From Wallemia ichthyophaga EXF-994 (lineage: Eukaryota; Fungi; Basidiomycota), in assembly GCF_000400465.1 (NCBI RefSeq), contig NW_008806278.1, positions 232,592-264,591 of the forward strand: 32,000 nucleotides of DNA, read 5' to 3'. The notes under the pieces were generated by a model. That model did not search any database and was not told the origin of the DNA. It saw nothing but the letters and a program-made list of their open reading frames with translations. Positions 1 through 32,000 of this stretch are shown one piece after another. The first letter of the stretch is position 1. Every line of letters begins with the position of its first letter. The translations under genes and the position numbers were made by a program.

Positions 1-470
1 CGGGTAAGTGAAGGTTGCTGGTTGGGTGAGCTGGTAAGATCAACATCTATTACTAAGATAGTTCCAGCTATAGTGACTGTATGAACAGTGAATTGAGCGT
101 GTGTTGAATGATCCTGGAAGGCTTCGAGTCCTAATTCTTTAGCAGCAGACTCAATGCGGGTCATTAGAGAGGATGGCGATTGATCTTCTAAGCTGGAGTG
201 AACGTAGGGGGTGCAGTAGGTGTCGCGACATTTGATAAGCCTGTGTATAGCATTCGCATCAACGGCGTCATTTGTAGCTGATTTGAATTGCGCGTTGTAT
301 TTACTGAAGAAATTCAATATCTCCGCTGATTTTGTATTGGTGTTGTTGCTGTTGTTGGTATTTCTGTCTACGAGATTCCTCAATCTAAGCAAAAGATCGA
401 CGTGATGATGAGAATTCCAAGGGGAATCCTTGGAAATTAAATCGAAATAGAGGCTAAATATCTCTGACAT
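1..470 (-). CDS. MED1: Mediator subunit Med1-like protein, 5' part (runs off window edge)
   Basis: Open frame from ATG at 470 to the window edge with no stop, so it is absent from the ORF track: MSEIFSLYFDLISKDSPW...LMTRIESAAKELGLEAFQDHSTHAQFTVHTVTIAGTILVIDVDL. This segment resembles the Med1 N-terminal domain (MTxRLESxAxxxGL...IxGxILVIDxD). Family call is from recalled motifs only. Confidence 0.6.
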   Translation of the reverse strand, partial: MSEIFSLYFDLISKDSPWNSHHHVDLLLRLRNLVDRNTNNSNNTNTKSAEILNFFSKYNAQFKSATNDAVDANAIHRLIKCRDTYCTPYVHSSLEDQSPSSLMTRIESAAKELGLEAFQDHSTHAQFTVHTVTIAGTILVIDVDLTSSPNQQPSLT

Positions 471-580
471 TATTTTTGCACCGGTTCCTGGCCTTGGTCG
501 TTGGTTGTCTACTCACACACCGCGCGCTTTAAAATTTCAAATCAAACCTTCTTTCTTCTCTAGCAGACACTTGAATTAAA

Positions 581-1734
581 ATGTAAGAATTTAATAGCCA
601 CAGATATATATAACTGACAGCCATCCCAGGTCAGAGCAACTTCACTACAAGGGTTCCTTAGCCGCACATGGAAACTGGGTTACTGCCATCGCAACCTCTG
701 CTGAGAACCCAGACATGATCCTCACGGCTTCCCGTGACAGAACTGTCATCGTCTGGCAACTCACCCGCGACGACGCCCAATACGGTTACCCAAAGCGTAT
801 CCTCAAGGGCCACAACCACTTCGTATCTGATGTCTCCATTTCTTACGATGGTCAATTCGCTTTGTCTTCATCATGGGACAAGACTCTCCGTCTTTGGGAC
901 TTGAACACTGGTGCCACCACCAGACGTTTCGTCGGCCACGAAGCTGATGTCCTTTCTGTGTCTTTCTCCGCAGACAACAGACAAATCGTCTCGGGATCCC
1001 GTGACCGTACCATCAAGCTCTGGAACACCCTTGGTGAATGCAAGTTCGACATTAAGGATGAAGGTCACTCAGAATGGGTTTCATGCGTCCGTTTCTCACC
1101 AAACCCAATGAACCCTGTCATTGTCTCAGCTGGTTGGGACAAGGTTGTTAAGGTAGGTTTTCTCTACTTGATGACGTTGAGACGAGTCGGTATGATGTAT
1201 TGTTTAATATTTGCTACTTCAGAGAGTACGCTCGATGAGACATATGAACCACCAAGATCTCTGACCACTCAACCAACGTCCGAATTTCTTTATTTTCAGT
1301 ACTAACCTAGTCTACAGGTTTGGGAACTTTCAAACTGCAAGCTCAAGACCAACCACCACGGTCACACTGGCTACATCAACACCGTCTCCGTCTCTCCAGA
1401 TGGCTCTCTTGCTGCCTCAGGTGGTAAGGACGGTATCACCATGCTCTGGGACCTTAACGAGGGTAAGCACCTCTACTCCCTCGAGGCTGGTGACATTGTC
1501 AACGCACTCGTCTTCTCACCAAACCGTTACTGGTTGTGCGCTGCTACTTCATCATGCATCAAGATCTTCGACCTCGAGTCCAAGTCAATCGTCGATGAAC
1601 TCAAGCCAGACTTTGTTGACATTGGCAAGAACGCCCGTGAGCCAGAAGCTGTCTCTCTCTCATGGTCAGCAGACGGTCAAACTCTCTTCGCTGGTTTCAC
1701 CGACAACGCTGTCCGTGTCTGGACCGTCGCTTAA
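581..1734 (+). CDS. ASC1: RACK1/Asc1/Cpc2 WD40 ribosomal scaffold (G-beta-like); 3 exons: 581-582, 630-1152, 1318-1734
   Basis: Spliced product [43 protein letters not shown]...GHNHFVSDV...[10 protein letters not shown]|[23 protein letters not shown]...NRYWLCAAT...[12 protein letters not shown]. Introns 583-629 and 1153-1317, both GT-AG with branch motifs. Confidence 0.98.
1187..1270 (+). ncRNA. SNR24: U24 (snR24) box C/D snoRNA in RACK1 intron 2
   Basis: Box C ATGATGT 1192-1198; guide AATATTTGCTACT 1206-1218 before D' CAGA 1220-1223; guide ACCACCAAGATCT 1248-1260 before box D CTGA 1261-1264. Both guides are complementary to the conserved LSU rRNA segment AGATCTTGGTGGTAGTAGCAAATATT. Flanking stems GAGT(C)GG/CCACTC and GACGTTG/CAACGTC. 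The host intron is 165 nt versus ~45-50 nt elsewhere. Yeast snR24 is also hosted in the ASC1 intron. Ends are approximate. Confidence 0.95.
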
Positions 1735-1872
1735 ATTTAAGCTGTATAAGATAAACAGGGTATTGGGTTTTGTAACACTATTGCGAGGAACTCATGATTT
1801 TACCGATACTTTGATATTAAACGTCTGATTTATGATGTGTGCGAAAACGTATTTATATTTGTACATGTCTTT

Positions 1873-2238
1873 CTATCTACGCTCGCCTCTCTTGAAGTAG
1901 GAGCTGTTGACTACATATCCGGTCACGCCGTCTAATGGATCGATTTTAGTTGGTGCACTACACTATACCATATACCCACCATAACAAAATTCACCAATCC
2001 CCAAATATTTCTTGGCAATAGATTTTGCTGTCTCTTCTTCCGTGAACTTCTCTATATCTGGGCTGTTTTCTGATTAATTTTGCTTACTTGCGTACTTGTT
2101 CGCTCACCTGAATCCTGTGCTTCTCTTAACGCCAGCAAGCACAGTTGAAAGCAACACAGCGTCGATACCGTAATGTGTAAGTCTCTATTTTATTCTCAGA
2201 TGGTTTATTCACGCGTAGTGTCCACTGACAGCGAGCAT
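1873..2238 (-). CDS. DUF1748 family small fungal protein (~75 aa, 4 exons; absent from ORF track)
   Basis: Spliced: MLA|RLTHYGIDAVLLSTVLAGVKRSTGF S|PDIEKFTEEETAKSIAKKYLGIGEFCY D|GVTGYVVNSSYFKRGERR*. Three GT-AG introns (first 2229-2185). Matches the DUF1748 pattern (HYxxDAVLxSTxLAGxKRSTG...YLGxGE...SSYF). Confidence 0.88.
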
Positions 2239-2580
2239 CCTTAAGTATGATGGTTGATGAAACAAACCAAGAAACATCAACGTATAAAGTCTTAATAAAT
2301 ACAAATTAAACGAGTACTTTCATAAGTCCTATGCTCAAGAAATCCCCTTCGTTCTTACCTACGCCATTCTTAGTCCACGGCAATAATGTAGGAGTTCCGA
2401 CGCAGATCAAAGAGCTTAGTAGGGACTCATCTAAATCTTTACGGTCAAATATCACCGTGATTCTCACAGATTTACCGGCGACGGGTAGAGGAGATTATTG
2501 CGTTCCTGAGCCGGCGATACTATCCCCTGAGGCCAATAAAAGGAAAAATTATACTTTAAAGTTGCACCAAAACCACAAAT

Positions 2581-3661
2581 ATGTCAGATCCAGGAAATAT
2601 TTACCATTACAACACTGAAGATGGCTTTCCCACCCTATCACATACCGCCGTTTTCGCTGTTTTCTTTGGCCTTTTCACTGTTGCACACATAATTCAAGCA
2701 GGCTGGAAAAAACAGTGGTGGCTGTATGCAACGTTAGTCATTTTTGGTCTGATGGAGGTTATTGGATGGGCGGGTGAGCGATCAAAACTTTCAAGTGCAT
2801 GCTTTGACATAGTCATACAGCCAGATGCACAGATTCAAGAACAGGTTATATCATTCAAACTTCTCTTCTGGTTATTGCACCATGCTTCCTCACTGCGTTC
2901 ATATACTATGATCTAGCAAACGTCCTTCGCCTCTACGGCCCTTACAGCATTATGCCCTCCAAAACAACTGGTATCGTATACATTACGCTCGATGTCTTGT
3001 GCATCTTGATTCAAGCCGCGGTGGGTAGACTCCAGCTCCTTGAACTCCCTAACAAGTGACAGGGAGGTGGCCTTGCAGCTTCAGCATCTAGTAGCAATCA
3101 GAGTAACGGAGCTGATGCAGCTGATAGGGTTAATCTCGGTTCTAATGTTGTCTTAGCAGGGTAAGTCTGCTCACATGCTACAAAACAAATCTAAACAAGC
3201 TCATAGAATTGCATTGCAGCTAGTTGTAGTATTGGCATACTCTTGCTTCCTCGGTGAATTCGTTGTCAGATACTACACGAACAGACCAGTTAAGCGTGAG
3301 CGCCCACCAGCAGCTGTTATTAGACTATCAAGCAGAGAGCAGCTCAAACTCAAACTCAGACTTGTTATGCTCTGTATTATCACCACGTTGGTAATCTGGA
3401 GATCAGCATTTAGAGTGGCGTAAGTTAATACTACTGTTCTCGGTCACGCAGCTGATTCAAATTAGGGAGCTTAATGCTGGCTGGGAAGGCGATCTGATGA
3501 GGAATCAGGACGCTTTCGACACCTGCGACGGTATGCCAATGTTGCTTTGCCTGGCTGTTTCTTCTCTCCTCCATATTGGCTGGTTGAATCCAGACCCGTC
3601 GATGATGAGAAATCGCAATCACGCTTCATATTCTAGCGAAGGCAAACACGAACTCGTATAG
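2581..3661 (+). CDS. RTA1-like lipid-translocating exporter, paralog A (5 exons)
   Basis: Introns 2774-2820, 3021-3062, 3161-3206, 3420-3465. Motifs MEVIGWAAR, IAPCFLTAFIY, DVLCILIQAAGGGL, VVLAGIALQL, IWRSAFRVAELNAGW, DGMPM. Multiple hydrophobic segments typical of the RTA1/Rsb1 family. Confidence 0.9.
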
Positions 3662-5348
3662 AAATTTGGCATCTCTTATCCACTTTCTTTGCTTTAATCC
3701 TCTTGGGACACTTTTTACTAAAGAAATTCAGACTTTAGTGTGTATTTGGCTATGCATGTGAGCCTGATTGTTAATTAGGACTTTTATTTAAGTTGCAGCT
3801 GTGAGAGATACTTAGTTGGAAAGATTCGCGAGCTGTGTACTCTTTTGCACTCGTGTCTTACAATTATTCGTAAATACAATAGGTGATATTGTAGGCTGCA
3901 CCTCATTAGAGCCTTAAAACTACTGACTTCTTCAGATTAGCGTCCTCTCGATTGGGTCCATGACATAGAGGAATGATAATGGCGTCTGATTTTCATATTC
4001 GATAGTATCATTGAATAAGCATCAATTTTAATGCATTCAGCCGCTGCACCTTTCTCTTATCACATAAGGTATAAAGGTTATTATCGCAGCTCAGCAACAG
4101 ATCAGGAATGGCCAATCACCGCAAAATCCAATAAACGACATTTGGTACTAAATTCAAAGACTAAATACATACACATGACACATTAGTTCATCTCTCATCT
4201 CCCACCTTTACATGAATTAGCACAGTAAAGGACATTATATCGAGGCCGAAAAGGACGTACTCAATGACGAGTTGGCCATGGCTCATAGACGGCTGCCATT
4301 AAGCTGTCTTTATACCAATCTGTTTTTAACACCTTTGTAAGAAGTTTGCATGTTTGCTACTCATAAATGACGTAGTGAAGTGCTCTGTACTAGTCTAACT
4401 AGAGGTGGCATGTTTCAGAGAGTATAATTTAGTATTTAAAGTTATGAATTCCTACTATCCTGACTACTGTGATTCCATTTTGGCCTTTACTGCCTTAACA
4501 CCATCATTATTTGAATCTCTGAATGAACCTGATGAAGTCAAAACATCGATTTGAGAGTTGGGCTAACCCCCCTTTTCTTTGAATGTTCTAGATGAAATAG
4601 GCATTTAATAATCCGAAAGACAGTACATTTTGGCCTGGAGCCAGCATTAAGTCCTGTAGACTCTACTTGTCGAAAAATGTAAATCGCGTCTAGACGGGTA
4701 AGCATTTGAGATTCCTGGATTATTGCACCCTCAATCAGCTGCAAATATGCGTGTTTATTAATTAACCACGTCAAACCATCCATATCTATCCTAAAACGTG
4801 CTAAAGAGCGATGTCGGATAGCAACTTCCGAACAGCCTACAGTGCGCAATTGGAGACTCATGAAAATAATTTTGGCGACATGTATTAGAGATAATTTAGG
4901 GCTGTTTTTCAAGCTGTTTTATTTGGACATCATCAAAATTCGTAAATCAGCCATCTGAGATGAGATAGATGGTGGTCGAGAAATCCAATTTGGCGGATAT
5001 CGAGCAGATTAGGGAGAGAAAAGTATCTTTGGAGTGCTAGGATTCCTATAAAGCCAACGATGTTACTAGAGTATATAATCTGCCAGTATGAGGTTTCACT
5101 GTGCGGATCTCCACACTTCTGCGGCGATTTGTAGGTATGATTGAGTACTTGCTGCTCAATAAAACATATCTGGCCTCTTTCAAGTGTAGCTAAGGCCTTT
5201 TTAAATCCCTCACTACCTTACAAACCGGTGAGGTCATCAGTGTTGGATGACTGATGATCACTTTTTTAAAAATTAGCTAGAATTCGCATTACTGCGACAT
5301 GTGCTACTACTGCCTAAAATTAACCACTGCGATTTGTCGGGCACTCAT

Positions 5349-5370
5349 CTCGGTGATCATCGTCACCGAG
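5349..5370. promoter_or_regulatory. Perfect 8-bp inverted repeat CTCGGTGA-N6-TCACCGAG (CGG-N12-CCG) upstream of RTA1 paralog B
   Basis: Dyad seen directly, 65 bp upstream of the ATG at 5436. Inverted CGG triplets are the typical Zn(II)2Cys6 binding geometry. A regulatory role is inferred. Confidence 0.35.
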
Positions 5371-5435
5371 CCCAGCAGCGCCCAGCGTCTTGGGCTTACA
5401 TCTTAATTGGTGACAACTACTAGCATAATTTTAAA

Positions 5436-6482
5436 ATGTCTGTAGATTACTACGGTTATTCTACTCCAGATGGCAATCCTACCCTATCACATGCAATTGT
5501 CTTTACAGTGCTCTTCGGGATAGCGCTCATAGCACACTGCGTACTCGCTGGGATAACGAAGCAGTGGTGGCTGTGAGTAAAACCCTGCTAAATCGCTCTA
5601 AATCTCAGTAAAACCCCACAGTTACGGCACCATCGTCCCTTTCCTGATACTCGAGACCATTGGATGGGGTGGCAGGTGCGGCGACAATCGGGACGCTTAT
5701 ATCATGCAAATTGCCACACTTATCATCGGTCCTACATTCCTCTCTGCAATGATTTATGTCGATCTTGGTGTCGTTGGCCTGCAGTACGGCCCGAATTTCT
5801 CTATTCTCGGTCCAAGGATGTTCGCTGCTGTCTTCATCACTGCAGACGTTTTCAGTATTCTCGTTCAGGCTGCTGGTAGGCGTTTAACATCCACATAGAG
5901 CCGCGTTTGCTTACGAGTGAATAGGTGGTGGTATTGCATCGTCAGCTAGCAAAAGTATTAACAGGGAGCTTCTCCACACGGGTAGCAATGTGATGCTGGC
6001 TGGTATTGCTATTCAGTTTGCCTGCATTATCTTCTACTCTTACTTTTTACTTGAGTTCGTAGTTAGATACTACAAGAGATGGCCCGTTAGGGCTAAGCGC
6101 CAAGATCCTATCGCTATAGATCCTTTGTCGCAACCCAACCAAAGAAATTTGGCTCTAAGATTGACAATGCTTGGTGCAATGTCATTCCTAATCATTTGGA
6201 GAGGTGAGTATGGCTGTCACTCAGCTCAGAAACACGCTGATTAATTCTCAATCAGGCATCTACCGTTTAATTGAGCTGAAGGATGGCTGGGAAGGCACTG
6301 TAATTAAAGATCAGGCTGCTTTCGACACCAATGATGGTATGCCAATGGTTATTGCTGCCTGGTTGAGCGGTATCTTTCATATAGGGCTACTCACGCCCAC
6401 GACAAACGCCTCATTCTTATCGAGAGGCAAAAAAGGAGGTGCTGATGCTGCCGAGGCTGACGTCAAGGATGAGGTCGCCTAA
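5436..6482 (+). CDS. RTA1-like lipid-translocating exporter, paralog B (4 exons)
   Basis: ATG 5436 (MSVDYYGYSTPDGNPTLSH). Introns 5573-5621, 5876-5924, 6204-6255. Motifs LETIGWGGR, IGPTFLSAMIY, DVFSILVQAAGGGI, MLAGIAIQF, IWRGIYRLIELKDGW, DGMPM. Stop TAA 6480-6482. Confidence 0.9.
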
Positions 6483-6812
6483 TTTTGTACACTACTGTCT
6501 GAAGGATCAGGCAATCTTCTTATCTCTATTTTTTGAATTGTAAACGGAATGCCTATTGCTACATAAGACACTTCATAGATAATTAAAAATATATTCAATG
6601 AGTGACAAGTATTAAATAGGCTTAAATAAGTTTAGTAAATATATACTAATTAAAGTTTAGATTAGTAAATGGAAGAATACTGGAAAAACACCCTTGTACT
6701 TTGAGAAACAAGAATTATTAGTAAAAAAAAGAATTGTCATCAGCATAAAGCAGCTGAACTTAAAAGAAAGTGATAGCAATGACTAAGAATTAGAAGTATT
6801 CGCTGATCCTGT

Positions 6813-9591
6813 TTACTTCTTTTGATTCTTGTTTGACTTGGATGGAACAACGCTAAATGCTTTGCTTCTCCAAGCCTCGCCTTGCTTGACTTGGTCTTCA
6901 TACTTAGCTTGTAAGTTGATCCATCCCTTGCTGTGACCAGCGTCGATCAGCTTTGAGTTGCGGTTGGCAACAATCTTGAACTGTGATGGACTTGGTTTGG
7001 TTGATCCCTTCTCCTTCTTCGAGCTGAACTTGTTCTTAATGATAGAGCCCTTAGTGCTACCCTTATCACCCTTCTTCTCAGACTCTTCCATCTCCTTCTT
7101 GATTTCGACCAACTTCTTGTTGAGTGTTTCAAGACCACCTCTGATACCATCCTCAATTGCCTTGACAATTTGCTTCTTGATGAGATTGGTTGCGAGTGGA
7201 CGAGCTGTCTTGTAGAGAATATCGTGCTTGCTGTCCTTGATATCGAATTTCAGAGTACCAACGCTAGCCTGAACAGACTTGACTTGGAAGACATCCTTGG
7301 TACCACCCTTAACGCTTAGGTGGATCTTAGCGCTGACACCTTTACCACCTAAGAAAACATCTGCAAGACCAGCATCTTGTACCTTGAATCCAGTTTTCTT
7401 ATTGATGTAGAAGGCGACGTCTCTAAGGTCACATTGAATTTGACCGAGCTCAATCTTGATGTCGTGTTGATGTTCGTTCTTGATCTTTTTGTAAGGTGAG
7501 AATTTGACCTATTGAAAGTTAATTACTAATCTGATATCGATTTTCTAAACATACCCTGTTGTAAGCCTCAGCAATGACGTAATTTGGTAAGAGGTTCTTG
7601 CCTTGAAGGACAAGGTTCTCAATAACAACATCAAGCTTTGGATCAGTGTATTCAATTCTTGGAATTGGAACAGCTCCGACACTTTCAACGACTGGTGGAA
7701 CAATGTGGTCACGGATGTCAGCCCAGAGATGTTTCTTAAAAGTGAATTTGCCATTGGAGTCAAACAGCAAGTCACGGAAAAGCTTGTTGAAGTCTTCGCC
7801 GAACTTTTTGTTGAGTGGGTCCTCACCCATAGACTCAAAGAAGTCAGCGATCTCCTTGGAGAGGTTGTTCTTGACTTGGCCCTTATACTTCTCGCTTTCG
7901 ACAATAGCGCGAATATCCTTACCAAGCTTGTCACCATCGGTATTTGCTTCTTCTTTGAGGACGTAACCAGGTTCGAGAACAAGTCTGCGAATGTATGCGA
8001 TGAGTTTTTCGAACCAGTTAGAAAGTTCCTTGTCGTTTGCGAAAGTCTTGATGAGGTCGTGGAAAGCATCAAAGATCGGTGAAGCGCTGCGTCCGTTAGC
8101 AAATCTCTCCAAGACCGTTCTAAGATCGTTGGCAGCTTGTTTGACATTTGGATCACTCAAAACCGAGGCAGCACTGTCCTTTCCAGTATCAGTAGCCGTC
8201 TTAGCGTGGCCGTAGTATATTTCGAACTCTTTGAAAAAGAATTCGAAAGCCTCCTTCCAGTCTTTGTGCTTCTGGTTTTCGTAAAGAACCTTCTTCATGC
8301 GCTCAATGAACCTTTCGCGACGCTCTTTAGGGAATTTTTCTTCAAGGTGACGTTTGGTGTCCTCAAATTCTTCCTTCACTTTTCCGCGGTATTCCTCTGG
8401 AACCTTGTTCTTGAGATTTTGCTTGCCATTCTCAGCGGTAAATTTGGCCTTCTCCTTACCTACTTCAACCTTCTCTTTAGCGTTGGTCTCTTGAGATTTC
8501 TCTTGACCAGCTTCATTGACAGCCTTTTGAATGTCTGAAACATCCGATTGCTCAGTGGTTTTAGAGTCAACTTTTTTGGCAGTATCGTTTGTGTGCTTGG
8601 CGGCGGTTTCTTTTGCTTCGTCTTTACGCTCTAAAGCAGCCTTCTTGACATCCTCAGCTTTTTCGTGACCTTTTTCGCGAGATTCCTTTGCTTTGTTGAA
8701 CTTTGGCATGTCAAATTCTGGAGTCTCATCAGGGCCGAGTACGCGACCATCCTTGTTTACCCAACCTTGAGAAGCAGGTTCGTCAATCTTGGCAAGCTTG
8801 TCTTCGTTTGGGCGAGCAATTTCAGCAGCCTTTTGAGCAGCATCAGCAAACAAATCTTGGCCAATAATTTTGCAGTCGGTGAGGAGCTTTCTGACTTCAT
8901 TGTTGGTGGCAAGTAATTTGAAAACTGTTTGTAAGTGTTCCAAGGCTGGTGGGTTTGTTAGAATAGAAGCACATAGAAACAATCAAAAGGCGCACCTTTT
9001 TGGCCTTCCTCTTTGGTTCCGTCCTTTGTGAAACCAGGAACAATTTCGTCGCGTTTAGCCTTTGAGTAGTCAACAGAGCCTGTGTGGCGTTAAGTTTGCA
9101 ATTTCCAAAATAGAAACGTGCTTACGAGTTTTGTAGAGGAAGTCTTGAATCTTTTCATCTTTGTTTTTCTCTTGGACGATAGTGTTGGCCTTCGCAGGGT
9201 AAAAAGGTGATTTGATAGAGAATTTAACTCACAGTCATAATAACCCCCCTAGCATCTTGTACCAGCTTCTTTCCTTCTGCGCTGAGCTCGTTTACCTCAA
9301 ATGGTGCGCTTTCAGTGACGTATTTCAGAGTTTCATCGATCTGTGGCGTGTGAGATGAGAACTCGGATAATAACGCAAACAAACCTGGCTGTTAGATGGA
9401 TATCTCGAGGCTTTGAATGCTTGTATTACGCTGTAGAAACGTAGCTTTCTGTCAACATCTGTGCGAAGTGTAAACAAAACACAGTAAACGAAATACACGC
9501 CAGTCTCACCTGATTGTACAACTGCTGGCTTATTTGGTGAGGCAACGCTCATCGCCGGTGGATTGTCTGAAACTTCTTTTCTGACGCTCAT
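6813..9591 (-). CDS. DUF4449-family fungal protein (large, multi-exon; C-terminal beta-rich domain)
   Basis: N-terminus MSVRKEVSDNPPAMSVASPNKPAVVQS|DVDRKLRFYSVIQAFKASRYPSNSQ. Long exon with RERFIERMKKVLYENQKH, LERFANG, VPIPRIEYTDPKLDVVIENLVL, then KFSPYKKI...DVAFYINKKTG...GLADVFLGGKG...LKFDIKDSKHDILYK. Stop 6813-6815. Family assigned from recalled motifs; some internal exon borders not fully resolved. Confidence 0.75.
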
Positions 9592-9767
9592 TAAATTTTG
9601 GTATGGGTGATGGCTAATAAGGAGGGCTGGGCGTTCTCACGTCACTCAATAGTGCCGAAAAAGGAAAAATTAATTCTAAACTGCGTAAATTCCTTTTGAC
9701 ATATACATTCTTATACGCTTAATTGTCCGTCATTATGCATGAAAATTGTACTCTCCGATGGAGTATG

Positions 9768-11078
9768 TCAAATTTTGAAAATATCCCGGATTTGATCAAT
9801 AGTGTCTTTAGGACCTGTGACTGAATGTCCTATGGTCGCCGGATGATTGTATATCTCATAATCATTCCCTCCCTATTCATCAATCAGCTTCGTCTGTGCG
9901 CAATCATCACACTCACTTCAAACGTCTGGGCCTCATCAGATTATTTCATCATCGGAGTGGAACTCACCTTGTCACCAAAAAAGTGTATATTCTTGAAATT
10001 ATCTGCTTCTATATGCCTCAGTGCGTATGTCTTATCCCACCCTAGTCACATGTGAGCAATATCCGGGAGATAAGGTTATCGTACCCAGGGGGAACTAGAT
10101 AAATCAGAAACATCGGAGAAATAACAGTTTCACTTACGACGTCAAAGCTTATTTGGCCACCAATTGAAAAAACCAATCCGCAGTCAGAAAATTCTTCCTT
10201 TAGCTTCTCAACGAAACTACTTCTGATGCCGAATTTCTGGGTCGCGTGAGATGTGAATTGAAAGAGTACGATGAGGTATTGACACACCTTATCGTAATCT
10301 TCGAATATATTTCTTTCTTCGATGCTAATTTTTAATATATCAGTTGGCATCCTCCGACATAACACGTTCTGCATACCTCGCGTTACGGCCAATCGGGCTA
10401 ATATTGACCATTCCAGTGCGATATTCGATAAATGTACCACTTTGATGTGTTAAAGGGGAGCATTTGTTTAAAACCATTTGTCTCACCGTTTAATAGGTAA
10501 ATCAATATCTGCGATATAATGCAGGCAAAAGTTGACAAGCTTCTTGTACCTATCCTCACCAAGGAAATTAATAAAGCTTTGGGTCTCTATAGGCAATCCT
10601 AATCTAAACGCAGTCAAGCCATTCTCTGCGAAAGCGTAATCGAATGAATTGAGGACTGTGTGTGCTTAGAAAGGAGTACTACGCGTGTAAACAACGCACT
10701 GAGATCCAAAGAGCCTCCAAGCTGATTTGTGATTTTAACTAGGTTTGATCTGTCATAATTAGAGAGATATAGCGGATGAAGAGTACACACCCTCCCACTA
10801 AGGCAGGTGAGGGTGATTTAGACGCGTGATAATACAACTCACAAAACCCAATAACGCATTTCTCCCTGAGCTTTGTAAGGATCTGCACCATTTCAATTTC
10901 AACATTCTGCGTGCAATCTCAGCGCTTATCTCAAAAGGTGGTATCACCCACCCGCATAGCAGGCGTGAGAGTATTATCCACCTGAAATTAATTTAATAAA
11001 AATACTCTTCATTTACGGCAAACGCACATCGAATAAACAAATTGTATCACTCAGCTCCCTCTCAGTGAATTCAGCCAT
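9768..11078 (-). CDS. SEC53: Phosphomannomutase (eukaryotic HAD-IIB PMM), 13 exons
   Basis: Spliced: [17 protein letters not shown]|[10 protein letters not shown]|...IGF|VG|[11 protein letters not shown]...FAENGLTAF...KR|[20 protein letters not shown]|[13 protein letters not shown]|...[10 protein letters not shown]|FPL|GWDKTYAL...HFFGDK|TFE|GGNDYEIY...IFKI*. All PMM signature motifs are recovered across 12 GT-AG introns. Confidence 0.95.
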
Positions 11079-11173
11079 CGTGATCGCGATTCGCAACCAA
11101 CTGACGTATCTTTAACTTGGACAACAACGCGGTTGATTTCAATTTTTATTCTTTTATCCCATTAGCTGCAAGG

Positions 11174-13658
11174 ATGTCCAATCCTCCGCTAGCAACAACC
11201 TCCACTTCCCGACCAGTCGATTACCCCCACAGAGCTGAATTCCACCTCGACGACTCTGAAATCAATCAGCATCAGCGATCCTCATCCAAGCTTGTTGGTA
11301 GCCCTTTACTCTACGCCATTACATGCTTTGCATCCCTTGGTGTTTTCTTGGTATGTCACTATATAAGCATTTTCACACTAACACTCTTTACAGTTCGGAT
11401 ACGTGAGTTTGCGTCTGTTTATTTGCCACAGTAACACTCACAGCCCACAGGATCAAGGGTTTGTGTCTTTTTACTTGATTAATCCGCCTGACACGATATA
11501 GTGTTATGAGTGGTATCATCACTGGCCCATACTTCAAGTATGTCTAACAAATTTGCACTCAAAACTCCAATAACCCACTAGGTCTTACTTTGGCAACCCA
11601 ACTGCTACTCAATTGGGCACTATGGTCGCTATTCTTGTGAGTACTTGAGTCTCTCAATCCACCCATTCTCACGTCGTACAGGAAGTTGGTGCTTTCAGTG
11701 AGCGCATTTATTGCTTCTGCAATTCAATCTGACATTCCCAGTCACTTCACTCCTCGCAGGCACCATCGCTGACAAAATTGGCCGCAAACGCACTCTTTTC
11801 TGGGGTGCAGCTGTCTTTGTGATTGGTGGTGGCATCCAAAGTGGCAGCACTAGCTTCATGGCTATGGTCCTTGGTCGCATCATATCCGGCTTTGGTGTTG
11901 GCTTGCTATCCATGATCGTACCTATTGTGAGTTAGGTACAAGACATAGCTGTTTCAAACGTTAACATAGTAAAGTATCAAAGGTAGATCGATTAAAATTG
12001 CAAGATATATTTACTGACTACGCCCCAACTAGCGAAATTTCACCAGGTATATCTCTCCCTGCCACACTAACCCACACTCCGCTAACCCACACTCAGCTGA
12101 CCATAGAGGTAAATTAGCCTGTATCGAATTCACAGGCAATATTACAGGATATGCTTGCTCAGTTGTATGTCAACCGGATCACACTGCGTCAAACACATCT
12201 CACCAAACACAGTGGCTTGACTATTTCACCTCCTTCATCAAATCTGACGCTTCTTGGCGTCTACCCCTCCTTTTTCAATGTATCATAGGTGGTATCCTGG
12301 CATTAGGCTCTCTCATTATCCCAGAGAGCCCAAGATGGCTGCTTGACCAAAAGCAGGATGATGAGGGCTTCAGAGTGCTTGTTGACATCCACGGTGGCTA
12401 CTACAACAACGTAAAGGCTGATCGGGAGTATCGTGAAATAAGGGATGCTGTTGAGCAAGACAGTATGGAACCCGACAGATCATACACGTGTTTATTCAAA
12501 AAGTACAAAGCAAGAGTTTTCATCGCAATGAGTAGTCAGCTTTTTGCACAGCTGGTGAGATTACTCTCAAGTACATCCAATCTTTCTAAATCTACCTAAG
12601 AATGGGATTAACGTCATTTCGTACTACATGCCTCTAGTCATGATAAGTGCTGGATGGGTTGGCAGAGATGCCCTATTGATGACTGGTATCAACTCACTGG
12701 TGTAATTAGCGTATGTTATTGCAAATTCTCTGATCTGATCAGCTACAGATACATCGCATCAACGATTCCACCATGGTATTTGGTAGACAAATTGGGTCGT
12801 CGCTTCATTCTATTAAGCGGTGCAACTGTTGTAAGTGAGAATCACTCTATACCTAGCCTTTGACCTCTAGTAGATGTGTTTTTCTTTGACTCTCACCGGG
12901 TGGTGGATCTACATTGACGTCGTGAGTGAAATATGCAAAGTAAAGCTAAGTTTTAATAATTGAAAGCCAATCACCCCTACTGCAGTCGTTATCTGCGTCA
13001 TTGTGTTCAATGCAGCCTTCGGTTACTCATGGGGACCAATCCCCTGTTCGTCTTTTATATTCTTCTTGCTCTCCTGCTGACGAAAGCAGGGTTATACCCA
13101 CCAGAGATAATGCCACTCTCTTTCAGAGCTAAGGGAGTCTCACTATCTACAGCATCAAACTGGGCGGCAAATTTTTTGGTCGGAGAGCTCACTCCGATAC
13201 TTCAAGATGTCATTCAGTGGAGGCTCTATCCAATGCACGCACTATTCTGTGCATGTAGTTTCGTATTGGTTTATTTCCTCTACCCTGAAACAGCCAACAT
13301 TCCTCTTGAGGAGTGAGTTGCGATACTACCCTCCGAAATGAAAGCTAACAATTTATTCAGGATGTCTGATGTCTTTGGTGACTCAGATCCTTCTCCGGAA
13401 GAAGTCGAGCAGCTTTCTCTGAGAAAGCAAACGAGATCATTACGCCAATCCTCTGTAAATTTGCCTTCTTTAGCAAACTTCAACGAATATGATCAGAGGC
13501 AACGTCAATCAGAGACCAACTTGCGCCAACAATTTAGTCAAAACATTTTCCTAAACTCAGTCAACAATATCAAAAAATGGATTAACAAAGGCAAACCTGC
13601 ATCTAGGAACGTTGAAGGATCAGATTCTTACGAAAGACTTGGTCAATCTGATATTTAG
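11174..13658 (+). CDS. MFS sugar porter family monosaccharide transporter (many short exons)
   Basis: Motifs FL|FGY|DQG|VMSGII, DKIGRKRTL, GRIISGFGVG, VPI|YQS|EISP|ADHRGKL, PESPRWL, QL|NGINVISYY, VDKLGRR, FGYSWGPIP|WLYPPEI, PETANIPLEE. Stop TAG 13656-13658. Confidence 0.93.
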
Positions 13659-13767
13659 CTTTGAGTGTAACAGTAAACCTACAGCACAGTTTTATTTTTT
13701 CTCATTTACTTAACGAATTGTCACAAATAAATACTCATTGTTGAACAGTTGATAATACAATGATTTC

Positions 13768-15372
13768 TTAATCAGCAAATGTTGTTGGGGGAGAAAGATC
13801 CAGCCAACGAATCTTCTGACAGTGAGGCCAATCATAAGTGTCATCTTCTTCTGAAGATGTTAATATGACAGCATCTTCTGTCGCCTGTAAAGCTGATGGT
13901 GGATCATCTGAGTGCGCATGGGATATGTGAATGACTGATGGTACATCTTCGTGGAGTGGTAGTATAGATAGACGTCCACCCAACACAAAAATCATTCGTG
14001 AGTGTTCGAAGCACATTGGTGAAGGTTCGTCGTCAGTAGTCGATGGTAGCTGAATCAACATTCTACTGTCTGTACCATTTAAAGTTTGCGCGTAGTCATT
14101 CACTATCATAATACGACTTGAAGAATATGCAACCAGCTTATTCGCATCAACATGAACAGCATCCCAGTTTAGATTTTGATTGAGTGCATCAAATATATCA
14201 ATTTCTTCATTTTCATCGTGCATCTCGAGTGCTCTATTAACACCATTAAAATCATCTCTGATTGGGATACCGTCGCGCAAAGCCTCGTCTTCGTCAATTG
14301 AGAGCATATTGTAATTCCTACTGTAGTCCACAGTATTGGTTTCATTATCATTATTACCAATGTCATTTGATAGTTGTGGGTTGAGAATAGCAACATTTTG
14401 GAAAGAAAGCCCGAATCCCTCGATAACATCTTCACTTGACAGTTGAGCAATATCTTCCTTATCGAGAAAGTACGTTGAATTAATAATACTTTCTGAAGTT
14501 ATTTTCGCGACTAAGGAGCCATCAAGCTTGGAATATATTTCAATTGTGCTACCTCTGCAGATGAGGATCTCATTCGCAGTTTGCTCGATATAGCCGATCA
14601 TGCGCATGCTTGGTATAGAGGGGATAGTGTTGATTACTCTTGTTAACTCACCAGTCTTGGGATCAATTAAACCTATGTGTGAGCCGTTGGCTGCTGCGAC
14701 ACTCAATACACCATATTTCATCCTAGAGGCGCGTGTTGTGAAAGGGACATTAACCTGAGTCACATGGTCTAGCTTGACAGCTCCAGCAACCTTGGATACC
14801 TTCCATATATCTAGCCTAGAGCCATGAGTACTTGCATAGCCTTCACTGTCGTTCTCTTTATAGTATTCGAGATGTGCAAATGGTGAGACAGTGCGATTGA
14901 AATCAAGTAGGGTATGAGGGTCTTGTGCAGACTTGACGAGCAATCCACCCAAGGTCGAGGTGTAAATGAAGAGCTTAAGTTTAGTGTCCACCTTTACTCG
15001 CCAAACGCTGCAGTCTTCACGATCCAAGTGATGGATAGTGCCAAGGGGTTCTAAACACCGAGAAGGCCATAGATTATTCTGCAGCACTGTAAATAGACAG
15101 TATTGTTTCCAATCGCTGATACTATTTATCGATAGGCTGAGAAAGTCACGCTTGCGTATCTCTGTGTTGAGCTGGTTCAGTTGTGTATGGAGACCAGCAA
15201 AGCCGAGCTCAATGCATTTAGAGTGGTAAATAATTTCTTGGTGCTTGCGCACAAGTTGGTGGAGTGCCTTGCAAGTGAGTGACAAATGGAAAATACCGTC
15301 AACGGGGAGGGAAGTGGCTATATCAATCAGAAGCTCATTAGGCAGCTTATTCAAAATCAAATTCTTTTTCAT
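13768..15372 (-). CDS. F-box protein with divergent, probably beta-propeller C-terminal region (534 aa, intronless)
   Basis: Single 534-aa ORF. N-terminal F-box LNKLPNELLIDIATSLPVDGIFHLSLTCKALHQLV. The C-terminal part has short beta-strand-like segments; the propeller is an inference. Confidence 0.75.
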   Translation of the reverse strand: MKKNLILNKLPNELLIDIATSLPVDGIFHLSLTCKALHQLVRKHQEIIYHSKCIELGFAGLHTQLNQLNTEIRKRDFLSLSINSISDWKQYCLFTVLQNNLWPSRCLEPLGTIHHLDREDCSVWRVKVDTKLKLFIYTSTLGGLLVKSAQDPHTLLDFNRTVSPFAHLEYYKENDSEGYASTHGSRLDIWKVSKVAGAVKLDHVTQVNVPFTTRASRMKYGVLSVAAANGSHIGLIDPKTGELTRVINTIPSIPSMRMIGYIEQTANEILICRGSTIEIYSKLDGSLVAKITSESIINSTYFLDKEDIAQLSSEDVIEGFGLSFQNVAILNPQLSNDIGNNDNETNTVDYSRNYNMLSIDEDEALRDGIPIRDDFNGVNRALEMHDENEEIDIFDALNQNLNWDAVHVDANKLVAYSSSRIMIVNDYAQTLNGTDSRMLIQLPSTTDDEPSPMCFEHSRMIFVLGGRLSILPLHEDVPSVIHISHAHSDDPPSALQATEDAVILTSSEEDDTYDWPHCQKIRWLDLSPPTTFAD

Positions 15373-15415
15373 ATCCTTGATTCAAGTGTACGTTGAAAGT
15401 CACCACCAAGTTGGA

Positions 15416-17413
15416 ATGTCGATAAAGTTAGTTTTATATGGACTGATTACGATAGCATCTACGGCTGGAATAATAAGCTCGGCATTTAGAAATTATTCAA
15501 ACGTTTACGCTGTCGTCGTCTACTTGAGCAATAGCAACGGTGCATCACTTGTGGGTGTGTTTAGGCGTGTACAGCGCATAGCTCAAACTTTTGCAAGATT
15601 CTCGGTAACTTTTTGCTATTTACTGCGCTGTGTATTGGAAAGGCTATTCAGAAACTTCTTTTCGGTGAACTGCGAACGCTGGAGATCGAAGTGGGTTGAT
15701 CACGCGCTAGCCATCAACTCTCACAACCGACGGCAGCACCTGTATGAGAAATCCTGGTATGGATTCACGGAGATGATACTCGCAATGACTATGTTCCGCG
15801 ATGAATTCGATGTCGGTGGTGCCTCTTTCCTGCGCACGCACACACTCACTTATCACAAACAGCTCTTTTACGGCCTCATGTTTGGTTTCCTGTTTTTCGT
15901 AAAGGTCTTCCACTGGCTCACGCACGATAGAATTGAATATGTATGTCGATGTGCTGGCCTTAGGCCATACGCTAAACGCCCGCAGATGGTCCAATACCAG
16001 ATCGCCTCTAGACTCTTCATAGCTAGGATGTCCGCAGTTCTCATTGGTCTTTTTATCGCAGACATGGCACTCTTATCTATCTCGGTATTAGATATCTATA
16101 TCAATGGCGTCACAATGATTATTCTCTTTGCGTCTGAGGTACGTAAACTATACATTATTAATTCAGTTGCTGACTAGGTCAGTACGCTATACTAGTGGCT
16201 GACGTCATTTCTTATTCAATCGTTTTCGCCGTCAATCTCATTGACCTTCGTTCCGAGCAAGCTTGGGAGGATAAGTCGCTCTATCTTCTTTACATTGACA
16301 TTTTCACAGAGTTTTTGAAGCTCTGTATTTATACCCCCTTCTTCTTTGTCGTCGTCGCATCATTCGGATTCCCGCTCAATCTGATTCGAGACCTTTTCCT
16401 CACAGCACGTGTATTCGCAATGAAGATCAAAGATCTCCAGCGTTACAAGACTGCGTCCCAGAATATGGATAGACTTTATAAAGCCGCGACGGTTGCCGAG
16501 TTAGATGCTTTGTCTGACAAGCTCTGTATCATTTGCAGGGATGATCTAGTGCATGCATCCCAGCATCCTGGTCCTTGGCCGAGCGGCTTGGATGAAACAC
16601 CTAAGAAGTTACCTTGCGCGCATATATTCCACAGACATTGTTTGAAGAGTTGGCTTGAGCGTCAGCAAACGTGTCCAACCTGGTATGTTGCTCGACGTTG
16701 GAATATCACACAACTCATATTTTTATAGCCGTACTTCTGTCATTCCAAATCCACAAAGTGGGTTCAACAATCGTCCTAGAAACAATCCAGTTGGTAATGA
16801 CCCACCTCGACCTGACCCAAGACGCGATAATAACCGACATGACGCTGTTAGAACCCAGACAGAAGCTCAAACCAACGATGAAGCTCAAGGTTCTACAAAT
16901 GAGGCGCCAGCATCACAAAACACTGCAAACCAAAACAGACAACCGTCTAGTCCATCAACAAGACCTTCAAGACCCTTCAGTACGACCACACCTTCGGAGG
17001 GAATGCAACAGCAGCACCCTATGTCCCAGATTCTAAACATACCTGACGTGACACTCCCCATCATTAGGCCGGAGAGCAGAACTGTACCGTCTACGTATTG
17101 GCGTGATGCGTACAAGAACGCAAGAAATTCAGCATCCTCTCATATACCATCAATAGGAACGAGTGGGGAATCAAACAAGGCTCCGACTGCAGAGAATATT
17201 CCTTTACCGCCATCGCCAACAACATCGTCACAGGAGAATCTCAATATCGACGCGAGATTATCGTCAATACTTGACGCCCAATCGAGTATGAACAAAGCCA
17301 TAGAAGACTTGGTTGATATAGTCAAAGACACGAACAAACGTGAGAGAAGATGTTCAGACGGAGATAAAACAAGTCAACAAGACGCTGATTCGAAGCGTGC
17401 GCGAATAAGCTAA
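15416..17413 (+). CDS. HRD1: ERAD E3 ubiquitin ligase Hrd1/synoviolin
   Basis: ATG 15416 MSIKLVLYGLITIASTAGIISSAF. TM region with LFFGELRTLEIE, LYEKSWYGFTE, FRDEF, KVFHWL.DRIE. RING-H2 CIICRDD...[28 protein letters not shown]. Disordered C-tail; stop 17411-17413. Confidence 0.95.
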
Positions 17414-17468
17414 GCTGTATCTACTTTCTTCATCTAGTGTTGTACAATTAAATGAAACATTTCTAGTG

Positions 17469-18030
17469 CTACTGTTGATTCTTCATTTCCTTGATAAGTT
17501 TAGATGCGTCACCGCCAGATGCGCGTCCGGCTGCTTTAGCAGTAAATTCCTTAATCACTTGGCCCATAGATCTGCCATCCAGCTCAGCAATATTCAACTT
17601 TGCTTCATTCAAGACGGTATTGATCAGACTTTTCATTTCATCTTGACTAAATGGCTTTGGAATGTACCTCTCCAAAACAGAGATATCAAAGTTCTCCTTG
17701 TCAGCCAAGTCTTGACGCTGTGCTTGCGCATACTGTACCGCGGAATCTTTCTGTATTGCGATCAGAGGGTGCAATACAAGCACTCGATCAACTCACACGC
17801 CTAGCAATCGCCTTCTGGACAAGCTTGAGAGTTTTGCTCTCGTCCACGTCTGCGCTTTCCTTCTCCGAGTATGATATTTCACTCAATAACGATCTAATAA
17901 CGGTTGAAGTACTGGCGTCCTTGGATTTCATAGATTGCTTCAGTCCATCTCTCAGGCTATCTTTTATGCTCATGGCTCTTCGAACGCTGGTGTGTATTCC
18001 ACGCTGAGCTATCAGTGAAAGCAACATCAT
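17469..18030 (-). CDS. AIM41: GatB/Yqey-domain mitochondrial protein (Aim41-like), 2 exons
   Basis: Presequence-like MMLLSLIAQRGIHTSVRRA, then SIKDSLRDGLKQSMKSKD...VIRSLLSEI...KAIARR|KDSAVQYAQAQRQDLADKE...LERYIP...MGQVIK, a typical Yqey pattern. Confidence 0.85.
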
Positions 18031-18065
18031 CCTCTTGGTTGTCGACAGTCTAGAAGTTAGGGGAA

Positions 18066-20650
18066 ATGAGCGTAAATGCAGAAATTCTAGGTTCAGCTGA
18101 GATTATTATAAGCGTGAGGGGTGTTTAAGGCTTTGAAGTCGCTAAATATCCTCAGCAGCATCACAATCAGTCGTCGGCAGATCATCTCGAAAGATTTCAG
18201 GGATTGCTGAGGGATGATCTGAATGGATTAGTTAATTTGAGTGCTCAGGATCATTCTAGACTCTTGAAAGCTATAAATTCGCTCCTTTCGAACAATGTAC
18301 AGGTGAGATACCCGTTACGCGCTCTATGACACATACTAAGATAGCGTAGGGAGACGAGGAGCTCTTGGATATTTGCTTGAGCTTTGGAAGCCCCGGAAAT
18401 AAATTCAGCACCCGCAAGAAAGCCTTAAAGGTGCTCATTCAGCTGTACTCTAAGAAGCCAAAGAAGGAGATAAGCGCGAGGACAGCCCAGATCATAGAAT
18501 GTTTAGTCGACATACCTAAACACGCACCCAGTCTTCTAAGCTTGGCTTTGCATTCACTTCTAGTCGCAATCACGAAGCTTACACTCACTCCTCAACATGT
18601 GCAATCCTTTGTTGAGTTGTTTTTGTCCAACGTCCTTTCGCTGTTACAGAAGGAGGATATTTGCGTAAGGAGATGCCCGTCAATATCTTCTATTCGGTCG
18701 GTTGCGTCAGATAAGAGCGCTGAGATTAGTCATAACTGGCGATCGAAAGACGATCATGCTTCTGATATTGAGGATTTTGACTACAACGATAGATCTTCAA
18801 GGTACGTTTGTTTAGATCAATAATGCCTTATTGACAAAAAGCAGAGATGAAACATCTGATGTCATATTACAAGCCACAATGTGCATTTCACAACTCGCAA
18901 AAGTTAGTCCTTCAATCCAACCCAGCGCTACCTAACATTCCAACGTAGACACACATTAAATTCGTTTTCAATCACATCTTCAAGTTATTTCCAGATACGG
19001 CGCCGCATCTGGCATCACCGTTGACTTTGTGGGATATACTGCAAAGCGATAAGGTCAATAATATCGCCAAAGCGGCGACGATTCATTGCATGGAAGATAT
19101 ACTGCGTTTATCACGTCCATTCTTAATTCAGTCAGCCGATATGAATCAGAAGTCTATGAGCTATACCTCAATGTCTTACAGATTGGGTTTTTTACTTTTG
19201 GAGTCACACAACCGTGCTGCTGATTGTCTTCATGATGAAACAGACGCTGATATACAGTTGGGACTTCTCGACCTTGCTGATTGTTTGCTGAACGTAACAC
19301 CCTACGCTAAGATGACGAGCGAGACACCCAAAAGCCTCTGTAATCAAGTTAAAACAGTGGTGCTCAGCCTATACGACTTAGAAGAGAGCAACAAGACAGC
19401 AGTTTTGCGCGTGTGTATGAGTATGATTGCCACGAATACTTTCAAAGAGGACTTGGACAGCCTAAGAGAAATGAGTTCGTATTTACTCCGCCAAATTTAT
19501 GACAACGTCCTTTCATCCCAAATAAAATTCAAAACAGCCCAAGTTCTCGCTTCGATATGGATATCTTTACCGGATCCTGAACGCAAAGGAAACGTAAAAG
19601 CGCTGTTCAGCAAACTCTTCAACGAAGATAGTATTGAAGCAAAGAGCAGCTCGTTGTTGCTACTATCTCTACACCCCGACATTATTCTAGAGCAAGATGA
19701 ATCGGTGCTCGAGAAATCATATTTATTTAGCAGAGGGGATGTCGCATTTCAACGCAATTTTCTCGTGCTAATGGGTGCTCTATTTAGTGAACATTATCTC
19801 AGTGTAGGTGATGATGCTGGCACGATGCATTTGCTGATGTAGCTTAGTATAAGACATTGAACAGCATGGTTGATTGGGTGATAGAAAGTATCTCAGCGGA
19901 TAATGAGAGCATTAAGCTAGCAGGGCTGTCTGCGATTAGAAAGTCTTTTTTCAATGCTTGTGTGCGCAATGTAAGTAGTAACAGCCATTTCTATACTGCA
20001 AACTAATTTCATAGAACGATGTATATTCGCAAAGACTAGAAAAGGCGTGCGTGGTATGCCTCGGCGAAGCTTTACACGCTGTCAAACAAAATGCTGGGTT
20101 CGCATTAGCAGATTACATGGACGCATTACAACCGTACGTGTGATTAAGGCCACAGAAATTTTTAACCAGTCGCAGAGATGAAATGAATGAAGCACGATGG
20201 CAAAGATTATTCGATATAACCAGCCGAATGGACTTAAAAGATAGAGGCAAGGTAGGACTGATGTCAATGTGAGCATGCTCATCCTAACTACGCCTAGGTT
20301 CAAGTACACGTGTGTCGAGCTTACGGAAGTGTACTTGAAAAGAGTCAGGGATTGCAAGGAAAGAAAGTGAAACAAGCAGAGCAAATGCTATTGGTGCTAA
20401 AAGATGAGCTGAGACCTCACCTTAACTACAAGATCCAATGGAATGCAGCCACGGCCATCGGCAGGGCTTATACCAACAGACATGTGTATGAAATGTGCTC
20501 CAACATCTCAGAACAAGTCGTAAAAGGGCTTGTAGAGTGCGAGTCCAAGTCAAGAAACGTAAAGGTGTGTCGAGTGAGATTTGTGTAGGATTGACTGACA
20601 ATTGTTAGGTAAAAATGAGTTGTAATAATGCATTAAATAGATTCCTTTAG
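18066..20650 (+). CDS. HEAT/ARM-repeat protein, HEATR6/DUF4042-like
   Basis: Spliced from ATG 18066 (MSVNAEILGSAEIIIS|QHHNQ...) into in-frame ORF pieces at 18365, 19021 and 20310. Motifs ILRLSRPFL, NYKIQWNAATAIG and RNVK|VKMSCNNAL resemble HEATR6 (SKxFL, NxKVRWNAxxALG, NFKVRINAA). Last intron 20565-20608; stop TAG 20648-20650. Confidence 0.65.
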
Positions 20651-20953
20651 CTTGAGTTCATTTGGCGTCTTGCTTATCTGCCTCATGAGGGAGTGATAGT
20701 CCAAGTTGTCGGTCACCTCCAAGTCGAGCTTCTGGCCATTTTTGTACTCGAGGACCATCTGTGAGTTGACGTCTCTCTTTGTGATATTCACGTTAACTTG
20801 AGTGGAAGCCTACGTCGGTTAGCTTTTGGGTAGTGGTAGCACTATACTAACGCTAGGAGGGACTAAGGAGAGAACGTTTCTGCATAATTTTGAAGAGCTG
20901 TGGAAAGGATTGAACAACAATTTCAAATTGGTGACATAGCTGAATATCGACAT
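20633..20953 (-). CDS. MRPL44: Mitochondrial large-subunit ribosomal protein mL53 (MrpL44), 2 exons; absent from ORF track
   Basis: Spliced: MSIFSYVTNLKLLFNPFHSSSKLCRNVLSLVPPS|ASTQVNVNITKRDVNSQMVLEYKNGQKLDLEVTDNLDYHSLMRQISKTPNELKLKESI*. Intron 20851-20810. The FNPF...KxxRxxLxxxPP and YKxxxxxxxD pattern matches yeast MrpL44. Confidence 0.85.
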
Positions 20954-20990
20954 TGGTCTACTCGCAGCTAAGATTCAACAGAGCTTCTCA

Positions 20991-22220
20991 ATGATCGTCC
21001 AACACCTAAAATTCATAATTTTATGTCTGTGTTGGTACTTATCCTCAGCGCTGTCTTCTAATACAGGCAAAGTCATTCTCAATCACCACAGGCTGCCTGT
21101 TAGTCTAACGCTATATCAATTCGGATTCATATCACTATTCACTTATCTAATTACGAAAAGGCCTTTTAAGTTGACAAATCTGAAGCCAATCAACAAGAAT
21201 ATATTTATCAATGTTTCCCCAATGGCGGTGTTCCAGATTGGCGGTCACGTACTCACTTCAATGGCTATCTCTAGAGTACCAGTCAGTACCGTTCATACGA
21301 TCAAAGCACTCTCGCCCCTCTTTACAGTGCTGTCCTACAAATTCTTATTTAAAGTCAACTACTCAACGCAAACGTACTTGAGTTTGCTACCATTAACCAT
21401 TGGAGTTATGCTTGCAATGTCTTTTGATATGTCTTTATTAAACACGCCCGGACTGGTTTATGCTTTGTTATCAACATTTGTCTTCGTCTCTCAGAATATT
21501 TTCAGCAAGAAGTTATTACCTTCGGATACTCAAAAGCACAGCTCGCAGAAGTTGGATAAACTTAACTTGTTATTCTACTCATCTTTGATGGCTTTTACTT
21601 CAATGATTCCACTGTGGTTCTACTCAGATTTTGGGCACGTTCGGAATTTGCTCTTCATTGGATCATCTGTTGATCGCCCAGTTGGATTTAGCTTATGTAT
21701 ACTCTCCAATGGCTTCGTACACTTTATTCAAAATCTCGTTGCATTTGCCATTTTAGCTGCGACTTCCCCAGTGACGTACTCGATTGCATCACTCACGAAA
21801 AGGATCGCGGTGATTTGCCTTGCTATCATCTATTTCAAGCAAAGTGTTCACTTTATACAAATTATTGGTATTGTCATGACAGGCGTTGGGTTGTACTTGT
21901 ACAACAAGTCAAAGCAAGATGTTAACAAAGGTGAAGTTAAAGTTAGGAGGGATGAAGCCTTACGTGACTTTGCATTACCAACGACAAAATCAGATGACAA
22001 GTTTCTTAGCGGTAAAGAAAGCCCTTGGCAGCAATATACCTCCTCTGCAGCATTCTATCCAATCACCAACAATCCAAGCGAGAACGTCATGGAAATGCCA
22101 GCATATACAAACAATCTAGCAAATAACCAAGTAAAATATCGTCAAGATCACGCTTATCCGTCACCGCCTACATCAGTTGATAGCTCACCACCGCAACCTG
22201 CATCGTATATCAATTCATAG
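20991..22220 (+). CDS. Triose-phosphate/nucleotide-sugar transporter family protein (SLC35E/Sly41-like), intronless
   Basis: 409-aa ORF with about 9-10 hydrophobic segments. Motifs WYLSSALS, VPVSTVHTIKALSPLFTV, QNIFSKK, LDKLNLLFYSS, SPVTYSIASLTKR. Confidence 0.9.
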   Translation: MIVQHLKFIILCLCWYLSSALSSNTGKVILNHHRLPVSLTLYQFGFISLFTYLITKRPFKLTNLKPINKNIFINVSPMAVFQIGGHVLTSMAISRVPVSTVHTIKALSPLFTVLSYKFLFKVNYSTQTYLSLLPLTIGVMLAMSFDMSLLNTPGLVYALLSTFVFVSQNIFSKKLLPSDTQKHSSQKLDKLNLLFYSSLMAFTSMIPLWFYSDFGHVRNLLFIGSSVDRPVGFSLCILSNGFVHFIQNLVAFAILAATSPVTYSIASLTKRIAVICLAIIYFKQSVHFIQIIGIVMTGVGLYLYNKSKQDVNKGEVKVRRDEALRDFALPTTKSDDKFLSGKESPWQQYTSSAAFYPITNNPSENVMEMPAYTNNLANNQVKYRQDHAYPSPPTSVDSSPPQPASYINS

Positions 22221-22308
22221 ACATTAGCAATAAAACTGAACTTTAGAATGTAATTTGTTGTTTAAAAGTATTTAGTTCTAATTTGATACCATCCTTTTCC
22301 ACTAAACA

Positions 22309-24160
22309 ATGAACACAGATGGCTGGTGGGAATGCAGCTAACACGCTAAATTTGAATACTTATTTTCCATAGGCCTGATTTGGAGGTAGAAGACAAGGCT
22401 CCAACGCGTCTGACATCAAAGTACGATAATCTTGATCAGCTATCGTCTGCATTCAATGTAAAGCACACCACACAATCGTATCAAGCACAATTTGCATCTC
22501 TCTATTATCTCAGACTGGCTAAGCTTAAGAAGCTTACGCAGAATAGATCTATCAACAAGTGGAACGAAATTCCAGGTGAGGTGGTTGATTAGCCTGAATA
22601 TATGAGAATCCTGACAGACAGCGCGTGATTTAGGTCAATCACAAAAGCCAAAATTCCACAGTAGAGTGTTAGACGTTGAACAGAACAAACTGTCGTATCT
22701 TGTCGGTACTATCTATATGGATATGAAGTTGAAACCCAACGTTTTGGATGATCTTGCTCGTAACGTGGGTTTATTTGGTAGAAAAAGCACAATATTCTTA
22801 ACAATACTTAGCATTGGGTGGCAGCACCTCAGCCGACAGAGAAAATGTACAGCGATAACGACGAATTGTGTCTGGAGGATGAAAGCGGTAGAATCAAGTT
22901 GGTTGGACCAATTATTGCAAGAACACAACTAGTCACAGGTACGATGCTGTTGATATGTTCAATCATTCGCTTATCTTGATCTTAGGTATCATCATCGGTG
23001 TTTTGGGGATTGAAAAGGATCCAGGAGAATTCACCGTGTTGGATGTGTGTTACCCAGGAATACCACCGCAAGCAACCAACATAACATCAATGGATAGCGA
23101 TAAATCACCCCTAGTTGCCGTCGTCTCGGGTCTTCGACTGGGATCGCAAGGAGCGAATGATGCGTTGACACGCAGAATGCTTATCGACTTCATTACCGGA
23201 CAACAAGGAGGATCAACTGACCAAAGCTTGTCATCTAGAATCACGCGTTTGGTTATTGCTGGTAACTGCATGAGTCCACCTATTGCAGATGAAGACAAGA
23301 AACCAAAACGATTCGGAAAAGATCGAGCAACGTACTCATCTTTACCTTCTACAGACTTTGATAGATTTTTGGTTGAATTGTCAAATTACGTAGACATTGA
23401 CATTTTACCAGGACCTGACGATCCTGCGGGTACTCTATTGCCTCAGCAGCCCTTCCCTAAAGCCATGTTTAAAGGTGCACATGATAACTTTGAGCAGGGT
23501 TCGGTGGTTTGTCATACTAATCCAACATGGTTTTCGATAGATGAGACAAGGTGAGATGGTCGATGGTCAATGGTCGATGTGTATGATCATATAGGCTGAC
23601 AGATAAAACAGAATACTGGTTTCAGGTGGCCAGACGCTAGATGACTCGTTCAAGTATGTCAAAAGTCATGATAGGCTTGGTTTGGCAGTTGACAGTTTGA
23701 AATGGCGTCATATTGCCCCTACGGCGCCAGATACACTTTGTGAGATGATTGTTGCTGCACATGATTATGACTAAAAGTTAATTAGGGTGCTACCCGTTCA
23801 CTGACAAGGATCCCTTCATATTAAGTGAATGCCCGCATATTTTCATCAACGGAAATCAGAAGGAATTCGAAACGGAGCTAATAGATGGTGTGTTTGTGAT
23901 GTTTATCGAGGGTAAAATATTAACCAGGCATCAATCTAGGTCCAGAAGGACAGCAAGCGCGTGTGGTAAATATACCGCAATTCACAGATAAAAGCGTGAT
24001 TGCCCTCGTAAATTTGGATACTTTGGATTGTGAACCAGTTACATTCATTCCAGACGCAGCCTTAGACGGCGAAGAGGAACCGTTGAACGGGGTTGCGAAG
24101 AAAGAGGGAAAAGAGGAAGAGGAGGACTTGATACCAAATGATGATATCGGCGAGCTGTAA
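22309..24160 (+). CDS. POL31: DNA polymerase delta small subunit (Pol31/Cdc1/POLD2), multi-exon
   Basis: Motifs QFASLYYLRL, VGTIYMDMKLKPNVL, LEDESGRI, LVTGIIIGVLG, RLVIAGN, PGPDDPAGTLLPQQP, TNPTW, WRHIAPTAPDTL, PFTDKDPF. Start at 22309 is inferred via intron 22326-22372. Confidence 0.95.
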
Positions 24161-24607
24161 TTAATTATTCCATTGAACCCTGAAAGGCCGTGCGTATATG
24201 TCTCACATCATTTATGACCCTGTCTTGAAAACGCGCACAGACTCTTCTATGGTACCTAGATGCAGCGTTCCTAGCCTTAAATTTGTGACATGAGTGATTA
24301 TAAAGGCATGCAAAATGAATAACAAGATATTTCAAGAAGGAATATTTTTGGATGTGTTGGTTTTTGAGATGTGTTAATTTAAATTGTCTCTCATTTCACC
24401 CAAGACACAGCCAATCGGATGAAATTTTGTGTAAACAGCGGTAGAAGAGACAATGCAAGAGGAACCCAGGATATATATTATTACTGCACAATTGTTTGTG
24501 TGTAGCCTTTATCATGCTCTTACAGCTGTCATTTCTGTCATTGTAGTTGATCCAGTTATTTTGGGACCTGGTTTCCCGTAGTTTGGTCCAGAAGGTTCAC
24601 GCGGTAT

Positions 24608-24614
24608 TATAAAA
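24608..24614 (+). promoter_or_regulatory. TATA box (TATAAAA) of the GH128 gene
   Basis: Canonical TATAAAA followed by a pyrimidine-rich stretch, then a 5'-UTR intron and the ATG at 24758. Confidence 0.55.
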
Positions 24615-24670
24615 TGTGACTGTCTGTTCTTTGTCCTCTACCTTTAAAGTCATCGCCTGGTGCGCCAAAC

Positions 24671-24722
24671 GTAAGTATCACAGCAGCAGCAGCAGCTAAG
24701 CTAAATCTAACTCCCGCTATAG
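24671..24722 (+). other. 5'-UTR intron of the GH128 gene
   Basis: GTAAGT donor at 24671, CTAAC branch motif, TAG acceptor ending at 24722. 52 nt, within the local intron size range. Confidence 0.7.
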
Positions 24723-24757
24723 TCATTCGTTACTAAACACCACATTCGCTAATCACA

Positions 24758-25930
24758 ATGCACTCGAAGATCTTGCTTGCTACTCTCGCCCTTGTCTCAA
24801 CCACATTAGCTGGTAACCACAACGGTGACTTCGCTGCTAGACGTCGTCATCACGTCGGAAAGCGTGACTGGCACCACCATGGTGACCATCACGGAGACCA
24901 TCACGGAGACCATCACGGAAACCATCACGGAGACCACCAGGGTCACCATCACCGCGAAGATCACCACGGCCACCACTGGGATCATGATTGGGATAATCAA
25001 AATGGTGGTAGTCAAGACAACAGCTCCGGTGACTCTACTGCTACTACGACTTCAAGCTGGTCAGCGCCTAGTGCAACCACCTCATCTACACCATCGTCAA
25101 ACACTGGCGGTGCTGTCACTACTTCAACAAACTCGCCAGCGGCTAGTCCAACTACCACGTCTTCAGGCAACTCAGACAGCACTACTAGCGGCACCGAGAA
25201 AGCTGGTCTCGCTTGGCCAAATGGTAACGCAAATGACATCAGTAAATGGTCAAAGGGTAACATAGGCTGGTACTATACCTGGAGTCCATGGCCAGTAGAC
25301 TCAGCTGGTGATCTCGACTTCTACCCTCAACTCTGGGGTCAAAAGCAAGTTTCAACCTGGAACCAACAAAAGAGTAAATTCGCTGAGTGGGGTACTACCC
25401 ACATTCTCGGTTTCAACGAGCCAAACGAAGTGGGTCAAGCAAACATGAACCCAGCTGATGCTGCCAGTTTATGGAACCAAGAGATTGCACAATATCAAGG
25501 TCAATACACGCTCATCTCGCCAGCATGCACTTCTCGCGTTGGAGATTCAGCATCTGGCAGTGACGGTATCAAGTGGTTGCAAGAATTCCAACAAAACGGT
25601 GCAAGCTTCGACGCTGTTGCTGTCCACATCTATGATACTGATTACGAGAGTGTTATCAGCACTCTTCAAAAGTTCCACGATACTTTCCAACTCCCCGTCT
25701 ACTTGACTGAGTACGCTTGCCAGAATTTTGCTGGTGGCGCTCAATGTTCGGAAAGCGAAGTCTGGCAAATGATGGAAAAGACATCTAGCTGGATGGACGA
25801 GCAAGAGTGGATGCACGGTTACTCTTGGTTTGGTGTAATGGAGAACATGCAAGGCGTCAACCAATTGAATCAATTATTGTCCAACGATTCACCAACTGAA
25901 TTGGGATCTTACTACATTCAATCATCATAG
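24758..25930 (+). CDS. Secreted GH128 (Asl1-like) beta-1,3-glucanase with His-rich N-terminal tract and Ser/Thr linker
   Basis: 390-aa intronless ORF: signal peptide, KR site, His-rich tract, S/T linker, then KAGLAW, WYYTWSP, PQLWG, LGFNEPNE (acid/base Glu), AVHIY, VYLTEYAC (nucleophile Glu), YSWFG. Confidence 0.92.
   Translation: MHSKILLATLALVSTTLAGNHNGDFAARRRHHVGKRDWHHHGDHHGDHHGDHHGNHHGDHQGHHHREDHHGHHWDHDWDNQNGGSQDNSSGDSTATTTSSWSAPSATTSSTPSSNTGGAVTTSTNSPAASPTTTSSGNSDSTTSGTEKAGLAWPNGNANDISKWSKGNIGWYYTWSPWPVDSAGDLDFYPQLWGQKQVSTWNQQKSKFAEWGTTHILGFNEPNEVGQANMNPADAASLWNQEIAQYQGQYTLISPACTSRVGDSASGSDGIKWLQEFQQNGASFDAVAVHIYDTDYESVISTLQKFHDTFQLPVYLTEYACQNFAGGAQCSESEVWQMMEKTSSWMDEQEWMHGYSWFGVMENMQGVNQLNQLLSNDSPTELGSYYIQSS
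24875..24946 (+). repeat. Coding 12-bp tandem repeat (consensus CATCACGGAGAC, ~6 units) encoding HHGD units
   Basis: Units CACCATGGTGAC, CATCACGGAGAC x2, CATCACGGAAAC, CATCACGGAGAC, CACCAGGGTCAC read directly. Confidence 0.95.
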
Positions 25931-26194
25931 AGTATTGAGTGCTCTACAGATGCAGGTCGTCTGAAACAAGAATTATAACAGGCTTATAATATTTTGTATT
26001 TACTATGCAATGCTCGCATTTCAAATATTAAGCAATGTGCTCTGTGATGTCACGTGATATTTACTACTGGATTTTGCTTGTAATATTAAGAATATAAGCG
26101 CCTGTAAATCATCGATCGGGTACCTGATACATATGAGCTATTCATCCGTAACTTTCTCCACTACCACCACCACCACTACCATCGAAAAGATAAC

Positions 26195-27719
26195 ATGTCT
26201 AGAATACCGCCCATACCCGGTCAGATATTAACATCGCCGGAACAATGCCATTCATTAAAAAGCTTGGTGCAGGAACTTTGCCAGACGAGATCGAAATCGT
26301 ACGTCGATTCTCAAGTTGAAGACGCAGAGCCTATCTGACTATCAATACACAGTTTTCCTGGATCACAGCCAGTGTCTTTTGGTTGGAAATCACTGCAAGC
26401 GTTGGAAAGAGAAGAGTGGGTCGCATCAAAAGCTCGCGTATAAGCTCACAGACAATCGTTAAAGCTACTGGGTCTGTGAGAAATCTGATGGCGTGCGGTG
26501 TCTACTACTTATCCTGACGAATGGCACAACCAATGAGCAAGAGACGTACTTCGTTAGTCGTCACTCTATACCAACTCGATTTAACCTGACAATGAGTATC
26601 TAAGATAGACAGGAAGAATGTTTATAGACGGATTCGCGGGCTTTACTTCCCAAATTATAAAGATAGCACTTTGCTTACACCTGCTAATAAAACTCTCATT
26701 GATGGCGAATTGGTTATCGACCACGATAAGAAATCTGGCAAGGTAAGCAGGGCCTATCAGTAGCCTCTAAGTAATTTAAGCTAGTTTAGGATAAATTGAG
26801 ATACTTGGTGTTCGATCTGTTGGTGCTCGAAACCGAAGACATTTACAATATGAGATTGGGCTCCAGATATGGTGTGAGTGAACTGTAATAGAAGTGCTTC
26901 ACCTCGACTCATAATTTACAGAGACTGAGATCATGGGTCGTTGAGCCATTTCTGAAGTCACTGGCTAAGAGGGGCAATCCATCTCAGCCATTGGAGTGAG
27001 TTGATATCCCAGCACGCAATCCATATCTCATATGATTATTAGAATCAAGTTGAAGGTAATGGATCTTGCATACGCTATCGACCACGTCTTCAAAACACAC
27101 ATACCAAATCTCCAACATGGCAACGATGGATTAATTTTCACGTGTGTTGAGAGTGGATACGTATTTGGGACTGACTCAAGAATGTGAGCGTTTCAGAAAT
27201 AATTTCATCTTTATGCTGACGTCTATCAGCATCAAGTGGAAAGATCCAAGCGAGAATAGCATTGATTTCAGGATATCGCTGAGGTTCTCAGCGAGTGACG
27301 ACAATACAAATACATGCGACTTTGCAAAGAAACCGCTGTGCGAGCTTCAACAATGGGAAGGTGGTAAACTCTACAATTGGTTTGACAACTGGGATATCTC
27401 AGAAGAAGAGTGGCAAAACTTCCTCAAGGACGGTATAGACTTACACAATAAGATAGCCGAGTTTAGTTGGATGAAAAATGAGGAGAATTGGAGATTTCTG
27501 CGATTTCGAGATGATAAGAATGACGCCAATCATTCGACCGTCGTTGAAAAAGTCACTGAATCAATTGAAGATGGCGTTGAAGCGCACCAGTTGATAAGAA
27601 AGTCTAGTCGTATACGATCAGAATGGAAATCACGAGCGCAGCGGCGAGGTATTGGCATGCCTGTACATTCAAAGTCGCCGCCTCAAAGTACAGCTCAGCC
27701 CTACAAGCTAAATACATAA
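26195..27719 (+). CDS. CEG1: mRNA capping enzyme guanylyltransferase, multi-exon
   Basis: FPGSQPVSF, motif I YWVCEKSDGVR, LIDGELVID, YLVFDLL, HGNDGLIFT, KWK, WRFLRFRDDKNDANH. Stop TAA 27717-27719. Confidence 0.95.
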
Positions 27720-27920
27720 GAAAGAACTTTTGTTGTAGTAAAGAGTTTATAAATTCACCTGATTAGACAGAGGAACTTATTTGACAGCGAAAACCGTAGA
27801 TAGCGGCAGAGTGCGACTTGGGCAGTATTGCGGCATGTGGCAGCTCTGTGTGCTTTTCTAAAAATGATATAACCAATGTTGATATTAGTGTTGGTATTAT
27901 TATTAGTATCAGTGTTAGTG

Positions 27921-28140
27921 TCAGTGTTTAAAGATGAGATCATTAGGATCATCTGCGCTGTTGCCTTGACTCAGATCATTTTGCTGATTGCCATTGTCTT
28001 GCCTGAAATCATCAATTCGATTTTGCTCCAGTCTATGCTTTGACTTCAGTCGTCTACGGACTGCCTTGTCTTGGTGGTTGAGGTTAGATAGACCAAGTAA
28101 TATTAGCAAACTTACTAGGGATATCGCTCAAAGCGGACAT
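27921..28140 (-). CDS. Candidate novel small hydrophilic protein (54-57 aa, 2 coding exons, spliced 5' leader)
   Basis: ATG 28140, exon of 25 nt, GTAAGT donor 28115, CTAAC branch, acceptor at 28070 (AAG) or 28061 (CAG), both in frame: MSALSDIP(NKAV/I)RRRLKSKHRLEQNRIDDFRQDNGNQQNDLSQGNSADDPNDLIFKH*. Upstream 50-nt intron 28202-28153 and TATA-like TATTTAA at 28310-28304. No family recognised. Confidence 0.5.
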
Positions 28141-28809
28141 TAAATGGACTTCCTGGTTTTATCGAAGGTTAAAGAGAGTCGAGCGAGTGAGATAAAGCTT
28201 ACTGGGAGTAGCGCAGGCTATTTACAGGGAAAGGGTTATACCCGCCTTACTATGGCCCTAAGACAGCAAACCGCAAGGAAAAGAGAAAAGAAGTGTGGTA
28301 CCCTTAAATACCGCAGCGGCGACCGAGAATCACGTGGCTCGCGCCTTGTGTTTGTTGTGTTTCACGAACCCGGCTACCCTCGTTCCTAGCCACGCAGCTA
28401 ACGGCGTACACTTGGTAATTTACTGTGCATCTGAGCACTTTAATCCATTCGTGTAAATCAATCTGCTGTAAGTATCTGATAGTACTGAAAAAGTCTATAC
28501 AAAATGCCTTGTCATCCCAAACACATCTTGAAGTCATCAGATAAGTAGATGTCAAGGGTGGCCGAGTTAATCGATAACATAAAATTGCAGAAATAAATTA
28601 TCAGGAATATAAGGCTTCTAAATGGATCACGCTTGCTTCGCTTGTCTACTTTACGCTATAGCGTAATCATCAGCAATATTAAAACAAGAAATATTAATGT
28701 AGTCATTACACCCCAAAATATTATCACCAAATGTTTAAATAACATTTATTTATTCCTTAGTGGATGGTGTGAAGGTTGAGTGACCATGACCACCAAAAAT
28801 GCCACCCTT

Positions 28810-30614
28810 TCAGGCCTTTTCAACCTTATTTTCGGCCTTGTCAGCTTTGTCTTTCTTTCCTTTCTTCTTGCCAGCTTCAGCGACCAGCCTATTTCGAGTT
28901 AGAAAAGACTTCGTATTGATCGGTAGCCTACCTCTCTAGCTCGCGACGCTCTTCGTCGCTTTCATCAGGCTTGACACCCTTGAAGATTGCTCCTATAATG
29001 ATCATACCCTATGACAGGTTGTCAGTTGATTCAACTAAAATTTATTTGTGTACCTTTGCTCGAAGAAGAGAAGTATTTTCTGAAATTTGAGGATCATTCA
29101 AGACTCGCTCGCTCACCTCACGAAGAACCCCGTTGGCTTCAAAACGAGCAACTCGCCAGGAAATGAGCAGAATCTATGAGCTACCTTAGCGATGTTCGAA
29201 ACATGAAATTAAGACATACCTTGGCAGTAACATCCATACCGAGAGCTTCGGCTTCATTTTCTGGCACCTCACCAGATTCTTGACGCTTGTTCATTTCTTC
29301 GATAGCTACTTGTGCGCCATGACTGAGAGTTGCTAAATCAAAGCACATAAATAAGCATTCTACTCACGCACTACCAAGCAGTCCCCAACCTTCCTTTAGA
29401 ATGGAGCCCTTTTCCTTAACGCGACCAAAGAAGCCACTCAATCCTAAGAAGCCCTTGCGACTCTTGATGTGGTTTTGACCTTTGGTCAAATAAACGCCAC
29501 CAATGGTATGCAGGAGCTGGTGGAGTATAAGAGATATCAAAAAGGACAATAAACACACACCTCGATACCGAAAGACTCTAACTTTAAGTCCTCGGCTTCC
29601 CTCTTAATACCATCTTGGAATCTCTTGGTTTCAGGATCATTCTCAGATCCAGGATTGCGAGCTTCAACGAATACTCTCAGTCTGTCTTTCATGCACTCTG
29701 TAAGGTATTTCACTCTCTGTGAATAATTATGATGAGAATGTAATCTTCAACAGTAAACATCGAACACACCTCTTCCTTCTCTTTTTCAGTTTGTGCCTCG
29801 TGTTCCTTCAACTTGACCTTTTGTTCATCTGTGAGCTTCTTGTGCTCGTCTGCAATCTTCTGGTGCTTCGCCTTCTCTTCTTCAGAAGCATCTGGATGAG
29901 GTGGAGCTAAAATATCGGCATGTGCACCTTCACCGATAGATTGTTGCTGAGGAGCGGGTGGAGCAGATGGTTTGGAACCATCTTTGTTATGAGCACCGAC
30001 ACTTCCGCGAAGCTCGGCTTCCTCTTCTGCTCTTAGTGATGCCTTCTCTTCTTCTGTCATTGTCACCTAATCGATTGTGAAAATCAGACGCGTCCGGAGG
30101 TATAAACAAAGACACACACCTCAGCGCGACCAGCGAGATCTTTGACGAGGGAGAAGTCACCAATCTGAATAACATGAACTTAGGATCAACGCGTCTAAGC
30201 TTTACGCACGTAGTCTTTGAATGCCTCGCCACCAAACATCTGACCGAAAAGAGCTTCAGGATCTAAGCTGTCTGCATTAGCAGCACCTGATTCCTTCTTG
30301 CCATTCTTATCGTACCAGGCTCTCTCGTGTGGGTCTTTTAGGATAGAGTAAGCCTCACCGATCTTCTGGAATTTCTCTTCAGCGCCAGGGGATTGGTTCT
30401 GGTTTGTAAAGTTGAGTGTATGTGGTAGAGAGCGAGCAAGCGTATACCTTGTCTGGGTGCCATTGGATTGCAGCCTTCCTGTAAGCCTTCTTACTGAGAT
30501 ATTGATCGACTAAGCATGGCGCAGAGGAAAGGGGAAAATCTACACGCACAGCTCTAAATCTGTAGCCTCAGGCTTGACACTGAGTAAATCGTAATATTCC
30601 GTGTCTTTCACCAT
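28810..30614 (-). CDS. DJP1: J-domain co-chaperone with DNAJ-X domain (Djp1/Caj1-like), multi-exon
   Basis: MVKDTEYYDLLSVKPEATDLE|LKKAYRKAAIQWHPDK|...EEKFQKIGEAYSILKD, FGGEAFKDY, ESFGIE|LLHTIGGVY, GFFGRVKEKG. C-terminus RLVAEAGKKKGKK...EKA*, stop 28812-28810. Confidence 0.88.
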
Positions 30615-30648
30615 CGTGGCTGCGATTGAAGCGGGTTGATCGCCAACG

Positions 30649-32000
30649 ATGACAACGTCTAACGAAGATTTAAATCCATTCAACCAGACCGATGAATTGG
30701 ATGACTACAATGAGGAATACGATTCAAATAAATTTACAGCTCCGTTCACTCCTGACCAGCTCGCGCCTAAATCGACTACGCACGATAACGTGAATATCCA
30801 GGTGAGATTTCCTGGCTTATACGTGGCTTATCTGATTTGTTGTAGATTATAGACGCAGTGAGATCCAATGAGGGCGCTAAAGCATCATATATCACTTATA
30901 TTATTCAATCTGATGTAAGTGTCAGCCTCCGTCTATGGCTCGCAAACTCAATTCCCTGCAGTCTCAGCAAGTCGCAAGAAGATATTCCGAATTCGAATCA
31001 TTGCGCCATGTCCTTGGAAGGCTCTACCCTACGCTCATCATACCACCTATACCTTCAAAGCACTCAATCGGTGAATACGCCAACAAATCAAAAGAAGAGA
31101 CTAAAATAGTCACGGCCAGGAAGACAACACTGCAGGATTTCTTGTCACGTATCGCAAAACACCCGATTCTTGGCAGAGAACACTTCTTCCACAAGTTCTT
31201 ATCTGCAGAGATATCCTGGAAACACGTTCTTAACAGTCCTCCTATTTCTAAATTGCCTAGAAACCCCTTACACGTTTCTTCAAACGATCCCACAAATGAC
31301 AAGAACGTTGCTGCATATGCGTCATTACCCACACCTTCCCCTTCTCAGCCACTAAGAAGACCTGATCAAAGGTTTCTCGATAGTGAAATGTTCACCGCAA
31401 AGTTTGCTCAGCATTTTGAGAGCTCTTTGGAGAGGGTTGATAGACGAACGACCAAGAGGTGGTCTGGTGAGTTTCTCTCGGAGATTCGGCTAATTTGCTC
31501 ACACTTTTAGGTATCGCCAATGATTATGCCGAATTGGGAGCCGTCTTCAATGGCTTTGGTCTGACTGAGTCAGATACACTGGCTGCTGCTTTAGAAAAGA
31601 TTGGTCAAGCTGTTGATTCGACGTACATATCTACAAACGCAATGGTATGTCATGGTTATTGAGGTCTCGATGGACATACTGACAGAGCTGAAGCTTCAAG
31701 CTTGGGAGAAGGACTTCTCAAAGCCAATACACATTTATAGTCAATTTGCTCATATCATCAAAAAGCTGTTGGAATACAGACATCAAAAGCATGCGCAGCA
31801 TGAAATGCTTATCGATGCACTGGGTGCTAAACGCGAGCATCTCGTTGAGCTAGAAAGATCTGAACAAGAGGCACAAAGATTAGACGCAGCCTTGTCTAAA
31901 GGGCTCTCATCTACGAAATTACTGGATGAACCGCAACAAGATCAAGAGCAATTACAAGACAACAACAACAATGAAAATAGTCCAAATGAGCAAGAAGATA
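30649..32000 (+). CDS. SNX41: PX-BAR sorting nexin, Snx41/Atg20-like (3' end beyond window)
   Basis: PX motif RRYSEFESLR...LYPTLIIPPIPSKHS, FLSRIAKHPIL, then RFLDSEMFT, ELGAVFNGFGLTE, LEKIGQAVDSTY, typical of the Snx41/42 BAR region. Confidence 0.85.

What the first reader, a model, noticed from the sequence alone, without database searches (positions are those of the whole stretch)
24758..24994. GH128 glucanase whose two predicted processed N-termini are both X-X-His (ATCUN-type), followed by a 20-His tract
Seen: the ORF begins MHSKILLATLALVSTTLA|GNHNGDFAARRRHHVGKR|DWHHHGDHHGDHHGDHHGNHHGDHQGHHHREDHHGHHWDHDWD, with 20 His in the 43 residues after KR, ahead of a Ser/Thr linker and an intact GH128 domain. 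Established: KR is the Kex2 site, and a free N-terminal X-X-His is the ATCUN Cu(II)/Ni(II) site (albumin DAH, GGH peptides). Inference: signal cleavage after TLA exposes G-N-H and Kex2 cleavage exposes D-W-H. Maturation would then give a short Arg/His-rich ATCUN propeptide plus a glucanase carrying a metal-binding N-terminal arm. This could be a processing-activated metal scavenging, buffering or oxidative module coupled to beta-glucan remodelling. I know of no description of this for GH128.
Basis: partly seen in the sequence, partly recalled or inferred. Interest (0 to 1): 0.82.

Follow-up and report, generated by a model that had tools for sequence, protein, structure and literature searches.

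The report
Histidine-rich arm on Wallemia wall glucanase
The only GH128 beta-1,3-glucanase gene of the salt-loving fungus Wallemia ichthyophaga carries a real, fast-evolving histidine-rich disordered arm after a conserved Kex2-type processing site, but the proposed pair of special copper-binding (X-X-His) ends is not conserved in related species and looks incidental.

Summary
Window 24758..25930 (+) is one 390-aa ORF. It has a signal peptide, an 18-aa basic pro-region ending in KR, and 20 His in the next 43 residues. A Ser/Thr linker and a complete GH128 domain with both conserved Glu follow. It is protein GME1488_g of Wallemia ichthyophaga EXF-994, the only GH128 in that genome, and its mRNA is about 10-fold higher at 10% than at 30% NaCl.

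The N-terminal layout (signal peptide, His/Arg motif, dibasic sites, Ser/Thr linker) is shared by about 35 basidiomycete GH128 proteins. KEX2 cleavage of this region was shown by mass spectrometry in Coprinopsis cinerea. The His tract is new and occurs only in Wallemia-type sequences, with 6 to 20 His. Its core is a 12-bp coding minisatellite, and other strains carry one unit fewer.

The ATCUN reading is only partly supported. His at +3 after the signal peptide is lost in two of five lineages. KR is NR in the W. mellicola reference. W. hederae would start with CHK, or with Q-x-H after its second KR. Local composition alone gives both X-X-His ends with p = 0.08.

Best reading: a Kex2-processed wall glucanase with a disordered multi-His arm that binds metal or responds to pH. 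That function is untested.

The parts
24758..25930 (+). Complete single-exon gene for a 390-aa GH128 (Asl1-like) protein. It equals GME1488_g of W. ichthyophaga EXF-994.
   Evidence: ORF list. The exact protein sequence, with gene length 1173 and protein length 390, is in Table S6 of PMC3849046. A 99% identical 386-aa protein is annotated in four other strains.
24758..24811 (+). Predicted signal peptide, residues 1-18, with cleavage after T-L-A.
   Evidence: Sequence pattern: n-region MHSK, hydrophobic core ILLATLALV, and small residues at -3/-1 (rule-based inference; no SignalP available). TLA|G or AYA|G is conserved in four Wallemia lineages.
24812..24865 (+). Basic, His-containing pro-region GNHNGDFAARRRHHVGKR. 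RRR lies at 24839..24847 and KR at 24860..24865.
   Evidence: RRRHH is invariant in all Wallemia-type sequences. It is homologous to the AARH..HH..AKKKR motif of Agaricomycete and Tremellomycete GH128 proteins. KEX2 cleavage was shown in a C. cinerea homologue.
24866..24994 (+). His/Asp/Gly-rich tract, residues 37-79, with 20 His in 43 residues.
   Evidence: It is predicted disordered (pLDDT below 50). A tract of 6-20 His sits at the same position in every Wallemia-type homologue and in none of the other GH128 proteins scanned.
24873..24952 (+). 12-bp coding minisatellite (consensus ACCATCACGGAG, encoding the HHGD/GDHH register), 6.7 copies, variable in copy number between strains.
   Evidence: TRF score 104. 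The alignment with two other strains shows exactly one 12-bp unit missing there, plus one synonymous CAC/CAT change.
24995..25198 (+). Ser/Thr-rich linker, residues 80-147, 54% S+T, probably O-glycosylated.
   Evidence: Composition. Disordered in the AF2 model. An equivalent linker is present in homologues. Glycosylation is an inference.
25205..25915 (+). GH128 catalytic domain, residues 150-386. Conserved Glu221 (NEP motif, 25418..25420) and Glu318 (TEY motif, 25709..25711).
   Evidence: Pfam E = 4e-59. Sequence matches to GH128 crystal structures down to E = 3e-23. AF2 pLDDT above 90, and the top Foldseek hits are all GH128 structures. E221 and E318 are invariant in a 47-sequence alignment.

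Best explanation
This is the single GH128 beta-1,3-glucan-active cell-wall enzyme of Wallemia ichthyophaga. It is made as a precursor with five parts: signal peptide, short basic pro-region, His-rich disordered tract, Ser/Thr linker and catalytic domain.

Shown:
- The domain layout, the intact catalytic Glu pair, and disorder of residues 1-147.
- Transcription about 10-fold higher at 10% than at 30% NaCl.
- The pro-region with its dibasic sites is an ancestral feature of this basidiomycete GH128 clade.
- The His tract is a Wallemia-type addition placed right after the dibasic site.
- The tract's core is a 12-bp minisatellite that changes length between strains.

Inferred:
- The signal peptide is cut after Ala18.
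- Kex2 cuts after KR36, possibly also at RRR30, as shown for a Coprinopsis homologue.
- The mature enzyme therefore carries the His tract at or near its N-terminus on a flexible glycosylated stalk.

Most likely role of the tract: a multi-His arm that coordinates divalent metals (Zn, Cu, Ni) above about pH 6 and becomes a strong polycation below it. The calculated net charge is about +11 at pH 5 and -4 at pH 7. This would hold or modulate the glucanase in the wall. Histidine content is what is kept across the genus. Exact sequence and exact N-terminal residues are not kept. In this allele a Kex2-generated D-W-H end would add one high-affinity ATCUN Cu/Ni site, but that is a by-product of His density rather than the selected feature.
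For: - ORF and composition.
- GH128 identity: Pfam E = 4e-59, PDB sequence matches, AF2 plus Foldseek, invariant E221 and E318.
- Species and strain: 99% hit to W. ichthyophaga. The exact protein is GME1488_g in PMC3849046 Table S6, with RPKM 164.0 at 10% NaCl against 15.6 at 30% (log2 -3.39). PF11790 count in that genome is 1.
- Ancestral pro-region: about 35 homologues have a signal peptide, H..RH..HH..A(K/R)(K/R)R, then 3-8 residues, then (K/R)RC(K/R)xRP.
- KEX2 cleavage of a GH128 precursor was detected by mass spectrometry in C. cinerea (PMC9769878).
- The tract is present in all five lineages at 62-86% catalytic-domain identity. One of these, P0002, is shown to be syntenic.
- Slippage origin: TRF, a 12-bp indel between strains, and H5/H6 variation within cluster 5.
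- All length changes are in frame, so the tract is coding.
- Precedent for a His-bearing disordered tail on a fungal carbohydrate-active enzyme that binds copper: AA14 LPMO (bioRxiv 10.1101/2025.11.04.686606).
Against: - No experiment on this protein exists. The signal-peptide site is rule-based and the Kex2 cut is by analogy.
- Metal binding follows from general His chemistry and was not tested.
- The neighbouring genes are housekeeping (TPT transporter, DNA polymerase subunit, mRNA capping enzyme, DnaJ), with no metal transporter or regulator.
- Culture medium of this fungus falls below pH 4 in exponential phase. There the imidazoles are protonated and neither ATCUN nor multi-His coordination would work, which favours the polycation half of the proposal in culture.
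- Rapid length change would also fit a tolerated, functionless low-complexity insert.
- Cluster 5 is not syntenic, so it may be a paralogue or a more distant taxon.
Confidence: 0.55

Rival explanations
1. Maturation is designed to expose two ATCUN (NH2-X-X-His) Cu(II)/Ni(II) sites: G-N-H on a released Arg/His propeptide and D-W-H on the enzyme. Together they form a processing-activated module for metal scavenging, buffering or oxidative chemistry.
For: Both predicted termini in this allele have His at position 3 and no Pro at position 2. P4 Val before KR and an acidic P1' residue suit Kex2 (established knowledge of Kex2 specificity, from memory). Four of five lineages have His at +3 after the first KR. 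KEX2 processing occurs in a homologue.
Against: - G-x-H after the signal peptide is lost in W. mellicola (GDF) and in cluster 5.
- W. hederae gives CHK after the first KR, and Q-x-H after its second KR, where the Gln would probably be cyclised.
- P0002 gives HGD after its second KR.
- The W. mellicola reference allele has NR in place of KR.
- No non-Wallemia homologue has His at +3.
- Chance expectation is 0.078 for both sites in this allele, and p = 0.13 for 4 of 5 lineages.
- An internal RRR would cut the supposed propeptide.
- The medium falls below pH 4 in culture, which disfavours ATCUN complex formation.
Confidence: 0.12
2. The tract is a functionally neutral low-complexity expansion. 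Replication slippage of a 12-bp unit occurred in a disordered linker that tolerates almost any hydrophilic sequence. On this view it has no role of its own.
For: It is a perfect-unit minisatellite with a copy-number difference between strains. There is H5/H6 variation within cluster 5. Length ranges from 6 to 20 His between species. The region is disordered. The sequence cannot be aligned across species apart from a few anchors.
Against: His-richness at exactly this position persists in all five Wallemia-type lineages, despite catalytic-domain divergence down to 62% and different repeat patterns (HHGD, HDHG, H6). That points to compositional selection. No other GH128 among the sequences scanned has acquired such a tract. 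His is a rare and costly residue that seldom drifts to 47%.
Confidence: 0.25
3. The tract, or the propeptide, is cut off and acts as a free His-rich peptide. It would be either histatin-like (antimicrobial or metal-dependent) or a signalling peptide like those from KEX2-processed precursors.
For: C. cinerea releases a stable short peptide from the same region of its GH128 precursor. The His-bearing tail of an AA14 LPMO has antifungal activity.
Against: There is no dibasic or other evident cleavage site between the tract and the linker in W. ichthyophaga. The HHGD repeats are not separated by KR sites, so this is not a KEP-type precursor.
Confidence: 0.06

Closest known systems
KEX2-processed GH128 precursor of Coprinopsis cinerea (protein 365456; Vogt et al. 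2022, PMC9769878)
   Same: Signal peptide, dibasic KEX2 sites in a short N-terminal region, then a C-terminal GH128 domain. It belongs to the same basidiomycete clade, which shares a conserved His/Arg pro-motif.
   Different: The Coprinopsis protein has a short non-His peptide between two KR sites and no His tract. W. ichthyophaga has RRR and one KR, followed by 20 His in 43 residues. Cleavage here is inferred, not measured.
GH128 beta-1,3-glucanases with solved structures (Santos et al. 2020; e.g. 6UAX, 6UB7, 6UB0, and LeGH128_IV/GLU1 as 6UB2)
   Same: The same (beta/alpha)8 catalytic core and the same conserved Glu pair in the NEP and TE(Y/F) motifs.
   Different: Identity is only 21-29%, and the subgroup was not assigned. 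None of these structures carries a natural His-rich arm. GH128 subgroup VII members are non-catalytic binding proteins, so activity cannot be taken for granted.
Disordered C-terminal region of the AA14 LPMO from Pycnoporus coccineus (bioRxiv 10.1101/2025.11.04.686606)
   Same: A disordered, glycosylated low-complexity extension on a secreted fungal carbohydrate-active enzyme. It ends in a charged, His-containing segment that binds Cu(II).
   Different: The AA14 region is C-terminal, has only four His plus a redox-active Cys, binds with micromolar affinity, and belongs to a different enzyme class. The Wallemia tract is N-terminal, has 20 His and has no Cys.
ATCUN peptides and proteins (serum albumin D-A-H, histatin-5 D-S-H)
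   Same: A Kex2-cut D-W-H terminus would have the defining form NH2-X-X-His. As in histatin-5, further His residues follow. (Known chemistry, from memory.)
   Different: The free terminus is hypothetical here. His at +3 is not conserved among orthologues.
His-rich metal-binding repeat proteins (histidine-rich glycoprotein GHHPH repeats, Helicobacter Hpn, His-rich plant dehydrins)
   Same: Short tandem His-containing units in a disordered region. Charge and metal binding depend on pH. (From memory; HRG and Zn in PMC5372734, listed.)
   Different: There is no sequence homology. The tract-only protein search gave no significant hit. Here the tract is an appendage of a glycoside hydrolase.

Membership tests
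Glycoside hydrolase family 128 (Pfam PF11790, Glyco_hydro_cc) | Significant full-length match to the family profile | tested here: met
   E = 4.1e-59, 200.5 bits against a cut-off of 21. Profile positions 1-237 of 237 match residues 150-386.
Glycoside hydrolase family 128 (Pfam PF11790, Glyco_hydro_cc) | (beta/alpha)8 fold like the solved GH128 structures | tested here: met
   The AF2 domain has pLDDT above 90. The top 28 Foldseek PDB hits are 24 GH128 crystal structures plus 4 chains of 8j3x/8j3y (CBM6E of Saccharophagus degradans), with target TM-scores 0.50-0.88 and E down to 6e-18.
Glycoside hydrolase family 128 (Pfam PF11790, Glyco_hydro_cc) | Two catalytic glutamates (NEP acid/base motif and TE[F/Y] nucleophile motif) | tested here: met
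   E221 (GFNEPNE) and E318 (YLTEYAC) are invariant in 47 aligned homologues and align with the same motifs in 6UAX. Their catalytic roles come from published GH128 work, not from a test here.
Glycoside hydrolase family 128 (Pfam PF11790, Glyco_hydro_cc) | Hydrolysis of beta-1,3-glucan | not testable with these tools
   This needs an enzyme assay. GH128 subgroup VII shows that the fold alone does not guarantee activity (descriptions).
KEX2-processed GH128 precursors (Vogt et al. 2022) | Signal peptide, then dibasic KEX2 sites upstream of the GH128 domain | tested here: met
   RRR at residues 28-30 and KR at 35-36 lie between the predicted signal peptide and the domain. The equivalent motif is conserved in about 35 homologues.
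KEX2-processed GH128 precursors (Vogt et al. 2022) | [quoted passage not shown] | tested here: inconclusive
   W. hederae (KR-CH-KR) and P0002 (KR-CTH-KR) have it. W. ichthyophaga has only RRR...KR flanking HHVG and no second KR after the first.
KEX2-processed GH128 precursors (Vogt et al. 2022) | Cleavage actually occurs | not testable with these tools
   This needs N-terminal sequencing or peptidomics.
ATCUN (amino-terminal Cu/Ni) motif | His at position 3, no Pro at position 2 | tested here: met
   G-N-H after the predicted signal-peptide cut and D-W-H after KR36.
ATCUN (amino-terminal Cu/Ni) motif | A free alpha-amino group at position 1, meaning the predicted cleavages happen and the end is not blocked | not testable with these tools
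   Both cleavage positions are inferred.
   It is lost after the signal peptide in two of five lineages. W. hederae starts with CHK. The W. mellicola reference has NR for KR. It is absent in all non-Wallemia homologues. The statistics are not significant.
KEX2-processed repeat proteins (KEPs) | Repeated core peptides, each flanked by KR sites | tested here: not met
   The HHGD repeats contain no dibasic sites.

The most novel reading that the evidence does not exclude
Wallemia has turned the N-terminus of its only GH128 wall glucanase into a tunable metal-coordination tether. Multi-His coordination bonds, unlike ionic contacts, survive saturated brine. The minisatellite-encoded tract, longest in the most halophilic species, would then anchor or regulate wall-remodelling activity at extreme salinity. 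The Kex2-exposed D-W-H end would act as a high-affinity Cu site. This would be a new, processing-dependent metal module on a glycoside hydrolase and a new kind of haloadaptation.
Probability: 0.1. Interest if true: 0.7.

Novelty: new variant of a known kind. Interest (0 to 1): 0.4.

Why it matters
If the tract works as proposed, it would be a second example, after the AA14 LPMO tail, of a disordered His-bearing extension giving a secreted fungal carbohydrate-active enzyme a metal-dependent or pH-dependent property. It would also tie that property to wall remodelling in the most halophilic known fungus, whose main salt response is a change in wall thickness. The gene is single-copy, salt-regulated and carries a natural repeat-length series, both across species (6 to 20 His) and between strains (plus or minus one unit). 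That makes the question easy to test. If the tract proves to be neutral, the locus is still a clean example of a coding minisatellite in a very compact genome.

Tried and rejected
- A protein search with the pro-region plus tract alone (66 aa) gave 367 word-sharing candidates and none at E <= 0.001, not even the near-identical allele. Composition correction presumably removes the signal. It could therefore not show whether other proteins carry HHGD repeats.
- A profile search with the 47-sequence alignment added few new fungal GH128 proteins and none with a His tract.
- Gene neighbourhood as a clue to metal biology (as with zincophore-transporter pairs): only housekeeping neighbours were found.
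- Literature searches for GH128 + histidine-rich, ATCUN + Kex2, ATCUN + fungal secreted proteins, and histidine-rich + glycoside hydrolase + disordered found nothing on point.
- A six-frame scan of the window for other His-rich stretches (6 or more His per 20 residues) found no comparable tract: the three other hits are short, weaker stretches, so a window-wide compositional quirk is not seen. The whole proteome could not be scanned.
- Docking of the propeptide onto the catalytic groove was considered as an inhibitory-prodomain idea. AF2 leaves residues 1-147 unstructured with pLDDT below 55, so there is no support.
- An intron hiding the tract was considered and rejected. The published gene model is a 1173-nt single exon, and all tract length differences within and between species are multiples of three.
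- Assignment to a GH128 subgroup (I-VII) failed. The nearest clade member tested (Cryptococcus P0041) is not one of the crystallised proteins, and the PDB matches are all similarly distant.
Full report
**1. What is in the sequence**

Window 24758..25930 (+) is an uninterrupted 390-codon ORF. Its parts, in order, are:
- Residues 1-18, MHSKILLATLALVSTTLA. This has the shape of a signal peptide: a basic n-region, a hydrophobic core, and small residues at -3/-1.
- Residues 19-36, GNHNGDFAARRRHHVGKR.
- Residues 37-79, with 20 His in 43 residues. The remaining 311 residues of the protein hold 4 His.
- Residues 80-147, which are 54% Ser/Thr.
- Residues 150-386, which match Pfam PF11790, the GH128 catalytic core, end to end (E = 4e-59).

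The core of the His tract is a 12-bp tandem repeat at 24873..24952, with 6.7 copies.

**2. Whose gene it is, and whether it is expressed**

The best database hit is a 386-aa protein of Wallemia ichthyophaga, 99% identical. Four accessions from other strains share that length. The exact 390-aa sequence is printed as GME1488_g in Table S6 of the genome paper for the type strain (PMC3849046). That table gives:
- Gene length 1173 nt.
- RPKM 164.0 at 10% NaCl against 15.6 at 30% NaCl.
- log2(30%/10%) = -3.39, FDR 0.

In the table it sits next to an expansin-like protein (log2 -3.34) that the authors discuss as a wall-loosening candidate. The same paper's Pfam table lists one protein with PF11790 in the genome. 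This is therefore the only GH128 of the species. It is transcribed, and its mRNA falls about ten-fold under the condition in which the wall is reported to thicken three-fold.

**3. The catalytic domain**

- Sequence search of the PDB finds only GH128 entries, with 6UAX at E = 3e-23, then 6UBC, 6UB7 and others.
- An AlphaFold2 model built on a 47-sequence alignment has pLDDT above 90 for residues 148-390 and below 55 for residues 1-147.
- The top 28 Foldseek matches are GH128 crystal structures, apart from four chains of the Saccharophagus degradans CBM6E entries 8j3x/8j3y.
- Glu221 (GFNEPNE) and Glu318 (YLTEYAC) are invariant in the alignment.

The subgroup could not be assigned. Subgroup VII members are binding proteins rather than enzymes, so activity remains an inference.

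**4. The N-terminal region in relatives**

About 35 Agaricomycete, Tremellomycete and other basidiomycete homologues share one layout:
- A signal peptide.
- A His/Arg motif of the type H..A(A)RH..HH..A(K/R)(K/R)R.
- Then 3-8 residues.
- Then (K/R)RC(K/R)xRP.
- Then a Ser/Thr-rich linker and the GH128 domain.

The Wallemia AARRRHHVGKR is the local version of that motif. This layout has been described. In Coprinopsis cinerea, the peptide lying between the two KEX2 sites of a GH128 precursor was detected and quantified by mass spectrometry, and similar precursors were listed for other mushrooms (PMC9769878). Dibasic processing of this region is therefore a reasonable inference for Wallemia and is not new.

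**5. What is specific to Wallemia**

Every Wallemia-type sequence has a His-rich stretch directly after the dibasic site:

| Lineage | Sequence after the dibasic site |
|---|---|
| W. ichthyophaga | 18-20 His |
| P0002, unnamed and syntenic | CTHKRHGDHHDDWHHHNDW |
| W. hederae | CHKRQ(G/S)HHHDH(G/D)HDHGHNDWH |
| W. mellicola type | DGHDHHGHH.. |
| Cluster 5, from metagenomes | HGHHHHH(H)DW |

The others reach 6 at most, and that is within the ancestral pro-motif. Across the Wallemia arms, the invariant elements are RRRHH, one His column within the tract, a Trp at the tract's end and a few positions (Asn, Gly, Thr) at the start of the linker. The repeat patterns differ (HHGD, HDHG, H5-6).

The length is unstable. 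The window strain has exactly one more 12-bp unit than two other strains, and cluster 5 varies between H5 and H6. All length changes are in frame. The picture is compositional conservation together with slippage-driven turnover.

**6. Testing the ATCUN idea**

The chemistry is sound. A free NH2-X-X-His end binds Cu(II) and Ni(II) tightly, and G-N-H and D-W-H qualify. Val at P4 and Asp at P1' suit Kex2 (specificity known from the literature, recalled from memory). The question is whether this is selected or accidental.

- Chance. Shuffling residues within each segment puts His at +3 in 17% and 47% of trials, and in both together in 7.9%.
- After the signal peptide. G-x-H is present in three lineages. 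It is G-D-F in W. mellicola and absent in cluster 5.
- After the first KR. DWH, CTH, DGH and HGH have His3, but W. hederae has CHK. Four of five at a background of 0.45 gives p = 0.13.
- Second KR. W. hederae and P0002 keep the ancestral second KR. The mature ends would then be Q-G/S-H or H-G-D. In C. cinerea the N-terminal Gln peptides were found only as pyroglutamate, which would remove the amine that ATCUN needs.
- Loss of KR. The W. mellicola reference allele, found on 24 contigs, reads NR instead of KR.
- Outside Wallemia. No homologue has His at +3 after its dibasic site.
- Culture pH. The medium falls below pH 4 in exponential phase, where neither ATCUN nor imidazole coordination is effective.

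The X-X-His ends look like a consequence of His density.

**7. Most likely mechanism**

The protein is a secreted or wall-associated GH128 enzyme that takes part in beta-1,3-glucan remodelling. It is expressed more when the wall is thinner, at 10% NaCl. It is made as a precursor whose conserved pro-region is removed at dibasic sites in the secretory pathway. This step is inferred from homology to an experimentally processed relative.

The mature enzyme then carries a disordered His/Asp/Gly arm on a Ser/Thr stalk that is probably O-glycosylated. With 20 imidazoles in 43 residues, the arm will bind Zn, Ni and Cu near neutral pH. Its calculated charge moves from about +11 at pH 5 to -4 at pH 7. 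I therefore favour a tether or regulatory arm that depends on metal or pH. Histidine content is the selected property, and the D-W-H terminus is an optional extra site.

The nearest experimental precedent is the His-bearing disordered tail of an AA14 LPMO, which binds Cu(II) with micromolar affinity. The main rival is that the tract is a tolerated, functionless expansion. The rapid turnover fits that view, while persistence of His-richness in all five lineages argues against it.

**8. Context**

The flanking genes are a triose-phosphate-type transporter, a DNA polymerase subunit, MRP_L53, mRNA capping enzyme, DnaJ and a PX/RTC4 protein. The same order is seen around P0002. Nothing here points to metal homeostasis.

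**9. Novelty and score**

- Known: GH128 itself, and the KEX2-processed N-terminal layout.
- Apparently undescribed: a His-rich, minisatellite-encoded arm on a GH128, though only open-access papers and preprints could be searched.
- Classification: a new variant of a known kind.
- Interest: moderate at 0.4. The feature is real, lineage-specific, salt-regulated and easy to test. The most striking part of the original claim, the two designed ATCUN ends, is not supported by comparison with relatives, and no functional data exist.

No step in this work raised a safety concern.

Noticed in passing
window 24681..24696: A perfect (CAG)5.3 microsatellite lies about 60 nt upstream of the start codon, probably in the 5' UTR or core promoter of the GH128 gene. 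The aligned stretch starts just downstream of it (window 24700), so its variability between strains was not examined.
   Followed up: no
homologues P0006, P0007, P0012-P0014, P0020, P0029, P0033 and others; P0002 and P0104: A single Cys in the motif (K/R)RC(K/R)xRP, just after the second dibasic site, is conserved across Agaricomycete and Tremellomycete GH128 N-terminal arms. It is kept in W. hederae and P0002 but replaced by Asp in W. ichthyophaga and W. mellicola. A lone conserved Cys in a disordered arm recalls the Cu-catalysed disulfide dimerisation reported for the AA14 LPMO tail.
   Followed up: partly
proteins P0065, P0066, P0071, P0072, P0074, P0075 and about 25 more: Many actinobacterial proteins of 580-680 aa combine a sigma-70 region (PF04542) with a C-terminal GH128 domain. 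Examples come from Kitasatospora, Streptomyces, Herbidospora and Planotetraspora. They look like ECF-type sigma factors with a carbohydrate-sensing or carbohydrate-active extension.
   Followed up: no
L004 and L005, gene at 6001..7056: The cluster-5 homologue (62% identical, with an H5/H6 tract) is not syntenic with the Wallemia locus: its neighbours are UTP20, a WD40 protein, Med1 and RTA1 genes. It turns up in 48 blocks of metagenome and read-archive assemblies. The organism was not identified. It may be a more distant wallemiomycete or a paralogue.
   Followed up: partly
P0003 and P0105: The ENA gene calls for the W. hederae-like protein carry a 46-residue N-terminal extension ahead of the real Met-His-Ser-Lys start. 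This is probably an artefact of prokaryote-style ORF calling on a eukaryotic contig.
   Followed up: no
L001 and L002, 1309..7403, against L003: One called gene of 1419 residues merges a TPT/EamA sugar-phosphate transporter with DNA polymerase subunit domains (DNA_pol_D_N, DNA_pol_E_B). In L003 the same region is called as several separate genes. This is probably a fused gene model in the W. ichthyophaga strain annotations.
   Followed up: no
window 26123..26218: A short CCA/CAC-rich stretch downstream of the GH128 stop codon reads HYHHHHYH in one frame. It lies in the intergenic or 5' region of the mRNA capping enzyme gene. Of the four stretches in the window that reach 6 or more His per 20 residues, it is the only other one with a consecutive His run.
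   Followed up: no
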